Below are positions 1 through 64,000 of a stretch of 64,000 nt of DNA, in pieces. The notes below the pieces were generated by a model. It searched no databases and was not told the origin of the DNA. It saw only the letters and a list, made by a program, of their open reading frames with translations. The stretch is from an uncultured Bacilli bacterium (GTDB lineage Bacteria; Bacillota_I; Bacilli_A; RF39; UBA660). Position 1 is the first letter of the stretch. Every line of letters starts with the position of its first letter. The stretch is taken from the NCBI GenBank assembly GCA_934101225.1, contig CAKOQK010000003.1:6186-70185 (forward strand), in the 5' to 3' direction. Both the position numbers and the translations under genes were made by a program.

Positions 1-1363
1 AAAATTCACAATTTCCTGGTGTTCTTGGATAAGGAATAACATCACGAATATTATCAATACCTGTAATATAAATAAGTAATCTTTCAAATCCCATACCAAA
101 TCCAGAATGTACACAAGTACCATATTTTCTTAAATCTAAGTACCAAGAAAGTTCTTCTTTATTCATTCCAAGTTCATCCATACGTTTTACTAGCTTTTCA
201 TAGCTTTCTTCTCTTTGAGATCCACCCATCAATTCACCAGCACCTGGTACTTCTAAATCAACAGCAGCAACAGTTTCTCCATCTTCATTTTGTTTCATAT
301 AAAATGCCTTAATATCTTTTGGCCAATTCTTAATAAATACTGGTCCATTAAAGTATTCAGTAATATATTTTTCATGTTCTTTAGCAATATCTTCACCATA
401 TTCTGGCTCAAACTCCCACTTAACATCAGCTTTTTTTAAAATAGTAATAACATCTTTATGATCAATTCTTGTAAATTTACTATTAATTAATCTAATTAAT
501 TTATCTATTAATCCTTTTTCAACAAATTGATCTAAGAATTTCATTTCATCTTTCGCATTTTCTAAAACATAACTAACAACATATTTAAGCATATCTTCCA
601 TAATGTCCATATCGCCTTCTAAATCACAAAAGGAAATTTCCGGCTCAATCATCCAAAACTCAGAAGCATGAACTTTCGTATTTGAGTTTTCTGCTCTAAA
701 AGTAGGGCCAAAAGTATAAGTTTTCTTAAACGCAGTTGCAAATGTCTCAGCCTCTAATTGTCCACTTACAGTTAATCCCGTTGTTTTTCCATAAAAATCT
801 TTTTCTGGTTCATATTTACCACTTGATGCTATACGATTTAAATCAAGAGTTGTAACTTGGAACATTTCTCCAGCACCTTCACAATCAGAACTAGTTATAA
901 TTGGAGCATGAAAATATACATAATTACGATCTTGAAAATATTTATGAATTGCCATAGCAGCAACACTTCTTACTCTAAATACTGCATTAAAAGTATTAGT
1001 TCTAGCTCTTAAATGGCCAACTTCTCTTAAAAACTCTCTAGTATGTCTTTTAGCTTGAATTGGATAAGTTTCATCAGCAAGACCAAGAATTTTAATACTT
1101 TCTGCCTTAAGTTCAAAGTCTTGATTTCCACTAGATTCAACAATAGTTCCGGCTACTTCTAAACTAGATCCAACAAGTACTTTATTAATTTCTTCATAAT
1201 TACTTAAACTAGTATCATAAACAACTTGTAAAGTATTAATAGTTGTTCCATCAGATAGTACTATAAAAGCAAAATTTGAACTCTTTCTATGATTTCTAAC
1301 CCATCCTGAAATTGTAACTTGTTTTCCAATATAACTTTCTTTAAATAAATCTTTTATATCCAT
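1..1363 (-). CDS. asnS: asparaginyl-tRNA synthetase (3' end runs off window start)
   Basis: Minus-strand ORF from ATG at 1363 continuing past position 1. Translation contains the class IIb motif FRAENSNTKVHASEFWMIEPE and C-terminal GFGMGFERLLIYITG...PYPRTPGNCEF, typical of AsnRS. An SD (aggag) lies about 10 nt upstream of the ATG at 1363. Confidence 0.8.
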   Translation of the reverse strand, partial: MDIKDLFKESYIGKQVTISGWVRNHRKSSNFAFIVLSDGTTINTLQVVYDTSLSNYEEINKVLVGSSLEVAGTIVESSGNQDFELKAESIKILGLADETYPIQAKRHTREFLREVGHLRARTNTFNAVFRVRSVAAMAIHKYFQDRNYVYFHAPIITSSDCEGAGEMFQVTTLDLNRIASSGKYEPEKDFYGKTTGLTVSGQLEAETFATAFKKTYTFGPTFRAENSNTKVHASEFWMIEPEISFCDLEGDMDIMEDMLKYVVSYVLENAKDEMKFLDQFVEKGLIDKLIRLINSKFTRIDHKDVITILKKADVKWEFEPEYGEDIAKEHEKYITEYFNGPVFIKNWPKDIKAFYMKQNEDGETVAAVDLEVPGAGELMGGSQREESYEKLVKRMDELGMNKEELSWYLDLRKYGTCVHSGFGMGFERLLIYITGIDNIRDVIPYPRTPGNCEF

Positions 1364-1375
1364 TATTAACATCTC

Positions 1376-2635
1376 CTATAATTTCATATCTAAATAATCA
1401 GATAAATCATTAACATTTACTTTCTCTTCTTCTTTAGTAACATTGTCCTTAACGTTTACCATCATATCTTCTAAATCTTTATCATTTAATATAACTAAAT
1501 ATTTCGCATTAAATCTATCAGCAGCTTTAAATTGTCCTTTTAATCCTTTTCCTAAATAATCCATCTCAGTAGTAAAACCATTTAATCTTAAATTTTGAGC
1601 AATATATAAAGCCGTATCTTTTTCCGTATCAGAAACATACATAATATACACATCAACATCATTATTAACTGGAATATTTACATGAGCCATATCTAAACAC
1701 ATCATTAATCGATCAAAACCAATCGCAAAACCAACAGCAGGAACACTTGGACCATCCAAACTTTCTACTAAATTATTGTATCTTCCGCCACCACCAATTG
1801 CTAGTGTATCAATTCCATCAATGTTTACATTAATTTCAAACACTACGTGATTATAATAATCAAGTCCTCTAACCAAATTAGGATCTTCCTCATAATTTAT
1901 TTCTAATAAATCAAGTTCTTCCTTTAATTTTTTATATCTATTTAAACTTTCTTCATTTAAATAATTAACTGTCTTAGGAGCATTTTTAATTATATCTTTA
2001 TCCCCATCAACCTTACAATCAAGTATTCTTAAAGGATTAGTTTCAAATCTTCTTTGACAATCTTCACATAAATCTTTAATATGTGGTTTCAAATAATTAG
2101 TTAAAGCATCATGATATTTTTCTCTTGATTCTCTATCTCCTAAAGTATTTATTTTAATAACTGCATCAAGTCCTAATAAATTGAAGATATTATAACACAA
2201 AGAAATAACCTCAACATCACTAGCAATATCATCTGATCCAATCATTTCAACACCAAACTGTGTAAACTCTCTATTTCTTCCTGATTGTGGTCTTTCATAA
2301 CGATACATCTTCTCATTATAATAAACTTTAACTGGTTCAGTCATATTACCATATAACTTATTTTCAATAAACCATCTAACAATTCCCGCAGTTCCTTCTG
2401 GTCTTAAAGTTAAATTTCTATCTCCTCTATCTTTAAAATCATAAGTTTCTTTACTAACTAAATCACTAGTTTCTCCAGCACTTCTATGGAACAAACTAGA
2501 ATCCTCAAATACAGGAGTCTCTACATTAACAAAATTATATTTTTGGCATATTCCTTTAATAATATCATTAACATATTCTCTTTTCTTAGCATCAAGTCCA
2601 TAAACATCATAAGTTCCCTTTGGTTTAGTAATCAT
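1376..2635 (-). CDS. hisS: histidyl-tRNA synthetase
   Basis: 419 aa with class II aaRS motifs and a HisRS-like anticodon-binding C-terminus. Immediately downstream of a T-box leader. Confidence 0.9.
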   Translation of the reverse strand: MITKPKGTYDVYGLDAKKREYVNDIIKGICQKYNFVNVETPVFEDSSLFHRSAGETSDLVSKETYDFKDRGDRNLTLRPEGTAGIVRWFIENKLYGNMTEPVKVYYNEKMYRYERPQSGRNREFTQFGVEMIGSDDIASDVEVISLCYNIFNLLGLDAVIKINTLGDRESREKYHDALTNYLKPHIKDLCEDCQRRFETNPLRILDCKVDGDKDIIKNAPKTVNYLNEESLNRYKKLKEELDLLEINYEEDPNLVRGLDYYNHVVFEINVNIDGIDTLAIGGGGRYNNLVESLDGPSVPAVGFAIGFDRLMMCLDMAHVNIPVNNDVDVYIMYVSDTEKDTALYIAQNLRLNGFTTEMDYLGKGLKGQFKAADRFNAKYLVILNDKDLEDMMVNVKDNVTKEEEKVNVNDLSDYLDMKL

Positions 2636-2639
2636 TTAA

Positions 2640-2950
2640 ATCATCCTTTCTTAAAATAAAAAACAAGGATATAATAGTTAAGGGCGAAACATATCCGCTG
2701 TGCCACCTTATTTCACTTGTTAAAGCCTTTATTAAACTTATATCGTAGTTACCCGGATTATTTTATATAAAGAATGTCTCATAATTATTACATATTAAGT
2801 ATTTCCACCAACTAACTCTCTCTTTAAATATATTGCCTAATAATTACTTCTTCTTTAATAATCAACTATACTAATATTTTACTTAAAATAGCCCATAAAG
2901 TCAAACTATTTTTCACCTAAACTAAATAAAAATTAGTTATATTTCAAACC
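2640..2950 (-). promoter_or_regulatory. T-box riboswitch leader controlling hisS-asnS
   Basis: The minus-strand transcript contains aaataAGGTGGCACAGCGG, matching the T-box consensus GGUGGNACCGCG (plus-strand ccgctgtgccacct at 2695-2708). This is followed by a hairpin (ggatat..atatcc) and a ttgttttttatttt U-run about 25 nt before the hisS ATG. An AGAGAGAG stretch lies upstream (plus-strand 2816-2823). Classic context for Firmicute hisS. Confidence 0.55.
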
Positions 2951-2976
2951 AATTCTTATATAAGAATATTTAATAT

Positions 2977-3621
2977 TTATTTCCTTAAATTTAATTTTTT
3001 ACTTTCATCATCTAATAATAGCAATACTGAAGAGCAAGAATCAATTTTATCATCTATCTCTTTCTTTTGATCTAAAAGAATTTTTTTATAAACTAGAAGA
3101 TTTTCCTTTATTTTAGTAAAATTATTAGTTCGATATTCTATTGCTCTTTGAATTTCAATTTTCAAAATAGCATTAAATATATTTCTAAATTCATCATTTA
3201 CACTAATATTAACTGTGCTTTTCCACCATTTATTAATTATATCATTCATTTTCTCATTGAATAAACTATAACTTGGATATAAGAGCATAGGACTGTATAA
3301 ATTGCTTATATAGCAATAAACCTCGGATATTTTAAAAAATATATCTAAACAACCAATATATTTAAAATCTAATAAATCATCATAGCAAAAAGCTTTAGCA
3401 CGAATTTGATATAAAGTTCCGTTTAACACTTCATAAGAATTTCCTGCTATAAAAGAAATTTTGTCATTATTTTTTGTATAAAATTCAATTTCATGTTCCT
3501 CATTATAATCACTATCTATTAATTTTTGTAAAAGTTCATTAACACTAATTTTTTGTAATTTTTCATCTAATATTTCAACACTATTATTATCATTAAAATA
3601 TATTTTAAATTTCATAACCAT
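2977..3621 (-). CDS. hypothetical protein (214 aa), last gene of uncharacterised operon
   Basis: Intact ORF, tightly spaced with upstream ORFs. No motif recognised. Confidence 0.5.
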   Translation of the reverse strand: MVMKFKIYFNDNNSVEILDEKLQKISVNELLQKLIDSDYNEEHEIEFYTKNNDKISFIAGNSYEVLNGTLYQIRAKAFCYDDLLDFKYIGCLDIFFKISEVYCYISNLYSPMLLYPSYSLFNEKMNDIINKWWKSTVNISVNDEFRNIFNAILKIEIQRAIEYRTNNFTKIKENLLVYKKILLDQKKEIDDKIDSCSSVLLLLDDESKKLNLRK

Positions 3622-3637
3622 TCACTCCCTTAAATTT

Positions 3638-4219
3638 TTATCTTCTTTTACCCTTGTTTTCTTTTTCTGCACACAACATCATTTCCATTAATTTAGCAGT
3701 AAATTCTTTTCTTGAAGAACACATATGAGTATGTTTCATAAATTCTTCTACTGTTGTATTTGATGATGCTTCTAAAGAAATTGCATAATCCTTGATTTTG
3801 CCAAGAACACTTAATAAAGCATTTTGTTCATCCTTTTGTGAATCTAATTTTTCTAATTTATTTTTAAGTTCTTTAAATGATTCTTCATTGGAATATGCGT
3901 TAAAACCATCAATATATAATGCATCATATCTATCAAAATATCCATTTTTATTAAGGCCTCTTTGATTAATCCAATTACGTATTAGTCTTTGACTTTCCCT
4001 AAAATATAATTCGTTAAGTCTATCGCTATACTCATTCTCTTTATTTAAAATAAAATAAGCTTCTCTAACATACTTTCCTTGCTCATCAAAATAGTAAACA
4101 CTAAAAGAAATAATTGCATCTAGATTCAAAAATAATCTTTCAGAATTTCCTCTACAAGAATCAGAATATACTTTACCATCTAATCCAACATAATCATATG
4201 TAATAATCATATTATTCAT
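3638..4219 (-). CDS. hypothetical protein (193 aa)
   Basis: Intact ORF, 16 nt from next gene. No motif recognised. Confidence 0.5.
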   Translation of the reverse strand: MNNMIITYDYVGLDGKVYSDSCRGNSERLFLNLDAIISFSVYYFDEQGKYVREAYFILNKENEYSDRLNELYFRESQRLIRNWINQRGLNKNGYFDRYDALYIDGFNAYSNEESFKELKNKLEKLDSQKDEQNALLSVLGKIKDYAISLEASSNTTVEEFMKHTHMCSSRKEFTAKLMEMMLCAEKENKGKRR

Positions 4220-4304
4220 AATAATTTCCCCCTTAAATTACTGGTATTATAGCATACATTTTATATAATTTCAACCTTTTGTTCGTTTTTGTTCAAATTA
4301 CGTT

Positions 4305-5123
4305 TTATTTTTTAACCATTACTTTCTTACCACTATCAATCACATTATTCTTATCTTCTAAATTAGGAACAGATATATTCCTAATTTTATTATATAAATA
4401 TATCAATTCATAATAATTTAGTTTTTTATGCATATTTATTTTTATGTTAAGTTCACCTAATATTAAAGGAAGGTAATTTTCTTCTATATTGCTATCTGGT
4501 CTAATAACAGTATTTGTCAAAACTTCTATATAATAATTTTGTAGATGATTATATGTACATAAAAAATAATTAATATCTTTATCATTTTTATTCCATACAA
4601 CATATAAATCATCTAATCTATATTTTTTCTTTTTATCAACTTGCTTTCTAACAGAATATATATTCTCATCAAGAACACCAAATATAAAATCATTATTTTC
4701 TTCTTGCAATAAAGAAGTTATTGAAAAGTCTTTATATTCACTATTTGCTTGTCTAATTTGCTTTATTACTTTTTTTGCAGTCTTTAATGCCTCTTTATCA
4801 GTTAAATTTCTTAAATATATAGAAATATTTTTAATGCAATCAATAACGCCTCCTACTTTACCATTATAAAATGTTTCACGTCCAATATTTAAAACAATTG
4901 CATAAGTATAATTCTTTAAATATAAATTTGTAGTTCTAAGAATATCTTTTCTAGACAAATTATCATATTCTTCATCTTGAATACTTTTAGAATCAATCAA
5001 TCCATCGAATATTATTTTAATATCATAAGAAATATCCTCAACATCTTGTCCAAATATTTCTAACTTATGTACTTTTTGTATTAGCTTTAATTGACATCCA
5101 TCTTTTAATTCATATATTTCCAT
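4305..5123 (-). CDS. hypothetical protein (272 aa)
   Basis: Intact ORF in the same-strand cluster. No motif recognised. Confidence 0.5.
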   Translation of the reverse strand: MEIYELKDGCQLKLIQKVHKLEIFGQDVEDISYDIKIIFDGLIDSKSIQDEEYDNLSRKDILRTTNLYLKNYTYAIVLNIGRETFYNGKVGGVIDCIKNISIYLRNLTDKEALKTAKKVIKQIRQANSEYKDFSITSLLQEENNDFIFGVLDENIYSVRKQVDKKKKYRLDDLYVVWNKNDKDINYFLCTYNHLQNYYIEVLTNTVIRPDSNIEENYLPLILGELNIKINMHKKLNYYELIYLYNKIRNISVPNLEDKNNVIDSGKKVMVKK

Positions 5124-5156
5124 ATTACATATTTCCTTCCACCATAGATATAATAT

Positions 5157-6185
5157 CTACATTTTAATACCAAATTCAATTTTACCAATACGATTACGAT
5201 ATTTTGTTCCATTATTTACAATATCTTTAATAGTTTTAACTTCTGCTTTTATTTCAGAAGTTGTTGTTAAACTATCTAAAGCCTTATTTAAATCAGTAGT
5301 AAATTCTTTCATAAAATTTTCACTAATATTAGCAATTTTACTTTTAAGCAAGTTTTCAATAATTATCATACTAGTTTTTTTATCTACATAGTCTTTATTA
5401 TCTGTCTTTATACAAAAATAACTATCAATTAATCCTACTAAACTCACATAAAAGAATAAATCACTTTGAAAATCATCATTTAAATTAAAAATACTCATTA
5501 ACATTTTTGAATTTGAATAAATTTCATTAGGTAATATAAAGTTATTACTTATCATTACTTTTTCAATATTTTTATAAAAATAACTAATATAATATTTTCT
5601 TTCAATCAATTTTGCCTTAATATCCTTATTAGTCTCTTTATTTATACTTTCTTCTAAAAATAACAACATACTACTATAATAATCTTTCATATAAGCATTC
5701 GTTAATTTTGAAGTTCCCGAAATATAATTATTTAATTTTTTATTTGCTTCTTCTTCATTACCTATTGTAATATGTTCTATTTTAATCCCAAGCATTGATA
5801 AATCCACCATATTATTAATTTTTAAATTTCTTATGTAACAAATCATATAAAATATTCTTCTATATTCAAAATTATCAATATTTCCATCAATTAGTAAATC
5901 ATCACTTTTAAATTTAGATAACTTTTTTTCTTTAATATAACTAGCCCATAAGTTGCACTTAGCAAAATCAAAATTTAAAGAATTATATATACTATCCTCA
6001 ATGATAAGTATTTCTTTTAAATAAGCTAATAATTTTTCATATCTACTTGCATTCTTTTTATTATTTGTATCTAACAATATCAACTTTTTATAAATATCTT
6101 TAATTATTCCACTTATTTCATAAAGACTGTCTAAATTTTCTAAATCTTTTTTGCTCATAGTATTATCTATCATACTATCCTCCAA
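5157..6185 (-). CDS. hypothetical protein (342 aa)
   Basis: Intact ORF, 3 nt from upstream ORF. No motif recognised. Confidence 0.5.
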   Translation of the reverse strand: MEDSMIDNTMSKKDLENLDSLYEISGIIKDIYKKLILLDTNNKKNASRYEKLLAYLKEILIIEDSIYNSLNFDFAKCNLWASYIKEKKLSKFKSDDLLIDGNIDNFEYRRIFYMICYIRNLKINNMVDLSMLGIKIEHITIGNEEEANKKLNNYISGTSKLTNAYMKDYYSSMLLFLEESINKETNKDIKAKLIERKYYISYFYKNIEKVMISNNFILPNEIYSNSKMLMSIFNLNDDFQSDLFFYVSLVGLIDSYFCIKTDNKDYVDKKTSMIIIENLLKSKIANISENFMKEFTTDLNKALDSLTTTSEIKAEVKTIKDIVNNGTKYRNRIGKIEFGIKM

Positions 6186-6188
6186 TAA

Positions 6189-6760
6189 TTATTTTAAAGA
6201 TATAATTTTAACTTTTTCTTTATCATTATTTAAATGATTAAAACATTTATTTATCAATTTTGAATCAACATTTTTATTGCTTATCTGATTATCAAAATCA
6301 TCTTTTATTTCAGTAGCTCGTTTCAAATTCATATCAACAAGTGCAGCTCTAATAAAGACATTACATAATAAAATTTGAAATATATTTGATTCATTATCTA
6401 AACTATTTAATTTTTTAAGATATTTAATAGCAAAATCACTGTTAAAGTCATCTTTAACATCATCAAAAGATTCAGTGAATAAATCGCCTAAATTATCTGA
6501 TTCCATTTTAGCAAGTAAATAAGTATCTTTTGGTACATCAAAGTTATGGCTTATCATATATTCTTCTGACTTATTGAAAATAAAGGATAAATAATATTTT
6601 GTATAAATTAACTTATTTTTAACAGCTAAATAATTTGGATCATTTATATATTCATTTAATATAGTATAAATTGTCTTTTTTAGATCTTTATCTAATTCTT
6701 CTTCAATTTTATCTTTATAAACATTTGCTTATCAAAATAAGTAAAATTGTCTTTTATCAT
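6189..6760 (-). pseudogene. hypothetical gene with apparent frameshift (N-terminal 23 codons from ATG 6760 in a different frame from the 122-aa ORF 6189..6557)
   Basis: The frame of ORF 6189..6557 stays open upstream to about 6735 with no start codon. An ATG at 6760 with a short ORF (MIKDNFTYFDKQMFIKIKLKKN*) overlaps in another frame. The switch region is around 6700-6735, near an A/T homopolymer. Confidence 0.35.
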
Positions 6761-6779
6761 AAACCCCTCTTTAAAATTT

Positions 6780-7181
6780 TTATTTAAATAATATTATCTT
6801 CTTACTAGAAGATTCTTTTTTTTCATTACTACTATCATTTTCTAATAGCCAATCAATATGATCATTAACATAATTTATAATTTGGCATTTTTTTACATAT
6901 TCATTTACTTCTGTTATAGATGGAATATCATGCATAATTTCATAGGTATATATATCGCCATTATTTTCGTAAATTTCATATGGAAAATAAATAGATCCAT
7001 CATCAATAAAGTTATTCATATTTAATTCGTATTTTTTATCTGTATATATTTCTTTACCAATAAATTTTCCATTTTCTATATAAATTTTAAATAATATATC
7101 TTTATCTGTTCCATTAAGTTTTCCTCTCAATATAACATTATTTAATTTTGTAATTATATCTTCAATTGTTAAATCATCCAT
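6780..7181 (-). CDS. hypothetical protein (133 aa)
   Basis: Intact ORF immediately downstream of uvrC. Acidic and Tyr-rich. No motif recognised. Confidence 0.5.
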   Translation of the reverse strand: MDDLTIEDIITKLNNVILRGKLNGTDKDILFKIYIENGKFIGKEIYTDKKYELNMNNFIDDGSIYFPYEIYENNGDIYTYEIMHDIPSITEVNEYVKKCQIINYVNDHIDWLLENDSSNEKKESSSKKIILFK

Positions 7182-7305
7182 TATTACATCTCCATAAACT
7201 TGAAAAATATTCTACCATAAAATTAGTTATAATACAACCATTTGTTCATGTATGATATTTAAATATAAAGAAAAAACACAAGACTAGCTCATGTTTAAAC
7301 ATATT

Positions 7306-9072
7306 TTATAAATTCTTATCTAAATATTTCTTTAAATTTTCGGCTACATTTAAAGGAACTATTTCAGCAATTTCTTGTGCACTAGCTTCCTTAATCTTTT
7401 TAGCACTACCAAATTTTTTAATTAATTCTTTTCTTCTCTTTTCACCAATTCCCGGAATATTATCAAGTAAACTTTGAATTGATCCTTTACTTCTAATTTG
7501 TTTATGATAAGTAATTGTAAATCTATGAACTTCATCTTGCATTCTCGTTAAATAATGAAATAAATTACTAGTCCTATCAATATCGTATAACTCTAAGGTA
7601 TCACCATCTAACAAATCATTTGTTTGATGTTTATCATTTTTAACTAGACCACATACTTTAATATTTAAATTTAAACTATTAAGTACTTCCTTAGCTGCTC
7701 TAATTTGACTCATTCCCCCATCAACTAGTATTAACTCAGGCAAATCTTTATCAATTAATCCATGATAGTATCTTCGGTATATTACCTCTTTCATCGTGTT
7801 ATAATCATCATTTTTATCTTCCATTATCTTATATTTACGATACTTTGATTTATCAGGAATTCCATTAACAAATACAACCATTCCTGATACTGCATATGTA
7901 CCAAATAAATTAGAGTTATCAAATATATCAATTCGGTTAATACCAATTCCAAGTAGTGCTGATAGTTCATCATTAGCCCCACTAGTTTTATTTAATTTTT
8001 GTTGATATCTTTCAAAATTATTATCTAAATTAATTTCTGCATTCTCTTTAGCCATATTAAGAAGTTTTCTTTTGCTGCCCTTACTAATTTTAATAAACTT
8101 AGTATCAATTATTTCTTTTAAGATCTTATCATCCACCTCATCAGGAAGTAATATTTCTTTAGGTATTTCTTTTTTATTATAAAACATCGCAATATAATAC
8201 TCTAATTCTTCTAAATAATTCTCCATAACCGGATATATTTCACTATTAGCACCTATCAGTTTACCATTCCTAACAAACAAGATTTGTAATGATAAAAATC
8301 CATTTTTAAAAGCATAATTTATTACATCTAAATTTTCACTTGGATTAAGCTCAACTTTTTGTTTTTCTAATACAACAGTCATATAATCAAGTTCTTTTTT
8401 AAGCTCTAGCGCTAGTTCATAATTCATAGACTCAGAATATACTTCAATCTTTTCTTTTAATTTACTCTTAATAATATCTTCATTTCCTCTTAAGAAAGAT
8501 AATATGTCTTTTTCCATTTCGTCTATCTTTTCTTGATCAATATCTTTTTTGCAATAACCTAAACATTCATGAATATGATAGTATAAACATACATCTTTAG
8601 GCATTCCTTCACACTTCTTTAAAGGATATAATCTATTTATTAAATTAACTATTCTTCTAGCCGCATAAGCATTAACATATGGTCCAAATAAAAATTTATC
8701 TTTTCTATTTTTAACCTTTAAATATCTTACAACCTTAAGAGTCGGATAAGGCTTTCTACTATATTCAATATAAGGATAACTCTTATCATCTTTAAGTAAA
8801 ATATTATACTTTGGATTATACTTTTTAATTAAATTAATTTCTAATATAAAAGACTCCAACTCCGTATTAGTAACTATATACTTAAAATAAGCAATATTTT
8901 TAACAAGTTCCGCAGTTTTACCAGTTTGAGTTCTATTAAAATATGAACTTAATCTTCTCTTTAAATTCTTAGCTTTACCAACATATATAACTATATCATT
9001 TTTATCATACATTTGATAAGAACCTGGTTTAGTAGGAACTAACTCTAATTCTTCTTTAAACAAAATAATCAC
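7306..9072 (-). CDS. uvrC: excinuclease ABC subunit C
   Basis: 588 aa. N-terminal GIY-YIG (YVGKAKNLKRRLSSYF), a central UvrC family region, and a C-terminal RNase H-like / helix-hairpin-helix region. Confidence 0.9.
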   Translation of the reverse strand: MIILFKEELELVPTKPGSYQMYDKNDIVIYVGKAKNLKRRLSSYFNRTQTGKTAELVKNIAYFKYIVTNTELESFILEINLIKKYNPKYNILLKDDKSYPYIEYSRKPYPTLKVVRYLKVKNRKDKFLFGPYVNAYAARRIVNLINRLYPLKKCEGMPKDVCLYYHIHECLGYCKKDIDQEKIDEMEKDILSFLRGNEDIIKSKLKEKIEVYSESMNYELALELKKELDYMTVVLEKQKVELNPSENLDVINYAFKNGFLSLQILFVRNGKLIGANSEIYPVMENYLEELEYYIAMFYNKKEIPKEILLPDEVDDKILKEIIDTKFIKISKGSKRKLLNMAKENAEINLDNNFERYQQKLNKTSGANDELSALLGIGINRIDIFDNSNLFGTYAVSGMVVFVNGIPDKSKYRKYKIMEDKNDDYNTMKEVIYRRYYHGLIDKDLPELILVDGGMSQIRAAKEVLNSLNLNIKVCGLVKNDKHQTNDLLDGDTLELYDIDRTSNLFHYLTRMQDEVHRFTITYHKQIRSKGSIQSLLDNIPGIGEKRRKELIKKFGSAKKIKEASAQEIAEIVPLNVAENLKKYLDKNL

Positions 9073-10922
9073 CTAATTCTACTTATATTATCGGTTTTAT
9101 TTACAAACTTATTAAAATAATTATAAAAACATTCATCTATATCAGAATAATTCAACGGTAAAGTAATTTCTTCATCATACGCTGCCACTCCCATTTTAAC
9201 AAATAACTCTCTATCATCATGAAGAAATATATATGAAGCAAAATAAAGTCCATTTACATATCTAAATCTAAAATTTAATTTATTTTCTAACTCAGTACCA
9301 TCTTCTTTAATTAGACTATCAAATTGTTTATGATACTTAATAAACATCTTTTTATATATCTCTGGTAACTTTTGTACTTCTTTATTAAAGACATCTTCAT
9401 AATTATCCATATTTATTGTGTTCCACGGATTATTTTTAAATATTTTTTTAATAAAATTAACATAACTTATATAAAAGCAAGATAAAATTTCATAATAATA
9501 ATTTTCTTTCATAACTTTTTCAGCATCTAATCCATATTCTGTAAACTCAGTTAAATATTTATATAAATATAATTCAACTGTTATAGGCGAAACCTCAGTA
9601 TAATTATCAAAAATAACCTTAGAACTAATATCTTTTTGAAAATAAACTTTATGAATAAATTCATGAACAATTGTAAAAACATCTTTTATATTATTTCTAA
9701 CAACAATTGTTACTTTACCATCATTATTTATAAAATTAGAATTATCTTCATTAATATCATTATTCAAAAAAACAAAACTTTCTTTATCGTTTTCTATCAT
9801 ATTAATAAACATATTATATAAATTTATATCAAACTTTTTTAAAAAAGAAAAAACGATATTAAAAGACTCAGTAATATTTATATTGCTTTTTAATTCTAAA
9901 TTTTCCAAATTTTCTAATTCAATTATCCCATTATCAGCTAATAAATTTATTAATCTATTGGAAATTATCGAAGTATTATATCCTTCATGCAATTTAACAT
10001 TCTTAAATTGAACTTTAATGTCAGAAAAATACATTTCTAAACTGTTTTTTACATCATTTTCACTTATCTTATTAAAATCAAAATTCTTATCATACATTCC
10101 CAAATTAATTTCATTTAGTAATTTCATATCATTATTATAATAAATATAAGGACTAATAAACATAGCATAGATATACCTATACATTTGATTATAATCAAAT
10201 AGCAATAAAGATTGTCTATCAATATCTTTTTCAAATAAATTAAAATTATCTAAAAAAATCTTTTTTAATTTAACATCATCTATTAAATTTATTTTCTTAT
10301 TTATCTCTTCATTATAATATTTTCTATTTAAATTTCTTATAATTAAAATTTTAACATCGCTATTTAAAAATTCAACATATTTTATAAAAAAACAATAATA
10401 CATAGTAACCATTAATCTATTATAAATATAGTTATAAGCATCTTCTTCATGTTTTGTATTTTCTAAATATTTTCTTAAATACATTTCTGATGTAATTGAT
10501 CCAACTTCACATAATATTTTATTATACATTTTTTTACCAATTTGCAAATTATATTTATGTGTAAATTCATGAGTAATTCCATATATATCATTAATATTAT
10601 TTTCTACCCCAATTATTGTTTTTCCAGTTCCTAATACTACATGATTATTATTATCTAAACATTTATGATTTATATCTTTAGAAACAAATAAAAAAGATTT
10701 TTTATCAAAACTAATTGTATTAATAAAGGCATTATACATATTATTATCAAAACTTTTAAAAAATTCACAAGCTATATTATATGATTCACTAATATTATAC
10801 TTATTAATTGTTTTCTTTACAATTGAATTAAAATCATAATCAAAATCAAATTTAAAATATAATTCAATTAAAGAATTTATAATTTTATCCATTTCTTTTT
10901 TATTCATAATGTTTCTCCACAC
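9069..10922 (-). CDS. internally duplicated protein with two HExxH motifs (putative Zn-metallopeptidase-like), translationally coupled to uvrC
   Basis: 617 aa. Two homologous ~300-aa halves (NISESYNIACEFFKSFDNNMYNAFINTISFDKKSFLF ... ITHEFTHKYN versus NITESFNIVFSFLKKFDINLYNMFINMIENDKESFVFL ... IVHEFIHKVY). 4-nt overlap with the uvrC start. Confidence 0.55.
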   Translation of the reverse strand: MWRNIMNKKEMDKIINSLIELYFKFDFDYDFNSIVKKTINKYNISESYNIACEFFKSFDNNMYNAFINTISFDKKSFLFVSKDINHKCLDNNNHVVLGTGKTIIGVENNINDIYGITHEFTHKYNLQIGKKMYNKILCEVGSITSEMYLRKYLENTKHEEDAYNYIYNRLMVTMYYCFFIKYVEFLNSDVKILIIRNLNRKYYNEEINKKINLIDDVKLKKIFLDNFNLFEKDIDRQSLLLFDYNQMYRYIYAMFISPYIYYNNDMKLLNEINLGMYDKNFDFNKISENDVKNSLEMYFSDIKVQFKNVKLHEGYNTSIISNRLINLLADNGIIELENLENLELKSNINITESFNIVFSFLKKFDINLYNMFINMIENDKESFVFLNNDINEDNSNFINNDGKVTIVVRNNIKDVFTIVHEFIHKVYFQKDISSKVIFDNYTEVSPITVELYLYKYLTEFTEYGLDAEKVMKENYYYEILSCFYISYVNFIKKIFKNNPWNTINMDNYEDVFNKEVQKLPEIYKKMFIKYHKQFDSLIKEDGTELENKLNFRFRYVNGLYFASYIFLHDDRELFVKMGVAAYDEEITLPLNYSDIDECFYNYFNKFVNKTDNISRIR

Positions 10923-10973
10923 AAATACTATAGCACATTATTAAATTAATTGATATAATGTAAAAGATGTTAT

Positions 10974-11321
10974 ATGAAATTAATAAATACAAGTTATATT
11001 GAAATTAAAAAATCTAAATTTAATGGTTATTTATATGAATTAGATTCAGTAGAAGAAGTTAAATTAATATTAGAACATTTAAAAAAAGAAAATAAAGGAT
11101 ACAGACATATCCCCTATGCCTATTATTTTAATAATACTGCTGGCAAATCTGATGATAAAGAACCAGGTAATATATCTATATCTTTTTTAAATAACTTAGA
11201 AAGAAATAGTCTTAATAATCATTTAATTGCTGTTGTAAGATTCTACGGTGGAACAAAATTAGGTGCATCTAACTTATCTAGAACATATGGTAAATGTGCA
11301 AGTACATGCATAAATAAATAA
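10974..11321 (+). CDS. IMPACT/YigZ (UPF0029) family N-domain protein
   Basis: 115 aa with RHIPYAY and VVRFYGGTKLGASNLSRTYG, matching the conserved IMPACT-family core. Confidence 0.55.
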   Translation: MKLINTSYIEIKKSKFNGYLYELDSVEEVKLILEHLKKENKGYRHIPYAYYFNNTAGKSDDKEPGNISISFLNNLERNSLNNHLIAVVRFYGGTKLGASNLSRTYGKCASTCINK

Positions 11322-11342
11322 AAATTACATAATCTTTATTAG

Positions 11343-11702
11343 GTGATTTTTTTGAATTATATAATTAAATATTTAAAAACATTAGCAATACCTTTTATTT
11401 CTTTAATAATTATGTCTATCTTATTTAGTATAACAAATCTTTTAGGATTTAAAACCAATAATATATTTATTTTAATATCAATGTCCATAGTTATGTTTAT
11501 ATCAGGTTATTACTTAAGTAAAGAAACACTTAAGAAAAAATATATTCACGGTTTAATATTAGGCATTATTACATCTATATTATATTTATTACTAAGTTTA
11601 ATATTTAACAAAGAATTAACTTTTAATACTTTTATCTATTATTTAGTAATAACAATATCATCAATGTTAGGATCCATGTTTTCCTCAGCAAAATCTAAAT
11701 AA
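11343..11702 (+). CDS. small integral membrane protein (4 predicted TM helices)
   Basis: 119 aa, GTG start, hydrophobic throughout. Confidence 0.45.
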   Translation: MIFLNYIIKYLKTLAIPFISLIIMSILFSITNLLGFKTNNIFILISMSIVMFISGYYLSKETLKKKYIHGLILGIITSILYLLLSLIFNKELTFNTFIYYLVITISSMLGSMFSSAKSK

Positions 11703-11728
11703 AATAAATAAATATAGTTACCAAAAAT

Positions 11729-11758
11729 AAACTCCAATTAAGGAGTTTATTTTAATTA
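11729..11758. terminator. bidirectional rho-independent terminator (aaactcc aatta aggagttt + T-run); same element reused at 62689
   Basis: Perfect 7-8 bp stem with T/A runs on both sides. Lies between convergent genes 11343..11702 (+) and 11756..13072 (-). Confidence 0.5.
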
Positions 11759-13072
11759 CCCAATACGGAACGCTGGAGCAAAACCATAATGGTTATTTGA
11801 ATTTCTAGAAAAATAACCTCCTGCATTAAGTACATCATAAAATAAATTGTCAGTATCACTGCATGATGTTCTTAACCACCAATTTGATTCTAAACCACCA
11901 TATAATTTTTTTGCATTATCAATATTAGCATTTGTTAACACATTTTTTCTTTCGTAATAGTCAAGCTGTCTTGTGTAATCATATTCAGTATCATAAGACA
12001 ATTTATTGTTCCAAACCTCATGTGCACCTAATAAATATATTTTGTCAGTAGATATATGATTTACAGTATCAGCGTTTCCATGTCCTGATACTACTTTTGT
12101 TTTAGTTATAATATTTTGCAAGTCACTTGGTAATTTATTAAAGAACTCTCCATTTGCATATGTTCTCATTGCTGTTGCTGGCCAGCCTCCTACATTTGTA
12201 TTAGTACTATTCATTTGTCTATTTTCAACTACATCCACAAACTCTACGACAAATCCACAGGCTGTCTGGGAAAAGTTACTATCATTACATTTTGTTGGTG
12301 TTGTGTTATTGGCAACACGCACTGTATAACTTGTTCCATCGCTTAACACTACTTCTTTTTCATCTCCAACTGAATAAGCATTTAACTGTCCATCTTTAAC
12401 CACGGCTGCTATTGTACTCCATGAATCTTCGGCAAATGTGGTTGGAGTTGGTTGTTCATAATTAACGACAACTCTTCCGCCTATTTCTTTTCCTTTTTCA
12501 CTATCTTGATTTTCTCCGGTATCAGGAAATTGAAGTATTAAATTAAATGTGATTGTTTGATTTGACGTGTTCACTGGAAACTCTCCTGTAACCATTTCAG
12601 TATATTTATTTCCTTTTTTTAAAGTTCCATGAGTATATCCTGTATACGAACTATTTCCTTGTACTGTTTGATTGATTGTTCCAGTATACTCTGCTGTTAC
12701 CTTAGAAGATACAGGTCTATTCATTTCTTTTATATAATAGTGAATTTGTCCATCACTAAATGTTGATGTGTATTTTAGTCCTACTTTATATGGCATGGCA
12801 AGTCCACTGGTGGTGTTTGTACCTGTTAAAGTAAAGGTCTTATTCACTAATATCGTGTTACTTGGTTGTATATCTTTTGATACTAATAAATCACTTGTTC
12901 CATCAGCATAATTTATTGTCATCTTACCACTTGTTGCTGATATTATAGACGTACTTCCTTTATTATTATTCGCACTAAAAAAAGCATATGTTATTCCTGA
13001 AAATATTACTATGAGCATTATTATTGTTCCTAATATAACATATACTTTTATTTGTTCTTCCTTATTATTCAT
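11756..13072 (-). CDS. membrane-anchored surface protein with C-terminal WWLRT...YGFAPAFRIG domain
   Basis: 438 aa, N-terminal signal-anchor TM, Thr/Ser/Asn-rich extracellular region. Noticeably higher GC than neighbours. Strong promoter upstream. Confidence 0.55.
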   Translation of the reverse strand: MNNKEEQIKVYVILGTIIMLIVIFSGITYAFFSANNNKGSTSIISATSGKMTINYADGTSDLLVSKDIQPSNTILVNKTFTLTGTNTTSGLAMPYKVGLKYTSTFSDGQIHYYIKEMNRPVSSKVTAEYTGTINQTVQGNSSYTGYTHGTLKKGNKYTEMVTGEFPVNTSNQTITFNLILQFPDTGENQDSEKGKEIGGRVVVNYEQPTPTTFAEDSWSTIAAVVKDGQLNAYSVGDEKEVVLSDGTSYTVRVANNTTPTKCNDSNFSQTACGFVVEFVDVVENRQMNSTNTNVGGWPATAMRTYANGEFFNKLPSDLQNIITKTKVVSGHGNADTVNHISTDKIYLLGAHEVWNNKLSYDTEYDYTRQLDYYERKNVLTNANIDNAKKLYGGLESNWWLRTSCSDTDNLFYDVLNAGGYFSRNSNNHYGFAPAFRIG

Positions 13073-13092
13073 ATAACTTCACCATATCCTTA

Positions 13093-13178
13093 TAGTGAAA
13101 TTATAACCCGGTTTACCCCCCCGTCAAGCGAACATTTGTCTTTTTATATATAATTTTTGAAAAATGTTCGCTTGACGG
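13093..13178 (-). promoter_or_regulatory. sigma-A-like promoter (TTGACG-16-TATAAT) with perfect 17-bp inverted repeat overlapping -35
   Basis: Minus-strand -35 = rc of 13122-13127, -10 = rc of 13100-13105, RBS aaggatatggtga before ATG 13072. Inverted repeat ccgtcaagcgaacattt (13121-13137) / aaatgttcgcttgacgg (13162-13178), 24-bp spacer, with a 7-C run adjacent. Confidence 0.45.
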
Positions 13179-13196
13179 TTAAATTATAAATAAATA

Positions 13197-13640
13197 TTAT
13201 TTATTTTGACTATCTATCACAATTGTTATTGGTCCATCATTATCAATTTTAATTAACATATCAGCACCAAACATTCCAGGATAAGTTTTAACACTTTCAT
13301 TTAATTTACTATTAAATATTTCATATAACTTAATAGCATCTTCACCCTTCATTGCATTAATATAACTAGGTCTATTACCATCTTTAGTAATTGCTTGTAA
13401 AGTAAACTGACTTATTGATAAAATTTCACCATTAACATCAATTACACTTTTATTCATAATACCATTTTCATCATCAAATATTCTTAAATTAACAATTTTT
13501 TTAACAATATAATTTATATCATCAATAGTATCATTAACATTAAAGCCAGCAAGAACTACTAATCCTTTATCAATTTTACTTATTATTTTATCATCAACAG
13601 TGCATGATCCACATTTACACCTTTGAATAACTACTTTCAT
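13197..13640 (-). CDS. dtd: D-aminoacyl-tRNA deacylase
   Basis: 147 aa, MKVVIQRC..., SQFTL and NDGPITIVID motifs. 4-nt overlap with relA. Confidence 0.85.
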   Translation of the reverse strand: MKVVIQRCKCGSCTVDDKIISKIDKGLVVLAGFNVNDTIDDINYIVKKIVNLRIFDDENGIMNKSVIDVNGEILSISQFTLQAITKDGNRPSYINAMKGEDAIKLYEIFNSKLNESVKTYPGMFGADMLIKIDNDGPITIVIDSQNK

Positions 13641-15739
13641 CTTATAACCTCTTTAACAAATGGTAATATTCTTAAATCTTCAATAAGTAATGATAAATCT
13701 TCCTTATTTTTAACCTTAACACTTATTTCATATGATACTGAATCTTTTTCATTAATTTCATTAATGCTTGTTATTGTTATTCCTCTTGTACTTGCTTTAG
13801 TAACAATATCTAAAATATGATTATTCATTGAATCAGTATTAACTCTAATTCTTGCAATAAATAATTTATCACTATTAATATTGTTCCAAGTAACATCTAT
13901 TAATCTAGTATCAATATTTTTCATATTCGGACAATTCTTCTTATGAACAATTATTCCCTCACCTTTAGTAATATAACCAATTATTTCATCACCAGGTACT
14001 GGATGGCAACACTTAGCAACATTTACTTTGATATTATCAACTCCATCAACAATAATATCATTTTTATAGTTTTCTTTTACATCATTATTATTATTAACCC
14101 TTTCAAGCATTAAATCATCCATAGATGTTTTTTCCTCAAAAATTAAGTTAACAATATAAGTTGGAGTATATCTTAAAGCACCTAAACTTAAATACATATC
14201 GTCCATATTATTAATCTTCAAGTTTTTATAAATCTTGTCAATATTTTCTTCTTCATTTAAAGTAGTTAAAGGTAATTTTCTCTTTCTTAATTCTTTTTCA
14301 ATTAAAGTTTTACCTTCTTCAATATATCTTTCACGATCTTGTTTACTAAAATATGCTTTAATTTTATTCTTTGCTTGACTAGTTTTAACAAATTTTAACC
14401 AATCTATATTAGGTTTAGCACTCGCATTTGTATTAACTTTAATTATATCGTTATCATTAAGTTCATAATCAAGTGGCACAATATTATCATTAACTATTGC
14501 TCCAACCATATGATCACCTATGTCAGAGTGAATACGGTAAGCAAAATCAACAGGAGTAGATCCAAGTGGAAGTTCCATTACATCGCCTTTAGGTGTAAAA
14601 ACATAAATTTGTTTAGATAATAATTCCATTTCCATATTTTGTTCAAATAATTCATTACTTGCATCACTTGTTGCTAAATCTATGGTATTTCTGAATATTT
14701 CTAGCTTTTGTTCCATTAAGTTTTTAACTGTTCCATCTGAGTGTTCTTTATATGACCAGTGAGACGCAATACCATGTTCAGCAATTTCATCCATTTCTTT
14801 AGTTCTAAGTTGAATCTCAAATATATGGCCATCAACTCCAAAAACAGATGTATGTAAAGACTGATACATATTTTCCTTAGGCATTGCAATATAATCTTTA
14901 AATCTCTTAGGAATTGGTCTATATTTAGCATGAATAAGTCCAACAACCAAATAACAATCTTCTGGAGTATCTAAAATTATTCTAAGTGCTAAAATATCAT
15001 AAATATCACTCCACTTTTTTCCAGTAGATAACTTATTATAAATACTATAAACACTTTTAACTCTTGATTTAATATGAAAATTAATACCATGCTCAGTTAA
15101 AATCTCAATAAGTTCATTTTGCATATCTTCAAGGCTAACTGATAACTCTTTTCTTGTTCCTGATAATTTTTCAGCTATTTCATCATAAACATCTGGTTTA
15201 GTATATCTTAAACATAGATTTTCTAATTTAGATTTAATACTATTAATACCTAATCTATGAGCAATTGGAATTAATACATTCATAGTTTCATTAGCGATTT
15301 GTTTCTTTTCTTCTTCACTATACTCTTTAGTCTGCATTTCATCTAATCTATCAGCAAGTTTAATAATTATAACTCTTACATCATCACTTATTCCAACTAA
15401 TACTTTTCTTAAATAAATACTTGATGATTCATTATAATCATTTAATTTAATACTTCTAAGTTTAATTAAATTAGCAACTAAATTAGCGATATTACTACCA
15501 AACTCTTCATTAATTTCATCATAAGTAATATTTTCTTTCGCATATGCATCATGTAAAAGAGCAGCTATAATCATAGTACTATCAGCATTTAATTCAGATA
15601 CAATCGTAGCAACTCTTAAATAATGATCATCACTTGCAGTTTCTTTAACAATATTATATGCCTTATTTACTAAATCAAGTTCACTACTACTAGCACATTC
15701 ACTAAGTTTATTAATTATATTTTCAAACATTATTATCAA
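13637..15739 (-). CDS. relA: bifunctional (p)ppGpp synthetase/hydrolase Rel
   Basis: 700 aa with HD hydrolase domain (LLHD), synthetase domain, TGS and ACT regions. Confidence 0.9.
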   Translation of the reverse strand: MIIMFENIINKLSECASSSELDLVNKAYNIVKETASDDHYLRVATIVSELNADSTMIIAALLHDAYAKENITYDEINEEFGSNIANLVANLIKLRSIKLNDYNESSSIYLRKVLVGISDDVRVIIIKLADRLDEMQTKEYSEEEKKQIANETMNVLIPIAHRLGINSIKSKLENLCLRYTKPDVYDEIAEKLSGTRKELSVSLEDMQNELIEILTEHGINFHIKSRVKSVYSIYNKLSTGKKWSDIYDILALRIILDTPEDCYLVVGLIHAKYRPIPKRFKDYIAMPKENMYQSLHTSVFGVDGHIFEIQLRTKEMDEIAEHGIASHWSYKEHSDGTVKNLMEQKLEIFRNTIDLATSDASNELFEQNMEMELLSKQIYVFTPKGDVMELPLGSTPVDFAYRIHSDIGDHMVGAIVNDNIVPLDYELNDNDIIKVNTNASAKPNIDWLKFVKTSQAKNKIKAYFSKQDRERYIEEGKTLIEKELRKRKLPLTTLNEEENIDKIYKNLKINNMDDMYLSLGALRYTPTYIVNLIFEEKTSMDDLMLERVNNNNDVKENYKNDIIVDGVDNIKVNVAKCCHPVPGDEIIGYITKGEGIIVHKKNCPNMKNIDTRLIDVTWNNINSDKLFIARIRVNTDSMNNHILDIVTKASTRGITITSINEINEKDSVSYEISVKVKNKEDLSLLIEDLRILPFVKEVIR

Positions 15740-15742
15740 ATC

Positions 15743-15997
15743 CTATCTTTTGTTAATTTTATAATCTATTAATTCCTTATCAGAAGCTGTAATAATATCA
15801 TTAACCATTTCTCCTAAAGTTAAATGTTCTTTTTTCATCCAATACGTACTTTTTAAATAATTCCAAATATCTTTTCTATCTATTCCTTTAATATTATTTC
15901 TTCTTAAATCATTTATTTTAACATTAAAAGCAGGGATTAATTTTTTATACAATTCTTCTAAAGACTTAAATTTAAATTCATCCATCTTTAACCTCAT
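15743..15997 (-). CDS. small hypothetical protein (84 aa) upstream of relA
   Basis: Intact ORF 3 nt from relA start. No confident family. Confidence 0.4.
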   Translation of the reverse strand: MRLKMDEFKFKSLEELYKKLIPAFNVKINDLRRNNIKGIDRKDIWNYLKSTYWMKKEHLTLGEMVNDIITASDKELIDYKINKR

Positions 15998-16058
15998 CTT
16001 TATCCATAAACATTATAACAAATTTAATTAAAATAATAAATAAATCATATACTTAAAT

Positions 16059-17339
16059 ATGAAAAATAAATTTATAAAAAGTACATTAATATTACTAATA
16101 GGCGGAATTATCACTAAATTATTAAGTTTTATTATTAGAATTTACTTTACACGTAATATAGGATCAGGTATTGAAATATACTCTCTTATTATGCCAACTT
16201 ACAGCTTATTAATAACTATTACCCAATTAGGTTTTCCTCTAGCCATATCATCAATTATAGCTAAAGGTGAAAAAACTGGTAAGAATATTGCTTCTTCCAT
16301 CATTCCAATATCAATACTATTAAATATATTTCTCATTATAATTGTATTGTTATCTGCAAACTTCTTATCTAATAATTTATTACATAATAAAGAAACATAT
16401 TATCCCTTACTTGCTTGTTCTCTAGTCCTACCATTTATATCAATCGCTTCAATTATAAGAGGATATTTCTTTGGTAAACAACAAATGATGCCTCACACTA
16501 TTTCTAATATAATTGAACAACTTTTTAAACTATTTATAGTTATAATTATACTTCCTAAAATTATTAAACACGGAATCATTTTTGCCGTAACCGGCTATAT
16601 TTTAATATCAATAATATCTGAAACAATATCTATTATTGTCTTCTTATTATATTTACCTAAAGGATTTACTATCAAAAAAGAAGATCTTAAACCCGACATT
16701 GGTACAATTAAAGATGTTTTAAAAATAGGTATTCCTTCAGTATCTTCTAGAATAATCGGTAATATTGGTTATTTCTTTGAACCAATCATATTAACTAATT
16801 TACTTTTATTAAATGGTTTTTCTAATGAATACATTATTAGTAATTATGCTATTTATAACACTTATGTAATTGGTTTATTAGTTGTACCTACTTACCTTTT
16901 AGGTGCAGTTGCAACTGCTCTTCTTCCTGAACTATCTAAAAACATTAATAATATTAAAAAAGTAAAAAGAATATTTTATAAAGTCTTAACATTTTCCCTA
17001 ATCTTTGGAATCGGTGCTAATATATTTTTATTCTTCTTTTCTGATGAAATATTAAGTATTATTTTTAATACAACTGCTGGTTACACTTACATAAAATTCT
17101 TATGTCCATTCTTTATTCTTTATTACTTAGAAGCACCTTTATCTATCGTTTTAACGGCTTTTAATAAAACTAAAATAGTAATGCGAACAACTACAATTGG
17201 AATTGTTTTTAAACTTATCACTTTATCCATCTTGTGCTTCTGTAACATCGGAATATATGCCTTAATTATTTCTGAAATAGTAGATATTCTAATTGTTGTA
17301 TTATTAAACTATAAAGAAACTAAAAAAATATTAAAGTAA
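16059..17339 (+). CDS. MOP-superfamily polysaccharide/PG lipid-II flippase-like protein (SpoVB/YtgP/MurJ-like)
   Basis: 426 aa, about 12 TM helices. The N-terminal pattern KLLSFIIRIYFTRNIG...YSLIMPTYSLLITITQLGFPLAISSIIAKG is typical of this family. Confidence 0.6.
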   Translation: MKNKFIKSTLILLIGGIITKLLSFIIRIYFTRNIGSGIEIYSLIMPTYSLLITITQLGFPLAISSIIAKGEKTGKNIASSIIPISILLNIFLIIIVLLSANFLSNNLLHNKETYYPLLACSLVLPFISIASIIRGYFFGKQQMMPHTISNIIEQLFKLFIVIIILPKIIKHGIIFAVTGYILISIISETISIIVFLLYLPKGFTIKKEDLKPDIGTIKDVLKIGIPSVSSRIIGNIGYFFEPIILTNLLLLNGFSNEYIISNYAIYNTYVIGLLVVPTYLLGAVATALLPELSKNINNIKKVKRIFYKVLTFSLIFGIGANIFLFFFSDEILSIIFNTTAGYTYIKFLCPFFILYYLEAPLSIVLTAFNKTKIVMRTTTIGIVFKLITLSILCFCNIGIYALIISEIVDILIVVLLNYKETKKILK

Positions 17340-17361
17340 AAAAACACCAATTATGGTGTCA

Positions 17362-17811
17362 TTATAAATACTTTTTAAGCTTAGCAATTGCGTTAGTTTG
17401 AAAATCTTTAAAGTCTCTAATTAATTTTTTAATATCTCTATCAACATTTTCATCAAAACAAGAAAACATCTTTGTCATTTCAATTTCACCCATTGTAAGC
17501 CCATTAATAAGCATATCTGCAATAGCAGAATCACTGTTATCTTTTAAAACTTGCATCTTTATGCCCATATCTGCTGAAATATTAGTAAAAGGACTAAATC
17601 CTTTACCTTTTTCATTCATTGATTTAAGTAAACTTTCCGATTGTTTTAAAAATGAATTATAACTATTTAGTATATCATTTACAACTTCTGTTATTTTATT
17701 ATCTTTATTTTCTAAAGATTTTAATAACGTATTAGTACTATCACTACCCATTTTAGCGTTTTTATAAACATAATTTAATATTTCATATTCATCTACCATT
17801 TGCATCACCAT
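17362..17811 (-). CDS. hypothetical protein (149 aa)
   Basis: Intact ORF. No motif recognised. Confidence 0.4.
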   Translation of the reverse strand: MVMQMVDEYEILNYVYKNAKMGSDSTNTLLKSLENKDNKITEVVNDILNSYNSFLKQSESLLKSMNEKGKGFSPFTNISADMGIKMQVLKDNSDSAIADMLINGLTMGEIEMTKMFSCFDENVDRDIKKLIRDFKDFQTNAIAKLKKYL

Positions 17812-17882
17812 TATTATAATGGCTAATGTTACGAATTATATACTAGTAAAATAAAAAAGCACCATTAACTTGGCACTTAATT

Positions 17883-19916
17883 TTATTTTGTATAATCACA
17901 ACTGCTACATTTTATAGTTCTATCTTTACCTTTAAACACTAATAAGTTTCCACATTCAGGGCATTTTTCACCGGTCGGTTCATCCCATAAAGCAGTTTTA
18001 CATTTTGGATAATTATTACATCCATAGAAAACTTTACCTCTTTTAGAACGTTTAACTACTATTTTACCATCGCAATTTGGACAGTCACAAACTTCTTCAA
18101 TTTTTTTCTCTTCTTGTTTAATATACTTACAAGTTGGATAATTAGAACATGCTGTAAACTTGCCATATCTACTAGTTCTTATAACTAAATCAGATCCACA
18201 ATTTGGACATTTTTCGCCAGTAACTTCCGGTGCTTTTTTCTCCATTTCATCAAAAGCTTTTTTAACTAATGGCTCAAAATCACCATAAAATTCTTTTAAT
18301 ACTTTAATATAATCTTCTTTATTTTCGGCAATTAAATCTAAATCATTTTCCATGTTAGCAGTATAATCTACATTAATTATACTTGAGAAAAATTCTTGCA
18401 ATTTATCAGTAGTTTCAATTCCAACTTCCGTAGGTACAAACTTTTTATCTTCTAATCTAACATAAGCTCTTTCTTTAATTACTTCTAGTATTTTAGCATA
18501 AGTAGATGGTCTACCAATGCCTAAAGCTTCTAATTCTTTAATTAATGAACTTTCCGTAAATCTTGCTGGTGGTTTAGTAAAGTGTTGTTCTTTCTTAACT
18601 TCATCCGCATTAAGAATAGCACCTTCTTTTATATCAGGTAATGCAACATCATCAACATCAACATATTTACGGTATACTTTTAAATAACCATCAAAACATT
18701 CAATTTGTCCAGTTGCCTTAAATTCATAATTGTTATTATCTAATAAAATAGTTGTTGCTAAAACCTTACCATCAGCCATTAAAGAAGCTAAAGCTCTAGC
18801 ATAAATAATACTATAAACTTTATATTCATCACTAGTTAAATACTCTTTTACAGATTCAGGTGTTCTTTTAAGTGATGTTGGTCTAATTGCTTCATGGGCA
18901 TCTTGAACATTTGCTTTTTCTTTAGACTTTTTAACCGCACCAATATATTTTTTACCATAATTTTCTTCAATAAATTTATGAGCTTCATCTATAAACATAT
19001 TAGATAATCTTGTTGAATCAGTTCTCATATAAGTAATTAAACCAACTGATTCAGTACCTAAATCAACTGACTCATAAAGTTTTTGGGCAACACGCATTGT
19101 TTTAGATGCTCCAAAATTAAGTTTATTAGCACACGCTTGTTGTAAAGTACTAGTTGTAAATGGCATAACACCTTTTCTATTTTTTTCTTTTTTAACAACA
19201 CTAGTAACTTTAAAATCTTTACCTAGTGAATTTAAAACATTATTTGCTTCATCTTCATTAGATATCTCAATTTTTTTATTTTTATATTTATCTAAATCAG
19301 CATTAAATTCAGGGAATAAAGCACTTATTGTCCAATATTCTTCTGGATTAAATGCATTAATTTCTCTTTCTCTATCAACAATTAATTTAAGAGCAACTGA
19401 TTGAACACGTCCAGCTGACTTTCCACCAGTTTTTGATTGCATTAATTTAGATAATCTAAAACCAATAATACGGTCTAACATTCTTCTAGTTTCTTGAGAT
19501 TTAACTAAATTTTCATCAATCTTTCTTGGTGTGTTAAAAGCATTAATAACCGCATCATGCGTAATTTCATTAAAAACTACTCTTTCATAATCTTTATCAT
19601 CTATTCCTAAAGCATCTTTTAAATGCCAACTTATTGCTTCTCCTTCACGGTCGGGATCGGTTGCAAGATATACCATATCACTTTTTTTAGCATCACTTTT
19701 AAGTTCTTTTATTACACTAGATTTACCCTTAATTACAGTATAATTTGGTTTAAAATTATTTTCAATATCAATTCCTAAACCATATTTACCTGTTGTTGCA
19801 AGATCTCTAATATGTCCTTTACTAGAAACTACTTTATAATTACTACCTAAATAATTACCAATTGTTTTAGTTTTACTTGGAGATTCTACAATAACTAAAT
19901 TCATTTTATTCCTCAT
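17883..19916 (-). CDS. topA: DNA topoisomerase I
   Basis: 677 aa, TOPRIM N-terminus, and three C-terminal C4 zinc ribbons (CPNCGS...C..C, CDCPNC...C..C, CPECG...CSSC). Confidence 0.9.
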   Translation of the reverse strand: MRNKMNLVIVESPSKTKTIGNYLGSNYKVVSSKGHIRDLATTGKYGLGIDIENNFKPNYTVIKGKSSVIKELKSDAKKSDMVYLATDPDREGEAISWHLKDALGIDDKDYERVVFNEITHDAVINAFNTPRKIDENLVKSQETRRMLDRIIGFRLSKLMQSKTGGKSAGRVQSVALKLIVDREREINAFNPEEYWTISALFPEFNADLDKYKNKKIEISNEDEANNVLNSLGKDFKVTSVVKKEKNRKGVMPFTTSTLQQACANKLNFGASKTMRVAQKLYESVDLGTESVGLITYMRTDSTRLSNMFIDEAHKFIEENYGKKYIGAVKKSKEKANVQDAHEAIRPTSLKRTPESVKEYLTSDEYKVYSIIYARALASLMADGKVLATTILLDNNNYEFKATGQIECFDGYLKVYRKYVDVDDVALPDIKEGAILNADEVKKEQHFTKPPARFTESSLIKELEALGIGRPSTYAKILEVIKERAYVRLEDKKFVPTEVGIETTDKLQEFFSSIINVDYTANMENDLDLIAENKEDYIKVLKEFYGDFEPLVKKAFDEMEKKAPEVTGEKCPNCGSDLVIRTSRYGKFTACSNYPTCKYIKQEEKKIEEVCDCPNCDGKIVVKRSKRGKVFYGCNNYPKCKTALWDEPTGEKCPECGNLLVFKGKDRTIKCSSCDYTK

Positions 19917-21987
19917 TTCTATTACTACTATTTGCTATATATGAAATTTTACTATATTCTTCTAATTTTTTAAACAAATAATTAAAATAATCATTTTTTA
20001 TTGCAAGTGCACTCATCTGTTGTTTTAAACTTATTTGTTTATTAATATCAATTATTTCTTGATTAGTATAAGTATTACTTTCATCCTTAGATGTAAATAC
20101 TCCTTTAGACGCATTATAATAACCTACCTCATCTTGCCAAGAACCATCAGCAAAATAAGTTCTATGATCATATTCTGAAAATATATCGTTACCCAAATAT
20201 AATCTTGGATCATAATTAATTCCAAACATATTTAATAAAGTTGGTAATAAATCAACTAATGAAGTATAATCTTCAACTATTTCTGGCGCTTGTCCATAAT
20301 TATATATAATCATTGGAGTTCTATCCATTTCATTATCAACACTTGCATCATAACCTACTACTTCTGATATAGAACTTGTACTAAGTCCATAAGGATAATG
20401 ATCACCAAATAATGCGATTACAGTATCATCTAATTTTCCAGCTTTCTCTAGTTCATCTAATAACAATTCTAATGCTTTATCAAGTTCATACATCTTAGAC
20501 ATATATCTTTTAACAGTCATTGGATAATTTGTATCATTTAATTTGTCTAAATTCTTATTACCATATTCACTATCAACACCATAAGGTTGATGAGTAGTAA
20601 CTGATGTTAAAAATACCATAAATTTATCTTCATTTATAAAATGAGGAACACTTGTTTTAATTAAATCAGTATCACTAGGCCATTCTTCGTATAAACTACT
20701 CCACTTAATATTTAAATCAGATGCATTATAATATTGTCCACTTCCCATATTTTTATGAATAGTTTTTCTAGAATAATAATGATCAGCATAATCATGATAA
20801 CTGGTTGTAACATATTCTAAATTTTTAAACATATTAAATATTGATTCAGGATAAACATTATTTTTATATCTATTAGCAGTACATGTTTGATTAATAGTAT
20901 ATAAACTAGTCATAACTGTCATTTCATTATTACCAGTAGAACAACTATTTCTAGGACTATAATTATTTCTAAATGATGTTCCTTCACTCCATAACTTATA
21001 AATTGTTGGATATCTATCTTTATCAATTGCAATATAGTTAGTAGATTCCATTAATATTACTATTAAATTCTTTCCTTCATAAATACCTGTTTTATCATTT
21101 TTAGGAGTAATCTCTCTACTAATAAAATAATTATTTAATTTATTATAAGTTGAATTCTTTTCATTATTTATTAATTCTTTCCAAGCACTATCATCAATAT
21201 TTCTAGCATACTCTCCACTTGCTACAACACTACTTTGATTATTATTAAAAACATCATCTCCACTAATATCAACATTAATATCAAAAGTATTAATCATCAT
21301 ATCACTAAAACCAAAAGCATATACTCCAAATTGACTTACATTTAAATTTGGATTATCATTTGTAAGAATTAAATTTTTATTACTTATAGTTTGTAAATCA
21401 TTTTGCATAAATTTAACTGTAAGCGTTCCATAATACATTATACACATAAATACAACTACAATAGCATATGCAGCAACCGTTAATAATTTATTTCTATTAC
21501 TTTCTATTTTAAATTCAAAATAAGTAGTCTTATTTAATTTGTATTCTTTTATCTTTTTATCTAAAAACCAAATATATAATAAATATAAAGTTAAAGGAAT
21601 TAATAACAAATAACTTTTCCAATTGGCAGCCTCAATATATTCTTTAATATAATCTACAACTTTAGTTCCTTGCTCTGCATTACCAGTTCCCATAAAAAAT
21701 CCTAGATAATTATATAAATTAACTTCTACCCATGCATATAAAGTAAGTGCTACACTTATAATTGTTTTAAATATCTTACTTCCTGTCTTTTTAAATAAAG
21801 AACTTATTAAACCTAATGCTATACCAAAACCACAAGAAGATATAAATATTCTAAAAATATCCCAATCTAATATTTTATATGAAAGGTTTATTCTTAAAAT
21901 AATTTCAATAAAAAAAATCAAAGATAAGAAACCCACACTATTTTTAAAAATTTGTTTTCCTAATTTTTCTTTCACTTTTCTCACCAT
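19906..21987 (-). CDS. ltaS: LTA synthase family protein (5 TM + extracellular sulfatase-like domain)
   Basis: 693 aa. N-terminal polytopic region followed by an alkaline-phosphatase/sulfatase-superfamily domain, typical of LtaS. Overlaps topA start by 11 nt. Confidence 0.7.
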   Translation of the reverse strand: MVRKVKEKLGKQIFKNSVGFLSLIFFIEIILRINLSYKILDWDIFRIFISSCGFGIALGLISSLFKKTGSKIFKTIISVALTLYAWVEVNLYNYLGFFMGTGNAEQGTKVVDYIKEYIEAANWKSYLLLIPLTLYLLYIWFLDKKIKEYKLNKTTYFEFKIESNRNKLLTVAAYAIVVVFMCIMYYGTLTVKFMQNDLQTISNKNLILTNDNPNLNVSQFGVYAFGFSDMMINTFDINVDISGDDVFNNNQSSVVASGEYARNIDDSAWKELINNEKNSTYNKLNNYFISREITPKNDKTGIYEGKNLIVILMESTNYIAIDKDRYPTIYKLWSEGTSFRNNYSPRNSCSTGNNEMTVMTSLYTINQTCTANRYKNNVYPESIFNMFKNLEYVTTSYHDYADHYYSRKTIHKNMGSGQYYNASDLNIKWSSLYEEWPSDTDLIKTSVPHFINEDKFMVFLTSVTTHQPYGVDSEYGNKNLDKLNDTNYPMTVKRYMSKMYELDKALELLLDELEKAGKLDDTVIALFGDHYPYGLSTSSISEVVGYDASVDNEMDRTPMIIYNYGQAPEIVEDYTSLVDLLPTLLNMFGINYDPRLYLGNDIFSEYDHRTYFADGSWQDEVGYYNASKGVFTSKDESNTYTNQEIIDINKQISLKQQMSALAIKNDYFNYLFKKLEEYSKISYIANSSNRNEE

Positions 21988-22603
21988 TTAATATTAAATC
22001 ACGGACTGGCCCAAATGTAAACCTATAATTATCAAGTAATCCATATTTTTTTATTGCTTCTAAGTGAGCTTTAGTTGGGTAACCTTTATGATTTTTAAAT
22101 CCATATTCTGGAAATTTTTCATCTAATTCATACATCATTCTATCTCTAGTAACCTTAGCAACAATTGATGCAGCTGCTATTGATTCTGACTTACTATCAC
22201 CTTTAATTATACTTTCACTAGGCATTTCTAAATCACTTAACTTCATTGCATCAATAAGAACATATTCTGGTTTAATATCTAAATTATTTATAGCTTGATA
22301 CATTGCAAGTTTTGTTGCTTCATAAATATTTACTTCATCTATTACTTTGTTATCCATGATTCCAATTGAAACACTTAACGCATCTTTCATTATAATTTCA
22401 TATAATTCGTTTCTTCTTTTTTCAGATAACTTTTTAGAGTCATTAATTAATCCATTAAAATATCCCACTGGTAAAATAACTGCAGCAGTAACAACCGGTC
22501 CAACTAAAGGTCCACGACCTACTTCATCTACACCAGCAATATATTTTATTCCTTTATTATATAATTCTTGTTCATAACTTAACATATTATTTTTCATAAT
22601 CAA
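21944..22603 (-). CDS. rnhB: ribonuclease HII
   Basis: 219 aa, DEVGRGPLVGPVV active-site motif. Confidence 0.9.
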   Translation of the reverse strand: MIMKNNMLSYEQELYNKGIKYIAGVDEVGRGPLVGPVVTAAVILPVGYFNGLINDSKKLSEKRRNELYEIIMKDALSVSIGIMDNKVIDEVNIYEATKLAMYQAINNLDIKPEYVLIDAMKLSDLEMPSESIIKGDSKSESIAAASIVAKVTRDRMMYELDEKFPEYGFKNHKGYPTKAHLEAIKKYGLLDNYRFTFGPVRDLILNGEKSERKIRKTNF

Positions 22604-23507
22604 ATGTAATTCCTTTTATATGTTCTAACTTTATTTCATTAATTATATATTTGGCTGTACGATTATAATCTGCTTCTCCATTTTTAATAGCTCCAATATT
22701 TTTAGCAATTGCATCAAATGCTTCATCATTAAATTCATTAATTTTAAATCTCTCACTTAATATATTAGGATATCTTTCACTTAATACTTTTAATATATAA
22801 CTAGCAACATCATATAATGGGATAACATCTTCTTTAATCGCACTAAAAACACATAAATTAAGAGCTACTTTTTCATCATCAAATTTAGGCCATAATATTC
22901 CCGGCGTATCAAGTACTAATACTTTATATTTAGTTTTTAACCACACATTATTTCTTGTAACTCCTGGCATATTACCAGTTTTAGCTACTTTCTTACCAGC
23001 TAAATTATTAATTAAAGTACTCTTACCAACATTAGGTATACCTATAACTAACGCTTTTAATTCTTTTTCTTTTAAACCTTTTTCTTTTCTCTTTAAATTA
23101 ATATTTTTAGCTACTTTATTTATTAAATCAATAACTTTCTTATAATCATTATTATCACTTAAATTAACTAATACTACATTATAACCTTTATTTTCATAAT
23201 ATTTAACCCATGTATTAGTTTCATTTATATCACATAAATCAGCTTTAGACATTATAAGTATTTTATCTTTATTTCTAGTAATATCATCTATATCTTTAAT
23301 TTTAGATGATAAAGGTATTCTAGCATCAATTATTTCAAATACAATATCTATAACTGGCATTATTTTTTTAATTTCATCCTTGGTTTTCTTCATATGTCCT
23401 GGGTACCACGAAATTCCAATTGATAAATATTTTCCTTGACTATCATTATTTTTCTTTTCTGCTCTTATTTTTCTTTTTTGATACATATCCACTCTAATCA
23501 CTTCCAT
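22587..23507 (-). CDS. rbgA: ribosome biogenesis GTPase A (YlqF)
   Basis: 306 aa, circularly permuted GTPase with G4 before G1 (GIPNVGKSTLINNL, DTPG). Confidence 0.85.
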   Translation of the reverse strand: MEVIRVDMYQKRKIRAEKKNNDSQGKYLSIGISWYPGHMKKTKDEIKKIMPVIDIVFEIIDARIPLSSKIKDIDDITRNKDKILIMSKADLCDINETNTWVKYYENKGYNVVLVNLSDNNDYKKVIDLINKVAKNINLKRKEKGLKEKELKALVIGIPNVGKSTLINNLAGKKVAKTGNMPGVTRNNVWLKTKYKVLVLDTPGILWPKFDDEKVALNLCVFSAIKEDVIPLYDVASYILKVLSERYPNILSERFKINEFNDEAFDAIAKNIGAIKNGEADYNRTAKYIINEIKLEHIKGITFDYEK

Positions 23508-24261
23508 TTTCTATCATTCTTGTTTCATTTAAAAAATTATCTATAACTAATTTTTGATTAGTTATGCTATTTGATTCTTTTTCATTACTATATTCTTCTT
23601 TTTTTATTTCATTTTCAATTATCCATTTTATATCTTCTATCGATTTATCAATATTAAATATGCCATTACCTACTGGATAATAAACAGGATAAACTTTATA
23701 TTCGTTTTTATTAATTTGTATTTTGTGACATTTTTTTCTATTTTCAGATACAGATATCTTTTTATTTAAAATAATAGAACTAACTTGGTTTCCAAAAGTA
23801 ATAATTATTTTTGGTTTAATTATATTTATTTCTTTGAATAATAAATCAAGATATTTTTTCAACACTTCATCAGGCAATGGTCTTGCATCTATTTGTGTAC
23901 ATTTACCTAAATTAGTAATGAACAATTTATTTTTTTCAATTTCTTCGTAAACATAGTTGCAAAACTCATAATCCCATTCTTTTGGTTTCTTTTCTTGAAT
24001 TTTGTTAAATGTTTCTTCACTTAATAAATCAACTTTATAGAACAACTTCCATATGTTTTTAGTTCCTAACCATGGAGACTTTCTACCTTTCCAAGATTTA
24101 TCACTGGCAATATTTTTTCCGGTAGGATTCATAAAAACAAAACATATATCAGGATTTTTTTCACATCCACCATTATATATAGAATCTAATTCCTTAGCAC
24201 CATATTTAACTTGTAATTCATCATAATCTTTTCTTAAATCTTCTATCTTCAAAATATTCAC
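23494..24261 (-). CDS. uracil-DNA glycosylase superfamily (family 4/5-like fold) protein
   Basis: 255 aa. Pattern CFVFMNPTG ... FITNLGKCTQ ... KIIITFGNQV resembles UDG-fold motifs. First gene of the rbgA-rnhB-ltaS-topA operon. Confidence 0.4.
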   Translation of the reverse strand: MNILKIEDLRKDYDELQVKYGAKELDSIYNGGCEKNPDICFVFMNPTGKNIASDKSWKGRKSPWLGTKNIWKLFYKVDLLSEETFNKIQEKKPKEWDYEFCNYVYEEIEKNKLFITNLGKCTQIDARPLPDEVLKKYLDLLFKEINIIKPKIIITFGNQVSSIILNKKISVSENRKKCHKIQINKNEYKVYPVYYPVGNGIFNIDKSIEDIKWIIENEIKKEEYSNEKESNSITNQKLVIDNFLNETRMIENGSD

Positions 24262-24473
24262 CTTCTTATAAAAAAGTTTCTTTAAGTAGTTCTTACCTCT
24301 ATTTTATTTAAAATAACTATAATTTTCCAGTTATAAAATGTAAAAAGGAATAAGATTAAAAGTCTTTATTTATAAGACTTCATAGGAAATTTTCCATAAG
24401 TCGGTTTATACCAATTTATGTTTGTTTTATTTTCATTATTCATTATTTTCACTTCCTCTATTTTAATTTATAA

Positions 24474-24920
24474 TTACCATTTTTCTTTATCTATTAATTT
24501 AACATAACCTACTTCTTTAATATATCCTAATTTTTCATAAAAGGATTGTGCTACAATATTATCTCTTTCTACAATTAAAGAAATAAAATCACAGTTATTT
24601 TGCTTTGCAAATTTATATATATATTCAAACATTTTTGTTCCTATTTTATTTCTTCTATATTCTTCCTTCACTCCAAAATTCCAAACAGTTAAAAATGGTT
24701 TTAGCTGTTCTACAATATCATAATTAATTATAACTGTTGCTAACCCTACTATTTCATTATTAACTTTCGCCACTATATTATGATATGCTGAGTTATTATA
24801 AATTTCATTATATATATTTACAAGTTTATTGTAATCTGTAGTCGTACTATAATTTTTATCATATATATTTATGGCTGCCATTAAATCCTCTTGTTTTAAT
24901 TTTTCTATCAAAATTTCCAT
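24474..24920 (-). CDS. GNAT family N-acetyltransferase
   Basis: 148 aa with acetyl-CoA binding motif region (EEYRRNKIGTKMFEYIYKFAKQN). Confidence 0.7.
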   Translation of the reverse strand: MEILIEKLKQEDLMAAINIYDKNYSTTTDYNKLVNIYNEIYNNSAYHNIVAKVNNEIVGLATVIINYDIVEQLKPFLTVWNFGVKEEYRRNKIGTKMFEYIYKFAKQNNCDFISLIVERDNIVAQSFYEKLGYIKEVGYVKLIDKEKW

Positions 24921-25337
24921 ATTTAATATCCTTTCACTTTATTTAATACACAAACTAATTTATATTGCCTAAGTCTATGCTTTTTAATTTTTATATCCAT
25001 TTTTCAGCAAATTATCATTTAATCATTTTTACCTCCAAATATTTTAAAATTTATTTTTTCTTTTCAATTAATTATAAGTTTTATCAAATTCAGCAGTTAA
25101 CGAGTATTTCTCGGCAACTGGTAAAAGTATTACCTTCACTATTTTTATACATAATTAATTTATTTTCTTCCACTAATAGTCTCATTTCCATTATTTTTTC
25201 ACAGCATCTAATTAAATGTCACTTCCCTATATACTTAATCCATTATTGATTAATTTTACTGTCCATATACATTTATATACTCAAAATAATTTGATGACAA
25301 TATAAATATACATCACTTAATCATTTATATTAGTAAA

Positions 25338-25874
25338 TTATTTTTTTACTTTATTTAAAATTCTTCTTTTATCTAATGACAATATTTCATAACTTTGCTT
25401 ATCATATATCTCATTCGCTAATTTAATAGATTCCATGAGTAACTCATTCAAATCATTTATAGGAATTTTATCATAATCTTCTTTATATAACCAATCAAGA
25501 TATTTTATTTTAGTTGCATCATCTGGTCTACCATATATTACTTTTCCACTATGTAACCAATATCCAAATTCTACATTTGTTGTAAATGCTGGCATATCAG
25601 GTAAAGTTCTAGGAATCCAAAACATAATAACTGTTGATTCAGTTAATGCTTCTCTTTCTCATTTTACTTGATCAACATAATCTGTTTTAGGTTTCCACGA
25701 AGAATATTCAGGAACATAAACAACACCATCAAATCCAAATTCCTCTAACTTTTTACAAGCGGTAGGTCTCCACGATTCTATCTTTTCATTTCTAGGAGTT
25801 GGACCAGCTAAAAATATAGATTTATTTCCTTTTATAACTTTTTCATCAGAATAATTAATTATCATTACCATCAC
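25338..25874 (-). pseudogene. nucleoside 2-deoxyribosyltransferase-like/YtoQ-like Rossmann protein interrupted by a single in-frame TGA
   Basis: ORFs 25659..25874 and 25338..25625 are in the same frame, separated only by TGA (plus-strand tca at 25659-25661). The read-through sequence is ...DYVDQVK*EREALTESTVIMFWIPRT.... The N-terminus IFLAGPTPR resembles this family. Confidence 0.45.
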
Positions 25875-26148
25875 ACAACCTTTTCTAAAATATATTTTTT
25901 ACATATTCCAAACATAATTTTTCTATTTGGAATTCATACAAACTAATTATATCATCATTTCATTTTTCAATAAATGATTAAACTCAATAATTATTTAAAT
26001 GCTACATTAAAAATTCTTTATTTACATGTTTTGGGTTGTTAATATTAACACCCCATAATTTACAAATCTATCTATAAATACTACAAAACTAAAATTATAA
26101 TATAAATTTAACAATAACTTTGCTATAATCTATTTGAGGTGAAGAAAA

Positions 26149-27399
26149 TTGAAAATAAATATACAGAAAAAGCCATATATATTAAATAATAAAGACTTTA
26201 GAACAATCCAAATTCAGGTAATGTTTCCTATAAAAATTAAAAAAGAAAACTTAGCATATATTAATATTCTTCCTAACATGCTACAATTTATGAATAATAA
26301 GTATCCTTCTGAAGATAAATTCTTACTTGCTAATAAAAAATTATATATTTTAAATAGTCATTGTGGATACTCTAGAATTGGATTAAATGGATTCTTTACA
26401 TTTGATATGATTATTCCAGATACTAATTCTCTTAAAGAAAATCTATTAGAAAAACAATTTAGCTTATTTAGTGAAATGATTTATAATCCTTTAATTGAAA
26501 ATAATTGTTTTACTTCATTTGAACTAGAAAAAGAAAAGAAAAATATCCTTTTCGATATTGATAATTCATTAAAAAATATTGGTACATATCAAAATTTAAG
26601 ACTTAAAGAAATCATTGATGAAGATAATATATTATCATTAAATCTTACTAGAAATACTGATTTAATTGAAAAAGTAACACCTAGTAATCTATATAAATAT
26701 TATAAAAAGATTATTATTGATAATTCCCCTATCATATTTGTAATGGGTAATGTTGATGAAAATAAAATAAATAAATTATGTAATAAATATTTATATAAGA
26801 ATTTTAAAAATAAAGAAATTAACATTAAACTTGATCATTTTATGAATACAAGAGATAAATTTTTAGAAGTTACAGAAAATAGTTCTTTTAATAATTCATG
26901 TTTATCTATTGTATATAAAGTAAAGGATGCAAATGAATTTGACTATATTTATTTAAATTATGTAAGAGATATATTAACATCTATTTCTTTAGGATTACTT
27001 AGTAAAACCTTAAGAGAAGATTTAGAAATTGTTTATTCAGTAAAAGTACAACCCTATTCTCGTTATGGATTATTAGAAATTAAAGCATTTATTAATAAAA
27101 ATAATATGGAACTTGCCAAAAATAAAATTATAGAAATAGTTAATAGTTTAAAAAATCCTGAAGTATTTAAAGATGAATTAAATAATTTAATTGAAAGACA
27201 AAGATTAGATGTTATTGAAAAGAAAGATAATAAATTTATTATTTTTGATGATTATATTTCTAGTACTTTAAATATAGATGACACACTTGAAGAATACTAT
27301 GAAAAATATAAAAATATTAGCTCTGAAGATATAAGCAATTTTGTAAATAGATTAGTATTAGATACAATATATTTTTTGAAGGAGAAAGATCATGAATAA
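26149..27399 (+). CDS. M16 (insulinase/pitrilysin) family protein, non-catalytic partner (no HxxEH)
   Basis: 416 aa, TTG start after gaggtgaag. M16-like fold signature regions. 8-nt overlap with the following catalytic subunit. Confidence 0.55.
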   Translation: MKINIQKKPYILNNKDFRTIQIQVMFPIKIKKENLAYINILPNMLQFMNNKYPSEDKFLLANKKLYILNSHCGYSRIGLNGFFTFDMIIPDTNSLKENLLEKQFSLFSEMIYNPLIENNCFTSFELEKEKKNILFDIDNSLKNIGTYQNLRLKEIIDEDNILSLNLTRNTDLIEKVTPSNLYKYYKKIIIDNSPIIFVMGNVDENKINKLCNKYLYKNFKNKEINIKLDHFMNTRDKFLEVTENSSFNNSCLSIVYKVKDANEFDYIYLNYVRDILTSISLGLLSKTLREDLEIVYSVKVQPYSRYGLLEIKAFINKNNMELAKNKIIEIVNSLKNPEVFKDELNNLIERQRLDVIEKKDNKFIIFDDYISSTLNIDDTLEEYYEKYKNISSEDISNFVNRLVLDTIYFLKEKDHE

Positions 27400-28630
27400 T
27401 ATAGAAACAGTTACTTTAGATAATGGTTTAAGAATATTTTTATATAAAGATGAAAGAAGACATAAGACATTTTTTACTTATATAACTTTAGGTGGAGGCC
27501 AAAGAAAAAACTTTATTCTTGATGGAACTAAATATCATTTAAATGATGGGCTTGCTCACATATTAGAACATTATATAGTTGAATGTAATAATAATGGGAA
27601 TTTTATAAAAAAATTAGGTAAAATGCAGATGGACGTGAACGCTGAAACAAGTGATATATATACCGAATACTACTTTCAAGCAGTTGAAAATATTGACATT
27701 GGAATTAAAACAATCCTTGATGCAGTCAATAACGTTAAGTTTAACGAAGAAAATCTTAATAAATTAAAAAAACCTATTATTCAAGAAATAAGAAATAGAA
27801 TGGATAATAAATTTTATCATTTAAATAAAATGGTTATGAATGATGTATTTGGTGAAGAAAATTATATTGATGTTGGTGGAAATATTAAAGATATAGAAAA
27901 TGCTAATATCGAAGAAGTTGAGGCTCTTTACAACGCTTGTTATAAACCAGATAATCAAATTATAGTAATTGCAGGTAATTTTAATAAAGAAAATGTTATT
28001 AATATCATAAAAGACTATTTTATGAATCTAAAAAAAGAGAATCATCATGTTGAAATAATTAAAAATAATTATGTAGATTCTGTATTAAAGAAAAAAGATA
28101 TATTAAAGTTTCCAACTCCTAAAGAATATAGAGAAATTGCATTTAAAGTTAACTGTAGTAAATTTACAAATAAAGAAATATTAGATCTTGAATCATATAT
28201 ATTATGTTTTTTTAGTACATTTTTTGGAGTAACTTCAACGCTTTATAAAGAATTAATTAAGAAAAATATCATCACTGATATAATGAATTGTGATATGAGA
28301 AAAGTAGATAACTACTTTCTTATAACTATTGGTAACTACACAACGAATGGAGATATTTTATCTAAAAAAATTATTAACACTATTAAATCTATGAATAAAT
28401 TTAATACTACAATATTTAATTTAAAAAAGAAAGAATTTATATTAAAACTAATATTAAGAGATGAAAATATATTTAAAATGATTAATCCATTTATTACTAA
28501 TGTAATTATTTATGATTATCCATATATTGATACATTAGAAGATGTTTACAATTTAACATATGAGAAATATGTTGATACAATTAAAAGTCTTGATTTTAGT
28601 AATTATACTGATATAAGTATCATAAATTAA
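27392..28630 (+). CDS. M16 family zinc peptidase, catalytic subunit
   Basis: 412 aa with inverted zinc motif HILEH (GLAHILEHYIVE) near the N-terminus. Confidence 0.7.
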   Translation: MNNIETVTLDNGLRIFLYKDERRHKTFFTYITLGGGQRKNFILDGTKYHLNDGLAHILEHYIVECNNNGNFIKKLGKMQMDVNAETSDIYTEYYFQAVENIDIGIKTILDAVNNVKFNEENLNKLKKPIIQEIRNRMDNKFYHLNKMVMNDVFGEENYIDVGGNIKDIENANIEEVEALYNACYKPDNQIIVIAGNFNKENVINIIKDYFMNLKKENHHVEIIKNNYVDSVLKKKDILKFPTPKEYREIAFKVNCSKFTNKEILDLESYILCFFSTFFGVTSTLYKELIKKNIITDIMNCDMRKVDNYFLITIGNYTTNGDILSKKIINTIKSMNKFNTTIFNLKKKEFILKLILRDENIFKMINPFITNVIIYDYPYIDTLEDVYNLTYEKYVDTIKSLDFSNYTDISIIN

Positions 28631-28632
28631 TA

Positions 28633-28660
28633 AAGAAGAACACAAAAGTTCTTCTTTTAA
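28633..28660 (+). terminator. rho-independent terminator after M16 pair
   Basis: aagaagaac acaaaa gttcttctt followed by tt(c)tttt. Confidence 0.5.
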
Positions 28661-28687
28661 TATGCATTTTCCTTGTTGTTTTAACTA

Positions 28688-29077
28688 TTATAAACACTTA
28701 TTTAATTCTTTTTCTAATTTAAGTAATAATTCTTTATCTTTATCTCTATTTAAAAGTTTTTTAACATTGTAGCAATCTCTTAAAGAAGCAACTTTATAAC
28801 CATTTATATATACATAATTATTTGGGCAAAAATCAAAGCTAAAATTTATTACATCATCTATCATAAAAGCCTTATTTCCAAATTCATTTATTCTATCAAA
28901 TTCACAATTAAAATTACTTAATAGATATTCGTAATAATCTTTTGAAACCCAAATATCAATGTCATGAGTTTAATTACTAAAATTTTGTAAAACTAAAGCA
29001 GCTCCAGTTATAATAATAAATTTATCTTTATCTAAATTATAATTATTTAATGTCGTTATAATATCTTTTTTTATCAT
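28688..29077 (-). pseudogene. minimal nucleotidyltransferase-fold protein interrupted by in-frame TAA
   Basis: Minus-strand frame MIKKDIITTLNNYNLDKDKFIIITGAALVLQNFSN * THDIDIWVSKDYY.... Contains G[GS]x..DIDI, the NTase hallmark. TAA at plus-strand 28972-28974. The frame continues to the stop at 28688. Confidence 0.4.
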
Positions 29078-29204
29078 GTTTTACCTCTATTCTTATATAT
29101 AAATAAAATTAATCAATTCAAAATAAACTATATCAAATCTATAATGAAAATTCAAATATACAATTACCATCTTTCTAATATTTCCAATAAAACAAAAAGA
29201 CTTT

Positions 29205-30137
29205 ATGGATAAAATATGGTACAATTTTTTTGGTGATAATATGAATTATGATACTATAAAATCTACTAGTGATGGTTTAAATCTATCTATAGCTTACAGT
29301 TTACCTAAAGGTAAAAGTAAAGGAATTATTCAGTTTTCTCACGGAATGGCTGAACATAAAGAAAGATACTATCCTTTAATGCAATATTTATCTGATAATG
29401 GTTATATATGTATAATTCATGATCATAGAGGTCATGGAAAAAGTATAAAATCTAATAATGATTTAGGCTACTTTTATACAAAGGATATTAACTACATAAT
29501 TGATGATTTATTTAATGTAACTTGTTATGCTAAAAATAAATTTAATAATTCAAATGTATATTTATTTAGTCATAGTATGGGTACTCTTGTTGCTAGAGGT
29601 TATATTCAAAAATATGATAATCAAATAAATAAACTTATATTATGCGGAGCACCAACTAAAAATAGTTTGAGTATTATTGGCTTATCTATTGCTTATATTT
29701 CAAGTATATTTAATTATCATAAAAAAGATAATATTCTTGATTATTTAACATTTAATAGTTTTAATAAAAATTATGATTATAAAAATGCTTGGCTTTCTAA
29801 AAGTAAAGATAATGTTATTAATTATAATAAAGATAATTTATGTGGTTTTACATTTACAACTAATGGATTTATTAATTTATATAAATTACAAATTAATGCT
29901 TTTAAGAAAAAATTATATAATTGTAACAACAAAGATTTAAATATATTTATGATTGCTGGAGAAAACGATCCTGTTATTGGTAATATTAATCTTTTTAATG
30001 ATTTAAAAAAGTTTTTATTAAATATTGGCTATAAGAATATCGAAAGTAAATTATATAAAGATTTAAGACATGAAATTCTTAATGAAGAAAATAATAAATT
30101 AATTTATCAAGATATATTAAATTTCATCCAAAAATAA
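29205..30137 (+). CDS. alpha/beta hydrolase (lysophospholipase/monoacylglycerol lipase-like)
   Basis: 310 aa with HGMAEH, GHGKS and a nucleophile elbow FSHSMGT. Confidence 0.7.
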   Translation: MDKIWYNFFGDNMNYDTIKSTSDGLNLSIAYSLPKGKSKGIIQFSHGMAEHKERYYPLMQYLSDNGYICIIHDHRGHGKSIKSNNDLGYFYTKDINYIIDDLFNVTCYAKNKFNNSNVYLFSHSMGTLVARGYIQKYDNQINKLILCGAPTKNSLSIIGLSIAYISSIFNYHKKDNILDYLTFNSFNKNYDYKNAWLSKSKDNVINYNKDNLCGFTFTTNGFINLYKLQINAFKKKLYNCNNKDLNIFMIAGENDPVIGNINLFNDLKKFLLNIGYKNIESKLYKDLRHEILNEENNKLIYQDILNFIQK

Positions 30138-30488
30138 AAGAATAAAAGTAACTATATTTTATTCTTTTTCTTATTGGCTTCAGTTTTAACATAATACCAA
30201 TTATTTTCTATTTCTTTAATAAATACAATATCATAGAAATATTTGTCATTTACTATTGATTTTAGGCCATCTGATGAATAAAGTAACATACTTGATCCAT
30301 CATCAATCATTAAACTTTTATAGAACCAAAAACATACTATATATTCATCATTAATTTTATTAACTTTAATATTCTTAGTTATTGATAATTTTTTATATTT
30401 TTCATCTTATTCAAAATATTCTCCATTAATTATATCAAGTTTATCATCGTGTTTTATATTGTTAATTAATTCTACATAATTATTATAA

Positions 30489-32822
30489 TTATTTTTTTCT
30501 ATATTTTTTATCCTCTATGAATTCTTTACATTTATTAAATAATAATAAGGTTTCTCTTGCAACAATTATTTCAAATAAAGCAAACATAGTAACCAAAATA
30601 GATGCCTTTAAAGATATTGATCTAATACTAAAAAATTCTGGTATCATATTTATAGTAATAATCATTCCTAATATGCATCCAATAAAGACTATCGTTCTAT
30701 ACTTATTTAGTGGTTTAGCACATTTATATAAAATTATAAATCCACCAGTAAAAAATAAGTAACTACACGCCGTTGTTAAATCATTAGAATTAATATCAAA
30801 TATAACTGAACATTTAACCATACAAACAATTGCTAAAAAAGAAATAATTGCGGATGGCAAAGATTTTAAAAATATATTTTTCCAAAATTCATCATTTTGT
30901 TGTTTCTTTTGATTTTCTTCAAAGGTTAAGAAAAATGCTGGTATTCCAATAGTAAATGCACTGCCAAGTGATACTTGATTAGGTTCTAAAGGGTAAGCGA
31001 TTGTAAAAATTATTGCATAAATTGAAAGCAACAACGAAAATATATTTTTATAAGTAAATAAAGATGCTGATCTAGTAATATTATTTATATTTTTTCTTCC
31101 CTCATAAACAATATTTCTCATATTTCCAAAATCAGAATCAAGAAGAACAACTTGAGCTGCTTCCCTTGCTGCATCAGATCCATTTCCCATAGCAATAGAA
31201 CAATTAGCCTCTTTCATAGCTAATATATCATTTACTCCATCCCCAGTCATGGCAACTTTTAATCCATTTTCTTTTATTAATTGAATTATTTCTCTTTTCT
31301 GTTCAGGACTTACTCTACCAAATATTTTATATTTATCAACTGCATTTTTTAGTTCATCTCTAGTTTTTAGTAAACTACAATCAACAAACAAATCATAATT
31401 CTTAATTCCAACTTCTTTAGCAATAGAAGAAACTGTTACAGGATTATCTCCTGAAATAACTCTTATCTCAACTTCTCTATCATTAAAGAATTTAATAATC
31501 TCCCTAGCGTTCTTTCTAATCTCATTTTTTAAACTTATAAATAATATTGGAGCACACTCATTATTTTCTTCTTTTACAAATACTATAATTCTCTCACCAT
31601 TAATTGTTCTTTTACTAATTAAATGATTGTAATCTTTATTAAGAAGAACATCCGGTGCACCTAATTTATAGGTAATATTTTCACTAATTTTAATATATGA
31701 ATATTTATTTTTTGAATTGAAATTTTCATATTCAAGCATATTTAATTTTTTACTTTTAATATTTTTTAAATATTCTCTTAAAGCATTTATGGTCGCATTA
31801 TTATCATTTATTGAATTAACATAATTAGCAAGTTCCAATATTTTTTTATCTTTTTCCTTATCTAAATAACTTATTTCATTATCATCAAAAATATCCATGA
31901 CATCCATCTCATTAGTTGTAATTGTACCAGTTTTATCAATACACAAAACATCGGTTCTAGCTAAACTTTCAATGCTTTTCATATCATGAAGTAAGACTTT
32001 TTTCTTAGCAAGTCTCATAGCACTAAGTGCAAGAGCAACAGTTGTTAACAAATATAACCCTTCAGGAATCATACCTATTAATGCTGACACCATTCTAATT
32101 ACACTTTCACTATAACTAAATTTATTAACAAAATATGATTGTCCAAATAAAAGTAAACCAATTGGAAAAATAACAATTCCAGCAACTAAAACAATTCTAT
32201 CAATAGCCTTAATCATTTCCGTTTTATTTTCTTTAATCTTTTTAGATTCTTTCATTATTTTAGAAGAATATGACTCATCACCAACATTTGTTAATTTAAC
32301 TATAGCGCTACCAGATACAACAAAACTACCAGATAATAAGTTTGAATTAACTATTTTTTCTCTTTCATCTTGTTCGCCAGTTAATAAAGATTCATTAACA
32401 AAAAGTTTACCTTGAACTAATATTCCATCTGCTGGAACTTGGTTTCCACTTGTAAGCCTTACATAATCTCCTTCAACCAATTCATCAGAATAAACCACTA
32501 CTTCTTTATTATCTCTAATAACACTATACTTACATTTATCTAAAAGAGATAATTCATCTAATACTTTCTTAGATCTAATTTGCTGAAAAATACCTATTAA
32601 TACATTTATTGTTACTACAATTAAAAAGGTTAAATTTCGGTATGCTCCAGCAAAAACTACTAAAATAGCAAGTATCATAAAAATTACATTAAAATAAGTA
32701 AAAATATTCTTCTTAATAATAGTCGATATACTTTCACTTGTCTTAAAATTTATCTTGTTAACTTTACCAAATAAAATTTTTTCTTCAACTTCTCTATTTG
32801 TTAATCCACTTACTTTTTTCAT
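30489..32822 (-). CDS. cation-transporting P-type ATPase
   Basis: 777 aa, with DKTGTIT phosphorylation motif, TGDGVNDILAM hinge and 8-10 TM helices. Confidence 0.85.
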   Translation of the reverse strand: MKKVSGLTNREVEEKILFGKVNKINFKTSESISTIIKKNIFTYFNVIFMILAILVVFAGAYRNLTFLIVVTINVLIGIFQQIRSKKVLDELSLLDKCKYSVIRDNKEVVVYSDELVEGDYVRLTSGNQVPADGILVQGKLFVNESLLTGEQDEREKIVNSNLLSGSFVVSGSAIVKLTNVGDESYSSKIMKESKKIKENKTEMIKAIDRIVLVAGIVIFPIGLLLFGQSYFVNKFSYSESVIRMVSALIGMIPEGLYLLTTVALALSAMRLAKKKVLLHDMKSIESLARTDVLCIDKTGTITTNEMDVMDIFDDNEISYLDKEKDKKILELANYVNSINDNNATINALREYLKNIKSKKLNMLEYENFNSKNKYSYIKISENITYKLGAPDVLLNKDYNHLISKRTINGERIIVFVKEENNECAPILFISLKNEIRKNAREIIKFFNDREVEIRVISGDNPVTVSSIAKEVGIKNYDLFVDCSLLKTRDELKNAVDKYKIFGRVSPEQKREIIQLIKENGLKVAMTGDGVNDILAMKEANCSIAMGNGSDAAREAAQVVLLDSDFGNMRNIVYEGRKNINNITRSASLFTYKNIFSLLLSIYAIIFTIAYPLEPNQVSLGSAFTIGIPAFFLTFEENQKKQQNDEFWKNIFLKSLPSAIISFLAIVCMVKCSVIFDINSNDLTTACSYLFFTGGFIILYKCAKPLNKYRTIVFIGCILGMIITINMIPEFFSIRSISLKASILVTMFALFEIIVARETLLLFNKCKEFIEDKKYRKK

Positions 32823-32856
32823 ATATTAAACAACTCTCTTTACAATTATCAATATA

Positions 32857-32892
32857 ATTGTATCAAATTTTCATCAAAAAGTATTTATATTA
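32857..32892 (-). promoter_or_regulatory. 36-bp conserved upstream element, copy A (35 nt before P-type ATPase ATG)
   Basis: attgtatcaaattttcatcaaaaagtatttatatta. Identical except 1 nt to 34589-34624. The minus-strand reading contains TTGATgaaaaTTTGATACAAT (TG-extended -10 like). Confidence 0.5.
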
Positions 32893-32932
32893 ATCCTGAA
32901 TTTTTATTTTAAAACAAATATATTTTTACTTT

Positions 32933-33622
32933 TCATTTTTGCATTTCTTTAACTTTAGAGCCTAAATTCAGACATAAATTTTTATTGTCAATAATAATCA
33001 AATCTTCAATATTTAGATCAAAAAATTTAATCATTTTACTAAATTCTTCAACAGAAACATTTCCAAGTCTCTTTAATTGAAACATATTTATCAGGTTGTC
33101 ATAATAAGGAATAACAGATTCCTTAGAACTATTTATAGACACAGTCTTCATTAACTGCTTTAACTCATCTAACTTTTTTATTTTTTCATCAATATTTTGT
33201 TCTTTAATTGACTTTAATTCTAGAATACATGCATCAACTTCAGCTTGAAGAATATTATCATTAATGCCTCGTTTTAAGTATACATCAACTATTTTTGAAT
33301 AATCATCTTTAAGCAAAGAATTAATAATATGCACCAAATATGGTGGATGCGCACGATTATATGAATATAAATGTTCATAGCCAAAATTGCCAGGATACTC
33401 ACCAGCTATATAGTCACCTGTAGGAACAGATATTACATCTCTTATTTCCCAACTCTTATCTAGATATTCTGGCAAACGTGTACCAACAAATTCTTCAGGT
33501 CGAAATATACTACAAGCACATTGCACTTTTAACTTTAATTTTTTTAATTCTTCCTCATCAAATCTGCATTCATATTTAATTATTTCTTCTTCATTTTTTA
33601 AATACCAATTAAACTTTTTCAA
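32933..33622 (-). CDS. hypothetical protein (229 aa)
   Basis: Intact ORF. No motif recognised. Confidence 0.45.
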   Translation of the reverse strand: MKKFNWYLKNEEEIIKYECRFDEEELKKLKLKVQCACSIFRPEEFVGTRLPEYLDKSWEIRDVISVPTGDYIAGEYPGNFGYEHLYSYNRAHPPYLVHIINSLLKDDYSKIVDVYLKRGINDNILQAEVDACILELKSIKEQNIDEKIKKLDELKQLMKTVSINSSKESVIPYYDNLINMFQLKRLGNVSVEEFSKMIKFFDLNIEDLIIIDNKNLCLNLGSKVKEMQK

Positions 33623-33852
33623 ATTTATTATCTCCTTAAGTTTAATATTATCATAATTACTAAAGACTTATACTCTATTTTTTGTAGAGTAACAAGATTT
33701 ATAAAAGAAAAATCAAAAGTACAATTTTTTATTTTACTTTTATGTTAATTTTACTATATATTTATTTTTGATTATTTTTATATTTTTTATTATTTTAACT
33801 GTACACATTTAGTGTACATTTCAACATTTTGCTTAATTAATAATATTTATTA

Positions 33853-34554
33853 CTATAATTTATTTGCAAATTTAACATATTTTAACAAAAAAGGACACTT
33901 TTCATTTAAATCTATTTTGGAATTCTTAACCAAATACATTATAATCTTTTTTGCACTATAAGAATTGTTTATAGAAACTATTTCCAGTTTCTCCTTTTCA
34001 ATTATTTTATCAACTATAGTGTGCATATTCCACAATTCCATTGTTATATCATTTGAATCATTGCCATAAGAATAAATATAATTAAGCTGTTTTCTTGAAA
34101 ATGGTTGTTTTTTAACTTCATCTATATCATTATAATCAAAATCTATTTTTTCTATTAAATTAAGTTTTAAAAAAACGCTATTTTCAAGTATATCATCTAG
34201 TTTTTTACAAGCATAATTAATTTTACTATTATTTTCTATTGAATTTTTAAATATTAAATCAACTACAAATCTTGGAAATATTTTATTAGTCATATATATA
34301 TAACCACATTTATAAATAAAGTCACTTTTAGGTCTTAATACCAACCATTTAATCCATGAATCCATTAAAATTAATGTATTGTCAAATCCTTTAGTAAAAA
34401 ATATTTTTTTATTAAGTTCAATATTTTTAGAATTATTACCTATTGTTGGAATTAATCCATCTTTAAAAATACTATTTAAATTATTTTTATTCGTATAATG
34501 TAAAAACACTTCATTATAATCAAGCAAAGTAATATCTATTGATTTATAATTCAT
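33853..34554 (-). CDS. hypothetical protein (233 aa)
   Basis: Intact ORF with SD aggaaggg. Preceded by copy B of the conserved element. Confidence 0.45.
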   Translation of the reverse strand: MNYKSIDITLLDYNEVFLHYTNKNNLNSIFKDGLIPTIGNNSKNIELNKKIFFTKGFDNTLILMDSWIKWLVLRPKSDFIYKCGYIYMTNKIFPRFVVDLIFKNSIENNSKINYACKKLDDILENSVFLKLNLIEKIDFDYNDIDEVKKQPFSRKQLNYIYSYGNDSNDITMELWNMHTIVDKIIEKEKLEIVSINNSYSAKKIIMYLVKNSKIDLNEKCPFLLKYVKFANKL

Positions 34555-34588
34555 AAAACCCTTCCTATATATTTAAATTTATAAAATT

Positions 34589-34624
34589 ATTGTATCAAAT
34601 TTTTATCAAAAAGTATTTATATTA
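34589..34624 (-). promoter_or_regulatory. 36-bp conserved upstream element, copy B (35 nt before ATG of 233-aa gene)
   Basis: attgtatcaaatttttatcaaaaagtatttatatta. Same spacing to the start codon as copy A. Confidence 0.5.
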
Positions 34625-34684
34625 CGTTTTAATTTAAATAATATTTTCAAATTGTTACAAATAAAAATCACCTAAAAGTGATTT

Positions 34685-36883
34685 TTATTTTAATTTTTCA
34701 TTAATTAATTCATTTAATCTTTGATTACCTTTTTCAGTTAAATGAATACCATCCGCCATTAAATAATCCTTATGTTTTTGAATTTCTTGATAAAAATTAA
34801 TTACATAAACATTTTTACTATTTAAACTATTTAACGGTTTAACTGTCGAAATAATATATATTTCCCTTTCTTTACACAAATCAATTAAGTCTTGATATTC
34901 TTTAATACTTATAATTGTTGAATTATCAAATCCAAAAACTATTTTGTTAGATAAAGTTTTCTCGTCAATCGTCTTTTCTATATCTTCTTTTAAATCTTTA
35001 TAACTATAATTTAGTTTAACTGTAAATCTTGCATCAGAATAATTATTTTGTAATTCATTAAAATCATAGAATAATAAATCATTTCCATAAAAAGACATTT
35101 TATTTCTTAATTCTTCTTGATGTTCTAGAATTAATGCTTGTTTCTTTTCTTTAAATTTATCTTTATATACTTCAAATATCGCATTATATATAATATTGGT
35201 ATATTCTTTTCTACCAGTTGGAGGTAAATGAATTCCATCATAATAGAACCAATCATCATGTCCAAGTGATAAATCATGCCAATTAATAATATGTAAATTA
35301 TCATATTTAGTAGCAAGTTCATTTAAACTATTATTTACCTTTTCATTATTTGTTGTGTTAAGCCAAAATACTACTTTATCACTTAAAATATTCATAATAT
35401 TTTCTTTACAATTGTTTCCACAATCTCCATTAGTTCCCAAATGAAGTACTACTGCTTCCCCTAATTTATTACTATTTTTTAAATTTGATAATATTGAAAC
35501 CCCAGTTGTTAATGCACGAGATTCTTTAGCATCAAAATAACTATTAGGAAACATTTTAGTTATATTACTCATTGCACCAAGCATAACTGAATCACCTACA
35601 AATGTGATTGGTAACTCTTTAACAAGTGCTTCATAATTATCCGGATTTTCTAGCTTTTCTAATTCTTTATTCCAATCATTTTCTTCTTGTTGCTGTTTTA
35701 ATTCATAGTCTTTCTGTTTTTCCTGCATTTCTTTTTCATTTTCCGCAAGTTGTGTTCTTAATTCTTCCATTTCTTTTTCATATGATTTAGCACTAATATA
35801 TCTAATTGCACCATATAATGATCCAGCAACAAATAAAATTAATAACAGTTCTTTTATATTTTTATGTTTCTTTTTACTACTCAACTCAAAATGAAGTAAA
35901 AATGAAAGTAATAAAACAATTACTATAATAATAGGAATTTTAATTACATGATTTATATTTAAATATTGAAAAGCATAAATAACAGGATATTGTACCAAAT
36001 AAATTTCATATGTCATATTAGCAACACCTCTAATCAAATGATCAAATTTGCTTTCATTGTTATATGAAACAGCATAATCTATACATCTACAACTAACTAT
36101 ATTTATTAATATCATACTAGTGCTAAAATAAATAGAAGTAGCAGGCACAAATTTAAACATAATTATAATTACTATTAAATATAAAATATAGATAATATTT
36201 TTAAGCCTTATATTTGTAACATCTAATGTAAATAAATTACCATATTCATTATGTATATATCCGAGCATCATACCTATAAATAATGAATATACTCTTGTAA
36301 ACGTATTATAATAAGCATTCATTAAATTAGTTTTACTCATATTATAAAATATAATAGCTCCAATTACACTTCCAACAAATGTAATAACAATTGGTAAGTT
36401 TTTATTAAACTTTTTCCTTAATTTATTTAAAATCATAAATATAAATGGGAATAATAAATCAAATTGGATAAGAATAGCTATATACCAAAAATGCATAAAA
36501 GGTGAATCAATATGTCTCGCAAAATAATCCAAATTCGCATTTATTTGCCAAAAATTATTATATCCAAGTAATACAGATGTAGTTTCATTTTTTATATTCA
36601 ACCAGTACGTATTGGGAATATTTGAAACAACAGCAATAGATATAAAAGTAACAATTAACAAAGGAATATAAATTTTTTTTATTTTTTTTAAATAATATTC
36701 TTTTAAAGAAAAATTTTCTTTATTTAAATTTGTTATAACTCCTAAATAACCACTTAAAACAAAGAAAGTACATACTGCTAGATATCCTCCACTCATATAT
36801 CCTAAATGATAAAAAAGTATAGCAATTGCGCAAACTATTCTTAATATATCTAATTTTCTATAATAATTAGTTTTATTATTCAT
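34685..36883 (-). CDS. acyltransferase family 3 membrane protein fused to SGNH/GDSL hydrolase domain (OatA-like O-acetyltransferase)
   Basis: 732 aa. N-terminal about 10 TM acyltransferase-3 region (LDILRIVCAIAILFYH), coiled-coil linker, and a C-terminal SGNH-like domain. Confidence 0.7.
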   Translation of the reverse strand: MNNKTNYYRKLDILRIVCAIAILFYHLGYMSGGYLAVCTFFVLSGYLGVITNLNKENFSLKEYYLKKIKKIYIPLLIVTFISIAVVSNIPNTYWLNIKNETTSVLLGYNNFWQINANLDYFARHIDSPFMHFWYIAILIQFDLLFPFIFMILNKLRKKFNKNLPIVITFVGSVIGAIIFYNMSKTNLMNAYYNTFTRVYSLFIGMMLGYIHNEYGNLFTLDVTNIRLKNIIYILYLIVIIIMFKFVPATSIYFSTSMILINIVSCRCIDYAVSYNNESKFDHLIRGVANMTYEIYLVQYPVIYAFQYLNINHVIKIPIIIVIVLLLSFLLHFELSSKKKHKNIKELLLILFVAGSLYGAIRYISAKSYEKEMEELRTQLAENEKEMQEKQKDYELKQQQEENDWNKELEKLENPDNYEALVKELPITFVGDSVMLGAMSNITKMFPNSYFDAKESRALTTGVSILSNLKNSNKLGEAVVLHLGTNGDCGNNCKENIMNILSDKVVFWLNTTNNEKVNNSLNELATKYDNLHIINWHDLSLGHDDWFYYDGIHLPPTGRKEYTNIIYNAIFEVYKDKFKEKKQALILEHQEELRNKMSFYGNDLLFYDFNELQNNYSDARFTVKLNYSYKDLKEDIEKTIDEKTLSNKIVFGFDNSTIISIKEYQDLIDLCKEREIYIISTVKPLNSLNSKNVYVINFYQEIQKHKDYLMADGIHLTEKGNQRLNELINEKLK

Positions 36884-37004
36884 TTAACTTCATCCTCATA
36901 TCTATCTCTATAACTATTTATATTATACCTTATTTTTATTCTTTTTATCAAAAATACTAGCATAAATTTACAATTTAAAAATAAATATTGTAAACATATA
37001 AAAT

Positions 37005-37034
37005 ATGGAATAAATATCTCTTAATCTATTCCAT
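37005..37034 (-). terminator. rho-independent terminator of asnB operon
   Basis: atggaata..(14 nt)..tattccat hairpin 10 nt after the asnB stop, followed by a T-rich tract on the minus strand. Confidence 0.5.
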
Positions 37035-37043
37035 ATCAAATTA

Positions 37044-38879
37044 TTATTTTTCCGTAATAAAGAATCTTTCATACCATATTAAAAATGTATATATTGTATA
37101 AATTTTCTTTCCATTTCTTTCAATATTATTATAATGATTATCAAGCATTTCATTTATTTTATTTTTGTCAAAAAATTCACTTACAAAATCTTTATTAAAC
37201 ATTTCTTTTACTTTACTATAATATTTTTCTTCTTGAATCCAATTACCAAAAGGAACAGGGAAACCTAATTTTCTTCTCTTAGCCCATTCTTCGGGAATAA
37301 CCTTTTCGGCAACTTTTCTAAAAATATATTTAGTTTGTCCGTCATGTACCATATACTTTGTTGGTAATTTTTTAGAAATATTCCAAACTTCTTTATCTAA
37401 AAATGGTACTCTAAGTTCAACACTATTAGCCATTGACATCTTATCTGCTTTTAATAATATATCATTAGGAAGCCAAAAATTTAAATCAATATACATTTTT
37501 CTTAAAATATCATTTTCTCCTTTAGTTTCATCATGAAATGGTTTACACAAATCATATGGACTAATATCTGAAATATATTTTTTATTTAAAATCTCCGGTA
37601 TTTCTTCTGGTAAAAACATCTCTGTTTTATTATAATATCTCTTGCTTATATCTTTACCATATTTTATTAATGTATGTTTTCCTTTAAAATAAGGTAATGG
37701 TTTAATTACTTTAGCAATACCACTTCTAACAAATAATGGTAAACTTAAATATATTTTTTCTATCTTAGAATCATTATATTCATTATATCCACCAAACATT
37801 TCATCAGCACCTTCTCCTGATAAAACTACCTTAACTTGACTTCTTGCTAGTTTACTTAAGAAATATAAAGGAACAGTGCTTACATTAGCGCTTGGCTCAT
37901 CACAGTGATATTGAATAGTTGGTAATATATCAAAAAATTCATCACCAGTTATAACCTTACTATAATGTTTTACATGAAAATGTTCTGATAGACTCTTAGC
38001 ATATTCTATTTCACTAAATCCTTTTCCCTCAAAACCAACTGTAAATGTTTTATTTGGTTTAGCAAGACTTACAACATATGAAGAATCTACTCCTCCACTT
38101 AAATAAGATCCTACCTCTACATCACTTATTTGATGATATTTAATTGAACTTTCTAAAGTTTCTTTAACTAATTTTTCATAATATTCATAACTATTATTTT
38201 CTTTTTCATAACTAAGTTTAAAATAACTTTTAACATCTATCTTACCATTTTTATAAATAAAGTAATGACCTGGTTTTAATTTATTAGTATATTTAAAAAA
38301 TGTTTCCTCTAAATGATTAGTTCCATATGATAAATATAATCCTAAAACTTTATTATTTAATTCTTTTTTAAAATCAGGATGTGACAAAAATGATTTAATT
38401 TCACTACCCACCATAAATAATCCATTATGATTATAATAATAAACAGGTTTAATCCCAAAATAATCTCTAGCTCCAACTAATGTCTTATTCTTCTTATCAT
38501 AAATAATTATTCCAAACATTCCTCTTAATTTATTGAAAACATTAGTTCCATATTCTTCATATCCATGAACGATTACTTCGGTATCACTATTTGTTGCAAA
38601 TTTATGGTTAAGTTTTTCTAATTCTTCCCTTAATTCCTTAAAATTATATATTTCTCCATTAAACATAACAACAATGTTTTTATTTTCATTATAAAGCGGC
38701 TGATTTCCACCTTTTAAGTCGATTATTGATAATCTTCTAAAACCCATAGCAATATTTTCATCAACATAATAACCATCACTATCTGGGCCTCTATGTTTAA
38801 TTCTATCAGCCATATCTTTAATTATTTTCTTTTTATTATTTATTTTTGTTTTATCATAAAATGCACAAAAGCCACACAT
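37044..38879 (-). CDS. asnB: asparagine synthase (glutamine-hydrolysing)
   Basis: 611 aa. N-terminal MCGF (Cys2 Ntn amidotransferase) and a C-terminal synthetase SGGVDSS PP-loop. Confidence 0.9.
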   Translation of the reverse strand: MCGFCAFYDKTKINNKKKIIKDMADRIKHRGPDSDGYYVDENIAMGFRRLSIIDLKGGNQPLYNENKNIVVMFNGEIYNFKELREELEKLNHKFATNSDTEVIVHGYEEYGTNVFNKLRGMFGIIIYDKKNKTLVGARDYFGIKPVYYYNHNGLFMVGSEIKSFLSHPDFKKELNNKVLGLYLSYGTNHLEETFFKYTNKLKPGHYFIYKNGKIDVKSYFKLSYEKENNSYEYYEKLVKETLESSIKYHQISDVEVGSYLSGGVDSSYVVSLAKPNKTFTVGFEGKGFSEIEYAKSLSEHFHVKHYSKVITGDEFFDILPTIQYHCDEPSANVSTVPLYFLSKLARSQVKVVLSGEGADEMFGGYNEYNDSKIEKIYLSLPLFVRSGIAKVIKPLPYFKGKHTLIKYGKDISKRYYNKTEMFLPEEIPEILNKKYISDISPYDLCKPFHDETKGENDILRKMYIDLNFWLPNDILLKADKMSMANSVELRVPFLDKEVWNISKKLPTKYMVHDGQTKYIFRKVAEKVIPEEWAKRRKLGFPVPFGNWIQEEKYYSKVKEMFNKDFVSEFFDKNKINEMLDNHYNNIERNGKKIYTIYTFLIWYERFFITEK

Positions 38880-38933
38880 TTAAATCAACTCTTTCTTTAA
38901 AAATTATACAAAATTATTAATTCTTTCATCAAG

Positions 38934-39422
38934 TTAAATCTTAGTTAAATGAACTTCATTACCATTATTTTTTATAAGACTAACCAAATCATTTACATTT
39001 AACCAAACAGTTGCTGAATTATCATTAGGATGAACTCCAATTATAAATGGATCTTTAAAAAAATTTTCATCTATATAAAATTTTACAACTTTGTCTTTAT
39101 CATTTAATAATCCTAAAGGTGTAACCGCCCCAGAAATTAATTTTAAATAATTATATAGTTCTGCATCACTTGCAAAGCTAAGATGTCTAAACCCATTTTC
39201 TATTCTAAATTTTTTCAAATCAATTTTCTTATTTCCTAAAAGCGTTACTAAATAATAATTTTCTTTTTTATCATCTCTCAAAAATATATTTTTTCCATCA
39301 TAATTTGGATATTTTAGTGAAACTCTTTTTAAATCATTCATATTAAATACCGGAATATGTTCATCTACTTCAAATTTAATATTATTTTTCTTTAAAAAGT
39401 CATATACCTCTTCCTTATTCAC
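38934..39422 (-). CDS. YbaK/ProX-type aminoacyl-tRNA deacylase (prolyl-tRNA editing domain protein)
   Basis: 162 aa with a GAVTPLG motif region. Confidence 0.55.
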   Translation of the reverse strand: MNKEEVYDFLKKNNIKFEVDEHIPVFNMNDLKRVSLKYPNYDGKNIFLRDDKKENYYLVTLLGNKKIDLKKFRIENGFRHLSFASDAELYNYLKLISGAVTPLGLLNDKDKVVKFYIDENFFKDPFIIGVHPNDNSATVWLNVNDLVSLIKNNGNEVHLTKI

Positions 39423-40471
39423 TTTTCAAGTTCCTTTTTCTTAATTGAATCAGAATATACATAATTTTCCATATCATAATTAAAATTATTAATTATATTT
39501 TTTCTTGCATTTTCACTTAAACTTGAAATTCTGCTATCATTAACTAATGGATCAATATATCTTATTTTAGCTCTAGATCTCACCGAGTAATAATCACCAG
39601 GCATATTTTTAGAAACTTTAACATCTTTCATATTTGCCCATTTGTCAAAGACATCTTTTAATCTAGATTTATAAATTATTTCAGCAACTTCATCATCACT
39701 TAATTCATATAAATCATCAATAGATATTAATTTATTTTTAACTAACCATTTCAAAATATCACTTAATAATCCCATTGAAAATCTTGTTTTATCATCACGA
39801 TACAATATTGATAACCTACTAGTTAACTCCACAAATTTATCTGCAATATCTTCATCATCAAAACATAATTCTAATTCTTTATCTTCATTAACTCCCACAT
39901 AAATATTTTCATAAAATCTTTTTATTTCTTCCATATCACATAATTCATTTACAAACAAAGCATTTGAAAGAGAATATTCTAATCTATCAGCAGATAATTT
40001 AGGTGTATCATTATCAGCAATCGGATATATATGATAATCATCAACCTCTTCTAATTTAATCTTATCTCTTTCAAGTAATGTCATAATTTCTTTTGAATTC
40101 TTAATAATATCTGAGGTCTTTTCTTCTGTTGATTCTTGTTTATCAGCATCTCCATTAAATATATCAACAGTATGCTTAAAAACAGGAGAAGCAATATCAT
40201 GAAATAATCCTGCCAAAGTTTGTTTCTTATCAGCTGTAAAATTCCAAACAATTAAAGCAACACCAACACTATGATCTAAACTTGTATAAGGATAACCATA
40301 TTTAAACATTTTTGAATATATTTTACCACATGTTACACTTATTTCCTTTTGATGTTGCATTTCTTTAGTAAAAATATAATCATTTAAAAAAAGAGGAAAA
40401 TCCCATGACAATATTCCATAATACTCTTTTAACCTATTATCTATTGTATCCAAATAATTCAATTTTATCAT
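39419..40471 (-). CDS. HD domain phosphohydrolase
   Basis: 350 aa with H...HD motif (LAGLFHDIASPVFKH). Confidence 0.55.
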   Translation of the reverse strand: MIKLNYLDTIDNRLKEYYGILSWDFPLFLNDYIFTKEMQHQKEISVTCGKIYSKMFKYGYPYTSLDHSVGVALIVWNFTADKKQTLAGLFHDIASPVFKHTVDIFNGDADKQESTEEKTSDIIKNSKEIMTLLERDKIKLEEVDDYHIYPIADNDTPKLSADRLEYSLSNALFVNELCDMEEIKRFYENIYVGVNEDKELELCFDDEDIADKFVELTSRLSILYRDDKTRFSMGLLSDILKWLVKNKLISIDDLYELSDDEVAEIIYKSRLKDVFDKWANMKDVKVSKNMPGDYYSVRSRAKIRYIDPLVNDSRISSLSENARKNIINNFNYDMENYVYSDSIKKKELEK

Positions 40472-40815
40472 TTCCCTCTTTTTTTAGTTCTTTCCAAATA
40501 ATATTTTTTATCAAAACCACCATTTTTCATCTTTTTCATCATAGCTACATCGTTAACTTCTTGCATATTAACATTTATAGACTTAGCTAAATAATTTATA
40601 ACTTCTAGAACATCTGCTAGTTCCATAACCATATCCGCGCTTGTTCCATTATTAAAAGCATCAACTACCTCATTGCATTCTTCTTTTAGTTTATTTAAAA
40701 GTTCTTTTTGATATTCAATATCATCAAGCACTCTATATAAAGCAATTTCATCATTATTGGTTATCTTGTCAATTATATTATCTCTTACTAACTTATTATA
40801 TATTTTTTCTTCCAT
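40468..40815 (-). CDS. MazG-like nucleotide pyrophosphohydrolase (small all-alpha NTP-PPase)
   Basis: 115 aa with EExxEVxxA...ELADVLEV pattern. Confidence 0.55.
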   Translation of the reverse strand: MEEKIYNKLVRDNIIDKITNNDEIALYRVLDDIEYQKELLNKLKEECNEVVDAFNNGTSADMVMELADVLEVINYLAKSINVNMQEVNDVAMMKKMKNGGFDKKYYLERTKKRGK

Positions 40816-41591
40816 TAATTTTCCTTATTAATTTCTTTTTTAAAATTTAAACTAACTCCACCTATAGTAGAATTAATATTAATATTTTTTTCACCACTTC
40901 CAAGTGAAACATCTTTAGAATAATTTATTCCATTAACTAAAATGCTTCCTATTTTCTTAGTTACATTAGACTTATAATTATCCATACTATCATTTATCAT
41001 TAATGTTATATCTCCTATACTTGAAATAATATTTAATTCTTCATTTATATTTGCATCAACATCTATATTACCAACTGAATTATTAATTAAAACAGTATTA
41101 AATTTAGACTTATTAACATTGATATCCCCAACATTATTATTTATGCTTATTTCATTTAAAACTAAATTATTTACTTTAATATCTCCATATTTATTTTTTA
41201 TACTTAAAATATTAATTATTTCTTCAGGAATAACAATATCTAGTTTACATTTATTTTTATTAAATATATTTTTATTATCACTTTCAATATTTAAAACAGT
41301 ATTATCTAAATTAGTAACTAATTTTTCATCATTAGTTTCAAGTTTAAACTCTTCACCTGCATCAATGCTTATATTACATGTATTAATATCAATATTTATT
41401 TTAGAAAATTCTAAATCATTTATTTCTTTTTTTACTGTATCTTTTAATAAGTTATCTTCTTTTTTAATTTCATCCGTTATAGATTTATAAATTTCAGTTC
41501 CTACTAAAATTGGAATATAAAAGATAAACCCAATTAAAACAAACGCAAATAAAGTTGCCAAATATTTAATTACTTTTTGAGCATCATTCAT
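40815..41591 (-). CDS. DUF4097-like (putative adhesin beta-helix repeats) membrane-anchored protein
   Basis: 258 aa, N-terminal TM, repeated NNxVGDINV segments. Confidence 0.45.
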   Translation of the reverse strand: MNDAQKVIKYLATLFAFVLIGFIFYIPILVGTEIYKSITDEIKKEDNLLKDTVKKEINDLEFSKINIDINTCNISIDAGEEFKLETNDEKLVTNLDNTVLNIESDNKNIFNKNKCKLDIVIPEEIINILSIKNKYGDIKVNNLVLNEISINNNVGDINVNKSKFNTVLINNSVGNIDVDANINEELNIISSIGDITLMINDSMDNYKSNVTKKIGSILVNGINYSKDVSLGSGEKNININSTIGGVSLNFKKEINKEN

Positions 41592-42277
41592 TTAATATCA
41601 ATTCCTCCAAACAAGATAGTTCCTTTAATATAAATTGTTTTAACATTTTCCTTAGATTTATTTCTACTAGTTTTATTATCAACACCACCAAAAATATTAG
41701 TTGTTTTAACTACCACATTTACATCTTTAGGAACTTTAATAATAACTCCACCAAATACAACATAATTATTAATTACAATATCTTCATCAATAATTGCATT
41801 TCTTAAATCTAAACTTACACTACCAAATATTGAATTAATTGCACAATTATCTAATTTCTCATTATCTAAATTAATTTTTTCTTCTGAAAAAGTAGATGTA
41901 TAAGTATGCTCCATATCTATTTCTTTATCATTTATTTTTCCTATATTTTTAACAGCAATATTTTTAACTTTATCTTTAAATATTATAGATAAACCAATTA
42001 CAACTAAAATAACAGGAATTAATAATTTAAAAATTAAACTAAAATCAATTACATCTTGACATGATAATAATAAAAATAAACCTATTATTAATCCTATCAA
42101 AGCACCAGTTCTATCTTCTCCCTTAATTAAACCATTTAAAGATGGAACAATAATAAACACTGTCCACCATCCATCAAAAAATAAATTAATATTTGTTACT
42201 CCAAAAGTATTTAGTCCTAAAATTATTCCAACTAAAATTAAGAACAATCCCCAAATATAATTACTAACCATTTTCAT
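41588..42277 (-). CDS. LiaF-like membrane protein (4 TM + C-terminal DUF4097-like region)
   Basis: 229 aa, four N-terminal TM helices. First gene of an operon running to asnB. Confidence 0.4.
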   Translation of the reverse strand: MKMVSNYIWGLFLILVGIILGLNTFGVTNINLFFDGWWTVFIIVPSLNGLIKGEDRTGALIGLIIGLFLLLSCQDVIDFSLIFKLLIPVILVVIGLSIIFKDKVKNIAVKNIGKINDKEIDMEHTYTSTFSEEKINLDNEKLDNCAINSIFGSVSLDLRNAIIDEDIVINNYVVFGGVIIKVPKDVNVVVKTTNIFGGVDNKTSRNKSKENVKTIYIKGTILFGGIDIK

Positions 42278-42471
42278 AAAACCACAATCCTCTCTCTAAA
42301 AACATTTTAGCATGATTAATCGTAAATGAATACAATATTTTATACTTTAATTAATTTATTTTAAAAATAAAACAAATGTATGTATATAAATACAAAATAA
42401 AAACAATCAATATATTATTTATATAATCTTATTGATTATTTTTTACTATCTCATTATTTGTTAATATTTAC

Positions 42472-42855
42472 TTATTTAACTCTATGTGTTTTTTTGCCTT
42501 CATTAAATCTATTATTTAATAAAGCATAACCAACAACATCCTTATCAATTTGATATTTGCCAATTTGATTAGATTTAGATATTAAACCTTCTTTACAAAT
42601 ATCGATATCAAAAGGAGATTCAACATAATATCTAGAATATTCATCATGCATTATATATCCTTTTAAAATCCCATCATCACATCGATAATAAACTGGCATC
42701 AATTCATCATTACCAATCATTTCAGCATAAATGCTATTATCATCTGTTAAAACAAATTTAAAAATAACTATTTGTTCAAAATTTTTATCATCAAAAGATT
42801 TAAGAATTCCCTTAAAATATTTATTATCTAAATTTTTTTCATGTAAATTATCCAT
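42472..42855 (-). CDS. hypothetical protein (127 aa)
   Basis: Intact ORF. No motif recognised. Confidence 0.4.
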   Translation of the reverse strand: MDNLHEKNLDNKYFKGILKSFDDKNFEQIVIFKFVLTDDNSIYAEMIGNDELMPVYYRCDDGILKGYIMHDEYSRYYVESPFDIDICKEGLISKSNQIGKYQIDKDVVGYALLNNRFNEGKKTHRVK

Positions 42856-42917
42856 ACTTTCCCTCTTTCAAAGCATATATTAGCACATTCATTATAAAAA
42901 AGTAAATATATATTAAT

Positions 42918-43565
42918 TTACCATTTTATTTCCTTTAAACCTTTACTCTTTAAATAATTATTACATTTAGAAAATGGCTTAGAACCAAAAAATCCATTAT
43001 ATGCACTAAAAGGTGATGGATGAGCACTCTCAATAATAAAATTATTTTTAATTAACGCTTTCTTACTTCTTGCATAATTACCCCATAGTATAAAAACAAC
43101 ATCTTTTTTATTATTATCTATTAATTTAATCACATCATCAGTAAATTGTTGCCAGCCAATATTACTATGGCTATTCGCATTATCTTTTTCAACAGTTAAA
43201 GTTGAGTTAAGCATCAAAACCCCCTGCCTAGCCCATGAACTTAAATCACCACTTGTTCTTATAGGAACTCCTAAATCATCATATAGTTCTTTATAAATAT
43301 TTTTTAAACTTGGAGGTAATTTTACACCATCTCTAACTGAAAATGAAAGTCCATGTGCTTCACCCACGCCATGATATGGATCTTGTCCTACAATTACAAC
43401 TTTAACATTAGCAAAAGGAGTTAATCTAAATGCATTAAAGACTTCATGCTTAGGCGGAAATATTACTTTATTTTTATATTCATTTTGCACTTTTAAAAGT
43501 AACGGTCTAAAATATTCACCATCATATATATTTTTTAAAACCTTATCCCAATCATTACCAATCAT
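42918..43565 (-). CDS. ung: uracil-DNA glycosylase (family 1)
   Basis: 215 aa with VVIVGQDPYHG, GVLMLNSTLTV and ESAHPSP motifs. Start overlaps the nrtR stop. Confidence 0.9.
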   Translation of the reverse strand: MIGNDWDKVLKNIYDGEYFRPLLLKVQNEYKNKVIFPPKHEVFNAFRLTPFANVKVVIVGQDPYHGVGEAHGLSFSVRDGVKLPPSLKNIYKELYDDLGVPIRTSGDLSSWARQGVLMLNSTLTVEKDNANSHSNIGWQQFTDDVIKLIDNNKKDVVFILWGNYARSKKALIKNNFIIESAHPSPFSAYNGFFGSKPFSKCNNYLKSKGLKEIKW

Positions 43566-43567
43566 AA

Positions 43568-44392
43568 TTAATCCTTCTTATATCTAAATAATCTAGATGG
43601 CCTATGTCCTTCACCAGTTTTATAATCATCCGTTGCTTCAACCTTATTAGCAATAATTCTTCTAAAAGCAGGATCTAGTAATTTCTTATTAAGAATAACC
43701 TCATAAACTTGTTGTAACTCTCCCAATGTAAACTCCTTAGGCATCATATTAAACACAATATCTGTATACATTATCTTATTTTTTAATCTTTCAATTCCAG
43801 ATAAAATAACTAACGCATGATCAAACGCTAAATCATTATTTTCAACTATTTCAAACTTATATCTATCAGTTGTTTTATCTTTTAATATCTTCTTAATTCT
43901 AGTTTTTAATACATCTTTACCATTATCAAGAATAATTGTAACAATTTCATTTTCCTCTTTAACACTAACATTAAACCAAGAAGCATTTTCCATTAGTTTA
44001 GTATTTAATCTATTTTTATCAATTAATGCCATATAAGCAGTTGAAACAATACGCATTCTAGGATCTCTATGAACATCACCAAATGTATATAATTGTTCTA
44101 AATAAATATTATCTAAATTAGTTTCTCTTTTTAATATCCTATTTGGAGCATCTTCTAAGTCTTCATGTACATCTAAAAAACCTCCTGGTAAACACCATTT
44201 ATCCTTAAATGGATAATCATATCTTTTAACTAATAATATACTCATATTTTTTTTTGAAGTTTTACGATAATTATCAACCTTTTCATTTGCAATTGAAATA
44301 ATTAATATATCAGTTGTTAATGATAACTTTTCAAATTTACTTGAATCATAATGTTTTAAAAATTCTTCTTCACTTTTATACATAATTAGCAT
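43568..44392 (-). CDS. nrtR: NrtR-like transcriptional regulator (N-terminal Nudix domain + C-terminal winged-helix)
   Basis: 274 aa (or 271 aa if the start is at ATG 44383, which has better SD spacing). Degenerate Nudix box (GGFLDVHEDLEDAPNRILKRETNL) followed by a roughly 100-aa wHTH-like C-terminus. Adjacent to the NAD salvage operon. Confidence 0.65.
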   Translation of the reverse strand: MLIMYKSEEEFLKHYDSSKFEKLSLTTDILIISIANEKVDNYRKTSKKNMSILLVKRYDYPFKDKWCLPGGFLDVHEDLEDAPNRILKRETNLDNIYLEQLYTFGDVHRDPRMRIVSTAYMALIDKNRLNTKLMENASWFNVSVKEENEIVTIILDNGKDVLKTRIKKILKDKTTDRYKFEIVENNDLAFDHALVILSGIERLKNKIMYTDIVFNMMPKEFTLGELQQVYEVILNKKLLDPAFRRIIANKVEATDDYKTGEGHRPSRLFRYKKD

Positions 44393-44475
44393 CTCCTCTT
44401 ATTAACAATTTAATTATATCATATTTAAAAAGAAAACACGATATTTTTTAATTATGAAATATCGTGCATTTTTTC

Positions 44476-44505
44476 TTGACCTAACATCTAATAATTTGGT
44501 ATTCT
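44476..44505 (+). promoter_or_regulatory. promoter of small-peptide module 1 (TTGACC-18-TGgTATTCT)
   Basis: -35 at 44476-44481, TG-extended -10 at 44497-44505. Duplicated almost exactly at 44849-44878. Confidence 0.5.
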
Positions 44506-44574
44506 ATTACCTAAGGAACATTTAATTGTTTAGGTGATTACCTCTATTCTTTTTTATAGAAAGAGGTGATAGTT

Positions 44575-44670
44575 GTGAATAAGAAATTATTATATTTTAT
44601 TTTAATTAATTTATTTATAATTATTTTTATTTTATTCTATATTATTATTAAAATAATAGTGTTAAAATAA
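44575..44670 (+). CDS. 31-aa hydrophobic peptide (VNKKLLYFILINLFIIIFILFYIIIKIIVLK), candidate type I toxin-like
   Basis: GTG start 5 nt after SD gaggtga. The SD lies inside an imperfect hairpin (ggtgattacctct...agaggtgat). Followed by two 3' hairpins: 44717-44739 (cacttaa/ttaagtg, T-run 44744-44749) and 44755-44773 (atgtaag/cttacat). Confidence 0.4.
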   Translation: MNKKLLYFILINLFIIIFILFYIIIKIIVLK

Positions 44671-44848
44671 AAACCACCATAAACAGGGGGTTTTGTGAAA
44701 ACTACAAAAAGGTAATCACTTAACATCCAAAATTAAGTGTTCCTTTTTTATTTTATGTAAGTCTTCCTTACATATTCATACTATCATATTTTTAAATTAT
44801 CTTCAAGATGTTAATTAGTTCAAATATGAAATATCGTGCATTTTTTTC

Positions 44849-44878
44849 TTGACCTAACATCTAATAATCTGATATTCT
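44849..44878 (+). promoter_or_regulatory. promoter of small-peptide module 2 (TTGACC-18-TGaTATTCT)
   Basis: -35 at 44849-44854, extended -10 at 44870-44878. Confidence 0.5.
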
Positions 44879-44948
44879 ATTCCTTAAGGAACATTTAATT
44901 GTTAGTGTGATTGCCTTTTTTCAAACATTATTGAAAGAAGGTGATGTT

Positions 44949-45083
44949 ATGAGCAAGAAAGATTGCTTAATTTTTATCTTACTTATAATTATCATATTAT
45001 TAATAGTAGTTATCTTGTCTAAAACTACTACTAATACAAAAATTTCACCTAACACAGGGGTGTTTTGGTGTTTTTTCCTATAA
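44949..45083 (+). CDS. 44-aa hydrophobic peptide (MSKKDCLIFILLIIIILLIVVILSKTTTNTKISPNTGVFWCFFL), candidate type I toxin-like
   Basis: ATG preceded by gaaggtga inside a hairpin-prone region. Single TM helix with a polar C-tail. Followed by two 3' hairpins: 45091-45114 (cacttaa/ttaagtg, T-run 45120-45125) and 45131-45149 (atgtaag/cttacat). Confidence 0.4.
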   Translation: MSKKDCLIFILLIIIILLIVVILSKTTTNTKISPNTGVFWCFFL

Positions 45084-45216
45084 AGGTAATCACTTAACAT
45101 TCTCCAAATTAAGTGTTCCTTTTTTATTTTATGTAAGTCTTCCTTACATATTCATATTATCAAATTTTAATAATTTGTACAAGTATTACTAACGTAATTT
45201 CATACATTAATAAATA

Positions 45217-46623
45217 TTAAACAAGCTCCTTTAAAGCCTTTTTAAGTTTATCTAACATCTCAACAATCTCTTCTTCACTTTTAGCAAAAGTAAATCTTCC
45301 AACCAATTCATACTCATTCGGCCAAGCAATACTTTTTCCAATTAAATATCTTAAATTAATTTTTTTATATAAATAAATCAATAAATCTTCATCAGAATTT
45401 ATTATTCCATCTTTATAACGTTTACCCTTTAATGCAGTAAAATCAAGTAAAATAAAGAATCCCGCCTTAACATCACATTTAATTTTAACACCATCTATTC
45501 CCATATTTATATCATAATTAGAAGCATATCTTTTAATAGATTCAACCACTCTATTACGATATTTTTTATCACAACAATTAATTCCCATAATCATAGTCTT
45601 AAATAAATTATAACGATACTTATATTCTTCTCTTAACTTACTAAAATATTTGTTATATTCTATCTCACTACTGCCAAACGCCCCAGCAAGAGCCTCACCA
45701 ATAATTGCTGGCACTGCATCTATTTCTCTAAATATTTTATTAACAATCTCTCTAATAATTATTTCATCTGCAACAACAAATCCAGCTCTTAAACTTGCCA
45801 TCCCATAAGATTTCGAAAGACCAAATAAAGATATCGTATTTTTAAACATTCCACTTAAACTAGCAATAGGTTTAGCAATATCATTATCAAAACATATATC
45901 ACGATAAATTAAATCATCAATAATAAACATATTATTATCTTTAATAACCTTGCCAAGTTCTTCTAATCTATCTTTATCTGATTCACCCATATAATTACCT
46001 AAAGGATTATTCGGATTACTATTTAAATAAGCAACAACCCTAGGAACATAATTTAAATCTTTATATTTAACCCTAAGTTCATCATTAATCTCTTTAATTT
46101 TTCGTTCTAACATCTTTGGATTAATCAAATAATTATCCTCTTCTAATAAAGGAACAACAAGAGTATTAACATTTAATCTTTCCGGTTTAAAAGTAAATAA
46201 TCCGTAATTAGGAGCAGTAGTTAAAATAACATCATAAGGTCTTGCTATTATATCAATAACATAATTAAAAGCCTGACTAGTAGAAACACACATCGTTAAA
46301 TTATTTACCGATAAGCCCTTATTATCAATATCTTCATAATTATATACATCATCATTCCTAATTCCTATTTTTTCTACATAATCAAGAAGAACTTTCCTAA
46401 CCCTATCATCACCCTCAGAATAAGGATATTTATATAACTCATTACCATGAATGTACCTATCTAGTCTTTTAATAACTTCCGGATAAGCATCATAACATAA
46501 TGGATTTCCACTTGTAAAATTAATATCTTTTTTACTATCATATAAATTATTTAAAATATAATCATAAACCCTGAATCCATCTTCAACACCTTTAACATAT
46601 TTAGAAAAAGGTTTATTATCCAT
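45217..46623 (-). CDS. PLP-dependent aminotransferase (class I/II)
   Basis: 468 aa with a PLP-lysine region FGLSKSYGMASLRAGF. Confidence 0.65.
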   Translation of the reverse strand: MDNKPFSKYVKGVEDGFRVYDYILNNLYDSKKDINFTSGNPLCYDAYPEVIKRLDRYIHGNELYKYPYSEGDDRVRKVLLDYVEKIGIRNDDVYNYEDIDNKGLSVNNLTMCVSTSQAFNYVIDIIARPYDVILTTAPNYGLFTFKPERLNVNTLVVPLLEEDNYLINPKMLERKIKEINDELRVKYKDLNYVPRVVAYLNSNPNNPLGNYMGESDKDRLEELGKVIKDNNMFIIDDLIYRDICFDNDIAKPIASLSGMFKNTISLFGLSKSYGMASLRAGFVVADEIIIREIVNKIFREIDAVPAIIGEALAGAFGSSEIEYNKYFSKLREEYKYRYNLFKTMIMGINCCDKKYRNRVVESIKRYASNYDINMGIDGVKIKCDVKAGFFILLDFTALKGKRYKDGIINSDEDLLIYLYKKINLRYLIGKSIAWPNEYELVGRFTFAKSEEEIVEMLDKLKKALKELV

Positions 46624-46719
46624 TCTTTTCCCTACATCAGGAAATCCAAACTTTCTTTATTTCAAATAAGGATATCTTTTTAAAATATCGCCAAATAACT
46701 TATCCATAATTATTATCTC

Positions 46720-47505
46720 CTAACCTAAAAACTTTTCATTTATTTTCTTAATAAAATTATATCCATTCTTTCTAAAACACTTTATCGTCTTATTTTCCAT
46801 CAAAACTTCAACCTTACTTATATTATTAAACACTTTATTTTCCCCATCAAACGTAATTAACAAATCATTCGTATCATTTAGAATCAAAGTTATTAATTTA
46901 TTATCAGGAAGAACTAAAGGACCTAACAAATTACGATAAGTTTTACTATTTAAAGGTGCAATAGGTGTTATTTGTAAACTATGAAATGTATTATAAACAA
47001 TAGCACCACCTAAACTTAAATTATAAGCTGTCGAACCAAAACTAGTCGATATAACAACTCCATCTCCTACAAAATTTTCTAATTTCTCATTATCAATTTC
47101 AATATTTAATTTTAAAGTTTTAAAATCACTAGATCTAAACACAAATTCATTTAAAGCATTTAATTCATATATTTTATCTTTAACATATATTTTTGCTTTA
47201 ACAACTTTAATTTCTTCTTTAAAATAATTATTATTTTTTAAATCATCAACCAGTTCATCTATATTTTCAACACTTATATCTTGAGCAAACCCAAGGGTTC
47301 CCGTATTAACTCCTAAAAATAAAGTATCACTATTAAAATTGGTTTCTCTAACCATTCTAAGAAAAGCCCCATCACCACCTATAGCAATAGCATAATCATA
47401 ATTATCATTATCCAAAATAAATCCATTGTTTTCTAATTTCTTAGCTAACTTCTCATAAACCTCAATAGACTTTTCATTATTATTATAAAATATTTTAACT
47501 TTCAT
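46720..47505 (-). CDS. nadK: NAD kinase
   Basis: 261 aa with a GGDGAFL motif. Confidence 0.85.
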   Translation of the reverse strand: MKVKIFYNNNEKSIEVYEKLAKKLENNGFILDNDNYDYAIAIGGDGAFLRMVRETNFNSDTLFLGVNTGTLGFAQDISVENIDELVDDLKNNNYFKEEIKVVKAKIYVKDKIYELNALNEFVFRSSDFKTLKLNIEIDNEKLENFVGDGVVISTSFGSTAYNLSLGGAIVYNTFHSLQITPIAPLNSKTYRNLLGPLVLPDNKLITLILNDTNDLLITFDGENKVFNNISKVEVLMENKTIKCFRKNGYNFIKKINEKFLG

Positions 47506-47506
47506 T

Positions 47507-47974
47507 TTACTTATAAATCTCTAATAAGCTTTTACTTATATTCTCCATAATATATTTTTTATTATTTAATCTAGTATCATTTATCGCAATTAATTCATAT
47601 TCATAATATTTATCACTATTCTTATCATAAATAGCATAATAAATTTTATTATCATCACCAAATAAATTATTTTCGTCAACTCTATTAATCTTACCTGTAA
47701 TCCCAACACCAATATCGCTACTTGCAAAATCACTAATATTTTTAGCCATTTCTCTAGCTACATTCATACTATAAACTGAATATTTATCAATTACTTCCTT
47801 ACTAACTCCCATTTTAATCTTATACTCATTAGAATAAGTAACTGCACTAAATTTTAAAACATTACTTGATCCATCAATATCTGTTATTGAACTTGCTACG
47901 AAACCTCCAGTACATGACTCCATAGTTGCAATTGTCATTTTCTTTTCTATTAATAAATTAACTACATCCCTCAT
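47507..47974 (-). CDS. pncC: CinA C-terminal domain protein (nicotinamide-nucleotide amidohydrolase PncC-like)
   Basis: 155 aa with TIATMESCTGGFVAS. Confidence 0.65.
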   Translation of the reverse strand: MRDVVNLLIEKKMTIATMESCTGGFVASSITDIDGSSNVLKFSAVTYSNEYKIKMGVSKEVIDKYSVYSMNVAREMAKNISDFASSDIGVGITGKINRVDENNLFGDDNKIYYAIYDKNSDKYYEYELIAINDTRLNNKKYIMENISKSLLEIYK

Positions 47975-48521
47975 AAAGTTTTTCCTTTCTTATATACTCT
48001 AAAACATTTTTATCAAGATACTTTTTTATTATATCATCATTATCAATATTATTCCTAATAAAAGTAGAACTTATATCATTATTTAATATATCCATAACAA
48101 CAACATTATCTTTTACTTCTATCTTATCATCACCCCTATTAATAACTAATAACTTATAATTACTTAAAATATATTCACTATTTTTCCAATTACTAATTTG
48201 TTTTAAATTATCAGCTCCCAATATAAAATAAATCTCACTACCTAAATACTTCTTCTTAAAATAATCTAAAGTTTCATAAGTATAAACAACTCTATCTTGA
48301 TTTTCATAATCACTTACAATCATATCATCATAATATTTAGTCAATATTTTAAGCATCTCTAATCTATATTTTATATCAACAAGATCATCTTTACTATATT
48401 TATTACCTGTTGGAACAAATATTACTTTATCTAAATACTTAAGTCTTAATAACTCCTTAGCAATATTTAAATGCATTAAGTGAGGAGGATTAAATGATCC
48501 TCCAAAAACTCCTATTCTCAT
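47958..48521 (-). CDS. nadD: nicotinate-nucleotide adenylyltransferase
   Basis: 187 aa with GVFGGSFNPPHLMHL. Confidence 0.85.
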   Translation of the reverse strand: MRIGVFGGSFNPPHLMHLNIAKELLRLKYLDKVIFVPTGNKYSKDDLVDIKYRLEMLKILTKYYDDMIVSDYENQDRVVYTYETLDYFKKKYLGSEIYFILGADNLKQISNWKNSEYILSNYKLLVINRGDDKIEVKDNVVVMDILNNDISSTFIRNNIDNDDIIKKYLDKNVLEYIRKEKLYEGCS

Positions 48522-48523
48522 AA

Positions 48524-49273
48524 CTATCTTTTTAAATAAGGAATAGTATATTTATGTAAAGAATTATTATGTAATTTTTCTATTTTACTTTTAACAATCT
48601 CATCATCTAATACACCACTTAAATACTTTTCTATATCACTATATTTAACACCTAACTTATCTTCATCACTTAATCCAGATAATCCATCACTTGGCTCTTT
48701 ATATAAAATCTTATCTGGAACATTTAGATATTCACCTATAGCAATAACTTCACTAACCGTATAATCTGTTAAAACACCAATATCATGAACTGAATCTCCA
48801 CCTTTAGTAAAATATCCAACATAACTTTCACATTTATTGCTTGTACCAGCAACTATATAAGTTTTACCTTTAATAGCCGAATATAACGCTGCTAAATAAT
48901 AACAACTTGCCATTCTAAGTCTTGGTTTTAAATTAATTTCACTGTTTTTTAACTCGTCACTTGTAAAATTACCTAACTTCTTAATTTCCTTAGTAAATAC
49001 ATCATAAGTATCAGTTAAATCTAAATTAATTAATTCAAAACCAAATGTATCAGCAACTAACTTAGCATCTTTTTTATCTTCCTCATTAGAGTGACATGGT
49101 AAAGTAACACCTAATACATTTTCTCTTCCAATAGCATCACACATAATAGCTGCTACAACTGCTGAATCTTTACCACCACTTATGCCTAAAACACATCCTC
49201 CTAAATTATTCTTTTTATAATATTCTCTAATAAAATTAATTAACTTTTTAGTTTCTACTTCTTTATTAAACAT
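48524..49273 (-). CDS. nadE: NH3-dependent NAD+ synthetase
   Basis: 249 aa with a PP-loop GISGGKDSAVVAAI. Confidence 0.85.
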   Translation of the reverse strand: MFNKEVETKKLINFIREYYKKNNLGGCVLGISGGKDSAVVAAIMCDAIGRENVLGVTLPCHSNEEDKKDAKLVADTFGFELINLDLTDTYDVFTKEIKKLGNFTSDELKNSEINLKPRLRMASCYYLAALYSAIKGKTYIVAGTSNKCESYVGYFTKGGDSVHDIGVLTDYTVSEVIAIGEYLNVPDKILYKEPSDGLSGLSDEDKLGVKYSDIEKYLSGVLDDEIVKSKIEKLHNNSLHKYTIPYLKR

Positions 49274-49857
49274 AACCCATTCCTTCTTTCCTTTTCTAAA
49301 CTAATTGCTAAAAGTGAATTAGCATCTTTTATATAATTATTATCTATTAATTTATCTAAATCTTCAAAACTACACTTAATAACCTTAACAAATTCACCAT
49401 CATCTAAACTTTGATTACTAAATAATTTACAACCTTTAAAAACAAATATATGATTTAAAGCACCACTTATTCCTTGATCTTGATAAAAAGCCTTAATGTA
49501 ATGAGTCTCACTAGGAACATAGCCAGTCTCCTCTAAAAACTCCCTTTTAGCAGCATCTAATATTGATTCATTATCATTAACATATCCAGCTGGTAAATTA
49601 GCAAGAACGCCTTCCTTAGTAAACACTCTAGGTTCTAAGGATAAAAGCACATCCCCAAACTCAGTATAACCTAAAATTATAACAGCATCCCTTCTTTTAC
49701 CTAATTTAAGTAATTCTTCTCTAATAATTTGTTCTCCGTTATTTAAAGTAACCAAATAACTAATAGAACTTAAAAACTTCTTATCACTATTTATTATTTC
49801 CATCTTTAAAGTTTTTAACTCTTCAATTTGTTTATCTATTAATTCCAAATTGATCAT
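49255..49857 (-). CDS. Nudix hydrolase (ADP-ribose pyrophosphatase-like)
   Basis: 200 aa with an intact Nudix box (AAKREFLEETGYV). Confidence 0.65.
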   Translation of the reverse strand: MINLELIDKQIEELKTLKMEIINSDKKFLSSISYLVTLNNGEQIIREELLKLGKRRDAVIILGYTEFGDVLLSLEPRVFTKEGVLANLPAGYVNDNESILDAAKREFLEETGYVPSETHYIKAFYQDQGISGALNHIFVFKGCKLFSNQSLDDGEFVKVIKCSFEDLDKLIDNNYIKDANSLLAISLEKERRNGLCLIKK

Positions 49858-51311
49858 AATCTCTTAACCTTACCAATCATTTCTTTTTTAAACTTGGCAT
49901 ATTCACTAGTTCCTGATACATGATATGTTTGCGGATTCATCTCTCTTTTAACTTCCGGATAAATAGTACTCATTTGCATATCAACATACTCTTTTAATTC
50001 ATTAATACTTAAATCTTCAAATACAAGTTTTCCATCAATAAATATTTCTTTTTGCAAACGTTCAACTCTAAAATTATTTAAAGTCTTTTGATTAATAAAA
50101 TCTTTTAAATCAATAATTAATAGATTATCCCTAGAAAGTTTTTCTCCTCTTCTAACCATTACATCTGCTAAAGCATAACCAGTCTCATTATCATACAATC
50201 TATATAAATCTTTAAAATCAGGATTAATTGTTTTTATAGGATCCTCACTAACTTTAATTTTAGGTATTCTCTTATCACCATCTAAAATAGCAACTTCTTT
50301 ATAAACACATCCCATTCTTCCTTCTGGTTTAGAAATATTATCTCCAACTCCTAAAGAATCAAACTTAGCGCCTTGTTCAGTTAAAGATCTAATCGTATTT
50401 GCATTAAGTCCATTACTTAAACAAATTGTTGCATCATTAAGTCCTGCATCATCTAACATTTTTCTAGCCTTTTTAGATAAATAAGCTAAATCTCCTGAAT
50501 CAATTCTAATTCCTTTTAAACGATATCCATTAGGAATTAAATATTCTTTAGCAACTCTTATCGCATTAGGAATACCACTTCTTAAAGTATCATAAGTATC
50601 AACAAGCAATAATGTTTCATTTGGATAACTCTTAGCATATGCTAAAAATGCTTCATATTCACTATCAAAAGATTCAATATAACTATGTGCTTGAGTACCA
50701 AGTGCTTTTTGTCCAATCATACTTGCTGCAATAACATTACTTGTTCCCGAACAACCAGCCATAACACCATACAAAGAAGCATCAATTGCAGCATCAAGTC
50801 CATCTGCTCTTCTAGCACCAAACTCCATAACCTTAACATTTTTAGGAGTTGCTTCAATAATTCTTCTAGCCCCAGTTGCATGTTCCATTGCTCCATTAAG
50901 AAGTGATAACACAGCAGTTTCAATAATTTGTGCTTCAATTAAAGGAGCCTCAACTGTTAAAATAGGTTCATTTGGAAATACTGGAGTTCCATCAGGTATC
51001 GCATAAATATTTCCCGTAAACTTAAAATCTTTTAAATAATTAATAAATTCTTCGCCATAACCTAAACTTTTAAAATATTCTAAATCATTATCACTAAACT
51101 TTAAATTATTAATATATTCAATAACTTTATCAACACCAGCCATTAAAGCATAACCACCATTACTTGGTACTTTTCTAAAAAATACATCAAAAACCCCAAC
51201 TGTATCTTTCATACCACTTTCAAAATATGAATTAGCCATATTAAGTTCATATTGATCAGTTAACATACTATAATTTTTATTTAATCTTACATATCCATCT
51301 TCTAATTTCAT
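49854..51311 (-). CDS. pncB: nicotinate phosphoribosyltransferase
   Basis: 485 aa, NAPRTase family (MLTDQYELNMANSYF...). Confidence 0.85.
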   Translation of the reverse strand: MKLEDGYVRLNKNYSMLTDQYELNMANSYFESGMKDTVGVFDVFFRKVPSNGGYALMAGVDKVIEYINNLKFSDNDLEYFKSLGYGEEFINYLKDFKFTGNIYAIPDGTPVFPNEPILTVEAPLIEAQIIETAVLSLLNGAMEHATGARRIIEATPKNVKVMEFGARRADGLDAAIDASLYGVMAGCSGTSNVIAASMIGQKALGTQAHSYIESFDSEYEAFLAYAKSYPNETLLLVDTYDTLRSGIPNAIRVAKEYLIPNGYRLKGIRIDSGDLAYLSKKARKMLDDAGLNDATICLSNGLNANTIRSLTEQGAKFDSLGVGDNISKPEGRMGCVYKEVAILDGDKRIPKIKVSEDPIKTINPDFKDLYRLYDNETGYALADVMVRRGEKLSRDNLLIIDLKDFINQKTLNNFRVERLQKEIFIDGKLVFEDLSINELKEYVDMQMSTIYPEVKREMNPQTYHVSGTSEYAKFKKEMIGKVKRL

Positions 51312-51313
51312 AA

Positions 51314-51952
51314 TTATCTCATTCCTTTTCTTAATTCTTTTATTTTTAAATCTTCATAATTATTAACATAAATTGCACCTGCTTGTTCCATAACTTTTCT
51401 AGCTATATCTTTCCACATTTGTCTATTATGATATGGACTATCAAAAGTATCTACACAACTACCAACAACATATATATCAACATCTCTATTAATTTCATCC
51501 ATAAATCTAGCATAAGTTCTAACAAAATCCATAACACATAAATCTTCACAAACTCCCATAATGACAGTTTCTTTTAAATTCTTCATATTTTTAATATCTT
51601 GTCTTAACTTATCATTAAGCATCCCATTTATTGAATTCTTATGGTAAACTCTTGTATTAACATAATCCATATACTTTAAAAATTCAGGTATAAAATTAGC
51701 TTCTAAAGTATCCTTAATACAATGAGGAGGATAACTCATAAACTCCTTGCAATCTTTATCATGCCACTCTCCGATAAAATTAATACTTTCCCCACTTTTA
51801 ACAAAGTCATCAATTACTCTTACTTGTTCAGGTACTAATTCATTATATGAAGGATTAGCCATCGCACCTGTATTAACAAACCCTTCTACCATATCAATAA
51901 GATATACACTTTTTTCAAATTCATTTAATTCTTTTTCTTTCATATTTACCAT
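51314..51952 (-). CDS. pncA: isochorismatase-family cysteine hydrolase, probable nicotinamidase
   Basis: About 209-212 aa. Catalytic Cys context VIMGVCEDLCV. First gene of the salvage operon. The true start is probably ATG 51943 (MKEK...), which has a better SD. Confidence 0.55.
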   Translation of the reverse strand: MVNMKEKELNEFEKSVYLIDMVEGFVNTGAMANPSYNELVPEQVRVIDDFVKSGESINFIGEWHDKDCKEFMSYPPHCIKDTLEANFIPEFLKYMDYVNTRVYHKNSINGMLNDKLRQDIKNMKNLKETVIMGVCEDLCVMDFVRTYARFMDEINRDVDIYVVGSCVDTFDSPYHNRQMWKDIARKVMEQAGAIYVNNYEDLKIKELRKGMR

Positions 51953-52283
51953 CCTTTCTTTTTGTTATTAATATTTTATTAATATCAAACTTTAAAATTT
52001 ATCAAGAGTATTCTTCCTCTTGTTATTAACATTATATTAATAACATAAACAAAAGTCAATACTCTTTTTAACATTTTAATAAAAACAAATAAAAAAGCTA
52101 ACAAACGTTAACTTTAAATTATTATTTTAATTTATAAGGATTAGATTTAGAACCATTACCACTAATAATATTTATATTTGATTTGAGGTAAATTGAAGGA
52201 TATACAAAATTAGAATATGTAACACAATGAGCATCACTACTGTTCCTATCATTACATATACTTTTATTTGTTCTTCTTTTTAT

Positions 52284-53276
52284 TTACAAATCAATATCCA
52301 TATATTCTTTATATTTAGGAATTAACCCAATATGTTCTTTAGATAAGCTTGGTTTAGGTTGAAATACCCCGGGGAAAGAATTTCCTTCAATTATTACCGG
52401 TCCATCATTCGTAATTGCAACATCCCACCCAATATATTTAATAGTAGGTACTAACTTAGCTGCTTCTATAACCATATCACAAGCATCCTTATATAAAGGC
52501 ACTTTAAATCCAATAATCTTCTTATATGTAATTGGATGTTCTTCATAAATGTTATCCGCTTGATCAATAGCTGGAACAATCACAATTCCTCTATCATTAA
52601 CAAAAGTGTACATAGATCCACTCGAAAAATTATCTGTACATCCACCATTACCTATTTTAAAAACACTATTTAAAACATAAGCATCATTTCCATCATAAAA
52701 AGTAAATAATCTCAAAGTATTAACAGAACCATCATATAATTTATTTATTTCATCATGTTGTTTAATTACTTCTTCAACTAAATTTTGTTTTAATCCTGTA
52801 ATTACCTTATAAAGTTCCTGAACATTATTGTCTACTTCATATTTCATAACTCCTTTACCACCTTCACCATCAATTGGTTTAGCAATAAATTCCTTATGTT
52901 TATCCGTAAACTCTTTAAAATCATCAAAATTATCAACTTTTAAATAATCTCTTTTAATATAATCTTTAAATTTATCATTAAATAATACCTTATCATCTAA
53001 CAAATTAAAATCATCTTTATTATTATATTTTCTAATAATCATATTATTTTTAGTTCTAGTTAAATAAGTTTTTCTTTCATCTTTATTAAGTAAATAAAAT
53101 TCAAACTCCTGATAATCATAATACCCAGCACCATATTTAAAACCACAATAAATCATATCTATTAATATAAATAAAGTTAATTTATGTTCTTTTTTAGCTA
53201 TCCTTTTAGCTATTTTAATCATATTCTTATAATCTAAAGTTCTTATACATTTAAATATATATTTTAATTTATTCAT
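52284..53276 (-). CDS. ATP-grasp fold protein (sugar-transfer-associated ATP-grasp-like)
   Basis: 330 aa with AKPIDGEGGKGV and a C-terminal ATP-grasp core. Confidence 0.55.
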   Translation of the reverse strand: MNKLKYIFKCIRTLDYKNMIKIAKRIAKKEHKLTLFILIDMIYCGFKYGAGYYDYQEFEFYLLNKDERKTYLTRTKNNMIIRKYNNKDDFNLLDDKVLFNDKFKDYIKRDYLKVDNFDDFKEFTDKHKEFIAKPIDGEGGKGVMKYEVDNNVQELYKVITGLKQNLVEEVIKQHDEINKLYDGSVNTLRLFTFYDGNDAYVLNSVFKIGNGGCTDNFSSGSMYTFVNDRGIVIVPAIDQADNIYEEHPITYKKIIGFKVPLYKDACDMVIEAAKLVPTIKYIGWDVAITNDGPVIIEGNSFPGVFQPKPSLSKEHIGLIPKYKEYMDIDL

Positions 53277-53309
53277 CTATTCATCACTACTTAATCTTAT
53301 CATATTGCT

Positions 53310-53648
53310 TTAACTAAATAAAGTTTTAATTATTTTAAGAAAGAAATCAATACTTTTATTAACTCCCTTATCAATCGCATTAGATATACCAAGTCCTAAA
53401 GAAGAATATTTATTATTATATTCCTTAACACTTGTATCAATATAATTATTTATATCAACTTCTTTACCTTCAGCCACATCTTTTTCAAATCTTTCTATTG
53501 CTTCTTTTGTTAAATTAGTTTTACTTTGTAATCTTGATTCATAATAACCAGTTTGATTAGCAAAATATAAAGTTATAAATAATATAACTAACAAATAAAA
53601 TATTCTTTTAGCGTTCTTATTAATCTTACTTTTAGGTTTATCATCCAT
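53310..53648 (-). CDS. small membrane-anchored hypothetical protein (112 aa)
   Basis: N-terminal TM. Contiguous with the SpoIIP-like gene. Confidence 0.4.
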   Translation of the reverse strand: MDDKPKSKINKNAKRIFYLLVILFITLYFANQTGYYESRLQSKTNLTKEAIERFEKDVAEGKEVDINNYIDTSVKEYNNKYSSLGLGISNAIDKGVNKSIDFFLKIIKTLFS

Positions 53649-54572
53649 TTAATTTTCACTTCCTATCACATTACCAATAATCTCCGCTAAGGCTAGCACT
53701 GAATTATATACCTCATTAAAATTATTATTATTGCCTCCTACTTCTATTAAAAAGACATTACCACTAAAATCTTGATTAAAAGTATTCTTTTTAGCATAAA
53801 GTATATCTCTTGAAAGCCCCGGATATTTTTCTTTAGTATATTCATTTAATTTAACCATTAATGCTTCATTTTTTTCATACCCATCATAATTCATACCTAA
53901 CACATACATAATTCTTGCATAACTTTTATTATTAATGTTGGTTGTTATTGAAACACTATCTCTATGTAAATCAAGATAATATTTAATACTAGGATATTTT
54001 TCTTTAGTTCTCTCAAGCCACAACCTACTTGCACTATAAGAATCTTTATAACTCCAACCATGTTCATTTAAAACCGTTTTTATATTTTCATCTTCAACAA
54101 CAGAATATACATTATATTTTTCAAGTTCTTGCTTTAAAATATTCCCCGCCATATATACAGTTGGAGTTATATTATAATTAGCTAAACTACTACTAACATA
54201 TTCTTCAGTCTGATGAGTATTATAAATATATAGTATTGGTTCTTTTTTACTATCATTTACTTTATCATTATTATCTTTATTATCTCCATTATCACTATAA
54301 ACCTTTTTAATATCCTCAGCCATTTCTATGCCTGAAAATGTACTTTTTAAAATAGTTTCAGGTCCCGATAAATTAAAATTAATTATATCTAAAAAAGATA
54401 AATCATTACTATAATTTAAAGAATCACTTATTAAATTATTAGCAATATCAATACTAGGACATCCTTTAAATATTTTTATTGACAACATAGTAGATACTAA
54501 AATTATCATTAATAAAGTCATTACTCTAATCCTATTATAATTAGCTCTTTTTCTAGCTATAAATCTTTTCAT
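53649..54572 (-). CDS. SpoIIP (stage II sporulation protein P) family amidase-like protein
   Basis: 307 aa, N-terminal TM, with LYIYNTHQTEEY and DLHRDS motifs resembling SpoIIP signatures. Confidence 0.5.
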   Translation of the reverse strand: MKRFIARKRANYNRIRVMTLLMIILVSTMLSIKIFKGCPSIDIANNLISDSLNYSNDLSFLDIINFNLSGPETILKSTFSGIEMAEDIKKVYSDNGDNKDNNDKVNDSKKEPILYIYNTHQTEEYVSSSLANYNITPTVYMAGNILKQELEKYNVYSVVEDENIKTVLNEHGWSYKDSYSASRLWLERTKEKYPSIKYYLDLHRDSVSITTNINNKSYARIMYVLGMNYDGYEKNEALMVKLNEYTKEKYPGLSRDILYAKKNTFNQDFSGNVFLIEVGGNNNNFNEVYNSVLALAEIIGNVIGSEN

Positions 54573-54651
54573 ATATTATCTATCACCATCAATAATATAT
54601 ATTATATTTATTAAAATAAATGTAGAATAAAAGAAAAAAGAAAATAATTTC

Positions 54652-54993
54652 TCAATTTTCTTCTAAATCTAAATTTATAACTAAATTATTTTCTATACTA
54701 CAACTACCACCTTTATTTATAAATATATTATTAATTACATTTTCTAAAGATTCTTCACTTTTATTTTGCATCTCAATTAAAAGACTATTATTAGGCTTAA
54801 TTTTATATAAATTATCTTTTTCTTCATAAATTATTTCATAACTATATAATTTATTATTTAAATTACAATTAAGAGTTAATAAAGTATTATTATTTTCTTC
54901 AACTATACTTGTTCTATAACCAACTGCTATTAACATAAGTATTAATGGTATACTTACAATAAATATTTTTACTTTTTTCATATTCATCACCAA
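54652..54993 (-). CDS. small TM-anchored hypothetical protein (113 aa)
   Basis: N-terminal TM. Confidence 0.35.
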   Translation of the reverse strand: MVMNMKKVKIFIVSIPLILMLIAVGYRTSIVEENNNTLLTLNCNLNNKLYSYEIIYEEKDNLYKIKPNNSLLIEMQNKSEESLENVINNIFINKGGSCSIENNLVINLDLEEN

Positions 54994-55055
54994 TTTGTAA
55001 AACCTACTATAGCAACAATATTTTTTTATATCAAGAAAAAAATAGAGTTTTTTCT

Positions 55056-55478
55056 CTATTTTTTATTATTATTTTTTAATTTAACTTCTAAAATAGCATC
55101 AACTTTATTTACAACATCTACTGATGTTGTATCAGCAAATATCGTAAAGTTATCTGTTCTTGTTGAAACTTTAACACTTACCTTAGGAGGTGCCTCATAT
55201 ATATCATAAAATTTTAAATTATAAGTTTTATTAATATTAACTGTTTCGGCAAATCTTCTTGCAAAATCTTCAACAAATTTTTCTTTAACAATTCTTATTT
55301 CTCCATATTTACGATAATGGGCCCAATCTATTGCATCTGCCATAGCTGCTTCAGTTACTTCTTTAATTAGGATATAATCTTGTTCATTTGTAGTTGTATA
55401 ATTATTAAATAACATCATAATTGTTATAACAAAAATACCTAATATTATAAGCCAATATCCCCATAAACTTTCTTTCAC
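55056..55478 (-). CDS. small TM-anchored hypothetical protein (140 aa)
   Basis: N-terminal TM. 12 nt after the large Cys-rich gene. Confidence 0.4.
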   Translation of the reverse strand: MKESLWGYWLIILGIFVITIMMLFNNYTTTNEQDYILIKEVTEAAMADAIDWAHYRKYGEIRIVKEKFVEDFARRFAETVNINKTYNLKFYDIYEAPPKVSVKVSTRTDNFTIFADTTSVDVVNKVDAILEVKLKNNNKK

Positions 55479-55490
55479 TTATATTACCTC

Positions 55491-58400
55491 CTATGGCCAG
55501 TTTTTATATTGTTCTAAGAACTTTTGTGGATATAATGGATCTGGATATATTCCATCTTTATTTTCAACTATATTTCCACTACTATCAACCATTACATAAT
55601 CTAATCCCTTAATACAGCTTGAAATACTTCCCGTACAGAATTTTCCATTTACATAGTATTTCCACTTATTATCTCTACCAGATTTATCGCTAAAATATGA
55701 CTCGACAAATGTACTTTTACATTCTTTCATATCACTATTACAATAAAAGCAATATTCAATATCTGAGTCTTTTCCTGTTTGCTTTGTTCCAGTACCACAC
55801 ATATTCATTGTTGAATATTTAAAATATTTTTTAGCTGTATTTCTCTTAATTGTTTGCAGATCCTTTGTTGTTAAAGTAACTTCATATTCTAAATATTTTC
55901 TAGATTCATCATCATATATATCAAATTTTCCACTACTAGAACTATCTGCTAAATATGTAGATAATTTACTATCATCTGCTTTAGTAGTTTTATCTGCATC
56001 AGAAGTTAACGCTATATAATTGTTATTATCATTATTATTTAAACTTGCAAGTCCGCTTCCTTGTTCTATTAAAGCTTCTGCTGCTTGGCCTTTAGCATCA
56101 GTCCAGTTTGTTTCATAATTTCTTTCATTAGGCGTTACATCTGATAATGCAATAGCACGATAATAAAATTGAGGTACAAAATCATAATTTTGTGTATCAT
56201 CACATTCATCACAATTACGTCTAAATGCCATTTCCATATTACAATAATTACATGTACTAGATAATCCATCAATTTCAGGATTTTTAGCTAAATATTTATT
56301 TATAGCTTCTGTAAACATTGTTTTAATTCCACCACTTGCAAATCCTAAATTAGAAAATGCAAATTTGGTAGTATACTGACCTTTGTATGAAGTTAATTCA
56401 ATATTATATACATATCCAACTTCCAAACCACTAATATTTTTCGTTGAGGCATTTGATTGATAATTGATAGTTTGATACTCACCAGTATTCATTAAAGCAA
56501 AAGTACTATTTGGTGGTCTATAAAATGTAAACTTACTAACTTGTTCTTTACTATCAGTTACTTTTACATTATCACCATATGGATCAGAAGCACCATTACT
56601 TGCTATTCCTTGTTGAGAATTATAAGATAAATTATTATAACCAAATTGCCTACAAGAATTTGTACCCCCGCTACAACCATCAATATGAGGAGTAGAACCA
56701 AGATGATAATCTTCAAAAGTTGGCTTAGTATTCTCATCACCAGGATCAATAACATATTTTCCATCTCTGCTCAATACTCCTGGTACATGTGCAGGTAAAC
56801 TTGTTTCACCAGAATCTCTAGCACTTTCAGCAGTTTCACTATTTAGTGGAAAATACATATTTTTTCCTAGATAATCTCCTGAGTCGAATCCTGAACTTGT
56901 ATTAGGCCAATATTTAACAGAATTTGTAGCTTCAATCATATTTATTGTATTTTCTTTTTTACCATATTTCTCACTATTTTGTTCATAAGAAAATGTTATT
57001 TCAGGAATATCATTACCATCATATTTGGCACTAAATCCATCAAGAGCATCATGACAATTTTCATATGTTTTTTGTAAACCTATTCTTTTGCCAACCCATC
57101 CTCCATATGCTTTTTCAGTTTCTGCAGCATTTCTTGCTGTTTCTTCATGAGTAGTTTTTGCTTCATTATAAGCACTTTCTGCTGCATTTATAATGCTGTC
57201 ACATCTAGCTTGATCGATTTCAGATTTCCAACTAGTGCAAGATCCTTTACCATCATAAGCAGTACATTCATCTTTTGTAAGATGACATGGATTATATGTA
57301 CTTTTTGCATCTTCATAAGCCTTTTTAGCATCAGCTAGTGCTTTTTGGGTACCAGGTAGTGCATTTACAAAACCTTGCCATGCAGTATACATATTTTGTT
57401 CAGTAGTAGCTGCACTTATATATTCTTTTTTCCATCTTTTAGCATGAAAGAAAAATGTTTTTTTAGTTCTATCAACAACATATGGTTGCCTAAAATACGA
57501 ATTTGGATTATTAATATCACCGCTCACATTATATGAATCAAATATGAAAAATTGTCCAGATATTGATGCTGCTGTACCAGGTGTAAATAAATCTATTTTT
57601 TCAGTTACAAAAGAAGCACAATATTCATTAACAATATTATCTAAATAACCACCATAACTTGAAAAATTTATTGGCTCCTCACTTTGATCTAATTCTAGCA
57701 TTATGTACTTCATAGATCTTCCTCTAATATATGAATGATTAAATGCTCTATAACTATCTTTATTTAATTCACCATCTTTAGAACATGAATCAGCACCACA
57801 ATCATTTTCTAAATGAACAATAGGACCACATTGCTTAATATATGCATCCTCTTCTTTACTATCTTCTTCAAGAGTAGTTGGATCAATACTATCACAATTA
57901 GCACATCCATTATTTAGCTTATCTTCATCACTCATATTAGGATCATCACATATGCTAGGAACATTTAAAGTAACTTTTACCTCTGAACTATTCTCAGTAG
58001 ATTTTCCAGTTGCTAATTCAACAAATCTTTGATAGTTTGGATTTGGTTGATAATTATTTACAGGACTACATGTACTTGAGCCACCTTCACATTTATAAAT
58101 TTTTATTTCAGTAATAAGTTTACTATTGTCAACAACACCATCAAACTTTAAATTTACATCAACAGTTGTTTTTTTGCTAATTGTTCCAGTAACGATTATA
58201 TCTAATGATGAAGAATTAGTTAAATCTGTATCACCAGCAGCAACGCATTTTATACCATTTCCACTACATCCTTTAAAAGTAACTTTTGCATCTGAATTTT
58301 CTTTTTCTATATCAATAGTTGCATTAATTGTATATTTTTTTCCACCTGTGGTAGCGTTTTGAGTATCAACAGTTGCTTTAATTTCACCAGCTCCAGAGTT

Positions 58401-58919
58401 ATCAGAAGGTCTATATTCATCTATATTAATATCATTACAATAACTTCCTTCATCTCCATCGTGAGCACATAATCCCACCTTAAGCATTTTGCCAACGGCA
58501 TTATTACCAGGTGAATAATTTTTTAATTTACCTATTATACTAAAACTTGTATTACTTATTACACCAGGAGAACCCACAACATATAAATCATCTGCTTTAA
58601 ACGGATAAATACGAAATGCTTCAGATTGATCACATTCACTAACATTATTTTTTTTAGCATAATTTGACATTGCAATTAGTCCATTAGTAAAAGCACTATC
58701 ACCAAAAGAATATGTAGTTGATTGGTTTACGTAATAAGGGCTTACTAAATCAGGATCCATACATGTTACTGATTTTCCATTAATAGTATAACTAAATTTT
58801 ATACCAGTTATACTACCAGAACAAGATTTTTTAGTAGAGCCAACAGGAATAGTCTCAGCTGAAACAACTAAGAATGGTATTAAAAATAAACTAGCAATAA
58901 CATATACAATTTTCTTCAT
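55491..58919 (-). CDS. large secreted Cys-rich protein (1142 aa), function unknown
   Basis: Signal peptide MKKIVYVIASLFLIPFLVVSA. More than 40 Cys, Asn/Ser/Thr/Gly-rich. No recognisable enzymatic motif. Confidence 0.55.
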   Translation of the reverse strand: MKKIVYVIASLFLIPFLVVSAETIPVGSTKKSCSGSITGIKFSYTINGKSVTCMDPDLVSPYYVNQSTTYSFGDSAFTNGLIAMSNYAKKNNVSECDQSEAFRIYPFKADDLYVVGSPGVISNTSFSIIGKLKNYSPGNNAVGKMLKVGLCAHDGDEGSYCNDINIDEYRPSDNSGAGEIKATVDTQNATTGGKKYTINATIDIEKENSDAKVTFKGCSGNGIKCVAAGDTDLTNSSSLDIIVTGTISKKTTVDVNLKFDGVVDNSKLITEIKIYKCEGGSSTCSPVNNYQPNPNYQRFVELATGKSTENSSEVKVTLNVPSICDDPNMSDEDKLNNGCANCDSIDPTTLEEDSKEEDAYIKQCGPIVHLENDCGADSCSKDGELNKDSYRAFNHSYIRGRSMKYIMLELDQSEEPINFSSYGGYLDNIVNEYCASFVTEKIDLFTPGTAASISGQFFIFDSYNVSGDINNPNSYFRQPYVVDRTKKTFFFHAKRWKKEYISAATTEQNMYTAWQGFVNALPGTQKALADAKKAYEDAKSTYNPCHLTKDECTAYDGKGSCTSWKSEIDQARCDSIINAAESAYNEAKTTHEETARNAAETEKAYGGWVGKRIGLQKTYENCHDALDGFSAKYDGNDIPEITFSYEQNSEKYGKKENTINMIEATNSVKYWPNTSSGFDSGDYLGKNMYFPLNSETAESARDSGETSLPAHVPGVLSRDGKYVIDPGDENTKPTFEDYHLGSTPHIDGCSGGTNSCRQFGYNNLSYNSQQGIASNGASDPYGDNVKVTDSKEQVSKFTFYRPPNSTFALMNTGEYQTINYQSNASTKNISGLEVGYVYNIELTSYKGQYTTKFAFSNLGFASGGIKTMFTEAINKYLAKNPEIDGLSSTCNYCNMEMAFRRNCDECDDTQNYDFVPQFYYRAIALSDVTPNERNYETNWTDAKGQAAEALIEQGSGLASLNNNDNNNYIALTSDADKTTKADDSKLSTYLADSSSSGKFDIYDDESRKYLEYEVTLTTKDLQTIKRNTAKKYFKYSTMNMCGTGTKQTGKDSDIEYCFYCNSDMKECKSTFVESYFSDKSGRDNKWKYYVNGKFCTGSISSCIKGLDYVMVDSSGNIVENKDGIYPDPLYPQKFLEQYKNWP

Positions 58920-59608
58920 TATATCTCACTTCTCTTCTTTTTAATAAATAACCATGTTGCAGTACCAATAATAATTAATACTCCACCACCTATCAAAATA
59001 TATATATAATATTTCTTAAAAAAACTTTCTTGAGGTTCTTCTATATCCGGAGTAACATTTCCCTTATTATAATTATCTATTTCTTCTTTTAATCCAATTC
59101 CCATACTTTTTACTAGTTTAGGATTAGTAATATATTTCTGACAATAACTAACATTAGAATTATCTTTACAAATTTGATAAACACTATTACTATTAAACAT
59201 AGGTTTTTTATAATTAATTGTTTTAATTAAATATCTATCACATGAAGTATTACTATAAACTTTAATTTTATAATTAATTATTTTATAGTAATCTATATCA
59301 TCAAATGTATATTTTCCAGAAGAATAATCTTTTTTATTAGCAAATGATATATTATCATTAACATCATTTGATATTTCTAATGAAAAATTATCAGTAAGAT
59401 TATATATAGATACCAATAAAGTTGTAACATCTGTAGTATAATCATACATTTCATCTTTTACATGAACACTTTCAGTTTTTTCTTCATAATCAACTTTAAT
59501 TTGATTAGCTTCTTTAAGTAAATCTGACTTAGTTTTACTATCACATTTATCAGCATAAACATTAAAAGAAGCAAATAGGCTAATTATAATAATTGCAATA
59601 TATTTCAC
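58919..59608 (-). CDS. secreted protein with C-terminal TM anchor (229 aa), coupled to the 1142-aa gene
   Basis: Signal peptide and a C-terminal hydrophobic helix followed by KKKRSEI. Its stop overlaps the start of the next gene. Confidence 0.5.
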   Translation of the reverse strand: MKYIAIIIISLFASFNVYADKCDSKTKSDLLKEANQIKVDYEEKTESVHVKDEMYDYTTDVTTLLVSIYNLTDNFSLEISNDVNDNISFANKKDYSSGKYTFDDIDYYKIINYKIKVYSNTSCDRYLIKTINYKKPMFNSNSVYQICKDNSNVSYCQKYITNPKLVKSMGIGLKEEIDNYNKGNVTPDIEEPQESFFKKYYIYILIGGGVLIIIGTATWLFIKKKRSEI

Positions 59609-59707
59609 TTTATCACTCTCTATCTCTTATCAAGTATATCATATAAAATAATCAATTATCAATAAACTCATATTTATTTTTTATTAAAAATAAGATAAAA
59701 TTAATTT

Positions 59708-60334
59708 GTGATTAAAATGAATTATAAAAATATCTTAAAAACTTTTTTTGTTTATATGATAGCAATTGTCTTAATGGATTCTTTAACTAACGCATATAAG
59801 AATAATGTTTTATTATATACAATCTTACAAATAATATTTTTAATTATAACTTTATTTATAATATTAAAAATAAACAAAATAAAACTTAAATCTATTAAGA
59901 AACCATCAAAAAAAGATTATATTACAACCATTATAATCTTTTCTATATTTACCACATTAACACTATTAACTACTTATATTATTAATAAATTTATATCTAT
60001 ACCTTTAAATGAAGAATTAATAAGAGAAGAATTTATCAAATACCCTATTTTATCTATAATAAGTTCTTGTTTAATTACTCCAATTATTGAAGAACTACTA
60101 TTTAGATATAATTTTAAAAATATTAAAAATAAATATTTATACATAATAATTACTACACTATTTTTTAGTCTATTACACCTTAGTTCATTAAATGAAATAT
60201 TATATCTTATTCCCTACTCATTTATGGGAATTATGTTTAGTTATTCTTATATTAAAACTAATAATTTATTATCACCAATTATATGTCATATATTATACAA
60301 CATTATAAATGTTATTATATTATTTTATTTTTAG
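59708..60334 (+). CDS. CPBP family intramembrane metalloprotease (CAAX protease/Abi)
   Basis: 208 aa with EELLFR and FFSLLH motifs. Confidence 0.65.
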   Translation: MIKMNYKNILKTFFVYMIAIVLMDSLTNAYKNNVLLYTILQIIFLIITLFIILKINKIKLKSIKKPSKKDYITTIIIFSIFTTLTLLTTYIINKFISIPLNEELIREEFIKYPILSIISSCLITPIIEELLFRYNFKNIKNKYLYIIITTLFFSLLHLSSLNEILYLIPYSFMGIMFSYSYIKTNNLLSPIICHILYNIINVIILFYF

Positions 60335-60343
60335 GAGAATCAT

Positions 60344-61129
60344 ATGAAAAAAACAATTATATTTATTATTTTATTATTATCTTTAACTTTTTTATATAGT
60401 AAATATATAGAACCAAATAAATTTAAAGTAAGAGAATATAGTGTTATATCCTCATCTATACCAGAAAGTTTTAATGGTTATAAAATAGTTCATTTAACTG
60501 ATATTTATTATTTAGATAAAGATTTAACTAGTATAATTAACAAAATAAATGAATTAACACCTGACTTAGTTGTATTTACCGGTAACTTATTACACACAAA
60601 CTTTAATAAAGAAAATAAAGATAAATTAATAAACTATTTAAACTTAATTAATTCTAAATATGGAATATATTACGTACTAGGAGATACTGATCAAAATGAT
60701 ACTTTTAAAGAAATAATAAGTAGTACTAATATCAAAGTTTTAACTAATGAATATACTCTTTTATATAACAATAATTATACACCCATAATGCTAATTGGAC
60801 TTGATAATAATTTAGATATTGATAAAACTTTTAATTATGAAGAAAATAATTACTATAAAATAGTCCTATCTCATAAACCAGATAACTTTGATTTAATTGA
60901 GAATAAAAATATAAATTTATTCTTAGCTGGTAATTCCCTAAATGGTCAAATTAGACTTCCATTTATTGGAGCTATTATCAAAAAAGAAGGATCAAAAAAA
61001 TATTATGATGAAAAATATTACATTAATAACACCAATATATTTATCTCTAATGGCTTAGGTAACCCTAAATATGATATTAGATTTTTAAATACTCCTTCAA
61101 TTAATTTTTATAGATTATATAGCAAATAA
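60344..61129 (+). CDS. calcineurin-like metallophosphoesterase, membrane-anchored
   Basis: 261 aa with HLTDIYY and LVVFTGNLLH (GDxHG/GNH-like) motifs. Confidence 0.5.
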   Translation: MKKTIIFIILLLSLTFLYSKYIEPNKFKVREYSVISSSIPESFNGYKIVHLTDIYYLDKDLTSIINKINELTPDLVVFTGNLLHTNFNKENKDKLINYLNLINSKYGIYYVLGDTDQNDTFKEIISSTNIKVLTNEYTLLYNNNYTPIMLIGLDNNLDIDKTFNYEENNYYKIVLSHKPDNFDLIENKNINLFLAGNSLNGQIRLPFIGAIIKKEGSKKYYDEKYYINNTNIFISNGLGNPKYDIRFLNTPSINFYRLYSK

Positions 61130-61169
61130 AACTCCTTATCATAAAATAAAAAAGAAAGGAGTTTTTCTT

Positions 61170-61391
61170 ATGCAAAATTATTCATATTATCAATATGATC
61201 AAAATAGAGGCTTTTGGGTACCATTAATTTTAGGTGGACTTGGAGGAGCAGCTATAGTTGGGGCATCACGTCCTAGACCAGTTTATGTAAATCCAAATCA
61301 AAATTACATACCATATCAAACTATACCTTCATATGGTTATAATTATTATGGTGGCTATAACTATAGTCCTTATTACCCATATTATAGATAA
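61170..61391 (+). CDS. small Tyr/Gly/Pro-rich protein (73 aa), spore-coat-like low complexity
   Basis: SD aaaggagtt. The C-terminus SYGYNYYGGYNYSPYYPYYR overlaps the 3' end of the convergent SEDS gene. Confidence 0.35.
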   Translation: MQNYSYYQYDQNRGFWVPLILGGLGGAAIVGASRPRPVYVNPNQNYIPYQTIPSYGYNYYGGYNYSPYYPYYR

Positions 61392-62412
61392 TACTTAAAA
61401 GTATAATTATTGATAAACTAGAACTACCACCATAACTTAGCAATGGATAAGTTATACCAATAATAGGAAATAACCCTATATTCATTAAAATATTAATTAT
61501 ACACTGTATAACAATAAAATTAACACATGTTTTAACCATATACTTATCTTTACTTATTTTACCTAAATTAATAATAAATATTAAAAATATTATCATATAA
61601 ATAATAAAACCAACTAAACCAAAATTAGCAATTAAAAGAGTTATTGCAAAATCAGTTACTGCTTCAGGAAAATAAACTCTTTTTTTAATACCAAAAAATC
61701 CAGATAATGAAATACTTTTTATAGCATTCTCAATTTGATAACCTTCTCTATTAATGAAATTAGTTATTCTATCCATACGATAAAAAAAATTAGTTCCAAA
61801 TAAATTAATAAATAAATCATTATTAAAAGAATACAAGTATATAAAAGAAATAATAAAAACTGATGTAATTGACACTCCAAATATGTAATACCACTTATTT
61901 AATTTTTTTAAAAATAAGAAAGTAATTAATATAACTATATAACTAATTATAGGCCCTGTATCAGGCTCTAAAAACACAAGTACACTAGGAATTAGAGTTA
62001 TAATTAAACAAACTAAAACATATTTAAAATCATTTAAATCATAATTAATAGTAATATATCTTAAATAAAGAATTAAACCTATTTTCATAAATTCACTAGC
62101 TTGAAAAGATATTCCAAATATTTTAATCCAGGACCTACTCCCATTTACGTTTACTCCAAATAACAGAGTAATAACTAAAAGTATTATTCCTATTAAATAA
62201 ACATACAAACTATTATCTAATATAAAATTTATATTAATTATAGATAACAAATAAAAAATTACAAAGCCTAAACTAAACCAAATAATTTCTTTAATAAAAT
62301 AATTACTATAACTATCCAAATAATATTTTCCATAATAACTATTAACTATACTAATAATAATTAATAAAATCAAAGACATTATAAATTTCTTTTTCATATT
62401 AATATTTTGCAT
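61321..62412 (-). CDS. SEDS family protein (FtsW/RodA/SpoVE)
   Basis: 363 aa, about 10 TM helices, with a PLLSYGGSS motif. Confidence 0.7.
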   Translation of the reverse strand: MQNINMKKKFIMSLILLIIISIVNSYYGKYYLDSYSNYFIKEIIWFSLGFVIFYLLSIININFILDNSLYVYLIGIILLVITLLFGVNVNGSRSWIKIFGISFQASEFMKIGLILYLRYITINYDLNDFKYVLVCLIITLIPSVLVFLEPDTGPIISYIVILITFLFLKKLNKWYYIFGVSITSVFIISFIYLYSFNNDLFINLFGTNFFYRMDRITNFINREGYQIENAIKSISLSGFFGIKKRVYFPEAVTDFAITLLIANFGLVGFIIYMIIFLIFIINLGKISKDKYMVKTCVNFIVIQCIINILMNIGLFPIIGITYPLLSYGGSSSLSIIILLSIIYNMGNKDYSYSHHNNYNHMKV

Positions 62413-62458
62413 ATTATTTTTATATTTATTACATATAATTTACTATAAGGAGGAACTT

Positions 62459-62689
62459 ATGGAGTTACCAGAAATCTTTAAAAACAAAATTAATATAAAC
62501 AAAGAAGATAAATATTATAGAGGTTCTTTTGAAAAAGCAAATGAATTAAAATTGCCGGCTAAAGTAAAAATTAGATATCAAAATCATGAATTTACTACTA
62601 CTATTGTTAATATGACTAATAACTATTATATAACTAAAGAAGGAAATGTTCTTTATAAAGAAGATGTTACTATAATTAGTCAAAATTAA
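62459..62689 (+). CDS. hypothetical protein (76 aa)
   Basis: SD aaggagg 6 nt before ATG. Followed by the reused terminator. Confidence 0.4.
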   Translation: MELPEIFKNKININKEDKYYRGSFEKANELKLPAKVKIRYQNHEFTTTIVNMTNNYYITKEGNVLYKEDVTIISQN

Positions 62690-62725
62690 AACTCCAATTA
62701 AGGAGTTTATTTTAATTTTTTATAA
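62689..62725. terminator. rho-independent terminator, second copy of the aaactccaattaaggagttt element
   Basis: Identical 29-nt stem-loop to 11729-11758, followed by attttaatttttt. Confidence 0.5.
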
Positions 62726-62773
62726 GTCATTATCTTCATAATACCTCTACAATACCATTAATAATCCAAGTCC

Positions 62774-62842
62774 AATTCCGTGAGATTTTGCTTTCTCATT
62801 CCGTAAGATTTTGCATTCTCATTCCGTAAGATTTTAAATTTC
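62774..62842. repeat. tandem direct repeat, 3 x 23 bp (attccgtRagattttgcWttctc)
   Basis: Units at 62774-62796, 62797-62819 and 62820-62842. The third unit overlaps the stop codon of the SpoVK-like gene. Confidence 0.6.
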
Positions 62843-64000
62843 AATTATATCTTCTTTTAAAATAGTTTCTAATCTTTCTTTATCACTTACATTTTTACAG
62901 TTACTTGCATGCTTAATTATACATTTTTCATATAAATTTCTAGCATACCTTGCATTACCAAAATTATCATCATCAATATGTTTTTCAAATATATTCTCTA
63001 CTTTACTTAAAGCATCATCATCTATTTTAAAGTTAGACTTTCCAACAAATAACTTAAATATTTCTAATAATTCACCACTTGTATAATTCGGAAAATTAAA
63101 AGTATAACCAATTCTTGATTTAATACCTGAATTAGATTCTAAAAATGGTTTCATCTCTTTAGTATAACCAGCAAATATAACTACAAAATCTTCTCGATAA
63201 TCTTCCATAGCTTTAATTAAAGTTGCTACTGCCTCTTCATTATAACTATTATTCTTACTATATAAAGTATATGCCTCATCTATAAATAATACTCCACCCA
63301 TAGCCTTATTAATAATTGAACTTGTTTTAGGACCAGTTTGACCAACATATTCACCAACTAAATCCTTAGCAGTTACTTCAACTAATTTATTATACTTAAT
63401 ATATTTTAAATCATATAAAATATTAGCAAGTATTCTAGCAACTGTTGTCTTACCAGTTCCCGGATTACCTAAAAAGACCATATGTAAATTAACATCATTT
63501 ATTTTTACATCACCATTTGTCTTCTTCTTTAAAGAAATTAAATCTATTAACTCATAAATTGTTTTCTTAATATCATATAATCCAATTAAACTATTTAATT
63601 CTTTTAATATATCATCAATACTTTTATCTTTATTTAAAATAGGTACATCATTATTAAAAGCAATAAAACTAACTAAATTATCTCTGAAAGTAGGATAATC
63701 TAAACTACTTTTATTAAAACTATTATTTATATAATCTTCTAATTTTATATTATCTATTTCTTTATTTAATCTATTCTTAATATCATTAATTACATATATA
63801 GTATCAGGTAATACTTCATTTAAATGATAACTAAAATAACCATTTTCTAATTCATTATCATTTTTAATAAAATCTTTTAATACATCATCTCTATCATTTA
63901 ATATAACAATATTTTTATTCTTACTATTATCCTTTAAAATATGAATTAATTTATTTATATCACTATTATTTAACCCTAAAAAATTACTAATAACAAGAAT
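62834..64000 (-). CDS. SpoVK/CbbX-like AAA+ ATPase (5' end beyond window)
   Basis: Walker A GNPGTGKTTVAR and Walker B VLFIDEAY. The frame stays open upstream of the annotated Met to at least 63562. Confidence 0.65.
   Translation of the reverse strand: MLVISNFLGLNNSDINKLIHILKDNSKNKNIVILNDRDDVLKDFIKNDNELENGYFSYHLNEVLPDTIYVINDIKNRLNKEIDNIKLEDYINNSFNKSSLDYPTFRDNLVSFIAFNNDVPILNKDKSIDDILKELNSLIGLYDIKKTIYELIDLISLKKKTNGDVKINDVNLHMVFLGNPGTGKTTVARILANILYDLKYIKYNKLVEVTAKDLVGEYVGQTGPKTSSIINKAMGGVLFIDEAYTLYSKNNSYNEEAVATLIKAMEDYREDFVVIFAGYTKEMKPFLESNSGIKSRIGYTFNFPNYTSGELLEIFKLFVGKSNFKIDDDALSKVENIFEKHIDDDNFGNARYARNLYEKCIIKHASNCKNVSDKERLETILKEDIIEI

Follow-up and report, generated by a model that had tools for sequence, protein, structure and literature searches.

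In the window (the whole 64-kb stretch of DNA analysed), positions 44437-45216, between an aminotransferase gene and nrtR, hold two modules arranged head-to-tail with an offset of about 373 bp (372-376 bp). The tandem duplicated modules reported in a preliminary description of this DNA are thereby borne out. The flanks of these direct copies are 88-100% identical, their centre is diverged, and the conserved flank motifs occur at two sites only within the window. Comparison with two other loci, L112 and L114, in which 50 and 22 nt, respectively, separate the aminotransferase stop from the nrtR start, identifies the window pair as an insertion relative to them. Since the modules are inserted in a compact NAD-metabolism operon, operons of these reduced genomes have been reshaped. 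Concerning the genomic contexts compared, neighbourhoods vary (greA adjoins copy L027, nrtR the window modules), and no conserved partner gene was found beside the modules.

A dyad motif, ATGAAATATCGT, is present at 44454-44465 in module 1, where it forms the right arm of an inverted repeat (44437-44466) carrying a T-run, and at 44826-44837 in module 2, upstream of toxin promoter 2. An inverted copy, ACGTAATTTCAT, located at 45192-45203, 9 nt past the -35 box of antisense promoter 2, marks the right edge of the insertion. The consensus is AYGAAWWTTCRT, lying about 10 nt upstream of the -35 box of toxin promoter 1, and the position of the dyad is fixed in 60 of the 83 unique modules, vs. 0.5 in shuffles. 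This motif was absent from the preliminary description. Its identification as a Bacillus-type LexA box was rejected, the half-site spacing not fitting what we take to be that of such boxes.

Both modules carry a plus-strand promoter with TTGACC, an 18-nt spacer and a TG-extended TATTCT, at 44476-44505 (toxin promoter 1) and 44849-44878 (toxin promoter 2), in agreement with the near-identical promoters previously described at these coordinates. A promoter stands at the matching position in 81 of 84 unique modules, with 8-9 nt between the end of its -10 box and GGAACA; the spacers vary between conserved hexamers. The predicted mRNA 1, of about 240 nt, extends from 44513 to 44752 on the plus strand, its ends being deduced from the promoter and the terminator, and an nhmmer match covers 44511-44749. 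The predicted mRNA 2 extends from 44886 to 45128 on the same strand.

As for the peptides, ORF 1 (44575-44670, plus strand) belongs to subfamily A and encodes 31 aa, MNKKLLYFILINLFIIIFILFYIIIKIIVLK. Its start is most likely the GTG at 44575, another GTG, at 44566, sitting within the Shine-Dalgarno (SD) site. ORF 2 (44949-45083, plus strand) belongs to subfamily B and encodes 44 aa in the window; its relatives have 25 aa and stop after MSKKDCLIFILLIIIILLIVVILSK, at the place corresponding to window position 45024. The unusual length of ORF 2 is due to a 2-nt deletion in TCTAAATAACT, which destroys the TAA stop found in all relatives. The two small ORFs of the preliminary description thus both exist, with the start of the first moved to GTG 44575 and the length of the second explained by a deletion. 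The premature stop attributed to copy 1 is in fact a stop loss in copy 2. Nor did the proposed duplication followed by drift stand: one copy falls in subfamily A (31 aa) and the other in the distinct subfamily B (25 aa), and each of the two is conserved in several species and at several genomic sites. By these comparisons, the window copies belong to old, separately conserved subfamilies and are no drifting duplicate. Two minus-strand ORFs starting with MLSDYL (29 and 59 aa) were discarded as genes, an SD at the proper distance being absent.

The association of an ORF with the conserved flanks holds elsewhere too, as relatives were found and 91 of 99 full-length copies have retained an intact M-x-K/R ORF. 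Of the changes, 35-80% are synonymous, vs. an expected 18-20%, and codon position 2 is the least variable, both in the ORF frame only. From these substitution patterns, the ORF is under purifying selection at the protein level. Hydrophobic stretches of 16-22 uncharged residues occur in all subfamilies, whose peptides are net positively charged and reach a maximum 19-residue hydropathy of 2.6-3.8; ORF 1 has a single hydrophobic stretch of TM length. These values agree with the basic N-terminus and single TM helix predicted earlier. The SD is strong and well spaced, and start codons are conserved across subfamilies.

The predicted mRNAs are tightly folded (z = -7.8 for mRNA 1 and -7.3 for mRNA 2), and in both predictions the 5' end is closed on the 3' end. 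In mRNA 1, the anti-SD/SD hairpin (44537-44570, plus strand) pairs ATTACCTCT with AGAGGTGAT; its counterpart in mRNA 2 lies at 44910-44945. The folding run gave both hairpins as previously described, with the SD inside an imperfect stem. In the RNAalifold consensus of this helix, compensatory pairs were found at 5 of 9 positions, and the SD has a paired probability of 0.84, vs. 0.61 with shuffled leaders. The 5' arm of the long-distance pairing (AAGGAACATTTAATTGTTTAGGTGATTACC; 44513-44542 in mRNA 1, 44886-44915 in mRNA 2) matches a 3' arm that is also the mRNA terminator hairpin (CACTTAA..TTAAGTG; 44711-44745, with a T-run to about 44752, and 45085-45121), all on the plus strand. The hairpin and T-run announced after each ORF are indeed present in the sequence; the complementarity of the two mRNA ends was absent from the preliminary description. 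In this 5'-3' pairing, which shows covariation, 94.9% of cells are paired, vs. 35-50% with slid partners, and compensatory double changes occur at 10 of 28 pairs. Because G·U combinations number 235 vs. 11 for A·C, the pairing is read on the plus-strand RNA. The SD is paired in the predicted folds with or without the 3' end. An antisense-controlled switch based on competition between the 3' arm and the SD for the anti-SD was rejected, SD pairing being equal without the 3' end in these predictions.

On the minus strand, convergent promoters with a 17-nt spacer and a TG-extended -10 box were recovered where they had been proposed: TTGAAG-TAGTAT at 44778-44806 (antisense promoter 1) and TTGTAC-TAATAT at 45154-45182 (antisense promoter 2). 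TTGnnn-N16-18-TAnnnT is kept in 101 of 102 unique flanks, 98 of these with the TG, and here again a variable spacer separates conserved hexamers. The second conserved palindrome of the preliminary description, ATGTAAGTCTTCCTTACAT, is present in both modules (44755-44773 and 45131-45149) and corresponds to the 5' hairpin of the predicted antisense RNA. Antisense RNA 1 would extend over about 110 nt (44663-44772, minus strand), with this 5' hairpin, a middle hairpin and its own terminator (44670-44694), the T-run of which overlaps the toxin stop codon. Antisense RNA 2 is predicted at 45038-45148, also on the minus strand, with a terminator hairpin at 45046-45070. This minus-strand terminator is a third conserved hairpin, absent from the preliminary description. 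A hairpin with a T-run on this strand was found in 93 of 98 modules (13-30 in shuffles). In the minus-strand hairpin opposite the mRNA terminator (44711-44745), compensatory pairs occur at 4 of 8 positions, as well as U·G pairs that would mismatch on the plus strand. In most copies, the predicted 3' end of the antisense RNA maps between -7 and +15 nt, counted from where the stop codon ends, so that the ORF is barely touched. The conserved promoter and the minus-strand terminator would thus define an RNA of about 110 nt which stops at the toxin stop codon and is therefore perfectly complementary to the entire 3' UTR.

The search for relatives in other genomes, suggested in the preliminary description, was successful: related MAGs of uncultured gut Bacilli/'Tenericutes' yielded about 120 module copies, grouped into 67 isolated modules, 21 pairs and 4 triplets. 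Counts per MAG were 20, 20, 18, 16, 13, 11 and 7, single MAGs holding at least 20 copies. The antisense half is the best-kept part of the module; in the degenerate copies L055, L103, L052 and L109 it is all that is left, and in L092 only the 5' UTR and the ORF have been lost.

No Rfam family was reached at gathering scores in the whole window, and only chance matches appeared at E <= 10 for 44400-45220. Ten peptide variants gave chance-level matches only with Pfam and NCBIfam at E <= 10 (e.g. HokA, E = 0.49), and the profile search for type I toxin families proposed earlier assigned the peptides to none. When the 31-aa peptide was searched exhaustively with HMMER against 1.84 billion representative proteins, 0 matches were returned. 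For the 44-aa peptide, a word-index search returned only two mis-called ORFs, P0001 and P0002, which led to the relatives. A pattern scan of viral_contigs gave 21 matches, all by chance and without further similarity; blastn against plasmid and phage collections gave no match, and a full-text literature search with the peptide strings and UMGS1661 found no mention. By these searches, the module family is undescribed: a predicted membrane peptide of 25-31 residues on a tightly folded mRNA, highly multiplied.

We consider each module to be a type I toxin-antitoxin (TA)-like unit, with a probability of roughly 70% for this sequence-based model. Type I toxins are small (<60 aa) and hydrophobic, with a predicted alpha-helical transmembrane domain (PMC8309996), and the predicted module peptides, of 25-31 aa, conform to this. 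Determinants known in toxin mRNAs include SD/anti-SD pairs, 5' stem-loops, terminators and 5'-3' interactions (PMC8594479); the covarying hairpin that occludes the SD is such a cis element. The conserved promoter and terminator predict a gene for an antisense RNA with complementarity to the toxin mRNA. In Gram-positive type I families, the antisense RNA lies at the 3' side, and SR4 works from the 3' end of bsrG (PMC8309996). As far as sequence comparison goes, the analysis shows the peptide coding, both mRNA structures, both promoters and both terminators. Several observations count against the TA reading. The peptides match no known toxin family and the RNA no Rfam antitoxin family, and removal of the 3' end leaves the predicted SD pairing unchanged. 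A high copy number together with insertion at new sites would be expected of a mobile repeat as well. Moreover, the antisense RNA resembles the 5' arm of the mRNA and is not its complement. A direct block of the ribosome-binding site by the antisense RNA is therefore impossible.

According to the proposed mechanism, a sigma-70-type promoter with an extended -10 box would give the mRNA of about 240 nt, encoding a peptide of 25-31 aa with a basic N-terminus and a single TM helix. The upstream anti-SD would pair with the SD and keep the mRNA closed, while the first 30 nt or so would pair with the last 35 nt or so (the terminator region), forming a panhandle stacked on the SD hairpin. A convergent promoter just past the mRNA terminator would produce the antisense RNA of about 110 nt, with one hairpin at its 5' end, a second complementary to the mRNA terminator, and a terminator of its own. 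Contact of this RNA with the 3' UTR would probably begin at the terminator loop, and the resulting pairing would break the 5'-3' lock and expose the duplex to RNase III. Peptide synthesis would thereby be turned off, as in bsrG/SR4 and txpA/RatA. Once made, the peptide would enter the membrane and harm the cell.

The modules share with bsrG/SR4 and txpA/RatA of Bacillus subtilis a small hydrophobic peptide, an antisense RNA (here predicted) from a converging gene that overlaps the toxin mRNA at its 3' end, a partly or fully sequestered SD and the expected 3'-end duplex with RNase III-dependent decay (PMC8309996, PMC8594479). Sequence similarity is nevertheless lacking for both peptide and RNA, and Rfam, Pfam and NCBIfam related the modules neither to the TxpA/RatA nor to the BsrE-G-H families. 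In these two families the antisense overlap reaches the ORF (PMC8594479), whereas the overlap predicted for the modules ends at about the stop codon. Furthermore, in the modules the 3' sequence that the antisense RNA would target is also a partner in the conserved 5'-3' lock. We know of no lock of that kind in the bsrG/SR4 or txpA/RatA families.

Pairing of the mRNA 5' and 3' ends with an occluded SD is found in the Gram-negative hok/Sok and aapA1/IsoA1 systems (PMC8594479, PMC6733600), and the predicted folds and the covariation point to the same long-distance interaction in the modules. In these systems, it is the 5' part of the mRNA that the antisense RNA binds; in the modules, by prediction, it is the 3' arm, the promoter and terminator of the antisense RNA being confined to the 3' side, and no overlap with the 5' UTR or ORF start is seen. 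Moreover, the anti-SD of hok operates from the 3' end and hok has a leader ORF, whereas the anti-SD of the modules is local and no ORF lies between transcription start and SD. Neither system shows sequence similarity to the modules. With Fst/RNA II (pAD1 par) and SprA1/SprA1as, the modules have in common a peptide of about 30 aa, convergent genes sharing a terminator hairpin, an SD-sequestering 5' stem-loop and a short antisense RNA. In Fst/RNA II and SprA1, however, the antisense interaction takes place outside the overlap, at the 5' translation-initiation region (PMC8594479); a pairing of this kind is not available to the module antisense RNA, which has the same sequence as the 5' arm. The Fst APxxxG motif is absent from the module peptides (the alignment contains no AP..G, and Pfam and NCBIfam gave no match), which also failed to match the Fst/Ldr superfamily (Pfam Fst_toxin) at E <= 10. 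On this evidence, the modules are no sequence members of fst, txpA or bsrG. Of the fst/txpA/bsrG-type reading given in the preliminary description, the architecture is strongly backed, over about 120 related copies, by the coding signal, the SD covariation and the antisense promoter and terminator, whereas the sequence membership is not.

Many bacterial small membrane proteins of 25-35 aa are non-toxic, and the evidence gathered here bears on expression control and coding; the product could thus be a harmless small membrane protein, such as one that modulates a membrane complex, with cis-antisense control of the ordinary kind and without any TA pair. We regard this as unlikely. Type I toxin loci typically show expansion to at least 20 diverged paralogues in one genome, tandem arrays, a double-locked mRNA and orphan antisense-only remnants, all of which are atypical for housekeeping small proteins, and the modules have no conserved partner gene and differ in context. 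The main product might also be the minus-strand small RNA of about 110 nt, acting in trans, with the sense transcript as a decoy or sponge and the ORF untranslated. The near-universal antisense promoter and terminator fit such an RNA, as does the antisense half, which is best kept and, in several degenerate copies, the sole survivor. Against it stand the coding signal of the ORF, its strong, well-spaced SD and the start codons conserved across subfamilies; from composition (24% GC), moreover, a 30-codon open frame would be expected by chance in about 6% of cases, vs. 91 of 99 intact ORFs. This is the least probable of the explanations considered.

The numerous copies at unrelated intergenic sites (at least 20 per small genome), the insertion of the window pair relative to L112 and L114 and the dyad motif at module borders could instead suggest an intergenic repeat spread chiefly by mobility or recombination (MITE/REP-like), with the inverted repeats as DNA ends and the ORF and promoters incidental. 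Yet the inverted repeat is internal to the unit and not terminal, neither a transposase nor a target-site duplication was seen, and the coding sequence is selected at the protein level, so that the features of a MITE (terminal inverted repeats, target-site duplication, no selected coding) are not those of the modules. The tolerance of G·U and not of A·C indicates selection on the plus-strand RNA and not on the DNA, and promoter hexamers are kept while their spacers vary. We hold such a repeat to be very improbable as the main explanation; mobility and TA function are compatible, and the border dyad motifs may reflect some form of site-directed spread.

A wider proposal, which we regard as doubtful, extends the TA-like reading to a self-spreading, centrally regulated set of at least 20 paralogues per reduced genome, with a dyad-binding protein, a switch acting through the 3' arm and a specificity held in the linker. 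In such a set, the dyad sites bracketing the modules may be recognised by a dedicated DNA-binding protein with a regulatory or a recombinase role. Through the 3' arm of the panhandle, antisense binding may be relayed to the 5' end, and hence to stability or translation, and a hypervariable linker in the overlap may give each paralogue its cognate antisense RNA.

As a whole, the modules would represent a sequence-unrelated type I TA-like family in uncultured gut Bacilli/'Tenericutes', and they are among the most multiplied genetic elements of these AT-rich MAGs. The presence of a conserved dyad upstream of the promoters points to regulated transcription of the toxin. The predicted organisation combines a hok-like 5'-3' mRNA lock with the Gram-positive layout of a 3'-overlapping antisense RNA, and poses the question of how an antisense RNA bound at the 3' end would control a ribosome-binding site 200 nt away. 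About 120 natural variants already give covariation data on every helix.

On the minus strand, nrtR (43568-44392) and a class I/II aminotransferase gene (45217-46623) are separated by a gap in which a unit of ~373 bp, the module, occurs twice head-to-tail. The two copies share 88-100% identity in their flanks and have diverged in the centre. Both have a toxin promoter on the + strand (TTGACC-18-TGnTATTCT), a palindrome (ATGTAAGTCTTCCTTACAT) and an antisense promoter on the minus strand, namely TTGAAG-17-TGaTAGTAT in copy 1 and TTGTAC-17-TGaTAATAT in copy 2. The preliminary description had proposed tandem type I toxin-antitoxin-like loci here, and all the elements that it listed (promoters, two small hydrophobic ORFs, SD-sequestering hairpins in both copies, hairpin with T-run and palindrome) were found at the positions it had assigned. 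Since the window has a G+C content of 24% and carries nearly all its genes on the minus strand, a T-rich hydrophobic ORF is possibly compositional, and comparative evidence was therefore needed. According to an nhmmer profile, the whole window contains only these two modules. Elsewhere in the window, GC skew becomes positive or neutral only at 26001-30000, where G+C is also at its minimum (0.20-0.21), suggesting a run of + strand genes or DNA of foreign origin.

A search of a protein collection with the 44-aa peptide of copy 2 returned two mis-called ORFs, and syntenic contigs were located via the aminotransferase. The identical pair arrangement was found at the same position in one of them (L022), and contigs L026 and L027 have a diverged single module at a different locus, adjoining greA. 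When the conserved 3'-end pattern TGTTCCTTTTTN{0,3}ATTTTATGTAAG was scanned across one genome per species, 84 blocks matched, nearly all from a few uncultured gut MAGs labelled Bacilli, Tenericutes or Bacillales. The nhmmer profile gave at least 121 module matches, at least 109 of them near full length, these counts being lower bounds as the fetched blocks were limited to exact pattern matches. Individual MAGs hold at least 20, 20, 18, 16, 13, 11 and 7 modules, arranged as at least 67 singles, 21 pairs and 4 triplets, with a head-to-tail spacing of 348-386 bp and a single outlier of 201.

An ORF with an M-x-K/R start behind a strong SD is kept intact in 91 of the 99 full-length copies. Its predicted products comprise subfamilies A (31 aa, MNKKLLYFI..), B (25 aa, MSKKDCLIFILLIIIILLIVVILSK), C (30 aa, MSKRKFIIKFLRYICFIILCISILVYIVKK), D (26 aa, MRKIDYLILFLIVIIFILLFIIIKLI), E (27 aa, MNKRDILIFFLLIFILLLIILLYIVLI) and F (29 aa, MSKKMLYFIIFNLFIIIFLLIMLLFKVAN), with more distant forms on contigs L074, L075 and L080; each peptide has one uncharged stretch of 16-22 residues and a net positive charge. 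In the five length classes with enough copies, the synonymous share of changes is 35-80% vs. 18-20% expected, and the fewest changes (31/205) fall at codon position 2. The other two frames display neither synonymous excess nor position-2 constraint. Judged from these patterns of substitution, the module ORF is a gene, and comparison shows that the modules encode a translated peptide, predicted to be membrane-bound.

In the window, copy 1 is a member of subfamily A and copy 2 of subfamily B; both are old lineages, so that the suggested duplication followed by drift proved wrong. The premature stop attributed to copy 1 had to be reversed as well: all other B copies end after ..ILSK, and it is ORF 2 that, compared with all relatives, has a 2-nt deletion at 45020-45026 (TCTAAATAACT to TCTAAAACT), by which the stop is lost and 19 residues are added, turning 25 aa into 44 aa. 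The extended ORF reads through the antisense terminator. This deletion may be an assembly error, or a genuine mutation with an inactivating or altering effect. Both modules also have minus-strand ORFs starting with MLSDYL (44637-44726 and 44921-45100; 29 and 59 aa), whose ATG lies within the terminator loop with no SD at the proper distance; probably they only reflect the conservation of the hairpin.

Concerning the toxin mRNA, an anti-SD directly upstream pairs with the SD. RNAalifold recovered this helix from 24 diverse leaders, with 5/9 compensatory pairs, and the paired probability of the SD is 0.84 vs. 0.61 with shuffled leaders. The 5' arm, i.e. the first ~30 nt (AAGGAACATTTAATTGTTTAGGTGATTACC), is complementary to the terminator region (GGTAATCACTTAA..AATTAAGTGTTCCTT), and the minimum-energy folds of both window mRNAs have their 5' end closed on their 3' end (z = -7.8 and -7.3). 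Among 89 aligned mRNAs, 94.9% of the cells in this 5'-3' pairing are paired vs. 35-50% with the partners slid, and both sides have changed in 10/28 pairs (7/11 in the inner helix). Could this be a DNA inverted repeat? G·U combinations greatly outnumber A·C ones (235 vs. 11), which argues instead for selection on the + strand RNA. In 59 of the 62 TG-extended toxin promoters that were scored, GGAACA follows the end of the -10 at a distance of 8-9 nt, so the transcript should start at the paired 5' arm. Covariation is also seen in the terminator hairpin that the 3' arm forms by itself. As a whole, comparison shows a predicted mRNA that is doubly locked, by a panhandle and by an occluded SD.

Beyond the mRNA terminator, a minus-strand TTGnnn-N16-18-TAnnnT is present in 101 of 102 unique flanks and has a TG extension in 98. 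Its hexamers are conserved and its spacer is variable, and conservation falls to background beyond the -35. The predicted antisense RNA would start with the palindrome, folding as a 5' hairpin. A hairpin with a T-run behind it is present on the minus strand of 93/98 modules vs. 13-30/98 in shuffles, giving a predicted length of 104-128 nt and, in most copies, a 3' end at -7 to +15 nt from the toxin stop codon. Behind the first hairpin the minus-strand T-run is inconsistent among copies; hence, the conserved hairpin just 3' of the ORF, left uninterpreted by the preliminary description, is the likely antisense terminator. In its subfamily C stem, a C·A mismatch of the + strand becomes a U·G pair when read on the minus strand, and the middle hairpin has 4/8 compensatory pairs, plus U·G pairs workable on the minus strand only. 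Comparison thereby shows a putative convergent RNA of ~110 nt, a full complement of the 3' UTR. No evident terminator lies between the aminotransferase stop and antisense promoter 2, and the aminotransferase transcript may continue into the antisense RNA 2 sequence.

Within subfamily A, pairwise identity is 0.96 for the 5' arm, 0.91 for the 3' arm, 0.88 for the ORF and 0.85 for the antisense terminator; against the linker between antisense terminator and 3' arm (0.44), a near-neutral yardstick, these regions stand out as conserved. This hypervariable linker (columns 220-242 of A2, the alignment of module copies; 44698-44710 and 45071-45084 in the window) either serves as a specificity 'barcode' by which cognate antisense partners pair, or is a spacer that evolves neutrally. 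Some degenerate copies retain the antisense half alone (L055:2587-2760, L103:3470-3640, L052:2020-2180 and L109:6620-6740), without toxin promoter, 5' UTR and start codon; in L092:5520-5640, the toxin promoter is joined directly to the 3' part, the 5' UTR and ORF being deleted. They look like orphan antitoxins, and antisense-only remnants are expected if loss of the toxin can be tolerated and the antitoxin is retained.

In more distant relatives, with a 59-62% identical aminotransferase, only 50 nt (L112:4497-4548) or 22 nt (L114:4494-4517) separate the aminotransferase stop from the nrtR start, and window 44393-44436 is the part that can be aligned to the L112 spacer, so that 44437-45216 (780 bp) is an insertion. 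By this synteny, the module pair is inserted into a formerly compact NAD-metabolism operon (nadE-nadD-pncC-nadK-aminotransferase-nrtR-ung). About 10 nt upstream of the toxin -35, 60/83 unique modules (0.5 in shuffles) have a quasi-palindromic 12-mer, AYGAAWWTTCRT, which also occurs ~9-12 nt beyond the antisense -35 in 18/78 terminal modules (0.6 in shuffles). In the window it marks both insertion edges and the junction of the two modules (44454-44465, 44826-44837 and 45192-45203); an inverted repeat spans 44437-44466. The 12-mer might act as an operator or as a site of recombination.

Neither Rfam (modules) nor Pfam and NCBIfam (peptides) gave a family match, no peptide match was obtained among 1.84 billion representative proteins, plasmid and phage records had no module match, and the peptide strings were not found in literature full text; by sequence, the modules belong to none of the type I toxin families searched. 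Their layout is shared with Gram-positive type I families, in which the antisense RNA lies on the 3' side (PMC8594479), and they carry a 5'-3' lock of the kind that characterises hok and aapA1. T1TAdb recognises type I toxin mRNAs by exactly the features that the module mRNA shows, namely SD/anti-SD pairs, 5' stem-loops, terminators and 5'-3' long-distance interactions (PMC8594479). The lock most likely shields both mRNA ends and holds the mRNA inert; the predicted SD pairing is the same with or without the mRNA 3' end. The antisense RNA would bind the 3' UTR, plausibly by a first loop-to-loop contact at the terminator hairpin, and displace the 5' arm, and the resulting ~100-bp duplex would be an RNase III substrate through which the mRNA is removed. 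Removal through a 3'-side antisense duplex is described for SR4 on bsrG and RatA on txpA (PMC8309996). Drift aside, the architecture first proposed is well supported by coding, mRNA structures and antisense gene, and a type I toxin-antitoxin-like unit is the best explanation, with a probability of about 0.7. The modules would then represent a candidate variant of the type I kind, unrelated in sequence to the known families.
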